Source: Eledone cirrhosa (Eukaryota). Taken from it: a stretch of DNA of 64,000 nt. Position numbers and translations under genes: made by a program. Below the pieces are notes generated by a model that made no database searches, had not been told where the DNA came from, and saw only the letters and a program-made list of their open reading frames with translations. Shown here one piece after another: positions 1-64,000 of this stretch (its first letter is position 1; every line of letters begins with the position of its first letter). The stretch is from contig OZ024754.1 in the NCBI GenBank assembly GCA_964016885.1, positions 18,042,001 through 18,106,000 of the forward strand. The letters are read 5' to 3'.

Positions 1-300
1 TCTACAAGATTTTGATATTTATATTGAGAACAATATGTTAATGTCGGTATGAGCAGCCAGTTACAGCCGGTTTAAATGCTAAAGGGTTAAAGCCCCCAAC
101 CTAATGACAGATACCATTTCAACAGAGCTGGTAAAATATAGATGTTTCTCTGAGTAGGAACATCAATCAACTTATATATAGTCGCTTCGCTAGTAATTTA
201 AGTAAATAGCTGTCTAATAATTGCCGATACATACAAAATAACACCCTCTATTAGTTGATCTTTGCTAGATCAATAAGCAAATATTAATAAATGATGAGAT

Positions 301-636
301 ACATTGAGAAGGATTATGTAATCTGGCAGACAATCAGATCAACAATTTTTACCTACAGTATATATTACAATGAGAACGATTATGTAATTCTGCCAGATGA
401 CCAGATCAACAATTTTTACCTACAGTAAATATGACAATGAGAAGGATTATGTAATCTGCCAGGCGATCAGATCAACAGTTTTTACCTACTGTATATATTA
501 CAATGAGAACAATTATGTAATTCTGCCAGATGACCAGATCAACAATTTTTACCTACAGTAAATATGACAATGAGAAGGATTATGTAATCTGCCAGGCGAT
601 CAGATCAACAGTTTTTAGCTACTGTATATATTACAA
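301..636. repeat. 60/61-bp minisatellite, about 5.5 units, alternating two variants
   Basis: ACAATGAGAA(G/C)GATTATGTAAT...GATCAACAATTTTTACCTACAGTA repeated; 121-bp dimer period. Confidence 0.9.
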
Positions 637-917
637 TTTATTAATTCATTTACTGTCAATAATCAGCCAGAGCATCAATATTTCAGTATGAAAAGTGTTC
701 AAAGAAAGCATCGGTTTAAATCATATGCAAAACAAATGAGACAATTTCCAGGAAAATATCCTCCCAGGAATCAGGTATAGCTAAATCAATCAATAGTGTT
801 TAATACATAATTAGGACTGTGTTGATCATCTACTCGACAATGTGAATAGTAAGTCACTTCTATTAATGACAACCAAAATCTAAATTCCAGAATAAAAATG
901 AAGAAATATTTCCTTAC

Positions 918-1060
918 CATGAACAAAATGTTTAAATGCCAAGCACAAAGTCCTCAGACCATAATTAGCCATTGGTTCAATAACATTTGCTACCATATCT
1001 TCTTGGTCTTGAAGAGAAAAAGGTTTAGGAACTCCATCATGTCCAAGAATGAAGTCACAC
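918..1060 (-). CDS. ATP2B: PMCA exon: N domain (GLRT motif); gene continues beyond the window start
   Basis: (K)CDFILGHDGVPKPFSLQDQEDMVANVIEPMANYGLRTLCLAFKHFVH; AAG acceptor after a T-rich tract, GTAAGG donor; 143 nt, phase 2-1. Confidence 0.95.
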
Positions 1061-1223
1061 CTTGTAAGAAAATAAAAAAAAAGATTTTATCAATGAGATT
1101 GTTAGATTTTAACAAGTTTTACTTAAGTTAGTTCATGCATTAATTGGATCAGATCAAATGGATGTCAAAATGGATGTTAAATGATGATGATATATATATA
1201 TGTGTATAAAGCAATTTCCTTAC

Positions 1224-1462
1224 TTCTTCAAGACAATTTCAGATGCTCCTTTAGTGTATAACCGAAATCCATCTTCAATTTTTAATACCGTGCTCATAGA
1301 TTTTCGAACAGAATTGAAGGTGTATATTTTATAGATTTTATCGACTGGAGTTTCTTCCCGCAAGGCATCGTAATCTTGTCCCAAATCCAGTACAAAACCT
1401 AAAAGTGCACATTCTGTCTTATTACCGATCTGCGTTGGTAGCGTTGAGCTATCTTTACTTAG
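1224..1462 (-). CDS. ATP2B: PMCA exon: nucleotide-binding domain
   Basis: [31 protein letters not shown]...[33 protein letters not shown]; CAG/GTAAGG; 239 nt, phase 0-2. Missing from the ORF track. Confidence 0.96.
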
Positions 1463-2404
1463 CTGAAGAAAGAAATAAAATCAATAGAAATGAGTATAAA
1501 CCAAATACATATACTTGAAAAGTTTTAATACACCTCAAACTTCATTTAATATGTCAGTATAACCACAAGCCATTTCCCCCTTAGAAAAATTGTTTTCAAG
1601 TGTTCATGTTTAAATGCAAACCGTCCATTACAATTTTTTGTTAAAAATCTTTTTTTTAAAAAGATTATGTTCTTAACACCAACTTAACAAGAAATCCCTC
1701 CAAATTTCTGATTATATAAACAATTATTTGAAAATCATAGACAGAAATAGGGTAACACATGAGTTAAACATATCTGCTCACAAATATAAGTGATTGAAAA
1801 CTTAACTAGTAGTTAAGATTAAAAAAATGGGAATTTCATTATGAAAAGTGTTGAGCATCAGTGATGTGGAGGCAGTTCAATTACAACAGTTTAGGATACA
1901 GTAGTGTTTCTGAAATATTTTAGCCATGTCTTATCCAATAAATACACAACCTCACCTCATATAAATAAATCAATATGAAAATAATCATTGGCTGACATAA
2001 CTTTTTTATCATTGATTTATTAACTTATATTTATTAACCTATATAGGTGTGAGCTGGCTTCCTACAAGACTGCATCACATAGAAGGTTTCACAGATGTTT
2101 TAATGATAGGGTCCCTAGTGATTTTGTTACAGCTCACACCATGCTGGTTTAGCTTATTTCCCATAGGAGGTTTCTCGGGTATTTTAATGACAAGGGGCTC
2201 AGTATTGTTGCTATAACTCATATTTATGCTGGTTTAGCCGACCTCTTATGAGGTTATATCTAGATATTCTGCTGAATCAATGGAAAGAAGGTGTTTATGA
2301 CTACATGGCATCTAAAACCCTTAGTGAAGACTAAGTCATACTTGATTGTTAGTGGTGGTGGAAGTATGCTTGTATTAAGCAGTGGTAGTTTGTAACACAT
2401 GGTA

Positions 2405-2724
2405 CAGAGTACCCTCGGCATTCGCGGTCCTGGTTATTTGCAGAATTTTCCTTAGAACCTAACTAATAATTATTTGTGGGAACCACCGCATATTCACGGA
2501 ATTGTAAATATCTTCCGCGATTTTTTATAGCTTTTTCCATGGCAATATATATTTCTTTTTAACGCTATATTATCAACAACAATATACCATATTTGCCGGT
2601 CTATATTTTACATTATATTTCAACATTTACAGTCATTTTTATGGACCACTTCCAATATTCCCAGTTGTTCACTCTGTGCAGGTGCTCTAGGAAAGTAACC
2701 TCCGTGAATACTGGGGGAGAACTG
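2405..2724. mobile_element. Tc1/mariner (pogo/Tigger-like) MITE inserted in a ~70-bp tandem repeat
   Basis: TA|CAGAGTACCCTCGGCATTCGCGG ... CCGTGAATACTGGGGGAGAACTG|TA: imperfect 23-bp TIRs and TA TSD; host repeat resumes on both sides (2334-2404, 2725-2880). Confidence 0.75.
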
Positions 2725-3503
2725 TATACACTACCAAGTCATACTTGATTGTTAGTGAAAGTGGTGTTAGTATGACTGTATTAAGCAGTGGTAGTTTTTA
2801 ACACATGGTATATACTACCAACTCATACTTGATTGTTAGTAGTGGTGCTAGTATGCTTGTATGAATCAATGGTAGTTTTCATCAACATAAATATCATTCT
2901 GCTTGACATATTAAAATCCTTCTGCTTCCATTACAAGTTTGTTGCTTAGCAACTCCAAGAAAATATAGCAGAATTGGTTTTGTGTGTGTATGTCTGATCT
3001 AGCTAAATTTGGACTACTCTACAAAATGCCAATTGTTTTCTATTTCAGTTAATTTTCAATGATCTTGAAGTATTCTGGTGAAAAATATCAAATTGTTATT
3101 ACATACTTTATATATCTTGATTCCATTTAACCCTTTTGTAACCATATTGCTAAACAAGAATAGACACCTCTTTAACCACACAGCTATACCTGTATTTCTT
3201 TAACCACACAGCCATACCTACACCACAACCATCATCATACCTATACATCTTTAACCACATCCATACCTATACCACCTCAACCACACAGCCATGCATACAC
3301 CAGTTTAACCACAGCCATACCTATATTACCATAACCACATAGTCATGTATGCACCTCTATGGCAACACAGCATCTTAACCACATAGCCATATCTGTACCT
3401 CTTTAGCCATACAGCCATGGAATACAATAAAGTAAAAAGAAGGTGTCTGAACAAATACAAATATATGAACAACAGAAAAGAAATCAATATATAAAATACT
3501 TAC

Positions 3504-3610
3504 TATAACTTTAGATGTATATCCACTGTTGATAGCAATGGTATGTATCAAAAGAGTGCTTATTGCTGGGCTTATATCATTATAATTTGGTGTTTGTTTG
3601 TAATGAATGC
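3504..3610 (-). CDS. ATP2B: PMCA exon: start of N domain
   Basis: (C)IHYKQTPNYNDISPAISTLLIHTIAINSGYTSKVI, matching the PMCA I.INS.YTS.I motif; TAG/GTAAGT; 107 nt, phase 1-0. Confidence 0.93.
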
Positions 3611-4254
3611 CTAAAGAAGATAGAATATAATATTTTAATCTATATACAATACTTTCAGACAATTCTGTAAAAATAAAGAAATAAAGTCATTTTTGAAAGA
3701 TGGTGTTAAATAATAACAATCTATAGATGAGTTAAGATATTTAACTAGCTGATCAGAGATTCTAACTTTAAACTCTCTTGACATTTTCTCATGTTTCTTA
3801 GCAAAACTCTTAACTTTCTATTGCTTCAGTAACCTATTAGTCAGAAAGAGGTACCAATTCTCTGAGAAATATTTTCTATTGCTTCAGTTGACCTAGTAGC
3901 CAGAAAGAGGTACATAGTAGAATAACATAGGAACAAGGTGGAAAAGCCCTCAGTCCATCCTGTAAAGAGTTAATGCCAGAGTCACTATAAAATGCTCTAA
4001 GTACACACTATTAAGGGGTTGGCATTAGGAAGAGCATCTGGCCATAGAAACCAAGCCAAAATGGAGCCTATGAGCAGGATGTGGTCACCTGTCCAGTCTA
4101 GGCTCAGTCCGTGGCAAACCATCAAACCAATAAAAGCATGGACAATAGAAGTTAAAATGATGATAAATGAAATGCTTGCAGTGGAATTTTAACTTCAGGT
4201 CCTTAAGTAGAGGATATGTTATCCACTGAGCCTCTTCTTGGTTATTTCTTCTCA

Positions 4255-4482
<228 letters not shown>

Positions 4483-4806
4483 CTAAAATAAAATAAAATA
4501 ATAAATCATTAGAAAATATCATGAACGACATTTTATTGTGGCGTTTAAAGAATCGACTATGCTGTGTCAAAATCATTCTAAAATTTTTTTTATTTAGAAT
4601 TCATGGAACACACATACAAGAAAGGAGGGTAAATGTTCTAAATGTTTGTAAAATACTTTCAATCATAGCGGAAATCAGCATTAGTAAAACATGCGTGAGA
4701 ATGAGAAAATTAAAAATGAGGCTAAGTTAACTGAGTGGTAGCTATCAATAGAAAATACAGCTGCAGAGTAATTCATAACTCAAATAAGATAACATAAGTT
4801 ATCTCC

Positions 4807-4857
<51 letters not shown>

Positions 4858-5451
4858 TGTTAGGGGACAGTCTGCTATCGATATAACACCTTATTTGTAG
4901 GCTGTCCCGGAATCGGATTTTCCATTTTCTATATCTTATCTTCCATAATATATTTGGGTTGAATGTGAACTGTTGCATGGTTCTGCAGATGACACCTGAT
5001 GAGATCGCTTTGTGTTGCATCATAGTCAGATGACGGAGCTTGGCCATCGAAATATGTATAATTATTTCAGGGAATTAAAATTCTAAAGCAAATTTTCCAG
5101 TCCAGCCTTTTGTAATGAGTATATATATCTATATATATATGTGTGTACATAGCTCACAAAAACAAGATAGTGTAGGACAGAACAAAGGAGAGACACAAAA
5201 TGTGATGAAAGAGCTTCAACAATAAACAAATAAACAACCGACCTGTTATTAAACCAACCAACTGGAAATTTGTAATAAATTGAACTGAAAACCAACAGGT
5301 GCATGTGTTTTTGTTGGCAGCATGACCATCGAAAGAATAACAATATCTGTTTCAACACATGTTTTCAGGTAAGAAATCAAATACAAAAATGAAGTATATA
5401 TATATATATATATACACACACACATTATATATATATATATATATATATATA

Positions 5452-7225
5452 TGACCAGGTAAAACTAGATGAGATGCAGTTTGGGTTTGTGCCAGGAAAA
5501 AGCACCACTGATGCTCTTTTCCTTGTGAGGCAGTTAAACAGGAAAAGCACCTAGCTAAAAGTAAGCCCTCTACCTGGCATTTGTCGATCTGGAAAAAGCC
5601 TTCAACAGTGCCCCGTGCTATAATCTGGTGGGTTCTTAGAAAACTAGGAGTAGATGAATAGCTTGTGAAAGCTGTACAAGCCATGTATAGAGGAGCAGTC
5701 AGCAAAGTTAAGGTTAGCAATGACTATAGCGAGGAATTTAGCATACAGGTTGGTGTCCACCAGGGCTCTGTTCTTAACCCTCTCCTGTTTATTATAGCAT
5801 TGCAGACTATAACAGAGGAGTTTAAGACCGGATTCCCATGGGAACTTCTGTATGTGGATGATCTTACACTTATAGCTGAATCTATGGCAAAACTAAAGAA
5901 GAAATTCCAAACATGGAAGCAGAGGCTAGAAAGAAGGGGGTCTCAAATTCAACCTGACAAAGACTAAGCTCCTCTTAAGTACATGAGAAAACAGAACCCA
6001 GATCCCCTCAGGGGAATGGCCTTGCTCAGTATGTAGGAAAGGTGTAGGTAGGAATTCCATCCTCTGCCCCAAATGCAAACTATGGGTACACAAGAGATGT
6101 AGTGGGATCTTAAGAAGCTTAGTTAAGAATGTAGGCTTTACATGTAGCAGTTGCACCAGGACAGCAAGCAGCAAACGGCCACAGGAAACAAGCACCACCA
6201 AACTCTGGGAGGGCTCTGTAGAAACAGTAGACAGCTTCTGCTACCTAGGTGACCGAATTAGCAGCGGAGGTGGGTGCTCGGAAATTACAATAATTAGGGT
6301 AAGAATGGGATGGAAGAAGTTCAGGGAGCTACTGCCACTGCTAGCTGCAAAAGGCTTTTCCCTCAAAATGAAAGGCAGACTGTATGATGCGTGCATCATC
6401 ATCATCATCACCATTTTACGTCCGTTCTTCCATGCTAGCATGGGTTAGATGGGTTGTCCTGTTGTGGGCAGTGTCTGGTTGGCTGACCATGCCTTGCTCA
6501 TACAGGAACTGATTTTGGCTTGATTTCTACAGCCGGATGCCCTTCCTAACACCAACCTCATTTACAGTGAGTGCTGGGTGCTTTTTTCCGTGGCGTCTAC
6601 ATGTCCACTTTACAGTGTGGGCTGGGTGCTTTTTTGCCGTGGCACCTCCACGACCACCTTGCAGTGGGAGGGTGTGGGGGCATACGAACAACAATGTTAC
6701 ATGGTAGTGAGGCCTGGGAACTGTGTGTAGAAGACTTGCGTAGATTAGAGAGAAACGAAGCCTGCATGCTCCGATGGATGTGTAATAGTAATATACATGA
6801 ACGGCAAAGCAAAAACGAATTGAGAGAGAGACTGAGCATAAGAGGAATCAAATGCTGTGTGCAGGAGAGGAGATTGCATTGGTATGGACATGTGATGCGT
6901 ATGAAGGATGACAGCTGCATAAAAAGGTGCAGAGCACAAGAAGTCGAAGGAAGCCGCGGAGTGAAGAGATCCAAGAAGACCAGGGATGAGGTGATAAAAG
7001 CCGACCTTACAAAGGCAATGACACAAGACTGTGACCTCTGGTATCACGCAGTAAAACAAAAGACCTGACTTCCCACAGGTACAAGCCGAAGCTGAAGCAT
7101 ATAGACAATATGCCCCCACCCCCTCCCACGACAAAAAAGCACCCAGTCTACTCTGTAAAGTGGTCGTGTTGGTGCCACAGTAAAAAAGCACCCAGTACTC
7201 ACTGTCAATGAGGTTGGAGAACAAA
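5452..7225 (+). mobile_element. RTE-clade LINE fragment (RT domain to 3' UTR), frameshifted, interrupted by an inverted 3'-tail piece at about 6395-6680
   Basis: [47 protein letters not shown] motifs. Confidence 0.9.
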
Positions 7226-7639
7226 GTGGAGGCGTTATATATGAGATTTATTGCTTAACCCGGTTACAAAAGTTTCTCAAGCAGCCGGCTTGTGATCTGG
7301 GTTGGCACCCCAGACCAGACGCCGAGTTTACCTGATCTACAAACCAGTGTTAGCACAACAAAAATCACATCAAATCTGTGGACGAACCAGCCAGACACAA
7401 ACAAGTATATAGAATGACCAAACATGGGCCTAGAATTCAATGGACGCACTTATCCTGAGCAATACAAGAAAAAACCGTTATAAACAAAAGCAAAAACAAA
7501 ATTAACGGATATAAATAAATAAATATATCACACCCTTGCAAGCAGGGAAAAGTGGATGATAATGATGATGATGATCCACATATACAGGATCACACACATG
7601 CATAAAATACCTTCTGCATATAAATATATATATATATAT

Positions 7640-8183
7640 TGCGTTGGAATGGACATGTGATGTGTATGAAGGACAACAGCTGTATAAAAAAAAGTGCAGA
7701 ACGATCTAAATTGATGGAAGCTATGGAGTGAGTAAACCGAGAAAAACCTGGGCGAGGTAATAAAAACTGACCTTGCACACTTACACCTCTCTAAGGCAAT
7801 GTCACTGGATCAAGATCTTTGGCGCTATGCAGTTATACAGAAAACGCGTCTTCCCTTACATACAAATTTAAATCTACAGTCAGTAGACCCCACCCCACCA
7901 CTTCCGTCCAGTGTAAAGTCGTTGTGTAGGTGACACGATGAAAAGCACCTAGTCCATACTGTAATGCGATCATGTAGAATCATGGTAAAAAGGCTCCCAG
8001 TCCACACTGTAAATGTGGTTGGTGTTAGGAAGGGCATCCAGCCGTAGAAAACCTGCTAGAAACAGTTCTGTACGAGCGAGTCACAGTCACCTGACCAATC
8101 TTACCTCAAGTTGGATGAACCTGTTCAACCCATGCTAGCGTGGAAGATGGACATTAAACGATGATGATGATCATGATGATGAT
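7640..8183 (+). mobile_element. RTE LINE 3' fragment
   Basis: LRWNGHVMCM motif, shared 3' UTR and (ATG)n tail. Confidence 0.8.
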
Positions 8184-8204
8184 ATATGTGCGTGTGTGTT
8201 AAGT

Positions 8205-9960
8205 ATTTCCGAAGAAAAGGTAAAGGAAAGAAGAGTGCTCTCCCTTTCTCTGGTTCGTCATTTCACCTGGAGTTACCCCCCCTCCCTCGTCCACCACACC
8301 CACGGTTTTCCTTTCCCCATCACCTAATACCCGCCCCCCAACGAATCATCCTTCGCCCCACCCCCAGTTCCCTTCCCTGTTCCAGACCCCGCTGCCACAT
8401 ATTACCAACACCACCACCTTCCAGGTACCCAACGGCCATCTCTCTGTCCGGCATTCTTTTTGCTGCACCTCCTCCAGCTTTGTCTAAGGACTCTGCTGCA
8501 CGCACCATCTTCCTATTACAGACTTGCACCCACCCCCGGTTTGAACTCCCCACCACTCTGCCTTTAGACTTCGACTGACTCCCCTTACCCCTCCTCCTAC
8601 TAACACCACTAACCTCCATCCACATTTGACCACCCCACTAATAATACTACTAAATACTGCCCCATCCTCCTTCCCCCTTACAAGCACTCACACCCCAGTA
8701 TTTATACACTCACTCACACATATGTACACATGCACCTTCCAACCCCTACAAACCTCCACTTACACACCCACACTACTACTAAACACCCTAAACACACACA
8801 CCAACCTCACCTTCGGCATACTTAACCCCACACACATGCCACTCTCACCCACACAGACCTGTCTACACAGCTACTACCCTCCGACAGACAGCCATATTAC
8901 TAGCCTCTTACTCACCAGTCTGTTCTGCCGGTTCCACCTCCTCCCCACTTCTCACACATTTCCCTGCCATCTTCATCTTCTCCTCCCACTATTTTGACTC
9001 CATGATCTTAAACCACTTCCTGTTGTGCACACCCTATAACATTTCACTTCCTCCTCGCCATTTTTTTTTATTCTGCCACAATGAATCTATCACTTGGATA
9101 TCGATGTGATTTTAGATCTGGATCTTCACCATCCACATACACACACACTGACATCCATTCAGAAACTTAGACACAGACACTTGCACCATTTTTGCACACA
9201 TGCAACTACACATTTCACACGAACCTACATCACCTAGACACACCCACATCACCTACAGACACGCCCACACCACCTACAGACACGCCCACACCACCTACAG
9301 ACACGCCCACACCGCCTACAGACACACCCACATCACCTACATACACGCCCACATCACCTACAGACATACCCACACTATTCTCTCTTAACCACACAAACAC
9401 GTGCACATCTTCACATACACCCACACTCCATCCCATCCATACACCCATACAGGGACTATATATACACAGACACACTCCACTCCAACACACACAATGGTTT
9501 TTCAAAACCCATATTCACATACACTCGCTTCCTCCCAGACTCTCACACTTACATCCACACATACACACACCTCACCTTCTACCATCCCAGCTCGTCTCCA
9601 ACTACCCCCCCCTGTCTCCAACTACGCCCCCCTCTCTCTAACCCTCCATAGACCCCTTTCACTTTTTAATATTGTTTTTTTTTTATTTTGTGTTTTCTTT
9701 ATATATTCTGTTTAATTCTGTTTCTATTTATTTTGACTTCATGTTTTTTATTTATTTTTATTTCTATTTTTCCCATCCTTCCATGTGTTTCCCGCTAACT
9801 CCTCCTTCACTTGCTCTCAGAGTTCCTTGCCCCTCCCCACTCTCCTGATGAAGGACTTATGTCCAAAACTTGTAAACAACACTCCTCCCATTCTCACAAA
9901 GCGTGAAGCTAATAATACCATGTAACATTTACTTTTGCGTTTTCTTGTTTATTGTTATTT
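8205..9960 (+). mobile_element. C/A-rich Penelope-like 3' region/pseudo-LTR with decayed hammerhead
   Basis: 9390-9945 is homologous to the reverse complement of 22190-22630; both carry CTGATGAAGG(A/G)CTTATG(T/C)CC-AAAAC; 21-bp tandem repeat at 9236-9375. Left boundary uncertain. Confidence 0.5.
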
Positions 9961-9965
9961 CGAAC

Positions 9966-10004
<39 letters not shown>

Positions 10005-10006
<2 letters not shown>

Positions 10007-10334
10007 GACCCAGCATGAATGTGTTGAGAGAGAAACTGTGTCTGAGAGGGATAGAATGTAGTGTATGAGAGAGGCGACTGAGGTGGTATGGACATGTGAT
10101 GCGCATGGAGGATAACCGATGGGTGAAGAAGTGCCAGGAAATGCCAGTTGAAGGAAGACGTGGTAGAGGTAGACCACGAAAAACATGGGTGGAGGTGGTG
10201 AGAACAGACCTCAGATTGCTGGTGCTCACGGTGGAGATGACGAAGGACCGTGACGAGTGGAGAGATGCTGTGCTGAATAAGACCCGTCCCACCCTTGCAA
10301 GCAGGGAGGAGCGGACGTAAAATGATGATGATGA
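10005..10334 (+). mobile_element. RTE LINE 3' fragment (short-UTR subfamily)
   Basis: [21 protein letters not shown]...GRGRPRKTW; (ATG)n tail; flanked by (TA)n. Confidence 0.9.
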
Positions 10335-10346
10335 TATATATATATA

Positions 10347-11174
10347 TCTAAAAATGAAAGGTAGGCTGTATGATGCCTGCATACGAACAGCAATGTTACA
10401 TGGCAGTGAGACCTGGGCATTGTGTGCAGAGGATATACACAGACTGGAGAGGAACGAAGCTTGCATGCTCCGCTGGATGTGTAATAGTAATATACGTGAA
10501 CGGCAAAGCATAAACGAACTAAGGGAAAAATTAGAAATAAGAGGGATCAGATGTTGTTTACTCAAGAGAAGACTACGTTGGTACGGTCACGTGATGCGCA
10601 TGAAAGACGACAGCTGTATAAAAAAGTGCAGGGCAATAAAAATAGACGGTTGCCACGGAGTAGGCAGACTCAGAAAAACCTGGGACGACTTGATAAATTC
10701 CGACCTCACACACTTACACCTCTCCAAGACAATGTCACTGGACCGAGATATTTGGCGCTACACAGTAATAGAGAAGACCCGCATTGCCTAAGTACAAAGT
10801 GAAACCTACTACAGTCAGTCGGCACTTCAAACAAAAATACACCCCCGTCCCACTACCCCCCACCCCTTTCAATGTAAAGTTATGTTGGTACCACAACATC
10901 CAGTTCGAAACAAATGAGGTCGTGTAGGTGTTACGACAAAAAAACACACAGTCCACGCTGTAATGTGGCCGTGTAGGTAACACGGTAAAAACCTCCCAGT
11001 CCACACTGTAAACGTGGTTGGTGTTAGGAAGGGCATCCAGCTGTAGAAAACCCGCTAGACAGTCCTATGCGAGCAAGACAACCACTCTTGCCTCAAGTGG
11101 GAAAACTCCCGTCCAAACCCATGCAAGTGTGGAAGATGGACGTTAAACGATGATGATGATGATGATGATGATGA
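10347..11174 (+). mobile_element. RTE LINE 3' fragment (long-UTR subfamily)
   Basis: KGRLYDACIRTAMLHGSETW...[12 protein letters not shown]; ends in (GAT)n. Confidence 0.9.
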
Positions 11175-11232
11175 TATATATATATAAGAGAGTGTTGAAG
11201 TTTGCTTGAAGGATTGTGGAATAATAAAAATT

Positions 11233-12107
11233 GTAGTTTTGGAAGCCTCAACAATGCAGATGGGTAAATCTCCGAGTAACAGAATCAGGTGGTATTGAGA
11301 GAGAGATGTAAGAGGAAGTGTAGAAAGAGACATAGAGAGCGTAAAGGAACGTAGGAAAAGTGTAAAAAATAATAACGTGAAATAGAGTTACTTTGGAAGT
11401 GATTTAATTGTCCCTATAATTCGGATTTTGTATCCATCAACTGGGGATTTTCCAAGGGGAAAAAGTTTTGTCGGAGAGGGACAACACGTGGCCTCTGATG
11501 TTTACTGTGTGTGTACAACTGAACGACTCTATCAGGCGCATGTGCCCACAGAATAGCTGCAGTCAGACAAAGTTTGAGGCTGTTCTTCTATACTAGAGTA
11601 GTGGGGTGTCAATGTGTACACATCTTCGCTGTCAATTCCTTACATTCGGTCTGTGATAGTGGGGGTCACTGGCAGGCATGGTGTTGGTAGTCTGCCTGCT
11701 TGTTATCTGTCAGTCGGTGGGCAGGATATACACACAATAACAATCGCTCGGTTGTCACTGTGTATGTTGTTGCTGTTCCATTTGTTAACACCAGCCATCT
11801 TGTCTCACTTCTCTCGGATCAATTATTGATTTTCTGTCTGAGGCGTTTGATCCAGAGTGCCTCCTTGATCCAAGGATCTTCCCCTCGGAAAACCCACAGT
11901 TGATGGATGCAAAATCCGAAATATAGGGACAATTAAATCACTTCCAAGGTAACTCTATCTCGTGTTATTATTTTTTACACTTTTCCTACGTTCCTTTACG
12001 CTCTCTACCTCTCTTTCTACACTTCCTCTTACCTCTCTCTCTCATTACCACCTGATTCTGTTACCCGGAGATTTACCCATCTGCATTGTTGAGGCTTCCA
12101 AAACTAC
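11233..12107. repeat. Inverted repeat, ~230-bp arms, ~415-bp spacer
   Basis: 11233-11462 is the reverse complement of 11879-12107 (shared pseudo-translation SLSTLPLTSLS.YHLILL). Confidence 0.9.
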
Positions 12108-12717
12108 CATTTATATATATATAATTGATTTTTTTGATTTTTTGCTGTGACCTGTTCTTTCTTTCTCTCCATTTCTCTCTCTCCCTCTCACTATTACTCT
12201 CTGCTCCCCTACTACTCCCGTTTTCTCTCATCTTGGCCTCTTTTTGCCTACACCCGCCGAGGTTAGACGTGTTTTCTTCGCTCTCACTGTCAACAAAAGC
12301 CTCAGACTTACGTTCAGTAGCTGTTTTTGACTGTCTCCCGGTTACTGACATACATGGGCTTCTCCTCATGTTCGCCCTTTTTCTGTATGTTCTTTGCGTT
12401 TTTCCCCCTTTTTTCCACTCTGTTTAATTTTTTACTTTCTCTCTCCTTTTTATCCCCAATAACTTCCACAAGTTATTGACGCACTGGAGTTAGACATATT
12501 GTCTTTAATGCGTTTAAATGTCCGTGATCTCCAGTAGACAACTGAAGAAGTTATTGTTCCTCATCCGTGCTTTCCTTTTATTTTTAAATATATAATAAGG
12601 GTTTAGAACGATATCCAGTGATTTCAATCTAGTTGTTTACAATTTGCTCAACAAATTCCTTTGGAGCACATGCATATATATATATCCAGAGTGCATTTTA
12701 CCATTACCATTACAAGG

Positions 12718-12802
12718 GGTCTGATGAGCCGCAGATTACAGAGTCGGGCCAGATCGATACAGATCAAACCTTGAGCTGATCAGTGGCGAAACGCGCGTCA
12801 CC
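12718..12802 (+). ncRNA. Type I minimal hammerhead ribozyme
   Basis: ggt-CTGATGA-gccgc...gtggc-GAAA-cgcgcg-TC-acc; palindromic stem III, GUC cleavage triplet. Confidence 0.8.
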
Positions 12803-13072
12803 AACCAATAAACGTAATGAAGGAGTAACCAATCGGCCTTGTTATTTTATTTCACTATTTTTATATATATATATATATATATAGTGAAATAAATATAGGA
12901 TACACCATCAGAGACGAGCTTGCATATTGAAGCATTACTAAAGAACTTTCGATTTCAGAGTCAGGTTCAATCACCAATAGATCCTTCCTCGAGATGATCA
13001 ACAGTGAAACATATGTAATATGTTATCAAATATGTTATGATGCAACACTGATTCTTTGTTCCTTTATTCTTA

Positions 13073-13107
<35 letters not shown>

Positions 13108-13200
13108 TCATTTCATTTCATTTTACGTCCGCTTCTCCCTGCTTGCAAGGGTGGGACGGGAACTGATTCTGGCTTGATTTCTACAGCTGGATGCCCTTGG

Positions 13201-13241
<41 letters not shown>

Positions 13242-13507
13242 GTGTGATAGTTTGCTTGAAACATTGTGGAATATAAAAATGAAAAGTGGGTATGTTTAAA
13301 AAACCTTACAATGCAAATATATATATATATATGGTTGGCATCCAGCTGTAGGAAACCAACCAGAAACAGTCCTATATGAGCGAGACAGTCACCTAACCCA
13401 ACTTGCCTCTAAATGGGACAAACCTGTGTAACCCATGCTAGCGTGGAAGATGGATGTTAAATGATGATGATGATGATGATATATTATAGATAAAAACAAA
13501 AACTTAC

Positions 13508-13722
13508 CCTAACAGAGTAAGCCAGAGCTAAAGTGACTGCCAGAGGTAAACCCTCTGGAACTGCAACAACTAGAACAGTAACACCAATAATAAAGTATTT
13601 AACAAAAAGTTCTAGATATATTGTAGTTTTGTCACTACTCCAGACTTGTTTCTTAACTGCAAACTCATTAATACAAAATTTCATGACAAGAATAACAACA
13701 GTCAAAACAGCAATTGCTGTGC
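13508..13722 (-). CDS. ATP2B: PMCA exon: TM3-TM4 with PEGL motif
   Basis: GTAIAVLTVVILVMKFCINEF...FIIGVTVLVVAVPEGLPLAVTLALAYSVR; CAG/GTAAGT boundaries; 215 nt, phase 1-0. Confidence 0.97.
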
Positions 13723-13808
13723 CTGGAAAAAACAAGAAAAGAAAATACAGTTTTTAGTGGTTATAAATCCCAGTATTTAAGGATATAAAAATTTACATAT
13801 ATATATAT

Positions 13809-14553
13809 ATAGCAGTGGAGCCCAGCGTTGCATTGGATTGAAAAAATTAAACTTCAAAAGTGTAGTAACACGTATAAATAAAAAATCAAATATGATTGTG
13901 AGTTGCGCACATGGAGCGGAGACATAGGTTGTAGTTTGTGCTCTACTTCTTTGGTGAAAAAAATAAACCAGTAACACCCGGTGTTATTGTTGCTAACCGT
14001 TGGCGGGGGATTTTTCAATAAATCCGTTCTGACTCTTTTTCACCAATTAAGCTTTTTCTGGTACAACTGATGTCTTATGAAATGCGCCCTTTATACTAAG
14101 CATCTGTGCATCACGTGCTATGCCAGTGGGGGAAAAAATCGATAAACCCGCATGGACCAAGCAGTAAACCATGCAATTGAGGTGGCTGTTTTTGAGTTGA
14201 TTTTCCACTGATGATGCAGATTTTATTGATTTGCTTTTTCTAGTCCAGAGGGTGCACTAAACAAAATGTTATGACTCCAAAATAAAGTCGAGAACATAAT
14301 GCCTGTTTGTTCCAAATTTGAAGGAAATTGGACGTAAACTGTAGAGGTTATTGACAAAAATGTTTTTTTTAGTTGGTTTTTCTCTTATAGAGGGCGCAGT
14401 AGACACAAATTTGAAAATGAGTTGATACGAAGGTGAGGAGCATAATGCAAGTTTGTGTCAAATTTGAAGAAAATTGGTTGCAAGTTGTAGAAATTATGCG
14501 GAAACAGACAGAGACAGACGCACACACAGTCTATTTTATATATATAGATAGAT
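13809..14553. mobile_element. Non-autonomous Helitron/Helentron-type (DINE-1/Lep1-like) element
   Basis: Starts TAGCAGTGGAGCCCAGCGTTGC; internal repeated CAAATTTGAAG blocks; ends ACAGACAGAGACAGAC...TTTTATATATATAGATAGAT. Confidence 0.6.
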
Positions 14554-14642
14554 AAAAATTTACATATATTTTGTGGTTAATGTTAAAAAAATATATTCTT
14601 TGAAATATATGAATAAAAAAAGAAATGACACTAAACTATATA

Positions 14643-14930
14643 CCATATATACTCAAATATAATTCCTCCTCACAATTATATGTTTGAGAAATGGGAAATA
14701 TTAACCTCAAATATAAGCTAACCCCACAATTTTATGTCTGGGAAATGGGCAATATTGACCCCGAATATAAGTTGACTCCACCATTTTATGTCTGAAAAAT
14801 AGGCCAAAATACAAACCATATTTCCGTGCAAAGAATTTCAAGTGGGTGAAAATCATCAAAATATTGACCCTGAATATAAGCTGATTCCCTTCTACCATTG
14901 ATTATTCCTCGTATAATCAAGTATATATGG
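14643..14930. mobile_element. Tc1/mariner-type MITE
   Basis: TIR CCATATATACTCAAATATA / TATAATCAAGTATATATGG; internal repeats of GAATATAAG(C/T)TGA. Confidence 0.6.
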
Positions 14931-15005
14931 TTAGTGTTGCTTACCATATATACAGATAAAAAAAATAGTATTATAAACTTATAAAACATGAAATTATGAA
15001 CTTAC

Positions 15006-15233
15006 CAGCATATCCTATTTGGATTGCCAATCGTGTAAGTTTTGATTGTAATACAGATTTTTCTTTTCTCGTGACTTTCTTGGCTTTTTCTTCTTCCTTC
15101 TTTTCCACACCTTCTATTTTGTCCTCTTTCTGGTTTTCAAGGGTCTTCTTATGGCTTCCTGCCTTATGTTCATTGGTGTTTAAGACATTATTGGAATTAC
15201 CTGTAGCAATGTTGCCAGGGACTGAATCTGAAT
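15006..15233 (-). CDS. ATP2B: PMCA exon: end of first cytosolic loop, immediately downstream of splice site A
   Basis: Translates (D)SDSVPGNIATG...KKVTRKEKSVLQSKLTRLAIQIGYAG; polypyrimidine+CAG acceptor, GTAAG donor; 228 nt, phase 1-1, joins the next exon in frame. Exact acceptor is ambiguous (tandem CAGs). Confidence 0.93.
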
Positions 15234-15410
15234 CTGAAAAAGGAAGATGAAAATAAAAGCTTTATAAACTGATAAATGACAAAAGTAATGTGAGAAACGA
15301 TGAAAGGTATCTGAAAATAACATTTTCAATTCAAACTCAGCTTTTATTTGCTTTAAATTATGCATTTTTAAAACTTAATAATTATGAAATTCAGGGTAAA
15401 TTCAATGTTT

Positions 15411-15463
<53 letters not shown>

Positions 15464-15628
15464 ATATAAGATCAAAAGATGGTTAAAGGAGTTCCATGTA
15501 TTTTATTATGCGCATTTCAAAAACAAACATCATCATGCAATAATATTTGTGTTTTCATCAGATAAAACAGGAGAACATGATATGAAGGCTAAAAAACACT
15601 TGTGGATAGTGCAGTTTTAAATCAACAT

Positions 15629-15672
<44 letters not shown>

Positions 15673-15895
15673 CATATATATATATACACACATACATATA
15701 TATACATGTATATACATATATATATACACATACATATATATACATATATATATATATACACATACATATATATATATATATACATACATATATATATATA
15801 CACACATACATATATATACATGTATATATATACACATACATATATATACATATATATATTCACATACATATATACACATACATATATATACATAT

Positions 15896-16212
15896 ATCAT
15901 CATCATCATTTTACGTCCGCTTTTCCCTGCTTGCAAGGGTGGGACGGGTCTTATTCAGCACAGCATCTCTCCACTCGTCACGGTCCCTCGTCATCTCCAC
16001 CGTGAGCTTCAATGATCTGAGGTCTGTTCTCACCACCTCTGCCCATGTTTTTCGTGGTCTACCTCTACCACGTCTTCCTTCAACTGGCAATTCCTGGCAC
16101 TTCTTCACCCATCGGTTATCCTCCATGCGCATCACATGTCCATACCACCTCAGTCTCCTCTCCCGTACACTACATTCTATCCCTCTCAGACACAGTTTCT
16201 CTCTCAACACAT
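15896..16212 (-). mobile_element. RTE LINE 3' fragment, near-identical inverted partner of 10005-10334
   Basis: Same protein tail [17 protein letters not shown]...SREKRT; (CAT)n tail on the + strand. Confidence 0.9.
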
Positions 16213-16454
16213 AAATATACATATATTCACACATACATATATATATATACACATACATATATATACATATATATATATACATATATATATACACATACAT
16301 ATATATACACATACATATATATATACACATACATATATATACATATATATATATACATACACATACATACAGATATATATATATACACATACATACATAT
16401 ATATACACACATACATACATATATATATTCACATACATATATATACATATATAT

Positions 16455-16499
<45 letters not shown>

Positions 16500-16531
16500 C
16501 ATGCATATATATACATACATACATATACATA

Positions 16532-18078
16532 CATCATCATCATCATCATCATCACCGTTTTACGTCCGTTCTTCCACGCTAGCATGGGTTAGACGGGTTG
16601 TCCTGTTGTGGGCAGTGTCTGGTCGGCTGACCATGCCTTGCTCATACAGGAACTGATCTGGCTTGATTTCTACAGCTGGATGCCCTTCCTAACACCAACC
16701 TCATTTACAGTGAGTGCTGGGTGCTTTTTCGTGGCGCCTACACGTCCACTTTACAGTGTGGGCTGGGTGCTTTTTTGCCGTGGCACCTCCACGACCACCT
16801 TGCGGTGGGGGGAGTGGGGGCATATTGTTTATATGCTTCAGCATGTACCCATGGGAGGTCGGGTACCCTGTATTACTGCGTGACGCCAGAAGTCACGGTC
16901 GTGTGTCATTGACTTTGAGAGGTGTAGTTGGGTAAGGTCAGCTTTTATCACCTCATCCCAAGTCATCTTGGGTCTCCCCACTCCGCGGTTTCCATCAACT
17001 TCTAGTGCTCTGCACCTTTTTATGCAGCTGTCATCCTTCATACGCATCACATGTCCATACCAGCGTAACCGCCTCTCCTGCACGCAGCATTTGATTCCTC
17101 TTATGCTCAGTCTCTCTCTCAATTCCTTTATGCTTTGTCGTTCACGTATATTACTGTTACACATCCATCGGAGCATGCAGGCTTCGTTTCTCTCTAATCT
17201 ACGTAAGTCTTCCACCTTCAGCGCCCAGGTCTCACTACCATGCAACATCGCTGTTCGGATACACGCATCATACAGTCTGCCTTTCATTCTGCAGCTAGCA
17301 GTGGTAGTAGTTCCCTAAACTTCTTCCATCCCGTTCTTACCCTAGTTATTGTACTTTCTGAGCACCCACCTCCGTTGCTAATTCGGTCACCTAGGTAGCA
17401 GAAGCTGTCTACTGTTTCTACAGGGCCCTCCCAGAGATTGGTGGTACTTGTTTCCTGTGGCTGTTTGCTTGCTGTTTCAGCACAGCTGCTGCATGTGAAT
17501 CCTACATTCTTAATTAAGCTTCCTGAGATCCCGCTACATCTCTTGTGTACCCATTGTTTGCATTTGGGGCAGAGAATGGAGTTCCTACCTACACCTTTCC
17601 TACATACTGAGCAAGGCCATTTCCCTGAGGGGATCTGGGTTCTGTTTTCTCGTCTACTTACAAGGACCTTAGTCTTTGTCATGTTGACTTTGAGGCCCTT
17701 TCTCTCTAGTCCCTGCTTCCAGGTTTGGAATTTATTCTCTAGTTCTACCATAGATTCAGCTATGAGTGCGAGGTCATCAGCATACAGGAGTTCCCATGGG
17801 CATCCGGTCTTAAACTCCTCCGTTATTGCCTGCAGGACTATGATGAACAGGAGAGGGCTAAGAACAGAGCCCTGGTGGACCTCAACCTGTACGCTAAATT
17901 CCTCGCTATACTCATTGCCAATCCTAACTTTGCTGACTGCTCCCCTATACATGGCTTGTACCGCTTTCACAAGCCATTCATCTACTCCTAGTTTTCTAAG
18001 AGCCCACCAGATTACTGCACGTGGAACTCTGTCAAAGGCTTTCTCAAGGTCGACAAATGCCAAGTAGAGTGGCTTACT
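16532..18078 (-). mobile_element. RTE LINE, longest copy (RT domain, PHD-like insert, C-terminus, 3' UTR)
   Basis: ORFs 17284-18063 ([31 protein letters not shown]) and 16838-17287, separated by a small deletion/frameshift. Confidence 0.95.
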
Positions 18079-18282
18079 TTATATATATACATACATATAT
18101 ATACATATATATACATACATACATATATATATATATATACATACATATATATATATTTATATACATACATATACATACATACATATATATACATATACAT
18201 ACATATATATACATACATACATGTATATATACATATACATACATATATATATACATATATATATACATATATATATACATAC

Positions 18283-18313
<31 letters not shown>

Positions 18314-18400
18314 CATATACATATATATATATACATATATATATATACATATATATATATATACATATATATTTATATATACATATATATTTATATATAC

Positions 18401-18543
<143 letters not shown>

Positions 18544-18619
18544 CATATATATATATATATATACATATATATATACACACATATATATATATATATATAT
18601 ACATACATATATACATACA

Positions 18620-19682
18620 TAGGTGTACATCAAGGTTCTGTCCTCAGCCCACTCTTGTTAATTATATTCCTCCAAGCCATAACAGAGGAGTTTAAGACTG
18701 CATGCCCATGGGAACTTGTCTATGCTGATGATCTGGTTCTTATAGCAGAATCAGTAAAGGAGCCAGAGAATAAATTCTGGCTATGGAAACAGCAGTTGGA
18801 ATCAAGAGGCCTGAGAGTGAACATAGCTAAAACAAAAGTGTTGATAAGTAGAAGAAAGGACAATACTCCGATTCCATGAGGGAAATGGCCATGTTCGATA
18901 TGTAGGAAAGGAACTGGCATAAATTCCATAAAATGTACGCAATGCAGATCTTGGGTACACAAGAGATGTAGTGGGGTAGCAGGCAAACTAACAGGTAGGG
19001 AAAACTACGTATGCAGCAGATGTACAGGGAAAGTTGGCAGTATTAATCGCAGTGATAGACGCATTTTTCCAATGCAGGTGGGTTCAATAGAAGTGGTGGA
19101 TAGCTTCCGGTACCTAGGAGATCAGATTAGCATGGGAGGGGGTGTTCCGAGGCCATAGTATCTAGAATAAGGATGGGTTGGAAGATGTTTAGGGAGCTGC
19201 TTCCTTTGTTGACAAAGGACGGTTATATGATGCCTGGGTGAGATGCACGATGCTGCATGGTAGTGAGACATGGACAGCAACTGTAGAGGATATGCGATGG
19301 CTGGAGAGAAATGAAGCAAGTATGCTCCATTGAATGTGCAATGACAATGTGCATGGACGAGTTGAAAAAGAAACTAGGTATAAGAGGGATAAGTTGTGGT
19401 GTGCAGGAGAGAAGGCTGAGATGGTATGGACATGTGATGTGAATGGAGGATGACCGCTCGGTAAAGAAGTGCCAAGAAATCCCAGTAGAAGGAAGACGCA
19501 GAAGAGGTAGACCACGTAAAACATGGGCGGAGGTGGTGAGAGCAGACCTCAGATCGCTGAAACTCACCGAGGAGATGACGAAGGACCGTGACAAGTGGAG
19601 AGACGGTGTGCTGAATAGGACCAGTCCAACCTTTGCAAGCAGGGAAAAGCGGACGTAAAATGATGATGATGATGATGATGAT
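18620..19682 (+). mobile_element. RTE LINE fragment (RT C-half to tail), multiple stops
   Basis: [20 protein letters not shown], cysteine-rich insert, [10 protein letters not shown], (ATG)n tail. Confidence 0.9.
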
Positions 19683-19929
19683 AATACATGTATATATATT
19701 TGTTTTGCAAGGTTTTTGATATGAAATTGTGTGTCGAAACAAATATTGTTATACTTGAGGAGGGTCATATTGTTGTAATAATATTGCTAGAAATAATAAC
19801 AGAACACACTCACTGTTTGGTTGGTTTTTGCTTCTGTATCTTTTATATCTCCCTAGTTAATTCATTTGGCAATCAATGTTTATCATTGACTGACCAACGG
19901 TTGAAAATACAGATATAAATATATATATA

Positions 19930-20990
19930 TAGTCTATCAAAGTTCTTTCGTTGCACATCTGCAACATCATCAGTGGTACTATTATTATGTTCCCTCCTAT
20001 TGTATTGTATTGTAATATCTACACCATTTTTATTTAATTTATTTATTTATTTATTTTTGTCTCCGTCTCTGCGTTTGCATGTGTGTATAATGTTTGGTGT
20101 GTGTTTTCGAGTGTATATTTTGGTTTTTGTATTTATCTTTGATTACTAGTGTGTGTTTATATGTTATTGTTGTTATTGTACTGGTGTATATATTTATTTA
20201 TTTATATTTCCCTTAAGTCAGTATTGTTTGTTTGGGTATTGTTGTTGTTATTCCATTCATTCTTTCTGTTTTACTTTGGTCTTTAAGCTCTATCTCAGTT
20301 GATTCTCTGATTTGCCTACCTGTAGAGTCATTTCTATGCTTGGATATTATTTTAATTTCTATGTTGTCTATATTACCATCATGTCTATGTCTAGCGTGTT
20401 CATATAGTACTGAACCGTTTTTTCGTCCTTTTAGTTCCCCCCAGTGTTAGTCTATCCTTTCACCTATGCTTCCAGCTGTCTCACCTATGTATGTTGTTGT
20501 CATGTTTCTGCAAGTACCCTCTGTACATCTTATGCTATAGACTACGTTTCTAGTTTTACAGTTTATCCGGAGGTTTACCTTACATATGATACATTTCCTA
20601 TTAGTACAGTGGGTTTTCTTAAAAGGGTAGGTTTTGCTGATCAGGGATTTTATGGTGGTTCCTGGCTTTTCTACCACCTTAATTTTTAAGTGGGTTTTTC
20701 TCAGGGCCTTTCTACACTGGTTAGCTAATTTCCCTCCAGGGGTAGCGTCCACAAACATGACACTCTGATATCTCTGGTTGTCGTACCATGAGGTGGCTTT
20801 CCCTATCTTATGTCTAGCCCTATCTAAGCTATTCCATGATTTGATCCTGTATAATGGGCAAATTCCTTTCATGTCCAGTTCTATGAGGGTCTTATACTTC
20901 TCCATGGCTCCTTCGTATACTCTGACTCTGTCTCTTTGGTTGTAGCCAGAGAACTGCATGCGGTTGATGAAGTGTTGGATGTGTCTTTTT
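19930..20990 (-). mobile_element. Penelope-like element, 3' fragment (RT C-terminus/linker + GIY-YIG endonuclease), defective
   Basis: ORF 20447-20959: FVDATPGGKLA...CKTRNVVYSIRC...YIGETAGSIGERID; reading continues past an in-frame stop (SVLYEHARHRH...RQIRE); hammerhead in the 3' region. Confidence 0.85.
19935..19978 (-). ncRNA. Type I minimal hammerhead (slightly degenerate) 3' of a Penelope-like ORF
   Basis: tacca-CTGATGA-t-gttgca gatg tgcaac-GAAA-gaac-TT-tgata; one mismatch in stem I. Confidence 0.65.
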
Positions 20991-21115
20991 AATTCTTATT
21001 AATTCTGGAAATATTACACAAATATGACTCTCCCCAAGTATAACAATATTTGTTTCGACACACGATTTCATATAAAAAACCTCGCAAAACTAATTCATCG
21101 CCGTTATATATATAT

Positions 21116-21238
<123 letters not shown>

Positions 21239-21523
21239 CATATCTCTATATATATACATATATATATACATATATATATATATATACACATATATATATA
21301 TATATATACATATATATATACATATAAATATACATATATATATACATATAAATATACATATATATATACATATCTATATACATATATATATACATATACA
21401 TATATATATACATATATATACACACATATATATACACATATACACATATATATACATATATACATATATATATACATATATACATATATATACACATATA
21501 TATACACATATATATGTATACAC

Positions 21524-21572
<49 letters not shown>

Positions 21573-21573
21573 C

Positions 21574-21612
<39 letters not shown>

Positions 21613-21783
21613 TACATACATATATATATATACATACATATATATATATAGCCATGGCCATCTCTCCCGGTGATTTTAGATGACCATTGACTCTTAAGAG
21701 CTCCTTAGCCCTTTGACAGGTTATGTTTTTAGTCCTGCAGGATGTCCAAAGTCACCCTCCTCACCATATATATACACATACGT

Positions 21784-21822
<39 letters not shown>

Positions 21823-22627
21823 CGTACACACATACATATACGTACATATATATATATATATATATATACACATACGTACACACACACATATATATATATA
21901 TACACATACGTACACACATATATAAATTTTCGTACAGCATTGACGAAGCTCTAGTATACGGCCAAGCTAGCGTATATGCATAATCGGTCTGTATCTTCAG
22001 CACTCGGATGAGGAAAGACCCCAGAGTAATAATATCACGTTCAGACAGCTTAGCAAATCAGATATAGCGGTCGGCAGTCCACCCGCATTACCAGAGCAAC
22101 GAAATTACAGGACCCAGGAAATACATACATACATATATGTACACATATATGTATATATATGTATAGTAAAGTAAAAAGCAAAAACAACAAGAGTGCAGTT
22201 ACGAACAGTGTTGGTATTAGGTTCACACTTGAGAGTGGGGGTGGGGGACGACGTTTTGGGCATAAGCCCTTCATCAGGAGGAAGGTGGGACGGAAAAGAG
22301 TTCTATGAGAGTGTGAGGGAGAGTGGTGGAAAGACATTAAAATAAAGGGAAAAAAATAAAATGAAGGAAAAAAAAATTAAAATGAAATCAAGTGGTGAAA
22401 GGGTGTGAGACGTGTAGAGGTGGTGGTGGGTGGATGGAAGGGGAGGGCAGAATGTGGTGTGTGTGTATGTCTGTAGGTGTACGTGTGTGTGTCTATGTGT
22501 GGATGTGAGTTTGAGAGTTTGGGGGAGTATGGAGTTGCATACTCGGGTATTAGGAAAACCAGTGTGTACATGGGTTGGGGGTGAGGGAGCGTGCGGAACC
22601 AGAGTGGGTGTATGTGAGGATACGCAC

Positions 22628-22674
<47 letters not shown>

Positions 22675-22789
22675 CATATATATATATACACACATATATA
22701 TATATATACATATATACATATACACAAATACACATATATATATATATATATATACATATACACACATATATATATAGACACACATATGA

Positions 22790-26640
<3,851 letters not shown>

Positions 26641-26699
26641 GTGTGTGTGTATATATATTTATGTATGCATGTGCATGTGTATGTATGTATGTATGTATA

Positions 26700-27308
26700 T
26701 GTCAGGTTACAAGTTGGTGCTACTGGTAACATGTATCCCAGTACAACCTGTCTCATGGTCGGGTCGTTGGCAACTAAACTGGCAACCTCACCAAGGTTTC
26801 TTGGTGAGGAGGGTGACTTTGGATATCCTGCAGGACTAAAAACAAAACCTGTCAAAGGGCAAAAGAGCTCTTAAGAGTCAATGGCCATCCAAAATCACAG
26901 GGAGAGATGACCCCTTAGCGTTTGTCAAGGCAGAATTCTAGAAGGAAAACTCTGATATAACACCTGCAACCCTGATGGTATCCAATGATGTTGACTTGTT
27001 CTTCTTTTTGGTAAATATCATCTTGGTTAAGAGAGTGGGACTGGCTTTGTGCAGTGCCTTTGCTCACTATAAAAGCTTCACGGCACAGGCATTGCTTTAT
27101 ATCTCGAGATCTCTCTGCACTTGTCGTCACATGGTACCATGGGCCCAGCACTATGTGTCAGTAATTGTCACAAGTGTAGTGTTTGTACCAGAGTTTTCAA
27201 GTCGCTGGCTGGACTAAAAAGTCACACTCGTTCAGCGCATCGGTAGGGGTTCTCCTACATGGATATAAAGTAGTGGCCGTACTCGAAAACGAGTTGGTAG
27301 CCACCATA
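26700..27308 (+). mobile_element. ~610-bp non-autonomous non-LTR element (probably an internally deleted RTE derivative), copy 1
   Basis: Near-identical to 34769-35380 with the same ends; 3' part encodes a C2H2 remnant HKCSVCTRVFKSLAGLKSHTRSAH*; a fragment also lies at 21649-21767 (-). Confidence 0.7.
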
Positions 27309-27319
27309 TATATATATAT

Positions 27320-27466
27320 TCATGTATGTATTTCTTATTTCTATATATGTGTATACACAGATGTGTATAATTATATATGCATTTCTATATATATTTTTTT
27401 CCAACCAATTTATTTTTATATTATAGATGTGTGTGTAATATATGTATGTGCATGTATGTGTGTCTG

Positions 27467-27546
<80 letters not shown>

Positions 27547-28530
27547 TTATTTTCTTTACATGTCATAATTTTCCCACAAAATTAAGTGTATTTTCCTACC
27601 TATTTATATATATTTGCGTGGTTATTCGCTATTATTTACATATTTATTTTTGGATTCAACACTTACATATTAGTTTCTGTGTGTATGTATATATATATAT
27701 ATGTGTGTGTGTATGTCTATGTATGTGTATACATGTGTCCGTTTACATGTCTTTATGAAATTGTATGTATTTTTGTACGCCAGTGCCGTTACGTACGAGT
27801 TGTGTGCGTGTGTGTGTTTATTTTTTTATATCTTAATATTTTTTGTTTTTTATTTCTTTGGCTGTCTGGTCAGATGGATACATATATTAAGTCAATAACC
27901 CGGCTTTGAAATGTGCCTATGTTTGTATCTATGTATGCTCGCGCATATATATATATATGTATGTATATATATATATATAATAAGGGTTGACGGACCCAGC
28001 ATATTTATCAATGCCAGTACCGGTTGTATCTCAGCGCGCTCAATGGGCAATGTAAGATACATTACCAGAGTATACACAAAGTTATTTGCCTCAACACAAC
28101 ACACGTAAAACGGGTGCATATAAGGTTCCCGGCCTCGAGTTTCTGCCGCACTAATGCAGCAGTAAGGTGCACTGCACCATCTGTCTGCATATATTATGCA
28201 TATATATATATATATATGTATTTATTTGTACCCCCTAACATATATTATGCATATACATACATGTATTTATTTGTACCCCTCTAACATTACGTTCTGCATG
28301 AGAGTGTATATTTTTCCTGTTATTTTATTTTATTTTATTTTATATTTTTTATCATTTTTAATTTTATTTTATTTCAGCCTCGCTTTCAATTGTAATAGCC
28401 TTTGTTTTTAATTTCATATCTTATATCCATATTAAATTTTCATTCTGATGAATGATTTCAGACATCTCTGTTGAACTCGCCTGTCTTCATGAAACCTTTG
28501 GTAAATGGAATAATTGTATTGTGTTGTTTA
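27320..28530 (+). repeat. Inverted copy (pseudo-LTR-like) of 22855-23780
   Basis: Reverse complement of the Penelope 3' region (near-identical MYFPTYLYIFAWLF pseudo-ORFs at 23166- and 27586+); carries an extra ~210-bp insert at about 27980-28190. Confidence 0.85.
28441..28507 (+). ncRNA. Type I hammerhead ribozyme
   Basis: catt-CTGATGA-atga...tcat-GAAA-cc ttt gg-TA-aatg; GUA triplet; inner agaca/tgtct extension of stem II. Confidence 0.8.
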
Positions 28531-28907
28531 CATATATATGTATATATAAGTATGTAAACAGCGCAATGTTACATACTTATATAAACACACACACATACAT
28601 ATATGTATATAGAAGTATGTAAACAGCACAATGTTACACACTTATATATACATATATATATACACACACACACACATATATATATATATACATATACTTA
28701 CATATATACATATACATATATATATACACACATATATATATATACATATATATACACATACATATATATATACATATATATACACATACATATAAATACA
28801 CATACATAAAAATGTATATATATATACATACACATATATACATATACATATATACACACACATATATACATATACATATACATACACACATATATACATA
28901 CATACAT

Positions 28908-28940
<33 letters not shown>

Positions 28941-31574
28941 CACATCAACAAATTGTCAAATCGAAATCATGTTTCCATTGGTCTTTCAAATTGCTAATAC
29001 TCTCTATCAGTCATAACTCCTGGTAATACTCTCTATCAGTCATAACTCCTGGTAATACTCTCTATTGCCCGGTCCGGGAATCGAACTCACAACCACATGC
29101 TTTCATAATATATATAGTTATATATATAGTTATATATATACATACACTGTTTATATATACATAAACTGTTATATATATACACACACACATATATATATAC
29201 ATAAACTGTTATATATATATATATATATAAAACAGTTTACAGCCATGTGAAGAAAATGAAGTGTAAATACTTTTAACTATTCCTCTGTACACAGAAAAAA
29301 AATGCCTTTTCTGTGTAAAGTGGGAGTGGTCAAAAGTGTTAACTGTAGCTGTGTCTACATTAAATTCACCTTCAATCTCATAATTTATGCTTTTTCTAGC
29401 ATAAATCTACATCACTTACTTAATTGTGTCTCACTTTACATTCTAGTTGAATAAAAACAATATATTTTCTATGAATTAAAATACAGAATATTTGAAAAGA
29501 AATGAAGAAGCTGAATTTTTACGTTAATCAGTCAGAATATTCAATGTTTAAATTTCTATAGATAATATCATCTAAACAATTAAAATAATTAAAATTCGTC
29601 ATTGTTCATTAATAATGACTAAAGATGTAATTGTGAGATATTTTAACATAATATTTTAACTGTAATGAAAGTCATAACAATTATGGGAAAAGTCAATTAA
29701 TCCAGTTTGCCTAAAAAAAAAAAAATCAAATAATTCAGACAAACTATATACTCATAGACACACCAAAAAGCCCAAATTATTATTGGGCCTGGAAAGATCA
29801 ACATTGGTAGAAAATTATTTTCTTTTTCTAAAACATAAAATCTCCAATTGGTACAAAAGGTTTGTTGTATTAATAAAATATAGTTGAAAATCAAATTACA
29901 CCATTTTGAAATATTTTCTTTTAGATTGACAGAATCAATAGAGCATTAGACAATATGCTTTGTGGCAACTTTATGTTCAAATCCTGCTGAGTTTAGCTTT
30001 GCCTTTCATTCTTACGGGGGTCGAATTAATCAACTTTCCCCTCCCCTATTATTCGATATAGACATAAATATTTTCAACATGCCCTTTTCTTCAAGAATTT
30101 ACTTTAAAAAATCATGGAAACTATAAACTATTGGCTGACCAGTTGACAGCTGCTGGACAACACTTTTTGTAGTAGAATATGATCAAGTAAAAATTCATGA
30201 GTTAGAATCAGAGAATATAAACAAAGGCTTGTTTCTGGAATATTTTAGAGCTACAGCCATATCTCACCAGAGTTGTATGCCTTTGGTTATCATATAGATA
30301 CACTTTTATATCAAAATACAGTGGCTCTGATTCTATGAAATAAAATAACCCATTTTAAAGGGTTTCTATTTAAATTTAAATATTTTAACATCATTTTATA
30401 TTAAGTTACTATCTTAGTAATGAAATAATAATTTTAGTAAATCCCTCAAAATTCTTTAATTAATTAAAATAAGAGTGTATTTCATTAGAAATGTGGTCAT
30501 GAAAAGGTTAAACTGTAAAGAAAAAAAAAAAAAAGGTTCAGTAATTGGTGATGAAAATGAAAATAAAATTGAATGAAACCAAAAACCTTTTGCAGCAACT
30601 TTGACAATTTCAAAAACATGACAAACTGTTTGGCATAAATCTATACAATACATTTCTTAAGCTGAGTAAATAGACTTCAGTCAGTTTCTGTAAGTGTTCC
30701 AGTTGTTCAAGGCCTGCTCATGAAATTAATGTGCAAGTGGCTGAGCATTTCACAAACACAAGCACCTTTAACTGTATAGCATTTAAAACGGCCATATCCT
30801 GCCAGAATTCTCTCACCTCTTTCTGTTCAAACTGGCTGTAACCAGCCGCTCATATTGATGTTATGGTATTGTTCTCAAAATAAATATCAAAATCTCATAG
30901 ATTCAATATTATGTGAGATAAAGCCTTTATTGTGAAAATATAATAGTAAATATAGAGTAATGTAAATGCTAAAGGAAAGGGTTAATATAATTTTCAGGGA
31001 GATCCAAGATAACAATGACACAACATCTGGTGGTCATTCAAACAGTTTCTGTCTATCCAGTTGACCATCACCTTTAGCTATGGCAAATGACACTTGGCTA
31101 AAATGCCATGCAGTGGGACTGAACCATTGAACTGAGGACCTTATAACTGTGAAGCAAACTTCTTAACCATTCAACTATGTGAGCTGAGTAATTAATTATA
31201 TAAGAAACAACACAGTCATTAGCTTGATCAAGGCTTTGGCATCAGTTTTTTATGACTTTTTAAAGAGATTATGATCGAGATACAATAACTTTTTAACTGT
31301 ATCTTCAAAGATTAATAATTAAAACATTCTGTTGTTTGTGGATAAGAATTTTATACAAGCGCATATGTTTATTTAATAGCTCAAAATCAACAGAAGAAGA
31401 AGATATGATCAGTTTTAGATCCTATTAAACTTCTTCACAGATTTAATGACTTTTGCAGTAGACTTTAAATTATTCAGCAATAACAATCTGTGATGACTTC
31501 CGTGTGGAGGAGGTGCAGGTGAAAGAGGAAGAGGTGTAAATGAAATAAGACATACAAATATAATCTGTGTATAT

Positions 31575-31910
31575 GAAGAAGCATGGTTTAGTGATTAGAG
31601 CATTGGGCTTGCAATTGAGAGGTTGTGAGTTTGATTCTTGGATCAGGTGATGCATTGTGTCCTTGAACAACACACTTTACTTCACAGTGCCTGAGTTTAC
31701 TCAGCTGTAGAAATAAGTCACAGGTGTCAAGCTGTGTTGGCCATTGCCTTTCCCTTGGACATCATTGGCATGGAGAGGGGAGACTGGTATGCATGGGCGA
31801 CTGCTGGTCTTCCTCAAACAAATATGCTCAGACTTGTTCCTCAGAAGGGGAACTTTCTAGGTGTAAATCCCATGGTCATTTATGACCGAAGGGGGGTCTT
31901 TACCCTTTAC
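31575..31910 (+). mobile_element. tRNA-derived SINE
   Basis: A-box-like TGGTTTAGTGATT, B-box-like GAGTTTGATTC, central TGTGTCCTTGAACAACACACTT domain, ends TTTACCCTTTAC. Confidence 0.75.
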
Positions 31911-32046
31911 ACTTTATATAAAGCATAATAAAAGACATCAGCACAAGAAGTGAACAATTAACTGAAGAGCAAATCAGACAATTACACTAAGCTTATCTGA
32001 TCTCTTGTAGTCTTATTTTCACAGAAACTAATATCTACTTTGTTAA

Positions 32047-32232
32047 CCCTTTAGCATCCACATTATATTTTCTCACCTGGCATAATTATCTTGCATAATA
32101 TTGAATCATAAGATTTTGATATTCATTTTGAGAACAATACTTTAACCAGTATGAGCAGCCAGTTACTGCAGGTTTGAACAGAAAGATGTGAGAGAATTCT
32201 GGCTGGATACGGTTGGTTTAAATGCTAAAGTA
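32047..32232. mobile_element. piggyBac-like MITE; partial copies at 1-86, about 30780-30985 and 57225-57381
   Basis: TTAA|CCCTTTAGCAT...ATGCTAAAG(GG)|TTAA termini and shared internal sequence. Confidence 0.65.
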
Positions 32233-32674
32233 TTAAAGTTTAGACAGTTACGTAACATCAGCGATCTAAAGTTTATGGAATGTCCTTGTGGTTTGTATTT
32301 GAAAAAAAAAAAAGAAAAGAAAAATTGAAACTCTCTTTTGGTTAGTTTTGGTCTATGTGTTAGTTGTTCAATTTGGACGTAAATTCTAAAGAAAGCCACC
32401 AGTGCCATAAATGCTCTGCTACTAAATCAAAGAACCAAGCAAAGATCAATTTAAAAAAAAAAACTTTTTTAGTCAGAGCCAGGCCCATGGCCCTTTTCAG
32501 AACCCTACTAAGATTGGTGGAATATAAGGTGTCCTCAAACCAGAGACATGGTGCAAACATTTGCAATAAAGAGGACTCTTCTAACAGCACCCAAAGACCA
32601 GGTAGTGACTTTAAGCCAGGTGATAAATTATGTCTACATAATTATTTACTAATAGCAGCTTACACTAGAAGAGA

Positions 32675-32708
<34 letters not shown>

Positions 32709-32843
32709 TCTATTCTCTTATAAATTGAGCCAACTTATTCAACTTCCTGTGCAAATGAGATTAATCACCTCATTTATACAGACGAGAAAACTATATATTC
32801 TCGCCTGTTTTCAAGTCCATCAGTTGCAAGAGTGGGAGGGATC

Positions 32844-32881
32844 GTCCTGATGAGAACCAGTTCAGTTCGAAATGCATTGAC
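32844..32881 (+). ncRNA. Type I minimal hammerhead ribozyme
   Basis: gtc-CTGATGA-gaac cagttca gttc-GAAA-tgca-TT-gac; palindromic ATGCAT stem III. Confidence 0.75.
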
Positions 32882-34507
32882 AATTGTCCCTCTTGCTTCT
32901 GCTGGATACCGCCAGGTGGCGATACCCGCCGGTGTTTTTGCATAGAGACGGCTTTCTAAATGTTTATTTATAAACATACCGTATTTCTTTAGAAATGCAA
33001 AATTCCAATACATATCTGTATACATCTATGCTCGAAGCTAAATTCTAATTCTATACATATACATATATATATACATGTAGTGTGGACAAAGAGTCAGGCA
33101 GTATCTAATCTGATTGTGCATTCTGAGTTCAAATTCTGCCTCCCAATGCCAGTAATTGCAACTGTCAGATAGTATCAGCAATGGAAAGACCAGCAATGGC
33201 AATAGTTTCCTTGACCAAATCTGACAATCAACTCCTACACATTTTTTCCTTCAGTCAGTTAAAAAATGTATTGCTTCAATAACTTTCAAGAGTAAAAACT
33301 ATTCAAAAGTAAAAACTATTACACGAAAAAGAAAATAATTTTAAATCATTGAGATTATATTAGACATTTTTGATGGATATAATAATATTAACTAAAAAAA
33401 AAAAGCAAATAAATTTCAACAAATGTCTTAATTCATCTGATAAGGGTGGATAAAATATTGCAAGTAAGCAGAAGACCAGATCAAGTTTTCCAATCTCAAA
33501 GCCAACATTTTAATTTATAAACAACCTATAAATCAAATGGCTGCTTGCTAATTAGGATTCAAAATCTTCAGCTATGATCAAAATTCTTTGAAAAGTAATT
33601 CATTTTAAAGCTGCAAAAGTAGTAATTATTTTATGGGTTCTACTTTTTATACACAGTTTGTATTGACTTGTAATTCCTGGTGGGGTTGTAGAGGCAACGC
33701 AGTGACATACAGTGACAGTGTTTCTTGGGCATTTTAAATCTGACAAAGCCCATCTCATTCCAGGTCTGAATACTTCCAATTTCTTTCAGAGAAAGAGTGA
33801 GAATGATATAAAGGAAGTGAGAAAGAGATATAGGGGAGAAATTGACACCAGTACTTATTCAACCTCGAAAGGATTAAACGTAACATTGACATTAATGGGG
33901 TTGAAATGAAAGTACAGAAAGCTAGAACAAATACCACAGAGTATTCTATCCAATATTTTAATGGCTTTACCAACATACTCCTTACATTGTACAGTTTGTC
34001 TGTTTTGTAGGCCAAAGCTAGTATTTGGGAGTAAGATAAGTTTTGTAATGCCTATAAATTGATTCCAGAATTAAGGAGAAGGCTTTTTACTATTTTATAA
34101 AGAATCACAACATACCTTGAACTTAAGTAAAAGGAAATACAAATGCCTGTGTGTTGAAGGAGTTTGCTTCATAAACACGAGTTACCTTGGTTAAGTGTCT
34201 TCTAGTATAGCCGTATAGCCACAAGACAACCCATAAGTTTTGTGAGAAATTTGGTAGACAAAACTGTGTGGAACTGTCTCATGTGAGTATACATATGTAG
34301 ATCCTGAGTTAACTCAGGGGGTAACCACAGTAAATAAGGTACTCAATACATTTGTAGAGTGAAAACATCAACATTTAATATAGAAATGGCTTCTATGGGA
34401 AGAGAAGTTAGTATTTCTGATGATTTCATATGAATGAAACAGTTCTAGTACTGTAGAAGCCATTGTAGCTGTTCTCAAGTCCAACAGTCGCAAGTGTGGG
34501 AGGGATC

Positions 34508-34545
34508 GTCCTGATGAAGACCAGTTAAGTCTGAAATGTATCTAC
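34508..34545 (+). ncRNA. Type I minimal hammerhead, paralog of 32844
   Basis: gtc-CTGATGA-agac cagttaa gtct-GAAA-tgta-TC-tac; stem II differs from the paralog but is still fully paired; one stem I mismatch. Confidence 0.65.
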
Positions 34546-34768
34546 AGTTGTCTCCCTTACTTCTTCTGGACACCACCAGAGAACGTTAGTCCAGGTGTTT
34601 GCATAGCTACAGCTTCCTAAATGTGGACCCTTTAAACATACCGTGTTTCTTTAGAAATACAAAATTTCTATACATATCTGTATACAGCTATGCTTGAAGC
34701 TAAATCCTATTTCTATATAAATATATCATCATCATATGTGTGTGTGTGTATATATATACATATGTTTA

Positions 34769-35380
34769 TGTCAGGTCACCAGTTGGTGCTACTGGTAACA
34801 TGTATCCCAGTACAACCTGTCTCATGGTCGGGTCGTTGGCGACTAAACTGGCAACCCCACCAAGGTTTCTTGGTGAGGAGGGTGACTTTGGACATCCTGC
34901 AGGAGTAAAAACAAAACCTGTCAAAGGGCAAAGCAGCTCTTAAGAGTCAATGGCCATCCAAAATCACCGGGAGAGATGACCTCTTAGCCTTTGTCAAGGC
35001 AGAATTCTAGGAGAAGGAAAACTCTGATATAACACCTGCAACCCTGATGGTATCCAATGATGTTGACTTGTTCTTCTTTTTGGTAAATATCATCTTGGTC
35101 AAGAGAGTGGGACTGGCTTTGTGCAGAGCCTTTGCTCACTATAAAAGCTTCACGGCACAGGTATTGCTTTATATCTGGAGATCTCTCTGCACTTGTCATC
35201 ACATGGTACCATGGGCCTAGCACTATGTGTCAATAATTGTCACAAGTGTAGTGTTTGTACCAGAGTTTTCAAGTCGCTGGCTGGACTAAAAAGTCACACT
35301 CGTTCAGCGCATTGGTAGGGGTTCTCCTACATGGATATAAAGCAGTGGCCGTACTCGAAAGCGAGTTGGCAGCCACCATA
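34769..35380 (+). mobile_element. Same non-autonomous element, copy 2
   Basis: Colinear with 26700-27308. Confidence 0.7.
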
Positions 35381-35389
35381 TATATATGT

Positions 35390-36578
35390 ATCATCATCAT
35401 CATCATCATTATCGTTTAACGTCCATCTCCCACGCTACCATGGGTTAGACGGGAGTAGTCCCACTTGAGGCAAGGTTGGTCGGGTGACCGTGTCTCGCTC
35501 ATATATGGCAGGTTTTCTACGGCTGGATGCCCTCCCTAACACCAACCACATTTACAGTGTGGACTGGGAGCTTTTTACCGTGTTACCTACATGGCCACAT
35601 TACAGTGTGGACTGTGTTTTTTGTTGTGACACCTATACAACCTCATTAGTTTAGACTGGATGTTGTGGTACCAACATAACTTTACAGAGAAAGGGTGGTG
35701 TTGGTGGGAGTGGGAGGATGGAGTAGGGGTAGTGGGTTGGGTGTATATTTGGTTAAGAGGTGCCTACTGACTGTAGGATTCGCTTTGTACATAGGCAAGG
35801 CGGGTCTTCTGTATTACTGAGTGACGCCAAAGATCTCGGTCCAGTGACATTGTCTTAGAGAGGTGCAAGTGTGTAAGGTCGAAATTTATCATGTCGTTAC
35901 AGGTTTTTCTGGGTCTACCTACTACGTAACTTCCATCAATTTTGATCGCCCTGCACTTTTTTATACAGTTATCATCTTTTATGTGCATCACACAACCATA
36001 CCAACATAGTCTTCTCTCAAGTAAACAGCATCTGATCCCTCTTATTCCTAATTTCTCACTTAGATCATTTATGTTTTGCCATTCGTGTATATTATTATTA
36101 CACATCCAACGGAGCATGCATACTTCGTTCCTTTCCAGTCTGCGCAGGTCCCCTGCACACAATGCCCATGTCTCATTGTCATGTAACATTGCTGTTCGTA
36201 TACAAGCATCATACAATCTACCTTTCATTTTTAGAGAGAAACCTTTAGTGGTCAATAGTGATATAAGCTCTCTGAACTTTTTCCATCCCGTTCTGACTCT
36301 GGCTACTGTACTTTCAGAGCACCCTCCACCACTGCTGATTTTGTCACCTAGGTAACGGAAAGTGTCCACTATTTCTATAGAGCCATCTGGGCAGTAGAAG
36401 GAGCTAGTATCCTGTGGGCACTTGCTACTTATTGTACCTGAGCATCGGCCACATATAAAATCTATATTCTTAGATAGCTTACCTGTGATCCCACTACATC
36501 TTTTATGTACCCATAGTTTGCATTTGGGACATAAAATGGAATTTCTACCTACTCCGTTTCTACACACTGAGCATGGAT
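35390..36578 (-). mobile_element. RTE LINE 3' fragment
   Basis: ORF 35764-36567: cysteine-rich insert, FRYLGD, RRLCWYGCVM; 3' UTR and (CAT)n on the + strand. Confidence 0.9.
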
Positions 36579-37198
36579 ATATATATGCATTAAACTAATA
36601 TATTTCTTCCATGCACTGTATCATTTGCTTTGTTATTTGTTTACCCCTTTTTTACATACATATATATATACACACATATATTACATATATACACATATAT
36701 ATACACACACACATTATATATATATACATGTGTGTGTGTCCATACCTGTGTTTACATTTACTCTTTGCTTATACCCTGTAACTTAGTGGTTCGGCAAAGA
36801 GAGATAGATAAAATAAGTAGCACGCTTGAAAGAAATAAGTGCTAGTGTTGACATGATTGATTAAAAACTCTTCAAGGTGGTGTCCCAGCATGGCTGCAGT
36901 GTGTAAGGAGTGAAATCAATAAAAGAATAAAAGAATAGAAGGGGAAATCAAACAGGTGTAACTATTTCAGTGTGAAATATTTGCAGTATGTTGCAGATGC
37001 TTAGAGAATCTAAGTTTGGGTTTTTTATTTGGTTTTATAGACTAGATGAAATCGAAAATATACATTAGGAGAAGATTGAACATAAGAAAATATAAATAGA
37101 GTTAAGTGATGTTAAACAACAATAGATGACAATGGGGATTAATGAGCAGAGCTAGAATAAACTGTGTGTATATGTATGCAGGTATATATATGTGTGTG

Positions 37199-37232
<34 letters not shown>

Positions 37233-37659
37233 TACATATACCTGCATTCATATATGCATGAATATATATGCATACATATATATACATATGCATACATGTA
37301 TATGTATTTTATATGTATGCAGGTATATATATGTGTACATATATATAAATATATATGTATACATGTAAATGTATTTATATATGTATGCAAGTTTGTGTGT
37401 ATATATATATATATATATGCTGATTATTGCATCTATGTATGTATGTAGATAGGTTCTGATTTCTTATATTTATTTAGCTTTGAAATGTTTGATTTGTACT
37501 TGGGTAACATGAGCAGCCACAGTTATATATTTAAGAAATTTACTTTACAATTGCCTGGTCTTGGGTTCAATCCCACTGCATGCCTACAGCCATGAGTGTA
37601 TAGTCAAGTTTACTGTACACTGCCTGGTCCTAGGTTCAATACAACTGCATGCCTACAGC

Positions 37660-37937
37660 CATGAGGTAGCATGTTCTCTGCAAATATTAGTCATGGTTCT
37701 GCATATCAAATCATCCACGATAAGCTTCACTTCCATAAAGTGTGTGTAAGATGGGTGCCAAGAGAGCTTACCGCAGAGCACAAGCACAAATGTGTTGAGG
37801 TCTGCTAACATTTATGTGACTGCTACAACAATGAAGGTGAAGAATTTTTGAGCAGAATAGTTACATGAGATAAAATGTAGGTCCATCACTATGAGCCAGA
37901 ATCCAAAAGACAAAATATGGAGTGGAAACATCTTGGT
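37660..37937 (+). pseudogene. Mariner transposase fragment
   Basis: QIIHDKLHFHKVCVRWVPRELTAEHK...EFLSRIVT*DKM*VHHYEPESKRQNMEWKH (WVPREL motif and degenerate first catalytic-D motif) with stops. Confidence 0.85.
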
Positions 37938-39322
37938 GTGCACTGCTAGCAGAGTGGCCATGTTTACACTGTAACAGCAGCAAGAAAACTAGTGCGATCA
38001 AGCTCAAACTTCGACCATGTGACCACAATAGTACTAACTATAAGCACACATAAGCATTGCAGCAAACCTAAAGATATGTTATGGCGAAAGTGCAGATAAT
38101 TTTTTACTTACCCTTGTGTGTGTGAGTGTGTGTGTTTATGCATATAGGTGTGTGTGCGTGTGTGTGTTTATGCATGTAGGTTTGTGTGTGTGTGTGTGTG
38201 TGTGTAAATCACTGATTAATAAACCATACCTATTTATTCAACCATCTTACTATACATGAAATTGTTTCATATCACCAAAATGTGTCATGTGACCAACAAA
38301 ATGTGTCATGTGACCAACAAAATGTACCTTATGATCAGATATTTGTTAATTTATAAAGGAGACGTTTGTAGAAATATCCAACATGTCAAACATACAAGGA
38401 ATGGCAAGGAGATATTTGATATACAAGGAATGGTAAGGAGATATTTAAAGAGTTCAGGATTTCTTTTCTTTTTTGCCTTTCAAGAAAATAAAGAAAGCTT
38501 AAGTCTGTGGAGATGCCATTCTTCATCTCTTGTTTCTATTGAAAGCAATGTACAAAAGCAACTACAGTCTTAGATAAATAAGCAAAGACATGTTTAGAAT
38601 ATAATGGCAAAGACTTATACAATGTGGGATTAAAAAATAAAAAACACCCCAAAACATCCCTGAATAAAGCAAACATTATATTATTATTATTCAAGAATTT
38701 ATATTTAATTTAAAGTTTTTAGATATAAATATAATTTTAGATAATTTCTGTATTTGAATGAAATCCTACATAATGCTTTCATTTTAAAATACTGAAATGA
38801 GCAAAATTTAATCTTTAATTCTTTACATTTTTTTTTATCTTAAAACATACTGCATTTCAAGAACAACCAAATAAAGATTAATCTATTTATATCTTTACAA
38901 CCAATTGTGTGATTTAAGTAATAATAGTCTACAGGGAGCAGTAGAAAGTAGCTCAGTGGTTAAGTAGAAGATGACAATATAAATTATAGGTGACTGAATA
39001 TCTTATAAAACTTACAAATCCTGCAAATATTACTCTGCATTAACTAGCATTCATTGAATTACATATATCAGTAATATTTAGGAATATATATATATATAGA
39101 TACACACAGGAATTGAGACATGACACAGACAGGTAGTTATATTTTTATATATCCATACTCTCCTACCTTTGTCTCAATTCCTGTGTATATATAATCTGTA
39201 GGGGACTTACTATAAAATTATTCATATCACTATGGACTAAGTTGTATCTGTGTTGAGTTTTAAGTGTGGCTTGTACTCAGATTATTTCCTACAGTAAAAC
39301 TTCCATCTGGATTAATTAACTC

Positions 39323-39359
<37 letters not shown>

Positions 39360-39439
39360 ATTAGTACAGAAGAATTTCAGAAGATCCCATATAGGGTAAA
39401 TGCAGAAATTCTTTGTTTAAACTTAATCTGTACTAATAA

Positions 39440-39575
39440 TTGTTTCGACTTTTGGCACAAGGCCAGCAATTACCCAGTGCATTACTGGTACTTTATTTTA
39501 TCGACCCCATAAGGATGAAAGGCGAAGTTAACCTCGGCGGGATTTGAACTCAGAATGGCAAGGGCCGTAACTCTA
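39440..39575 (-). mobile_element. Fragment of an abundant octopus-type SINE; related pieces at about 29935-30030 and 36775-36937
   Basis: TATCGACCCCATAAGGATGAAAGGCGAAGTTAACCTCGGCGGGATTTGAACTCAG (B box on the - strand); family recognised from memory, not searched. Confidence 0.6.
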
Positions 39576-39614
39576 TGCGTAAATCTGTACTAATAATGTT
39601 TGCTCCATGGGTTT

Positions 39615-39949
39615 ATCATCATTTCATTTTACGTCCGCTTTTCCCTGCTTGCAAGGGTGGGACGGGAACTGATTCTGGCTTGATTTCTACAGCTGGATGC
39701 CCTTCCTAACACCAACCTCATTTACAGTGAGTGCTGGGTGCTTTTTTGCCATGGCACCTCCACGACCACTTTACAGTGGAATGATATGGACCCCAGTCCC
39801 TATCATCTCATTTCTACAGCTGAGTAAACTGGAGCAATGTGAAATAAAGTGTCTTGCTCAAGGAAACAACACATCACCCGGTCTGAGAATTGAACTCACA
39901 ACCTTTCGATTGCAAGGCCAATGCTCTAACCACTAAGCCATGTGCCTCC
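39615..39949 (-). mobile_element. tRNA-headed SINE with RTE-derived 3' tail, copy 1
   Basis: Head TGGCTTAGTGGTTAGAGC...GAGTTCAATTC; tail matches the RTE 3' end CCCACCCTTGCAAGCAGGGAAAAGCGGACGTAAAATG. Confidence 0.8.
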
Positions 39950-40711
39950 TTTATATATACTTATATATATATACAATCGTTATCGAGCCTAGTCTCAGCA
40001 AAATATCCTAATCTTATTGTTTTGAGAGCTGTCTCTACATATATGTTTGTTAACAGTGGTAACAGTTTCACCAGAGATGATTGGATTTAAACAAATCAAA
40101 ATCAAAATTGAAGCCTTCTATTATCATTACAGTTATGTTATAGACCAACAATCAGTAACATTCTTATTGTAATGACCCAGTTTTGGGACCACAGAGAACA
40201 CCTCAATGGCCCACTTTTCTTTTTTTTTTAGTTTTGCTTATGGTTGACATCTATTTATATTAGATTGCGGCTTACATATAACAATTTGAAAATATTTGAG
40301 TCCCACTGTGAGAATACCTCAATGGCTCATTTGTTGCCAACCCCTGTTTTAGATGATAATCAATGAAATTTCCATTAATCAAAAGGTGAAGATAAACTTC
40401 AGTTTACATATTTCTTCAACAGGATATTTTTAAAAAGTCTATATAGTGGAAGCTGCTTATAGAGATGAAGCCTTTGCAATAACAATAAACAGCTGATAAA
40501 CAACAATTGGCTAATTATTCATTTTAAATAAAGAGCTTGCTTGGGTCCCAAGAATTTTGATAACTAGTTATTTGATATTATCTAATTAACAGTTTCTGTT
40601 GTACCTCAGAAACTATTCACTAAAGTACTTTATATAAGAATATAATAAAGAGAAAGAAATTACAAAGCAGCATGTAACTTTAATCAGGGAGCAGATAAGC
40701 AAGAAAATAAG

Positions 40712-40776
<65 letters not shown>

Positions 40777-41679
40777 TGCATGCATGTATACTAACGTGCA
40801 AGTATCTATATGTGTAAATAATAAGTTATCAACATTTCGAAATAAAACAGCACATGTATTCATAGTCCTGCGTAGCTGCAATTTAGGGTGACATTAGAAT
40901 AAACACAGACATAGATGTGTAAATACGTAGATTGAAGAAAGTATTGGTTTCAGACATTGAAGCTTAGTTAGATCTGTTTTAATTGAGCAAGACCTACATT
41001 CAAAACTTTCTATTTTAGCAGACCTAAAGAGCCTTGGAAGAGCAGAGGATGATTTACTAGGGCAGATGTCAGAAGTATAGCATACTTCTGATATGGTATA
41101 ATCTAAGCAACTAATAAATAGTAAATGAAAGAAAACTAAGACATTGAACAAAACAACATTTGAACTGATAAAGCACAACAAGTCAATGAAGTAAATGAAG
41201 AAATTATTCCACATTATCAATAAGCTAGACAATAACAATCACAAAAAAATCTGTGGCAGAGGACTGAGAGTATGGTAAAGTAGGTGCTTTCCAGGAAGTT
41301 AGAAATAGCAGTAAGAAAGAAGATGAAGGCCAACAAACATAGGGCTCAGCAAGTTTAATAGAAATCGCTTACAGCTTGATTTATTAACCCATGCCTTAGA
41401 AACATGGGAAGCTTTCTTTCCTGAGTCCGCAGTATTCACTTTATTATTATCTGAAATTCAAATGGTGAAAGACCACCAATGATTAAACAGATGTCAACAC
41501 ATATGTGCAAGTGGCAGTAAGAGCACATTGGTTAAATACTAAATTATGAAGCTTCAATTCAAGAAACCATTTACAAATGGCAGAAACAAAGGTTCTGATA
41601 TATATATATATATACACACATATACATTCATATATATATACACACACACATATACATACATACATATACACACACACAT

Positions 41680-41750
<71 letters not shown>

Positions 41751-41852
41751 AATGTATATATATATATGTATATATATATGTATATATATATATATATATA
41801 TATGTATATTTATATATGTATATATATATATGTATATATATATATGTATATA

Positions 41853-41913
<61 letters not shown>

Positions 41914-41940
41914 TTATATATGTATATATGTATATATATG

Positions 41941-41987
<47 letters not shown>

Positions 41988-42222
41988 GCACACACACACA
42001 CATATATATACATACATATCTGTCTATCTATCTACTCATATATATGTATCTATATATACATATATCTATATCTCCATATACATATATCTATATTTATATC
42101 TATATATATATACACATATATAATTATATATCCATATATATATATATATATATCTATATATATATTGATATATCTATATATACATATATCGATATATCTA
42201 TATAGCTATATATACATACATA

Positions 42223-42288
<66 letters not shown>

Positions 42289-42431
42289 CAATGAAAGAAA
42301 GAGTCAGTTGATTTGTAATCAAATGACTCTTATATAGAATAATTGCCAAGCACTCAACAGTATAAATTTATCCGGAGTATTATTATAATATCAATAGTAA
42401 TAAATGAAACATATATACTTTATATACATAC

Positions 42432-42479
<48 letters not shown>

Positions 42480-42550
42480 TATATATATATACACACATAT
42501 ATATATGTATGTGTATATATATAGCAGGGAAAAGCAGATGCAAAATGATG

Positions 42551-42583
<33 letters not shown>

Positions 42584-42677
42584 GTTATATTTATATATAT
42601 AGATATATATATATATTTATATATATATATACATATATATGTATATGTCTAGGGCGGGTAAAATTTACGAGATCCAT

Positions 42678-43012
42678 TGACGTGTTCATGCTGGGTCGTT
42701 GACACACATTGACATTGCACATCCAACGGAGGATGCTTGCCTCATTTCTCTCCAGTCGTCGCATATCCTCTGCAGTTGCTGCCCATGTCTCACTACCATG
42801 CAGCATCACGCTCCTCACACAGGCATCATATAACCGGCCTTTCGTACGCAGGGAGAAACCCTTCTTTGTCAGCAGAGGAAGCAGCTCCCTAAACTTCTTC
42901 CAACCCGTCCTTATTCTAGATACTGTGGCCTCGGAACACTCTGCTCCCATGCTAATCTGATCTCCTAGGTACCGGAAGCTATCCACCACTTCTATAGCAC
43001 CAGCCTGCATAT
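42678..43012 (-). mobile_element. Internal RTE fragment lacking both ends
   Basis: AIEVVDSFRYLGDQI...KGRLYDACVRSVMLHGSETW...RPSMN. Confidence 0.85.
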
Positions 43013-43138
43013 GAAAAATGTGTCTATAAATGCGACTTCTACTGCCTAATTTAATGATGATGATGATATATATATATGTGTATGTATATATATTATTATG
43101 CTTTGGGAGCGTCATGTTGCCAATAATTCAGAAACGAA

Positions 43139-43175
<37 letters not shown>

Positions 43176-43185
43176 CATTTATATA

Positions 43186-43230
<45 letters not shown>

Positions 43231-43261
43231 GTATATATATACATTTATATATATATGTATA

Positions 43262-43950
43262 TAAGACGACAGCTGTATAACAAAGTGCAGGGCAATAAAG
43301 ATAGACGGTAGCCACGGAGTAGGCAGACCCAGAAAAACATGGGACGAGCTGATAAATTCCGACCTCACACGCTTACACCTCTCCAAGACAATGTCACTGG
43401 ACCGAGACCTTTGGCGGTACTCAGTAATAGAGAAGACCCGCCTTACCTAAATACAAAGTAAAAACCTACTACAGTCAGTAGGCATCTCTATCAAAACACA
43501 CCCCCGTCCCACCACCCTCCACCCCACCCACACCGCCCCTTTCAATGTAAAGTTATGTTGGTCCCACAACATCCAGGCCGAAACAAATGAGATCGTGTAG
43601 GTGTCACGACAAAAAACACACAGTCCACGCTGTAAATGTGGCCGTGTAGGCAACACGGTAAAAACCTCCCAGCCCCACACTGTAAATGTGGTTGGTGTTA
43701 GGAAGGGCATCCAGCTGTAGAAAACCCGCCAGACAGTCCACGCTGTAATGTGGCCGTGTAGGCAACACGGTAAAAACCTCCCAGCCCCACACTGTAAATG
43801 TGGTTGGTGTTAGGAAGGGCATCCAACTGTAGAAAACCCGCCAGACAGTCCTATGCGAGCAAGACAACCACTCTTGCCTCAAGTGGGAAAACCCCCGTCC
43901 AAACCCATGCAAGCGTGGAACACGGACGCTAAACCTGATGATGATGATGA
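43262..43950 (+). mobile_element. RTE LINE 3' fragment with ~112-bp tandem duplication in the UTR
   Basis: Homologous to 10605-11174; 43620-43733 is repeated at 43734-43850. Confidence 0.85.
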
Positions 43951-43954
43951 TATA

Positions 43955-43987
<33 letters not shown>

Positions 43988-43988
43988 C

Positions 43989-44022
<34 letters not shown>

Positions 44023-44092
44023 TATATATATATATATATGTATATATATTTATATAGATATATATATATATATACATACATATATATGTGTG

Positions 44093-44132
<40 letters not shown>

Positions 44133-44314
44133 TGTATATATATATATATATATATATACATATATGTATATATATATATATATACATAGAAGCAGGGAAA
44201 AGCGGACGAAAAATGATGATGATGATGATGTGTGTGTATATATATATATATACATATATATTTATATACACATATATAAGTATGCATATATACATAAACG
44301 TCTATATACATATC

Positions 44315-44346
<32 letters not shown>

Positions 44347-44348
44347 TA

Positions 44349-44379
<31 letters not shown>

Positions 44380-44502
44380 ATATATATATGTATTTGCATA
44401 TCTATCTATCTAACATGCTAGGTTCTGATCCCATGTGCGTTTAATATTCGCATACTATTCAGTCTTCTGATATACTTAGTAGTGGAGGGATTACTAATTT
44501 TT

Positions 44503-44580
44503 ACACCCACTGAAGAGCAATGAATTGGTAATTTCCTTCGCTAAATAATTGTGAAACAGCTACCAAAGCTGTCTGGGTGT
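44503..44580 (+). ncRNA. Type I hammerhead ribozyme with full stem III
   Basis: acaccca-CTGAAGA-gcaat...attgt-GAAA-cagc taccaaa gctg-TC-tgggtgt. Confidence 0.85.
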
Positions 44581-44983
44581 TCAGGTAGTTTCCCAATATA
44601 GGTTTGTTTTTCTTTTCCTTGATTAAATTGAGTCTGGCAAACCATATTGTTATAGTTAGTATTTTTTTCACCCTAGCGAACTTCGTCCCTTACAATTCGA
44701 ACACATGTATGTTTATATTTGTGTTTACCTCTCTTTTATATTCAATTATATTAATTGTAAGAGACTATTTTGAGTTTCTAACTCAATATATACCTTTATA
44801 TATACACATACACATATATATATATATATACATCAGTATATATATACATATACATATAAATATATATATACATATATCTATATATATACGTCTATATATA
44901 TATAAATATATGTCTATATATATATATGTGTGTATATAGTGACGAAACATAAGTCAATTGCATGAACTCATAATACTTTATTT

Positions 44984-45039
44984 ACTGCTATATATATTTC
45001 GATGATAGCCATTGAATGGCTATGACCTCATCAGGCAGT
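44984..45039 (-). ncRNA. Type I minimal hammerhead ribozyme (sense to PMCA pre-mRNA)
   Basis: actgc-CTGATGA-ggtc atagccat tca atggctat catc-GAAA-tatata-TA-gcagt. Confidence 0.75.
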
Positions 45040-45121
45040 TAGTCAGTTCTTAAATATGCCAGCTCTGTGTTTATAGTGTTGATGGTATCAGAGCCTTGGG
45101 ACATATATATACATACATACG

Positions 45122-45157
<36 letters not shown>

Positions 45158-45255
45158 CGTCTATATATCTCTCTCTATATATTTATATATATACATATAT
45201 TTATATATATATATACATATATTTATATATATATACATATATTTATATATATACA

Positions 45256-45333
45256 TATGGTTTCTTTGTATTTCTTAAAGGGAGTAATTGGGGAAGATAG
45301 AGTAGAAAAAGAAGAGAGAAAGAAAGCGAGAGG

Positions 45334-45364
<31 letters not shown>

Positions 45365-47049
45365 TTATGTAGGGGTAGGAGAAATGGGAGAGAGTGGTTT
45401 GAAGAATACAGATAGCTTAATCTAAATGTTGTGATAGGGGTCCAACAAGTGGTTTTATTATACTGCTTACTCTCAAAGTGACAACTTAGGCATTGTGTTG
45501 ATATTATCAAGTTTGGAATTATTTATTGCCACAGAGAGCAGGTTAATAGATGTAGAGAAGGAGGGAGATAGACAGAGGGAGAGAGAGACAGAGAGAGATA
45601 GATAGAGAGAGAGAGAGAGAGAAAGAAAAAAGTTAAGAGAAGGGGAAGGAAAGGCATAAACACAAGTTGATAGTTGTAGTTTGCTGATCATGCTTAAGTA
45701 TCCATTTATTACGATGAGTAAGGTACTGGTTAGTAGTGTGTGTGAGGAGGGGGGGGGGATATAATTAGGAAGTAGTTATTGAGTGAAATTAGTTAGCGAG
45801 AAAGTGGTGTAGTAGTCTGAGGTTCAAATTATGTTAAGTTAATTTAGCCTTCAGTTTGTGGTTGCAGTATAACGATCGTTCGATTCTGTCATTTAGTAAA
45901 TTGTTTTTAAGCTATCATACTCCACTGCACCAAACCTAGAAGCACACATAAAAAAACTTAACTTAAAGTGATTATTAAACAACACTACAAAACAAAATAT
46001 TTTAGACACAGATGGGGATAATGTAATATCAACTTCCCAACAACCAAATGGGAGACAAGTATTACACAACCCACTTGTACTGTTATCCCAACCTATCCAT
46101 CGTACAGTTGTTACCTATAACAAAAACTGTAATTGCCACCTACCCGAGAGATGCCCATTGAAGAATAAATGCCTGGAGTCCAACATTGTTTATCAATGCA
46201 CTGTTGAATCAAACGACCAGAAATGGTATTACGTTGGGTCTACCACTACCTCCTTTAAATCACGCTGGTATCGTCATCGATTTTCAATTAAACATCCTGA
46301 ACACTGTTATGTAACTACACTCGCTAATAAGACCTGGCAACTCCGTGAATACAACCGGCAGTTCACCCTAAAATGGGATAAATCATCCAGCGCTAGTGCA
46401 TATCGGAGTGGATTAAAATACTGCAGATTATGCAACCTTGAACTTTTTTATATCTTGAAATCTAAAAACAATTTACTAAATGACAGAATCGAACGATCGT
46501 TATACTGCAACCACAAACTGAAGGCTAAATTAACTTAACATAATTTGAACCTCAGACCACTACACCACTTTCTCGCTAACTAATTCCACTCAATACTTAC
46601 TTCCTAACTATACTCCCCCTCCCCATACTACTAACCAGTACCTTGCTTATCGTAATAAATGGATACTTAAGTACGATCAGCAAACTACAACTATTAACTC
46701 AGTGTATTTCCTTCCCCTTCCTAACTTTTTTCTCTCTCTCTCTCTCTATCTCCCTCCTTCTCTACATCTATTAACCTGCTCTCTGTGGCAATAAATAATT
46801 CCAAACTTGATAATATCAACACAATGCCTAAGTTGTCACTTTGAGAGTAAGCAGTATAATAAAACCACTTGTTGGACCCCTATCACAACATTTAGATTAA
46901 GCTATCTGAATTCTTCAAACCACTCTCTCCCATTTCTCCTACCCCTACATAACTCTCTCTCTCTCTCCCTCCCTCTCGCTTTCTTTCTCTCTTCCTTTTC
47001 TACTCTATCTTCCCCAATTACTCCCTTTAAGAAATACAAAGAAACCATA
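45256..47049 (+). mobile_element. 5'-truncated Penelope-like element with 5' inverted copy of its 3' end
   Basis: GIY-YIG ORF 46158-46538 (NIVYQCTV...YYVGSTTTSFKSRWYRH...CRLCNLE); 45256-45908 is the reverse complement of 46464-47049. Confidence 0.9.
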
Positions 47050-47310
47050 ATTCAGCCATTCCTTCTGAAGAATTGATGGTACGAACAGCATTTGAAAATT
47101 GAGTATCTGCAAATTAATAACTACCAATTTGCATATAGCATGACTAGGCTGTGTAACTACTAAAGAAACATTTGTAAACACTTGGAATAAATTACCTTTT
47201 TATGATGTCTACCTGTTTTATTAATCATTCTTTATATATATGCAACAAAGGAGGTGTGGTAAGGAACCAGATGGACCGTAACGCACCAGAGTACTCAATA
47301 CTTAGGGTAA

Positions 47311-47449
47311 TAGGAAAATGTTTGACCCCGACAGCAGAGCTCAAGCCGTTTCGACGGCTATTTCTGGACTAAATTCAGTCTGGACTGAAATCAGTCCAGA
47401 AATAGGCGTTGAAACGGCTTGAGCTCAGCCGTTGGGGTCAAACATTTTC

Positions 47450-47452
<3 letters not shown>
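47311..47452. repeat. 142-bp palindrome/foldback
   Basis: TAGGAAAATGTTTGACCCC...GGGGTCAAACATTTTCCTA; arms pair almost to the centre. Confidence 0.9.
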
Positions 47453-47482
<30 letters not shown>

Positions 47483-47939
47483 CACAAAGCGGACGTAAAT
47501 TGATGATGATGATATATATATACAATATATTAACAAATGGAAACTATATTCATAAAACCATATTTATTTCATTATACATATTTCAAGGGCCACCTGAACA
47601 AACCATGGTGCGCTTTCATCAGATAAAATATAATATAGGTTAGTTTTATAAATAAATATTGACATACCCTTAAAAAATGCAACCAATCTGGTTGGAATCT
47701 CCTATGTCAACATGAATGGACCTGTTATTTTTATCTCAACACATTTTATCCCCCCCCCCCGTCTTCTCAATCTATCTTATTTCTCATTCTTTCTTCTGAT
47801 AAAGGATCAGTGTCCATTAAGACCCTCTTCCGGCTATATCAAGAGTTAACCTAATATATCCCTTCCATATACTGTACTGGTTGTGTTGTTATTTCTGTTT
47901 ACCTTTTATATACATATGTGTGATTATGTATATATATAT

Positions 47940-47970
<31 letters not shown>

Positions 47971-48004
47971 CATATATACACATATATATCCATATATATA
48001 TAAA

Positions 48005-48066
<62 letters not shown>

Positions 48067-48358
48067 ATTGTGTATGTATATCTGTATATATGTGTGTATA
48101 TGTATATATATATGTATGTATGTAGATATATATATATATATGTATGTTTATATGTATATAAACATACATATATATATACATATATATATATATATACATA
48201 TATTTATATCTACATACATACATATATACATATACACACATATATATATACAGATATACATACACAATTATATATATATATGCATATATATATATATATG
48301 TATATGTATCTGTATATTTATTCATATATATATATATACATATATATATATACACACA

Positions 48359-48412
<54 letters not shown>

Positions 48413-48472
48413 AACATATACATGTATATACACATATATGTATATACACATATATATATACACACACATATA

Positions 48473-48818
48473 TCATCATTTCATCATCATTTCATTTTAC
48501 GTCTGCTTTTTCCCTGCTTGCAAGGGTGGGACGGGAACTGATTCTGGCTTGATTTCTATAGCTGGATGCCCTTCCTAACACCAACCTCATTTACAGTGAG
48601 TGCTGGGTGCTTTTATGCCGTGGCACCTCCACGACCACTTTGCAGTGGAATGAAAGGGATCGCTGTCCCTATCATCTCATTTCTACAGCTGAGTAAACTG
48701 GAGCAATGTGAAATAAAGTGACTTGCTCAAGGAAACAACACATCACCCGGTCTGAGAATTGAACTCACAACCTTTCGATTGCAAGGCCAATGCTCTAACC
48801 ACTAAGCCATGTGCCTCC
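48473..48818 (-). mobile_element. tRNA-headed SINE with RTE-derived 3' tail, copy 2
   Basis: Near-identical to 39615-39949. Confidence 0.8.
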
Positions 48819-48898
48819 ATCTACATATGTGTGTATCTATATATATACATATATAGATACACACATATATATATATATATACATATATAGATACATAT

Positions 48899-49800
48899 AT
48901 ATATGAATGAAAATAGACCGAGAAACGGGACTGTCCATCATCAGTAGTCTGCTGTTTATCATTGGTATTTCTTCGCATTAAAGACTAGATAACTCAAAAT
49001 CAGTGCGAGCAATAACTAAAATAAGTTATCGGGACAGAGCGAATTGAAAGGGGAAAGTAAACAAACAACATGATAGTAATGCAACGTAAAGAGAGGAAAA
49101 GAGAGACAAGTCAGTGAATCTTGTGCTCTTAAGTCCGAACAAATCAATCGATGAGAAGAGGCAGACGCGTCCAGACCACGCGAAAAGCAAGAGAAAAGGA
49201 TTTCACACAGGTGAGATGGGAGGAAGTGAGAGAGGGGGAGTAGCAGAAAGTGAGTGAGTGAAAGTGTAAGGAAGATGCCAGCCGAGAGGGTGAAAGAAAG
49301 CAAGAGGTACAAGGAGAGAGAAGGGGGGGGGGAGAGAGAAAGAGGATAGCAGTGGTTCGTATTTTTTCTATCACCTTACTGCTATCCTCTTTCTCTCTCC
49401 TTGTACCTCTTGCTTTCTTTCAACCCCTCTGCTGGTCACACACTCTCTGCTACTCCCCCTCTCTCACTTCCTCCCATCTCACCTGTGTGAAATCCTTTTC
49501 TTTCTCACTTTCCGCGTGGTCTGGACGCGTCTGCCTCTTCTCGTCGATTGATTTGTTCGGACTTAAGAGCACAAGATTCACTGACTTGTCTCTCTTTTCC
49601 TCTCTTTACGTTGCATTACTATCATGTTGTTTGTTTACTTTCCCCTTTCAATTCGCTCTGTCCCGATAACTTATTTTAGTTATTGCTCGCACTGATTTTG
49701 AGTTATCTAGTCTTTAATGCGAAGAAATACCAATGATAAACAGCAGACTACTGATGATGGACAGTCCCGTTTCTCGGTCTATTTTCATTCATATATATAT
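48899..49800. repeat. Near-perfect ~430-bp-arm inverted repeat with ~25-bp spacer
   Basis: 48899-49353 is the reverse complement of 49377-49800 apart from small indels. Confidence 0.92.
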
Positions 49801-49970
49801 ATATGTATATATACACATATATAGATACATATATATATACACATATATATGCATCATCATCATCATCATCATCACTGTTTTACGTCCGTTCTTCCACGCT
49901 AGCATGGGTTAGACGTATATATACATATATATATATATGCATATATATATATACACAGACATATATAAAC

Positions 49971-50011
<41 letters not shown>

Positions 50012-50500
50012 ATTATACATATATATATACACACATACACATATATATATACATACATATATATACACACATACACATATATATATATATACATACATAT
50101 ATATATACATATATATACATACATATACACATATACATACATATACACATATATCTATCTATCTATCTATATATATATATATATGGATACACATATATAT
50201 ATATACATACATATACAAATATATACATAAACATATATATACCTATACATATATATACGTAAACACATATATGCATATATATATATATATACATCTACAT
50301 ATATATATATATATATATACATCTACATATACATACACATATATATACATATACACACATATATATACATACAAATATATATCCATACGCACACACACGC
50401 ATATATGTATATGTTAGGTAATTCCGAAGGAAAAAAGAGTGTTCTATGTATAGAACAGAGCTATTTAATTAGAAAGTGAACAACACAAAATATAACTACT

Positions 50501-50564
50501 CCATTACCAAAGGTTTCTGGATCCCAGACGATAATAATATTCATCTGGATCAGTCGTCAGACAG
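50501..50564 (-). ncRNA. Degenerate type I hammerhead within a foldback
   Basis: ctgt-CTGACGA-ctgatccaga...tctgggatcca-GAAA-cc ttt gg-TA-atgg; same stem III as 28441; stem I relies on G-U pairs. Confidence 0.55.
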
Positions 50565-50673
50565 AGATGTTATAACATCATTGTCAGATGACCCATCCAG
50601 AAATATATCATTGTCTGGAATCCAGAAACCTTTGTTATATTCTGTGTTGTTCACTTTCTAATTAAATATATAT

Positions 50674-50770
<97 letters not shown>

Positions 50771-50970
50771 ATATTGTACCTCTTTGCTAAAATGTAATCA
50801 CAAATTGAGCTGAAAGAATATTTGATTAAACATTAAACATGTTTTCTGAAATGTCACCCAAAACTATTGAATAAAACTGTATGAGAACTTTTGTTCTATT
50901 TTAATAATAATAATTTTGATTAAATGCGTAATATCTTATTTTTAGCATTTCTATTTAAACTTGCTAAATT

Positions 50971-51005
<35 letters not shown>

Positions 51006-52710
51006 AAATCAAATTTTAAAATGTCATGTTAACAATTTTGAAAAGCAGTTTTCTATGTAAGTTTGAAATTAAATATATTTTCTGCTCTCAGGTTGTATTA
51101 TTTTACTATTTGTACAGAAACAATTAACTATTTATTTTAAATTTAATTTCATGTGTGATCTTGAATTGTTGAGTTGATCTTAGAAGAACAGAAACCAAAA
51201 CTGGGACAGGATTAATTGGGGTGTTATACAGACCATTCCTTAACATTGATTCCATTGAATAACAATTGTAATTAGACTAACAATCCAGGTTTATAGCTTT
51301 ACATATTTTCAACTCCTTACCTAAAAAGGGGGCAGAGGGAATTAACTACACCTTTAGAACAGCAAAATAAAAGGACGTTTGGACATTGGACAATACTGAA
51401 AAAGACATACAACGAAACAAAACAAATAAATACACAGAAAACTAAAGCCATACCAAAACTTTCAATGGAAAAAAATTAAAACCAACCGAAAATTCCCCAT
51501 TTTTCTAAATTAAAAACAGAAAACACTGGCTTAAATTAAATAAGCTAAGCCCTTGGGGATTGATTCAGAAAAAGAAAATGCTGCCCAGTGTGTAATTTTG
51601 AATACAATAAAATATATATCTTAAAATAACATTGCATAATAATCTAAAACAAAAAAACAAAAACAAAAAAAAAACAATCAATTATTGTAATCAGGATTGA
51701 ATTAATTTTAGATCATAAAATAAAATAAGAAATAAGAAAAAAAGCGTAATATATAAAAAATATGTTTGGGTAATACTTACAAATGAAAAACGATGACATA
51801 CAAATATAAACTCATGCTCAAATAAAACAAAAATATAAATTTAATTTTTGGTAAAAACAAAACAAAAAACGAAAGTTGCAAACAAAATTAGAAGAGTTTT
51901 AAAGGGGTTAGTGTAACGTATAATGTGTCTATTGAAAAGGGAATCTCAATGGTGACAGGGCAATGCCAGTTGTTGGAGGAATGGTAAGGCTGGTGAAAAC
52001 AAAATTGAAGATAAAGAAATGAAAGCAGAAACAAAAAATAAAGTGAGTTGGTAAGATCAAATATTATCTGAAATAGTTAACAGCTATTGCACTAGTTTGG
52101 TAATGTACTGGATAGAAAGTGTGCATTCAGTACCACCAATGGCTATTGTATTAGTTTGGTACTACACTATATAGAAAGTAAATGTGCACCAGGTAATTAC
52201 CACCAACAGCTAGTGTATTGGTACTATATTGTAGAGAAACTAAGTGTGCATGTAAACTATTAAAGCTAACAGCTGTTGGTATTATACTGTATAAAAACTG
52301 TGTACCAGAGTTACCAGCAACAGTTACTGTATTAGTATTACAGTGTATAGAAAGTGTGCATCAGGCCATGACCACTAAAGTAATGTGTGTGATACAGCTT
52401 GTGTAGTGAGAGAATCTATTTTAATAGTGAATTGTTAAGTTGAGAAGATAAATGTGATATCATGCAATGAAGCTGAGAAGTGACGGAATGAGGACAGGAA
52501 TATTAGAGAAATAATAAGGCAGGGTGCAGGACACAGGTAATGAATGATAAAAGAAGGACAATTACAGTTGTTTTAGTTAGGACAGGGATATCAGATTATG
52601 TATGCATGAATGGGAGGAGCAAGAGAAAGGGATGGAGTGAGATAGAGAGAGATATAAACACCGTAATCTGGCCCAAGCATGCCCAAAACAAAAATTCAAA
52701 ATACACATAC

Positions 52711-52740
52711 CAATATTCCCCTCTGGCTCATTAGCAAGCA
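52711..52740 (-). CDS. ATP2B: Candidate 30-nt PMCA splice-site-A cassette microexon (xLANEPEGNI)
   Basis: ttgttctttctgtttttattag|TGCTTGCTAATGAGCCAGAGGGGAATATTG|gtatgt; open and symmetric in phase 1, the phase required by exon 15233. Confidence 0.6.
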
Positions 52741-53756
52741 CTAATAAAAACAGAAAGAACAAATTGAATTAACTTAAGATGTAAAGCTGTAGAGTGATTA
52801 ACCAACAAAATCATGAAAAATAATAAAGCTGCTGTAGATTATAAAAGAAATGTAAAAATCATAAATAAAAAACAAAATATAGATTGGTATGTACACAATC
52901 GTTCTTATTAATTCTGGTGCAAAATGCAGTAAAATCTTGGTAATGGTTACTAATATCAAATACTGTCTACAGTAGCAGACATTTAAATAGGAAGTAATTT
53001 ATATATACTTTATAGAAGAGAGAATTTTGCTATAATAAATGACATCAAGATTTTTCTGCAAATTATATCAACAATGTAAATATTTACAAAGAGATGTGTA
53101 CATACCGACAAAAATAAAAAGTAATAAAAACTGAAATATTTATCAGTACTAGTAACATGGGACAATGTAGTGCCTTCATATCCTAAAAAGGAAAAAAGGA
53201 ACACACACACACTGGCATTAACAGCACATCACTCTGGCTTATAATTATAACAATTAAAACTAGTCAGTCTTGAATTAATTAATAATTAACTGCCATATTG
53301 TAGAAGTGGATATTTTAACACTTGTTACCAACTTGCCAAAAACCGCCTCTGGTTCTATGACCCCACCTCCCTCCCAACAAAAAACCCATCCATTTTAAAA
53401 GGTCCTTATTTAAATTAAAATTTTGAATCATAATTTGACATGAGAACTTTTTGTTAAGTTATACCTTAAGTTATACCTATACAAATACCTTCTTAATAAT
53501 AAATAGTAAATCGCTCCAAATTCTTCATTAATTTAAGTGCAGTGTACGTTATTAGATATATGATAATGAAAGAGATATTTCTTTTCACCATTAAATTATG
53601 CATAGCATCTATTTCATATCCTCTTTTATTTTGTATATTGAAGACAACAGAATGTCTCATATTATTCTTGACATACAGCACTTTTTAAAAACTACCTTAT
53701 TAGAAATAATGACATTAAATTAATTAAATTAAACAACATTTTGGTTTAGATTTTTG

Positions 53757-55442
53757 CCCAGTATAGTATTATTGAAATTATAAACTTATTCTTAGCTTTT
53801 TACAAAGTATAGTATTATTGAAATTATAAACTTATTCTTAGCTTTTTACCCAGTATAGTATTATTGAAATTATAAACTTATTCTTAGCTTTTTTCCCAGT
53901 ATAGTATTATTGAAATTTTAAACAAATTCTTAGAGTTTTGCCCAGTATTGTATTATTAAAATTATAAACTAATTCTTAGAGTTTTTCCCAGTATAGTATT
54001 ATTGAAATTATAAACTAATTCTTAGAGTTTTACTCAGTATAGTATTATTGAAACTATAAACTAATTCTTAGAGTTTTTCCCAGTATAGTATTATTGAAAC
54101 TATAAACTAATTCTTAGAGTTTTACTCAGTATAGTATTATTGAAACTATAAACTAATTCTTAGAGTTTTTCCCAGTATAGTATTATTGAAACTATAAACT
54201 AATTCTTAGAGTTTTTCCCAGTATAGTATTATTAAAATTATAAACTAATTCTTAGAGTTTTACCCAGTATAGTATTATTGAAACTATAAACTAATTCTTA
54301 GAGTTTTTCCCCGTATAGTATTATTAAAATTATAAACTAATTCTTAGAGTTTTACCCAGTATAGTATTATTGAAACTATAAACTAATTCTTAGAGTTTTT
54401 CCCAGTATAGTATTATTGAAACTATAAACTAATTCTTAGAGTTTTTCCCAGTATAGTATTATTAAAATTATAAACTAATTCTTAGAGTTTTACTCAGTAT
54501 AGTATTATTGAAACTATAAACTTATTCAGTATAGTATTATTAAAATTATAAACTAATTCTTAGAGTTTTATCCAGTATAGTATTATTGAAACTATAAACT
54601 AATTCTTAGAGTTTTTCCCAGTATAGTATTATTAAAATTATAAACTAATTCTTAGAGTTTTACCCAGTATAGTATTATTGAAACTATAAACTAATTCTTA
54701 GAGTTTTTCCCAGTATAGTATTATTGAAACTATAAACTTATTCAGTATAGTATTATTAAAATTATAAACTAATTCTTAGAGTTTTACCCAGTATAGTATT
54801 ATTGAAACTATAAACTAATTCTTAGAGTTTTACCCAGTATAGTATTATTAAAATTATAAACTAATTCTTAGAGTTTTTCCCAGTATAGTATTATTGAAAC
54901 TATAAACTAATTCTTAGAGTTTTTCCCAGTATAGTATTATTAAAATTATAAACTAATTCTTAGAGTTTTACCCAGTATAGTATTATTGAAACTATAAACT
55001 AATTCTTAGAGTTTTACTCAGTATAGTATTATTGAAACTATAAACTTATTCAGTATAGTATTATTAAAATTATAAACTAATTCTTAGAGTTTTACCCAGT
55101 ATAGTATTATTGAAACTATAAACTAATTCTTAGAGTTTTTCCCAGTATAGTATTATTAAAATTATAAACTAATTCTTAGAGTTTTACCCAGTATAGTATT
55201 ATTGAAACTATAAACTAATTCTTAGAGTTTTACTCAGTATAGTATTATTGAAACTATAAACTAATTCTTAGAGTTTTACCCAGTATAGTATTATTGAAAC
55301 TATAAACTTATTCAGTATAGTATTATTAAAATTATAAACTAATTCTTAGAGTTTTACCCAGTATAGTATTATTAAAACTATAAACTAATTCTTAGAGTTT
55401 TACCCAGTATCGTATTATTGAAATTATAAACTAATTCTTAGA
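53757..55442. repeat. 46-bp AT-rich minisatellite, about 38 units
   Basis: CCCAGTATAGTATTATT(G/A)AAA(C/T)TATAAACTAATTCTTAGAGTTTT(A/T); four identical 32-bp deletion variants. Confidence 0.97.
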
Positions 55443-55953
55443 AATTGTATTAAAGAAAAAAGAAAAAAGAAAAATTCAGTTTTAATAATTCGGTAGCTTG
55501 GAAAAACAAACTATGAATAAAGTTAGAGAATTACAAACTGATCAATACTTGTAAATCAGTATTGATCAGCAATCAATACATAGGAAATATATTGGGTGTG
55601 ACACACAAAATTGAAAAGTTGTTAATGCTTTGGCAATAAGTAATGTATTTTTTATGAACTAATGCAGAGCTGTGGAGTTATGTGTGGCGTTGTTACATAT
55701 GTGTGGCTGTTGTGAGGTATGTGTGGGTGTGACGTGTGGCAGTTGTAAGATGTGTGATATGTGTGGGAGTTGTAGGAGTTGTGAGATGTGTGTGGGAGTT
55801 GTGAGATAATGTGTGGGAGTTGTGAGATAATGTGTGGTGTTGTGAAATCATGATGAGTGTGCATAAATGCTAATAATGATTCAGTCACACAGCTTAGTCA
55901 TTATTTAGAGTGGAGGTACTTTATCTGAACTTATAGCAGGTAAAAAGCTCACA

Positions 55954-55995
<42 letters not shown>

Positions 55996-56117
55996 TTATT
56001 AAAATAATAGATTAAAGTTTAAAAGCGGAATAAATATTTGCTCTATGGATTTTATATATAAATTATCCTTATTGAGCCCTCTTCGGATTTTAGTCTTCAC
56101 ATTTATTATTATAATTA

Positions 56118-56578
56118 TCATCATCATTTTACGTCCGCTTTTCCCTGCTTGCAAGGGTGGGACGGGTCTTATTCAGCACAGCATCTCTCCACTTGTCACG
56201 GCCCTTCATCATCTCCACCGTGAGCTTCAGCGATCTGAGGTCTGTTCTCACCACCTCCGCTCATGTTTTTTGTGGTCTACCTCTACCACGTCTTCCTTCA
56301 ACTGGCATTTCCTGGCACTTCTTCAGCCATCGGTCATCCTCCATGCACATCACATGTCCATACCACCTCAGTCTCCTCTCCCGTACACTACATTCTATCC
56401 CTCTCAGACACAGTTTCTCTCTCAACACATTCATGCTGGGTCGTTCACGCACATTGACATTGCACATCCAATGGAGCATGCTTGCCTCATTTCTCTCCAG
56501 CCGTCGCATATCCTCTGCAGTTGGTGCCCATGTCTCACTACCAGGCAGCATCGCGCTCCTCACACAGGCATCATATAA
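56118..56578 (-). mobile_element. RTE LINE 3' fragment
   Basis: ETWAPTAEDMRRLERNE...[10 protein letters not shown]; tail at 56118. Confidence 0.9.
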
Positions 56579-56857
56579 CTCAAAATAGTCTCTTACAACA
56601 AAATAGCTCTAAGAGATATTTCTGAGCCATATATTATAATAGAATATAAAAGAAAATATAAAAGTTCCTAACTCAATATATACCGTTGATATATTCGGCT
56701 CCGTTAATTTGTTGAGCTATTTCAAATGTCGAATAAACCTGGCTGCTATTTTTAGTGGTGTAAGTTTGTGAGACACGCTAAGATACCATGTGCGCTATTA
56801 TATATAGCACACTATTCAGTTTCTTAATATACTTAGAAGTGTCTAGGATACTAATTC

Positions 56858-56935
56858 ATCACCCACTGATGAGCTTGAATTGGTAATTTTATTCACAATT
56901 AACATTGCGAAACAACACCAAGTTGTCTGGGTGAT
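56858..56935 (+). ncRNA. Type I hammerhead ribozyme with full stem III, paralog of 44503
   Basis: atcaccca-CTGATGA-gc...gc-GAAA-caac accaa gttg-TC-tgggtgat. Confidence 0.85.
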
Positions 56936-57606
56936 TGGTAGTTACCACAATTCTGGTTTGTATTTATTTTCTTGCTTTTTTCTTAAATTGAGACAAGCAA
57001 ACCCTATTGTCTATAGTTAGTATTCTTTTCACCTTAGCGAATCTGGTCCCTTACGATTTGAACACATATATGTATATATCTGTGTTCGTTTTTCTTTTAT
57101 ATTCTATTATAATATACGGCTGGGAAATATCTCTTTCTTAGAGCTATTTTGTTGTAAGAGACTATTTTGAGTTCCTAACTCAATATATACATTTGATATA
57201 TATAGTACTTTATATATATTTCACATAATTATCTCACAGAATATTGAATCTATGAGATTTTGATATTATTTATTTTGAGAACAATAGTTTAATACCAGTA
57301 TGAGTGACTTGTTATGGCTAGTTTGAGCAGAAAGAAACAAGAGAATTCTGGCTGGATATGGTCAATTTAAATGCTAAAGGGTTAAAGTAGTTATCTTTAT
57401 AAATAAAACACAAGGTTATATTATAACCACTTTGTTATAATAGCTTAGACATGGAAGTGGCAATTTCATATCTTCCTCCAAACCCATTCCTTTTATTGTT
57501 GACAAGATGTTCAGTGTTCATGCAACACTGATCTATAGCTACCTACCTATGTATCTATGTTCGGATAATACAACATCTATCTACTTGTCTATCTATCTAC
57601 CTACTT

Positions 57607-57738
57607 CCCCCCCTATTGGGGATTTTGATTGTTGTAATTGTTTGTTTTTATATTTTTTACACGACTGTATGTAAAATCCCCGGCATGTCTTTGTATTGTC
57701 TCCTTTTCTTGTGCGCCCTTGTGGCAAATAAAGAAATA
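57607..57738 (+). mobile_element. Short 5'-truncated copy of the same Tx1-like 3' UTR with 17-bp TSD
   Basis: Reverse complement of 58930-59065; TATCTATCTACCTACTT at both 57590-57606 and 57739-57755. Confidence 0.8.
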
Positions 57739-58219
57739 TATCTATCTACCTACTTACTTATCTGTCTAAATATATATTTGTTTATTTATCTCTTTGTCGA
57801 TCTACCTGTCTTTCAATCTAGGATTATCTATATACCAACATATCTATACCTATCTACCTGTCTTTTAATCTAGAATTATCTACCTATCTACCAACTTATC
57901 TCCATACCTATCTACCTGTCTTTTAATCTTGGATTATCTACCTATTTACCAACATATCTGTATATCTATCTACCTCTCTAATTATATATCTACAGCTAAC
58001 CCTTCTCAATCTATCTACCAGTCTAATTATATATATCTACCGCTAACCCTTCTCCATCTATCTATCTACCAACATATCTGTATACCTATCTACCTATCTA
58101 ATTATATATCTACAGATAACCCCTCTCTTTCTATATATATATCTACTTATCTCTCAGTTTATGTATATCTAACTCTCGACTTATCTATCTCACAATCACT
58201 CTCTCTCTATATATATACA

Positions 58220-58730
58220 TAAAATAAGGACGAGTTGGAAGAAGTTTAGGGAGCTGCTTCCTCTGTTGACAAAGAAGGGTTTCTCCCTGCACATGAAAGG
58301 CCGCTTATATGATGCCTGTGTGAGATGCGCAATGCTGCATGGTAGTGAGACATGGGCAGCAACTGGAGAGAAATGAGGCAAGCATGCTCCAATCAATGTG
58401 TAATGTCAATGTGCGTGAATGACCAAGCATAAATGAGTTGAGAGAGAAACTGTGTATAAGAGGGATAAGTTGTGGTGTGCAGGAGAGAAGGCTGAGATGG
58501 TATGGACATGTGATGTGAATGGAGGATGACCGCTGGGTAAAGAAGTGCCAAGAAATCCCAGTAGAAGGAAGATCACGAAAAACACGGGCAGAGGTGGTGA
58601 GAGTGGACCTCAGATCGCTGAAGCTCACGGAGGAGATGACGAAGGACTGTGACAAGTGGAGAGATGCTGTGCTGAATAAGACCCGCCCCGTCCTTGCAAG
58701 CAGGGAAAAGCGGACGTAAAATGATGATGA
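58220..58730 (+). mobile_element. RTE LINE 3' fragment, degenerate
   Basis: WKKFRELLPLL...[10 protein letters not shown]...SREKRT; (ATG)n tail. Confidence 0.85.
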
Positions 58731-58929
58731 TATATATATATATATACCTATCTACCTACATATCTGTATATCTACCTACTTGTCTAATTATATCTACCAC
58801 CTACCTCACTCTTTCTCTCTTTCTATCTATCTGTCTGTCATTCTACAGTTATCTACATATGTATATCTACCAGACAAGAACAACAGTAACAACAAAGCCC
58901 AAATCCCAATAGCAGTCCAAAGATAGATA

Positions 58930-59765
58930 TATTTCTTTATTTGCCACAAGGGTGCACAAGAAAAGGAGACAGTACAAGGACATATGCCGGTGATTTTACA
59001 TACAATCGTGTAAAAAATATTTTCAACAAACAAATTTAACAATTGAAATCCCCAATAGGGGGGAGGCGTTACAAATGGGTTGTTTAATACCACGTAGATA
59101 GAACAACCCTCAATGTCAGGAGCGCGTTGTGCAAGTGCTCCTTTCTTCCTTTTGCTCTCTTCTTCAACCTACAGGTTTATATACAGAGAAGGCCCAATCA
59201 CTTGTATCTTGGAAGGATCCCTGCCGGGTTGTCCGTGCCTGTAGATCTTGTCTCGAACTGGTAGAGCTCCTTGGTAGCACTGCCAGGCCAGGGACCTCTC
59301 GAAGCTGTCCATAGGTCCCGGGCGGAAAGTCCTACCATACAGACTGGTGAGCTCATCGTCTTCGACGCCTAGAGTCTCTCCGAGCACGTCGTCGCACTTG
59401 TGACGTACTAACCCTCTATAGAATGTCGAAGTGGAGTCTCTACTGATTGCTGTGCCCGCTTGACAGAGGACTGTGAGCGCCTGAGCGTGTTCAATGTGCC
59501 AGGCGCCCATCTTCTTCAGGCTCCGCTTGACCCAGAACTGCACCTCCGTCAACAAGACAAGTTGCGGGAAGACCTGTTTCACATATGGTGCCCACACCAG
59601 TTGGTCGGTGAGGAATACCTGGAGATGCCGTAGCCTCAGCGCAAGTTTGCGCATCATCAGCCACGGCATTCCCAGCCTTCCATTGGAAGGGTGCTGACAG
59701 CAGACGGATCTCCTCACCAGTGGAACCTGCTTCTTCCAAAGAAACTGTAAGAGCATGCATTGCCT
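58930..59765 (-). mobile_element. Tx1/L1-like LINE 3' fragment
   Basis: STSTFYRGLV...FERSLAWQCYQGALPVRDKIYRHG resembles the post-RT zf-RVT region of L1/Tx1 ORF2; 3' UTR ending GCAAATAAAGAAA. Confidence 0.7.
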
Positions 59766-60166
59766 ATCTACAAAGCAAAACCTAGTCAGTAGGCACCTCT
59801 TAACCAAATATACACCCCAACCCACTACCCCTACTCCCTCCTCCCACTCACCAACACCACCCTTTCTTTGTAAAGTTATGTTGATACCACAACATCCAGT
59901 CCAAAATAAATGAAGTCATGTAGGTGTCATAAAAAAAAAAACACACAGTCCACGCTATAATGTGGCCGTGTAGGTAACACGGTAAAAAGCTCCCAGCCCA
60001 CACTGTAAATGTAATGTTAGGAAGGGCATCCAGCCGTAGAAAACTTGCCACCAGATAGTCCTATACGAGCGAGACACGGTCACCCGACCAATCTTGCCTC
60101 AAGTGGGACAATTCCTGTCTAACCCATGCTAACGTGAAAGATAGACGTTAAACAATGATGATGATG
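59762..60166 (+). mobile_element. RTE 3' UTR-only fragment
   Basis: Reverse-complement homolog of 35390-35795; ends in (ATG)n. Confidence 0.8.
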
Positions 60167-60764
60167 CTTTCACACATTTTCTGTCTACCCAATTTCACTC
60201 ACAAGACACTGTCTCTAAGTATACAGTAGAAGACTTGTGCCATGCAGTGGTTTGGATGAAGATATGTGGAGTTAGAGTACAGGGATATATTAACTATTTA
60301 GTGTTATACAATTCTTGTCTGTTTTTGACAGCAGTTTTAACAGTTTAATGTGAGTTAGGGATTTTAATAGGAAATATGGATTTACAGCTTTCTCATAGCT
60401 GAAATAATTAAACATATACCACCATGTTTAATATATTCATGTGTAAGTCATATCTTTCTCCACTGAAAATAAGATGGAGAAAAACCTTTTAATTGTATTT
60501 ATAATTGCCTACATGAATATATAAATAAAACTCATTTAATGTTTACATAATCCTAGTGATGCCACCATCATAATTTAGCACATGCATTCCCCGCTAGCAA
60601 AGATTGGACACATCACAAATTGTGTCAGTACTCATATAAAGCTGCTGACATGTTTCAGACAGTTGGATTTCAATATAAATGTTAACATGCTCATTGCAAT
60701 TTCCGACCCAAACTTCAAACCAAGTGTTCCATTACTGTCAATCACAGTCCCTAAGCCATTAATT

Positions 60765-61070
60765 ATACACTGAGTCCCTAAGTAAGCAATTAATTATGAC
60801 CAGTCTCTATGTAAGCCATTAATTATAACCACACTCCCCAAGGAAGCCATTATTTATAACTACACTCCCTAAGTAATCAATTAATTATAACCCCAGTCCC
60901 TAGGCAAGCCATTAATTATAACCACAGCCCTAAGCAAGCCATTAATTATAACCATTGCATCTAAGTAAGCCATTAATTATAACCACAACTCCCAAGCAAG
61001 CCATTAATTATAATCAGACACTAGATAGACCATTAATTATTACCATAGCTCCTAAGCCATTAATTACAAT
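60765..61070. repeat. ~31-bp degenerate minisatellite
   Basis: CCCTAAGCAAGCCATTAATTATAACCACA repeated about 10 times. Confidence 0.8.
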
Positions 61071-61367
61071 ACTTGATATGATGAGTGGTAATTATCATTT
61101 CCCATTCTGTACCACAATTGGATGGATTAGCATAATTTATATTCACCATTTCTGTCTTAATAACAGGACCAACCCTGTTTCCTGTTCTTATTAAACTATC
61201 CAATATTAATTGCATACCTTCTGTTTTCATCACCAGGTTGCTAACATCATCCAGATTCATTAGTATCCATTATTTCTCTTTCATATTCCACAAATTGTTT
61301 CCTGTAAAACTTTCTTCATCACAGAACCAATCACCAACACAATAAGTAAGGAAGTGTCTTCTTAAAT

Positions 61368-61587
61368 AACACAAGACATGGCCTTATTTGGTTTAATGAG
61401 AGTTCCATTCACCATGACTGGACACAAGACTTGACCTCATGTAGTTTAATGAGAGTTCCATTCACCATGACTGGACACAAGACCTGGCCTTATGTGGTTT
61501 AATGAGAGTTCCATCAACCATCACTGGACACAAGACTTGACCTCATGTAGTTTAAAGAGAGTTCCATCCACCATGACTGGACACAAG
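61368..61587. repeat. ~53-bp minisatellite, about 4 units
   Basis: ACACAAGAC..G.CCT.ATGT.GTTTAATGAGAGTTCCAT.CACCATGACTGG. Confidence 0.85.
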
Positions 61588-62168
61588 GTTCACTTCATAC
61601 ATATCTGATATTATGTTGGTAAATTCTTCAGGTATGTCATATCTTCTCATTTTCTTTGGTAATGTTTGTTGTGATATACTGGCAAAAGTCTTTTGGAAAT
61701 CACTAAAACAAAGGTTTAACGACATTCTTATTTACCTGTAATATACCTTATTGTTAAGATTTGGTAATTTACCATATTCTGTCTCCATTATGGAAACTAC
61801 TTGCTCCTTTCACTGTATCTTCTCAAAACTGGGTACAATTCTTCCAAAAGTTAGTCTTTAAGATATCTTCATGACAACTACAGTTCTCACACCTGGACAA
61901 GTCTCTCCTTTTTTTAGTTATTTTAATTGTAATGCCTTTCTTCCATCCTGTGGAATTATTCTTTCTATTCTCCAGTACAACAAAAGTCTTGCAAGCACCA
62001 TTGATGCCATGATTCCACCATATTTTACCATCTCATTTGCAATTCTATTTACATCTGGTGTTTAGAGGTTTTGAAACCTCAGCTAGTGTAATTCCCCACA
62101 TTTTCGCGTGCAGATCCCGATTGATTAGCAAAGGCAATATTTTCTCCATTTTGTCGATTTAGTTTGTT

Positions 62169-62316
62169 TAGGCATGGGCAACCTTTTTTCAGGCAGTGAG
62201 CCACTTAGGATATGTCTCATCATAAGGTGAGCCGCACTACTAAAAAAGTTTGTGGCAATTTTCAAATTAAGCGTGGCATTCAGAAAAGCAAACAGGTCGC
62301 AGTTTACCCATGACTA
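62169..62316. mobile_element. Short hAT-like MITE
   Basis: TAGGCATGGGCAAC ... GTTTACCCATGACTA imperfect TIRs; TSD not clear. Confidence 0.4.
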
Positions 62317-62910
62317 ATTTAATACTTCTTCAAATTCTTCCCTCATGTTCTTATCTTTAGTCAGCAGTTTCCCCTCTGTATTTCTAATTAGGGGCTCTTT
62401 GTTTTCCTTGACTCTGCTCACAATTTATCTTTCAATGATATAATCTGATATTCCTCCTTTCACAATGACATTCCTGTATTTCTTCTTATCATGATTACTG
62501 AGTCTACCTGCCTATTAACATGTTTATATGTATATCTACTTATAAAATAGGTGATCTTTGATAACAATTACGAATAATTACTTACAGTTTCACATTTGAG
62601 CTTTGATATTATCTTCCTCCTCCTCTTTATCATCTTCTAGGTTTCATTTGTAATCCATCTTTTAGATCTTTCTCCTCTTCTAAGATTTACCTTTGCTGTT
62701 GCTGCCTTTCTGTAGAATTTCTAGGATACCATTACACATCTTTCCTTCTTTTCTTTTTACCAATTAATGTCTGTAGAACAAATCTATTTCTACATTCACA
62801 CAAACTTTTCTCTAAACATTTTTTCTGTTTCTCATTATTATTTGCAATATGATCAGTTTGATCTTCAAGTTTCTCCTCTGGATATGTCCAAGTATATTTT
62901 GGTGCTCAAA

Positions 62911-62955
<45 letters not shown>

Positions 62956-63167
62956 CATACACATAATCACAGTTAAACATCTATTTTTTCAGGCTTGCAT
63001 GGGTTAGATGGATTGTCCACATTATGAGGCAAGTTTGACCAGTTGGGTGTGCCATACCTTGCTCAAACAGAACTGTATTTTGGGAGTGTTTTTTACAGCT
63101 GGATGCGCTTCCTGACATCAACACACCAACCACATTTACAGTGAAGTATACATACATATATATATAT

Positions 63168-63222
<55 letters not shown>

Positions 63223-64000
63223 CATATATATATAAATAGGTTATGAAAGATTAAAGTCACCACACAAACACAGAAGCTTCATAATCCTCATCTTAAAGAT
63301 TGTGTGTATGTGTGTGTGTGTTGACACATGCCATATATATCAGCAACCTATACCGTCACTACCCCAATGACACAAGGTCAGGCAGGATGGGAGAATGCTC
63401 TCTAATATGCAGAACTCGAGGTGCAAGCCACCTTTTAGTCTTAGTAAACAAAATGTAGAAAACACAACCCTGATGGATAATGAGGGAGGCACATTGAAAT
63501 AACCACACCAAACTCACGGGACACAGTCCTGTGGGTGATCAACTCTGGCTCAGTAGCAGTGACCAGGGAAGTGCCATATAACAACGAGCAGACATTTACA
63601 GCCATTCCTCCATTCTTTGTTTAGCTATAGATTTAGAAAAAACATCATTACAGATTTCATTCATACACACATGCATTACATATACATAACTACACACATA
63701 TACATATGCACACATCATTGTCATTTTAAGACCCACTTTCCTTCCTAACAAGGGATGATGGGTCTATTTAGACCAAGTCAATACTGAAGCAGGGTTACTG
63801 ATCTCCCAGACAAGCCAGGAATCAGAGCATATATATACATATAAAATATGTGACTTCAGTGTAGTACTTTGCTATTATCTTTTGTAAGGTGGGAGGAGGT
63901 CTATGCAAATTACAATCATTGGTTCATCATTTAATTTTGTAATATTTTTTTATACATACATTACATACAAATACACACACATACATATATACATACGTAA

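Follow-up and report, generated by a model that had tools for sequence, protein, structure and literature searches.

An ORF-less hammerhead repeat of Eledone cirrhosa with the insertion marks of Penelope-like elements and a hairpin pair shared with a candidate autonomous partner

Metazoan non-LTR retrozymes have been described as units without an open reading frame (ORF) that carry one full-size type I hammerhead, occur in head-to-tail joins and co-exist with Penelope-like elements (PLEs), and both a circular template and mobilisation by PLEs have been proposed for them (PMC7229834; bioRxiv 10.64898/2026.07.22.740005). This mobilisation has so far been put forward from co-occurrence and from similarity to PLE pseudo-LTRs (pLTRs), while the origin of the two-armed insertions of PLEs is left open in these reports (PMC7229834; PMC8557442; bioRxiv 10.64898/2026.07.22.740005). 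RNA circles have been suggested as templates for PLEs as well as for retrozymes (PMC4209133; PMC7229834). Endonuclease-bearing (EN+) PLEs of the Hydra clade are recognised by partial tandems, an inverted 5'-truncated arm, an optional tail between two ends and (TA)n targets, a combination regarded as the PLE signature (PMC8557442). In vitro, two internal starts of reverse transcription that define the tail have been demonstrated for Poseidon PAc of the green anole, whose reverse transcriptase (RT) requires RNA 3' of the start as a binding region, nicks and extends both target strands and is predicted to act as a dimer (PMC11167929).

A repeat in the genome of Eledone cirrhosa shares these retrozyme features, with the circular template and the mobilisation by PLEs being proposals here too. 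By most of the features tested it is an animal non-LTR retrozyme, departing from the described members in unit size, dispersal, an extra helix termed P0 and a hairpin link to a PLE. The unit of 507-516 nt exceeds the 170-400 nt of the 2020 definition (PMC7229834) and falls inside the range of 51-972 given in a later preprint (bioRxiv 10.64898/2026.07.22.740005). As far as these two sources describe them, metazoan non-LTR retrozymes form long arrays and are tied to PLEs by pLTR homology, whereas the present repeat is dispersed as 0.1-2.1-mers, is tied to a PLE by a shared hairpin pair, forms two-armed insertions in which each strand has one fixed start, and has a large loop II that pairs with the stem I flank. 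That the repeat is a non-autonomous retrozyme moved by PLE machinery is very probable. The fuller reading, to which a probability of roughly 0.6 is assigned, is that an ORF-less hammerhead repeat with PLE insertion marks is copied from two fixed starts on a predicted RNA circle by the enzyme of an autonomous PLE, here called gamma.

The window analysed is a stretch of 64,000 nt from contig OZ024754.1 of the 3.0-Gb genome, and positions refer to it unless they are called unit positions. It contains two copies of the repeat with 72.6% identity over 427 alignment columns (E 1e-62). A first-pass annotation of this DNA had given the family a length of 370-420 bp, which proved too short, the unit being 507 nt in subfamily B (56692-57198) and 516 nt in subfamily A (from locus L002). 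Copy 1, of subfamily A (44413-44795, plus strand), is a one-armed, 5'-truncated unit covering unit positions 79-510, with TA-rich repeats on its flanks and an internal deletion of ~34 nt that takes out hairpin 1. Copy 2, of subfamily B (56692-57198, plus strand), is one full unit and belongs to a larger insertion. The inverted piece reported for it is confirmed at 56577-56656 (minus strand), where a second arm covers unit positions 399-482 with 91.7% identity to 57090-57173; its outer end may be clipped, and it touches a LINE-like fragment (56003-56576, minus strand), which we take to be RTE-type. A short direct repeat had also been noted and could be located at 56663-56694, but it is really the end of an upstream partial unit (56663-56691, plus strand, unit positions 479-507) that runs into the unit start without a seam. 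The reference units of the two subfamilies have no open frame in common; a hydrophobic frame of 120-130 aa, open in some A copies, is broken in B and was rejected as coding.

The anatomy of the insertions was reconstructed from 151 loci in five samples, three of them selected for length, from which 230 distinct arms longer than 40 nt were mapped (loci L001-L151; arms reaching a locus edge left out). Two fixed ends dominate: 93 arms stop at unit position ~425-430 and 99 at ~507-516, where 9% would be expected for both intervals together. In copy 2 these sites correspond to TA site 1 (57100-57116, plus strand, unit position ~425) and TA site 2 (57190-57201, plus strand, unit position ~507), the latter ending the insertion. 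Beyond the arm end, (TA)3 follows in 160 of 192 arms that stop at a canonical site, against 6 of the 38 others. Arms read seamlessly from unit end to unit start in 96 cases, the longest measures 1,078 nt, and arms exceeding one unit make up 65/140 in the length-selected samples and 13/90 in the two less biased ones. Two arms joined head to head were found in 89 of 134 insertions. Where both outer ends are canonical (n=55, a count outside which fall 34 two-armed insertions with a non-canonical end), 52 insertions combine site 1 with site 2, three site 2 with site 2 and none site 1 with site 1. In a somewhat larger set, 54 of 57 were mixed-site against 28.4 expected (p 2e-13), and mixed-site insertions occur in both directions in each of the five samples. 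Partial tandems, the inverted 5' arm, the optional tail and the (TA)n target are thus all present, as in PLE-type insertion. The differences from Hydra-clade PLEs are the missing ORF and the longer tail, which is 82-86 nt in the unit and 97-99 nt in gamma compared with 30-40 nt (PMC8557442). Poseidon PAc likewise has two internal starts, but that report saw neither a strand difference in the start site nor homology to the target (PMC11167929). Here the starts are rich in TA and match the (TA)n target, and each arm uses one of them.

Genome searches with unit queries returned 3,695 and 2,905 candidates, the best 40 of each being scored. An exact pattern for the intact core matched 414 times, and the count for a 31-mer taken at the unit end was 1,078, with no match of either reversed control. 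The exact core pattern fits 49 of 115 hammerhead segments from loci found by DNA query, and the core is intact in 76 of these 115, which were taken without selection for intactness; the number of hammerhead-bearing arms in the genome is estimated at ~1,000. The places listed for the two patterns are spread evenly, and the density of the first 100 would extrapolate to ~405 for the core and ~1,060 for the 31-mer, near the whole counts, so that no large array matching either pattern is expected, with the proviso that collapsed or diverged arrays could slip past the assembly or the exact pattern. Multimers were sought with a 1.7-unit query. Among the 40 best of its 4,345 candidates, short head-to-tail joins were recovered, but no array longer than 2.1 units; tandem hammerheads are a minority, as in locus L043 with two intact cores 508 nt apart. 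Contigs from sequencing runs of unrecorded kind show many unit variants, and an apparent joint in them that "goes back 516" is a product of the two-unit reference.

The link to an autonomous element comes from a small hairpin. After each TA site of the unit stands a CGGCTC...GAGCTA hairpin, the two being spaced by 86 nt. Hairpin 1 (57117-57146, plus strand) follows TA site 1 and has one changed base in its 5' strand in copy 2; hairpin 2 (56696-56719, plus strand) stands immediately behind the TA site 2 that ends the upstream unit, is shared with gamma and is a predicted RT-recruiting signal. In the genome the hairpin pattern has 1,915 matches, and its control none. The first 30 hairpin loci comprise 11 of the hammerhead repeat, 2 of a family named epsilon, 3 of zeta, 7 of delta and 7 ends of gamma. 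Gamma is an autonomous PLE of pLTR-ORF-pLTR structure, ~5.1 kb long, with open RT+GIY-YIG frames of 849 and 850 aa. It carries the motifs RW[R/L], DKT, CxCX5C, CxxC and CxH, a C-terminal endonuclease (with a weak GIY-YIG match, E 0.007) and (TA)n ends, and judged by these motifs it appears to match the published description of the Hydra clade (PMC8557442). Its minimal hammerhead, which differs from the full-size one of the unit, is accompanied by two TA ends, each followed by the hairpin; the two hairpins lie 99 nt apart, ahead of the ORF. Of the gamma copies with an end at site 2 (n=27), four have an inverted-arm end within 1.5 kb, all of them at site 1.

Beyond the hairpin motif, the gamma pLTR and the unit have no similarity better than E 0.035. 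The choice of partner therefore comes from a motif of ~20 nt that stands in the same functional position twice, and from sequence comparison of this kind gamma, or a close relative of it, is probably the element that mobilises the hammerhead repeat. The comparison of hairpins among PLEs covered gamma and two further large families, alpha and beta, and other Hydra-like families also occur in the flanks. Alpha is 44% identical to gamma over 534 aa, and alpha and beta share the PLE architecture. Both, known in the window as endonuclease fragments, were rejected as partners, since their pLTRs do not match the unit and the hairpin pattern was seen in one of 25 alpha loci and none of 17 beta loci. 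In gamma (loci L255 and L269-L271) ~2 kb of non-coding DNA separates the ORF end from the pLTR end, and an extra A stands ahead of GAAA in its minimal hammerhead.

Three further repeats carry the same hairpins. Epsilon (L199, L216; ~490 nt) and zeta (L201, L206, L207; ~530 nt) are diverged sisters with hairpins and P0; CAGAAGA replaces CUGANGA in both epsilon copies seen, and zeta has the cleavage triplet GUU. Delta (L195, L196, L208, L211, L212, L214, L215) is a repeat of ~530-536 nt that shares the hairpin and shows the same kind of insertions; in it the descriptor search gave no canonical hammerhead.

As to the ribozyme, the GUC hammerhead announced for both window copies is real and fits type I. 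It occupies 44503-44580 in copy 1 (core 44510-44516, GAAA 44553-44556) and 56858-56935 in copy 2 (core 56866-56872, GAAA 56909-56912), both on the plus strand, with predicted cleavage after 44573 and 56927 as first proposed. An Rfam search of the window copies gave no match at the gathering score. Seven descriptor matches were found in the window, and only the two unit copies have a stem III of at least 4 bp. The stable stem III also held up, with 4-5 bp and a non-palindromic loop against the usual 1-2 bp (PMC4209133); the absent or 1-2-bp helix III and palindromic loop that mark the minimal, dimer-type hammerhead are not features of the unit. Covariation was followed in 43 aligned rows, mostly chosen for an intact core, and in this set the stem I change (A-U to U-A, 24/19) and the stem III change (G-C to A-U, 28/11) extend across subfamilies. 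The third difference that had been read as covariation, CTGAAGA versus CTGATGA, is none, the differing base being the free position 7. Paired cells reach 92.6% in the 43 rows, compared with 88.3% in shuffles and 33-44% when the pairing is slid, and the closing pair of stem II is G-U in copy 1 and G-C in 40 of the rows. Both bases have changed at one pair each of stems I and III and at two P0 pairs that are well populated, so the covariation amounts to about four independent subfamily-level events within the hammerhead repeat, not 66.

P0 is an extra helix of 17-21 bp in which 20 nt upstream of stem I pair with loop II. In copy 1 its strands lie at 44480-44500 and 44522-44543 (21 bp, -23.5 kcal/mol) and in copy 2 at 56839-56857 and 56877-56896 (17 bp, -13.7 kcal/mol), all on the plus strand. 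Its energy ranges over the subfamilies from -14 to -20 kcal/mol, compared with about -7 once the loop is shuffled, and the best partner of the flank is its own loop in three subfamilies out of four. P0 is kept in epsilon and zeta despite wholly different stems I and III. In 69 of 71 copies it is stronger than the competing pairing that would lengthen stem I, and such lengthening through the 3' flank was rejected as no better than shuffles. A conserved pairing of the stem I side with the stem II side is therefore present, as in pseudoknotted hammerheads, where base-paired stem I-stem II contacts are common and activating and are found in ~40% of hammerheads and in all three types (PMC3088659). 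The examples described there have ~4-6 bp, against 17-21 possible pairs in P0, which in full would compete with stem II: the complete helix leaves a linker too short for stem II to close, and in the minimum-energy fold of copy 1 P0 is formed and stem II is lost. From such modelling the near half of P0 is most likely a stem I-stem II tertiary contact, and its far half may be a brake on re-cleavage of the circle. Cleavage of the unit as a monomer is plausible given that stem III, at 4-5 bp and with a non-palindromic loop, exceeds the usual 1-2 bp (PMC4209133), and it may be slow, since the full-length P0 excludes stem II in the copy 1 fold. Monomers of coral and mussel retrozymes cleave, so that monomer cleavage would be no novelty for retrozymes (PMC7229834).

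The nature of the template is judged from how arms traverse the cleavage site, which 149 of the 230 arms cross once and 16 twice. No pile-up of arm 5' ends was seen there among the 230: two fall within 3 nt, where ~2.4 would be expected by chance from the 35 within 50 nt. Gaps at unit positions 235-241, around the cleavage site, are absent from 132 segments, and together these results indicate that copying does not stop at a cut linear 5' end. Arms ending at site 2 reach 868, 824, 758 and 754 nt, and the longest copy found could template 653 nt as linear RNA. If the RT requires RNA 3' of its start, as described for the anole PLE (PMC11167929), a copy ended at site 2 could not serve as its own template, and linear templates would shrink, never lengthen. 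Arms beyond 653 nt would be explained by a circle, although an unseen long array or precise template jumps would serve too. On balance, a covalent RNA circle is the favoured template, although 8 of 9 Xenopus retrozyme dimers stayed uncut in vitro (bioRxiv 10.64898/2026.07.22.740005). The circular unit folds with z of -5.4 and -3.6 against 30 shuffles, and the minus strands with -3.7 and -4.0.

The rival that survives best, unlikely but to be reckoned with, holds that the template of the PLE machinery is a linear tandem RNA, transcribed from one master array or a few and left uncut, with the hammerhead as a passenger or seldom active. Seamless reading through the cleavage site is equally expected under it, P0 could silence the ribozyme, and for the anole PLE uncut RNA is indeed the main template, hammerhead mutants inserting normally (PMC11167929). 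Against such masters stand the pattern counts, which fit pure dispersal, the upper limit of 2.1 units among the 40 best multimer candidates, and the conservation of the fold, since in eight subfamilies or more the core is retained while bases that pair have changed in concert, which points to selection on the structure. A second rival, in which linear monomers are released and the RT, on reaching the 5' end of one, jumps to the 3' end of that molecule or of a different one, would dispense with a ligase and might claim the two arms that start within 3 nt of the cleavage site; with these at chance level, and no indel scar at the site in the 132 segments, it is rather improbable. Beside the supported identity of an animal retrozyme moved by Penelope-type reverse transcription, the first-pass annotation offered that of a solo pseudo-LTR. 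The unit would then belong to an autonomous PLE that the searches missed, which is highly improbable, since for all the full PLE architecture of the unit, the pLTR matches of Xenopus retrozymes (bioRxiv 10.64898/2026.07.22.740005) and the examination of 151 loci among a few thousand candidates, none of the 151 is joined to a PLE ORF, the PLE coding fragments in the flanks of 16 of them come no nearer than 96 and 116 nt and are there set apart by (TA)n, the 96 end-to-start arms have no ORF between, the unit has no match in the pLTR of alpha, beta or gamma, and a same-strand hammerhead pair 2.7 kb apart, considered as pLTR-ORF-pLTR, is a local duplication.

Under the preferred reading of a circle copied by the gamma enzyme, rare copies with two hammerheads would be transcribed and cut twice, and the released monomer would be ligated into a circle. 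The RT-endonuclease of gamma, probably as a dimer, would bind both hairpins, and each of the two strands of the (TA)n target would serve as a primer, one starting reverse transcription at TA site 1 and the other at TA site 2, as the footprint of mixed ends suggests. The cDNAs pass the cleavage site and the unit junction, reach lengths of as much as 2.1 units and end up head to head, as seen in the insertions, and arms that pass the hammerhead twice would become the next masters. The near half of P0 would supply the stem I-stem II contact, while the far half may restrain renewed cutting of the circle. A broader proposal is offered tentatively: the hairpin pair could be a cis signal by which the RT dimer of a Hydra-clade PLE grips one RNA and primes both strands with one start per hairpin, several circular retrozymes of this genome could parasitise the enzyme by this signal alone, and P0 could be the switch that lets the hammerhead cut the precursor and spare the circle.

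If this were true, a hairpin pair gripped by a dimer would explain both the PLE tail and the head-to-head arms. The hammerhead repeat offers a candidate enzyme with open frames, a candidate binding hairpin of 25-30 nt and a sharp rule of one start site per strand, so that a single in vitro assay could address the partner, dimer priming and circle templating. A further candidate role of P0 is to stop hammerheads in animal RNA circles from re-cutting, a question left open by PMC7229834. A literature search brought up no hairpin shared between a retrozyme and a PLE and no priming at one site per arm, and supplementary families, figures and tables may hold precedents.

Several other features of the window deserve mention. 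Four hammerhead motifs with a short stem III and a mostly palindromic loop III lie in other repeats, at 44989-45034, 47573-47622 and 15507-15561 on the minus strand and at 28445-28503 on the plus strand. Positions 45260-47050 hold a two-armed fragment of the Hydra-like PLE alpha, with an endonuclease frame at 45972-46538 (plus strand); in the genome, alpha gave 58,274 first-look candidates and has frames that stay open over 785 aa. Two more PLE families are represented by endonuclease fragments on the minus strand at 20447-20995 and 26073-26870. The former is beta, a young family with a Neptune-like linker, frames of more than 1,000 aa and an asparagine-rich N-terminal part. A satellite with 46-nt units and a higher-order period spans 53746-55442.

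Follow-up and report, generated by a model that had tools for sequence, protein, structure and literature searches.

What does a 30-nucleotide exon contribute to a calcium pump? The stretch of DNA analysed here (the window) comprises 64,000 nt of Eledone cirrhosa, positions 18042001-18106000 of contig OZ024754.1 in a genome of about 3.0 Gb, and its minus strand carries part of a gene for a PMCA (P2B Ca2+-ATPase). The identity of the gene is given by minus-strand exons encoding the PEGL and DKTGT motifs, by the 95-96% identity of exon 15233-15006 to the PMCAs of Argonauta and Octopus, and by exon-by-exon tblastn with the proteins of two relatives against the window and 100 kb on each side, which also fits PMCA. 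A Pfam scan of 16 open reading frames returned pieces of retroelements and no PMCA domain. The introns hold retroelement remnants (a reverse transcriptase with a PHD finger and a PHD finger, at 17284-18078 and 35764-36594, minus strand), among which we list a GIY-YIG match on the plus strand at 45972-46538 that scores under Pfam's cut-off. Beyond window base 1 lie two alternative last coding exons (site C), on the minus strand about 31.3 kb and about 42.2 kb away, the identity being 100% with O. bimaculoides for one, over 132 residues, and 97% with Argonauta for the other; part of the PMCA exon near window 1060-915 recurs as a degenerate inverted copy inside an intron, on the plus strand, about 1.25-1.33 kb before base 1. 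We will argue that the 30-nt exon alone is ordinary, and that a motif built at its junction with a second cassette may be what matters.

The tblastn searches place three cassettes between the constitutive exons C1 and C2: A36 (36 nt), A30 (30 nt) and A78 (78 nt). Each is phase 1-1 and preserves the frame, and all eight combinations are open, adding 0-48 residues. The introns C1-A36, A36-A30, A30-A78 and A78-C2 measure 9,477, 53,137, 11,260 and 26,139 nt, respectively. The features are given below in the order of transcription; X1, X3, X10 and X19 are spliced contigs from four sequencing runs, to which we return.

Contig 18157391-18157534 (window numbering extended, 115534-115391), minus strand, outside the window: constitutive exon C1, last base G (contig X19).
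Contig 18147878-18147913 (window numbering extended, 105913-105878), minus strand, outside the window: cassette A36, ending G-Q-N-V-P + T (contigs X1, X3 and X10).
52741..64000, minus strand: in-window part of the 53,137-nt intron up to A36, which continues beyond the window.
52741..52765, minus strand: A30 acceptor, a pyrimidine tract and TAG, scoring 9.6 against 6.6-18.5 for 16 constitutive exons.
52740-52711, minus strand: cassette microexon A30, phase 1-1 (sequence, junction contigs X19, X3 and X10, cephalopod proteins).
52705..52710, minus strand: A30 donor GTATGT, scoring 4.7, below most constitutive donors in this gene (mostly 8-12).
52678..52682, minus strand: GCATG, a putative RBFOX-type site at +29 from A30.
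52466-52461, minus strand: TGCATG, a putative RBFOX-type site at +245 from A30.
41450-41373, minus strand: cassette A78, 26 residues, phase 1-1, with AG/GT borders and 96% tblastn identity to O. bimaculoides isoform X3.
15233-15006, minus strand: constitutive exon C2, 228 nt, which closes the loop and leads into TM3 (tblastn, contigs).
13508..13722, minus strand: PMCA exon encoding TM3-TM4 and the PEGL motif (motif, tblastn).
4347..4482, minus strand: PMCA exon with the DKTGT phosphorylation motif (motif, tblastn).

Is the 30-nt exon real? A30 is a genuine cassette microexon that is included in transcripts. It is short, a multiple of three in length, free of stop codons, bordered by AG and GT and compatible in phase. 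An earlier note, made from the letters of the window, had described a pyrimidine tract ending in TAG, 30 open nucleotides, a G before the donor GTATGT, phase 1-1 in frame with exon 15233-15006 and the peptide x-LANEPEGNI, and every one of these features is present in the sequence. The junction joining 52711 to 15233, which that note had set as a check, is found in three of the four runs (X19, X3 and X10); the fourth (X1) skips A30. X19, a contig of 3,479 nt, matches the window over 230 letters without difference, is spliced at both ends of exon 15233 and has a G before A30. X3 and X10 come from relatives and are 90-95% alike; in both, A30 is preceded by T, and X10 is also spliced at both ends of exon 15233. 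The order of exons is thus C1-A30-C2 in X19, A36-A30-C2 in X3 and X10, and A36-C2 in X1, the upstream exon in X19, X3 and X10 being read from the one base that precedes A30. The runs are of guessed or unrecorded kind and carry no tissue labels, and one contig per run speaks to presence only. Inclusion is what the one contig of this species (X19) records; two of the three contigs from relatives include A30 and one (X1) skips it, as do four of the 20 cephalopod PMCA proteins fetched that cover the loop. No junction contig for A78 was seen in the four runs on exon 15233.

Two artefacts could imitate such an exon. Since C2 has a single match in the genome (the assembly may be incomplete), a retrocopy behind the spliced contig X19 is rejected, and a chance match to splice sites is rejected by the junction contigs. 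From sequence alone, A30 is a fair but not a unique call: with a splice-site matrix derived from 16 of the gene's exons, it ranks sixth among 51 stop-free candidates of 3n length in 100 kb of introns, and A36 ranks first. No protein supports the candidates at ranks 2-4, of which two share the acceptor at 26827 and one lies at 111776, outside the window; we attribute them to chance. At the start of C2 a tandem acceptor, at window 15233 and 15227 on the minus strand, offers two sites 6 nt apart, and gene models of O. sinensis differ by two residues there. An AT-rich 46-bp minisatellite occupies window 53746-55442, about 1 kb upstream of the A30 acceptor.

The place of A30 in the protein is between TM2 and TM3, in the first cytosolic loop, which is the position of vertebrate site A; the earlier claim of an alternatively spliced, frame-preserving insert at this position of the pump is borne out both by this location and by the skipping described above. 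The distance of 37.5 kb that the note gave to the next exon needs adjusting: 37,477 nt separate A30 from the next constitutive exon, C2, but the next exon is A78, 11,260 nt away. Nor is the exon hidden, as RefSeq models of two Octopus species already contain it. These models are automatic (for example, XP_052827689.1 of O. bimaculoides and XP_036363427.1 of O. sinensis); they, Argonauta GAB1599825.1 and Sepia CAE1239789.1 carry the peptide in the same or nearly the same form, whether the neighbouring cassettes are present or absent. Altogether the A30 peptide is found in 16 of the 20 cephalopod proteins (three more were fetched without the region); the Octopus cluster has 28 members, of which 15 were covered. 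Thus A30 is already known at the level of annotation, and site-A splicing is a known phenomenon.

Is A30 a cephalopod insert, as the note supposed? It is not, since orthologues of A30 occur across molluscs, nemerteans and a brachiopod. The 36 + 30 pair appears in isoform series of gastropods, bivalves, a chiton, nemerteans and Lingula. All four forms (both exons, either or neither) are present in Haliotis and in Physella, and part of the four in Patella, Babylonia, Pomacea, Biomphalaria, Pecten, Mytilus, Magallana and Mercenaria, as well as in the chiton Liolophura, the nemerteans Lineus and Tubulanus and the brachiopod Lingula. Such series mark exon limits without genomes and are mostly RefSeq predictions, so that some of the combinations may not exist. 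The counterpart of A30 is about ten residues long, with eight in Mercenaria and 11 in Physella. In oysters, an extra small exon between A36 and A30 breaks the motif described below, and in Physella two alternatives replace its second residue. Both exons are absent from the two named annelid loops (Owenia and Helobdella). A further hydrophobic cassette of 7-10 residues (V-x-V-V-A-Y type) lies upstream of A36 in gastropods and bivalves (P0044, P0045, P0049, P0091, P0196, P0214, P0223, P0249 and P0253); none was found in this genome, where a search for other hidden cassettes in the 100 kb of intron space found none among the 51 candidates that resembles the VTVVAY-type exon of bivalves and gastropods.

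What, then, is made when the two exons meet? A36, which lies 53 kb upstream of A30 and outside the window and was therefore invisible to the author of the earlier note, ends with a Pro codon followed by T, and A30 starts with TG; the joined codon is Leu, giving Q-N-V-P-L-L. When C1, with its last base G, is joined to A30, the junction codon is Val, and when A36 is joined to A78 or to C2 the result is Pro-Tyr. Pro-Leu-Leu consequently arises in only two of the eight combinations, those in which A36 is joined directly to A30. From A30 come two of the three bases of the junction codon, whether it reads Leu or Val, together with the second Leu and an acidic tail (LANEPEGNI).

Sequence analysis of 170 distinct loops shows that this arrangement is kept. 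For a test independent of the motif, the junction residue was left out of a profile of the A30 body and the loops were scored on the remainder; 80 of the 170 scored at least 9, and the cut-off dropped 90, including true exons of heterobranchs (pond snails) and heterodont clams that score 6-9. Only two residues occupy the junction in those 80 loops: Leu, always preceded by Pro, in 45 and Val in 35. Conversely, the residue that follows the terminal Pro of A36-like exons (85 of the 170 loops) is Leu in 57, Tyr in 22, Gln in two, His in two, Ser in one and Lys in one, the last a false match. With the exception of that Lys, the codons for these residues begin, or can begin, with a pyrimidine. An exon-final pyrimidine is found at only two of 16 constitutive donors in this gene, so that A36 keeps the less common last base across phyla. 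Because the pyrimidine end is kept by A36 though it is rare among constitutive donors, we infer selection on the Leu.

The loops that contain both exons point the same way. In 31 such loops, Pro and the first Leu are invariant (31 of 31 each) and the second Leu is Leu in 27 and Ile in four; these loops were picked by eye, partly by the motif, and include many isoforms of few lineages, so that the counts are not independent. Position −4 is Gln in 22 of the 31, Pro in six, and Val, Leu and His in one each, and is never Asp or Glu; Glu occupies −5 in four, and downstream an acid (Asp or Glu) stands at +4 in 24 loops and at +10 in 23. An alignment of 30 of these loops has only four further invariant columns, three of them at the end of the loop, and PL[LI] occurs in 0.7% of shuffled loops. 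Judged by these alignments, the junction motif is the best-conserved spot of the loop. P-L-L/I is absent from all 29 printed arthropod, nematode and vertebrate loops, which are single representatives and make this a weak absence. In Trichinella, P0163 differs from P0158 by an alternative insert in the same loop that contains Leu-Leu and, at −5, Asp; a comparable signal may have arisen there independently. An AlphaFold2 model of a cephalopod isoform with both exons (mean pLDDT 65) gives residues 287-378 a pLDDT below 50 and no secondary structure, with the motif at 303-305; the loop is predicted to be disordered, and the motif would for this reason be accessible.

One could imagine that sequence is secondary here. 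In mammalian PMCA2 (ATP2B2), the w/x/y/z forms of site A likewise combine three small frame-preserving cassettes in the same TM2-TM3 loop, giving inserts of 45, 31, 14 and 0 residues according to the available part of PMC5641333, and the site is known to affect membrane targeting. By analogy with the w/x/z forms, the three cassettes of the cephalopod gene could tune loop length over 0-48 residues and so direct apical versus basolateral delivery or partitioning into lipid domains. The mammalian rule cited in the same text requires more than 30 inserted residues and is independent of sequence, in that a scrambled insert also works; here more than 30 residues are reached only when A78 is combined with another cassette (36, 38 or 48). 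Among the proteins fetched, only Octopus models contain A78, a restriction that counts against such a rheostat, and length leaves unexplained both an invariant Pro-Leu-Leu/Ile in an otherwise poorly conserved loop and the pyrimidine kept at the end of A36. No likeness between the vertebrate inserts and the cassettes is apparent by eye among the few vertebrate loops fetched; the effect of the mammalian inserts is reported to depend on length, whereas here a fixed motif is built at the junction. We regard the length reading as unlikely.

We propose instead that A36 and A30 act as an AND gate of two exons, which yields a non-canonical dileucine sorting signal, a proposal to which we give about an even chance of being correct. 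Splicing A30 directly behind A36 completes Gln-x-x-Pro-Leu-Leu over the junction, a sequence that would be read by a clathrin adaptor (AP-1, AP-2 or AP-3) through its sigma subunit. Pumps with both exons would then be endocytosed, or sorted to basolateral or somatodendritic membranes, and forms with a single exon (Val-Leu or Pro-Tyr) would stay on the default route. The genome encodes exons for sigma1, sigma2 and sigma3, of which sigma2 was identified also by analysis, and sigma1 and sigma3 are presumably the subunits so named. The gate is proposed because the pattern of the loop matches the modifiers of dileucine signals in the available text of PMC2882754, because these sigma exons exist and because there are precedents. 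As far as that text goes, Pro at −1 at least doubles dileucine uptake, Gln at −4 supports AP-2 binding almost as well as Glu, and acids downstream help.

How close does the motif come to the canonical signal? Like [DE]XXXL[LI], it has the Leu-Leu or Leu-Ile pair, Pro at −1, a mostly hydrophilic −4, downstream acids and a cytosolic setting that is predicted to be unstructured; it differs in having no acid at −4, in lying in an internal loop and in being assembled from two exons via a split codon. Because none of the 31 loops has Asp or Glu at −4, we do not class it as [DE]XXXL[LI]; by analogy with the partially available PMC2882754, it may work like the canonical dileucine. Against the dileucine reading stand the nine of 31 loops without Gln at −4, the location in an internal loop rather than a tail and the length dependence cited for mammalian site-A targeting. 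When AP-2 sigma (P0311) was modelled in complex with residues 288-319 of the Argonauta isoform that has both exons, the scores were 0.32, 0.31 and 0.32, with the mark at 0.34 and three controls at 0.00-0.01; this prediction, made without alignments and without alpha-adaptin by a tool unproven on peptides, is evidence neither way.

The precedents are ion transporters. The sources, as far as available, describe a C-terminal di-leucine in PMCA4b (PMC11904214), a dileucine in the spliced exon 21 of NKCC1 (PMC7761970), AP-1-dependent dileucine sorting of ATP7B in neurons (PMC4294670) and a YEGL lysosomal motif added to PMCA2b by site-C splicing (bioRxiv 10.1101/2025.10.01.679724). NKCC1, PMCA4b and PMCA2b resemble the present case in that sorting motifs are borne by ion transporters and, in NKCC1 and PMCA2, switched by splicing. 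They differ in that the motif lies in one exon or in the C-terminal tail, and the available portions of these sources report none that needs two joined cassettes.

The junction motif could also be functional with another ligand, be it an acidic lipid, autoinhibitory surfaces of the pump itself or some other partner, so that it would tune activity and not location. This region of the loop is a lipid-sensing site in mammals. The motif may in this case be homologous to a vertebrate stretch, E-[IM]-Q-P-L-[NK]-S, that occurs in eight vertebrate loops among the 29 printed non-lophotrochozoan loops, a homology assessed only by eye. With its single Leu and its place within a constitutive exon, the vertebrate stretch counts against this reading, as does the fit of the lophotrochozoan pattern to the dileucine modifiers in the accessible part of PMC2882754. 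In P0148, P0152 and P0169, for example, the vertebrate stretch resembles the junction motif with one Leu. We consider this alternative rather unlikely, if a shade less so than a rheostat of length.

Which of the two exons would be the switch? The motif (U)GCAUG is that of RBFOX, and GCATG at +29 and TGCATG at +245 are present downstream of A30 as the earlier note had claimed. These introns contain 47 copies of TGCATG in 100,157 nt; 12% of 1,998 intron segments of 300 nt contain it, and 3.5% hold a pair like that of A30, so that the excess of RBFOX-type motifs is small, post hoc and at most suggestive. This pair and the weak donor are what speak for the version of events in the note, a neural, RBFOX-activated and cephalopod-specific insert acting alone, which we hold to be very improbable. 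The orthologues far outside cephalopods count against it, as does the presence of A30 in six of six Logan-derived cephalopod-like proteins, with A36 in three of the six, which looks like broad inclusion of A30. Likewise, no UGC precedes A30. Exons that depend on the eMIC are marked by UGC near the acceptor and CUAAY branch points, according to the available text of PMC8797185 and PMC10551640. A30 shares with neural microexons that depend on eMIC/SRRM3-4 its short 3n length and a region predicted to be disordered, and lacks their cis marks, having no TGC in the 40 nt upstream, whereas A36 has TGC at −24, −21 and −9 and ACTAAT at −37. A neural switch, if there is any, would more likely be A36 than A30. 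Within the proposed gate, A36, with its eMIC/SRRM-type marks, would act as the tissue switch, and A30 would be the half that is included more broadly, a weaker part of the proposal.

A bolder form of the two-exon gate would make it ancient in lophotrochozoans. Two skippable microexons, 53 kb apart here, would each hold half of a dileucine signal; interrupter exons, as in oysters and pond snails, would break or alter it; a neuron-type switch at A36 would re-route the pump; and forms without the motif would serve apical export, as in shell building. The gate would on this account be more than 500 million years old. We advance it tentatively, as a possibility with the chances somewhat against it. 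The Tridacna clone P0111 (1,198 residues; its Asp285 and Asn320 agree with PMC5641333) contains A36 but not A30 and lacks the motif; the available part of that paper places the Tridacna pump apically, using antibodies without demonstrated isoform specificity; as a single clone, it is not counted as support for the gate.

Finally, what is new? Splicing databases cover octopus and may list A30. Two bivalve papers (PMC5641333 and PMC6987452) treat the region, in their available parts, as one length insert and infer an apical location by comparison with human PMCA2, with the cassettes unnamed. An octopus RNA-seq preprint (bioRxiv 10.64898/2026.09.05.749416) mentions neither PMCA nor ATP2B in its main text, and its supplements may list A30. 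We found no published description of the lophotrochozoan pair, of A30 or of the junction motif in a search that most subscription journals lay outside. What is new, as read from the exon sequences, is a Pro-Leu-Leu/Ile that is built by a split codon only when A36 and A30 are joined. If the proposal is true, a linear motif exclusive to the double-inclusion isoform would be a compact piece of combinatorial splicing logic, and the junction motif would give a sequence-based rule for the localisation of invertebrate PMCAs. Such a rule would matter for how neurons clear calcium and for the question of which isoform supplies calcium to the shells of molluscs.
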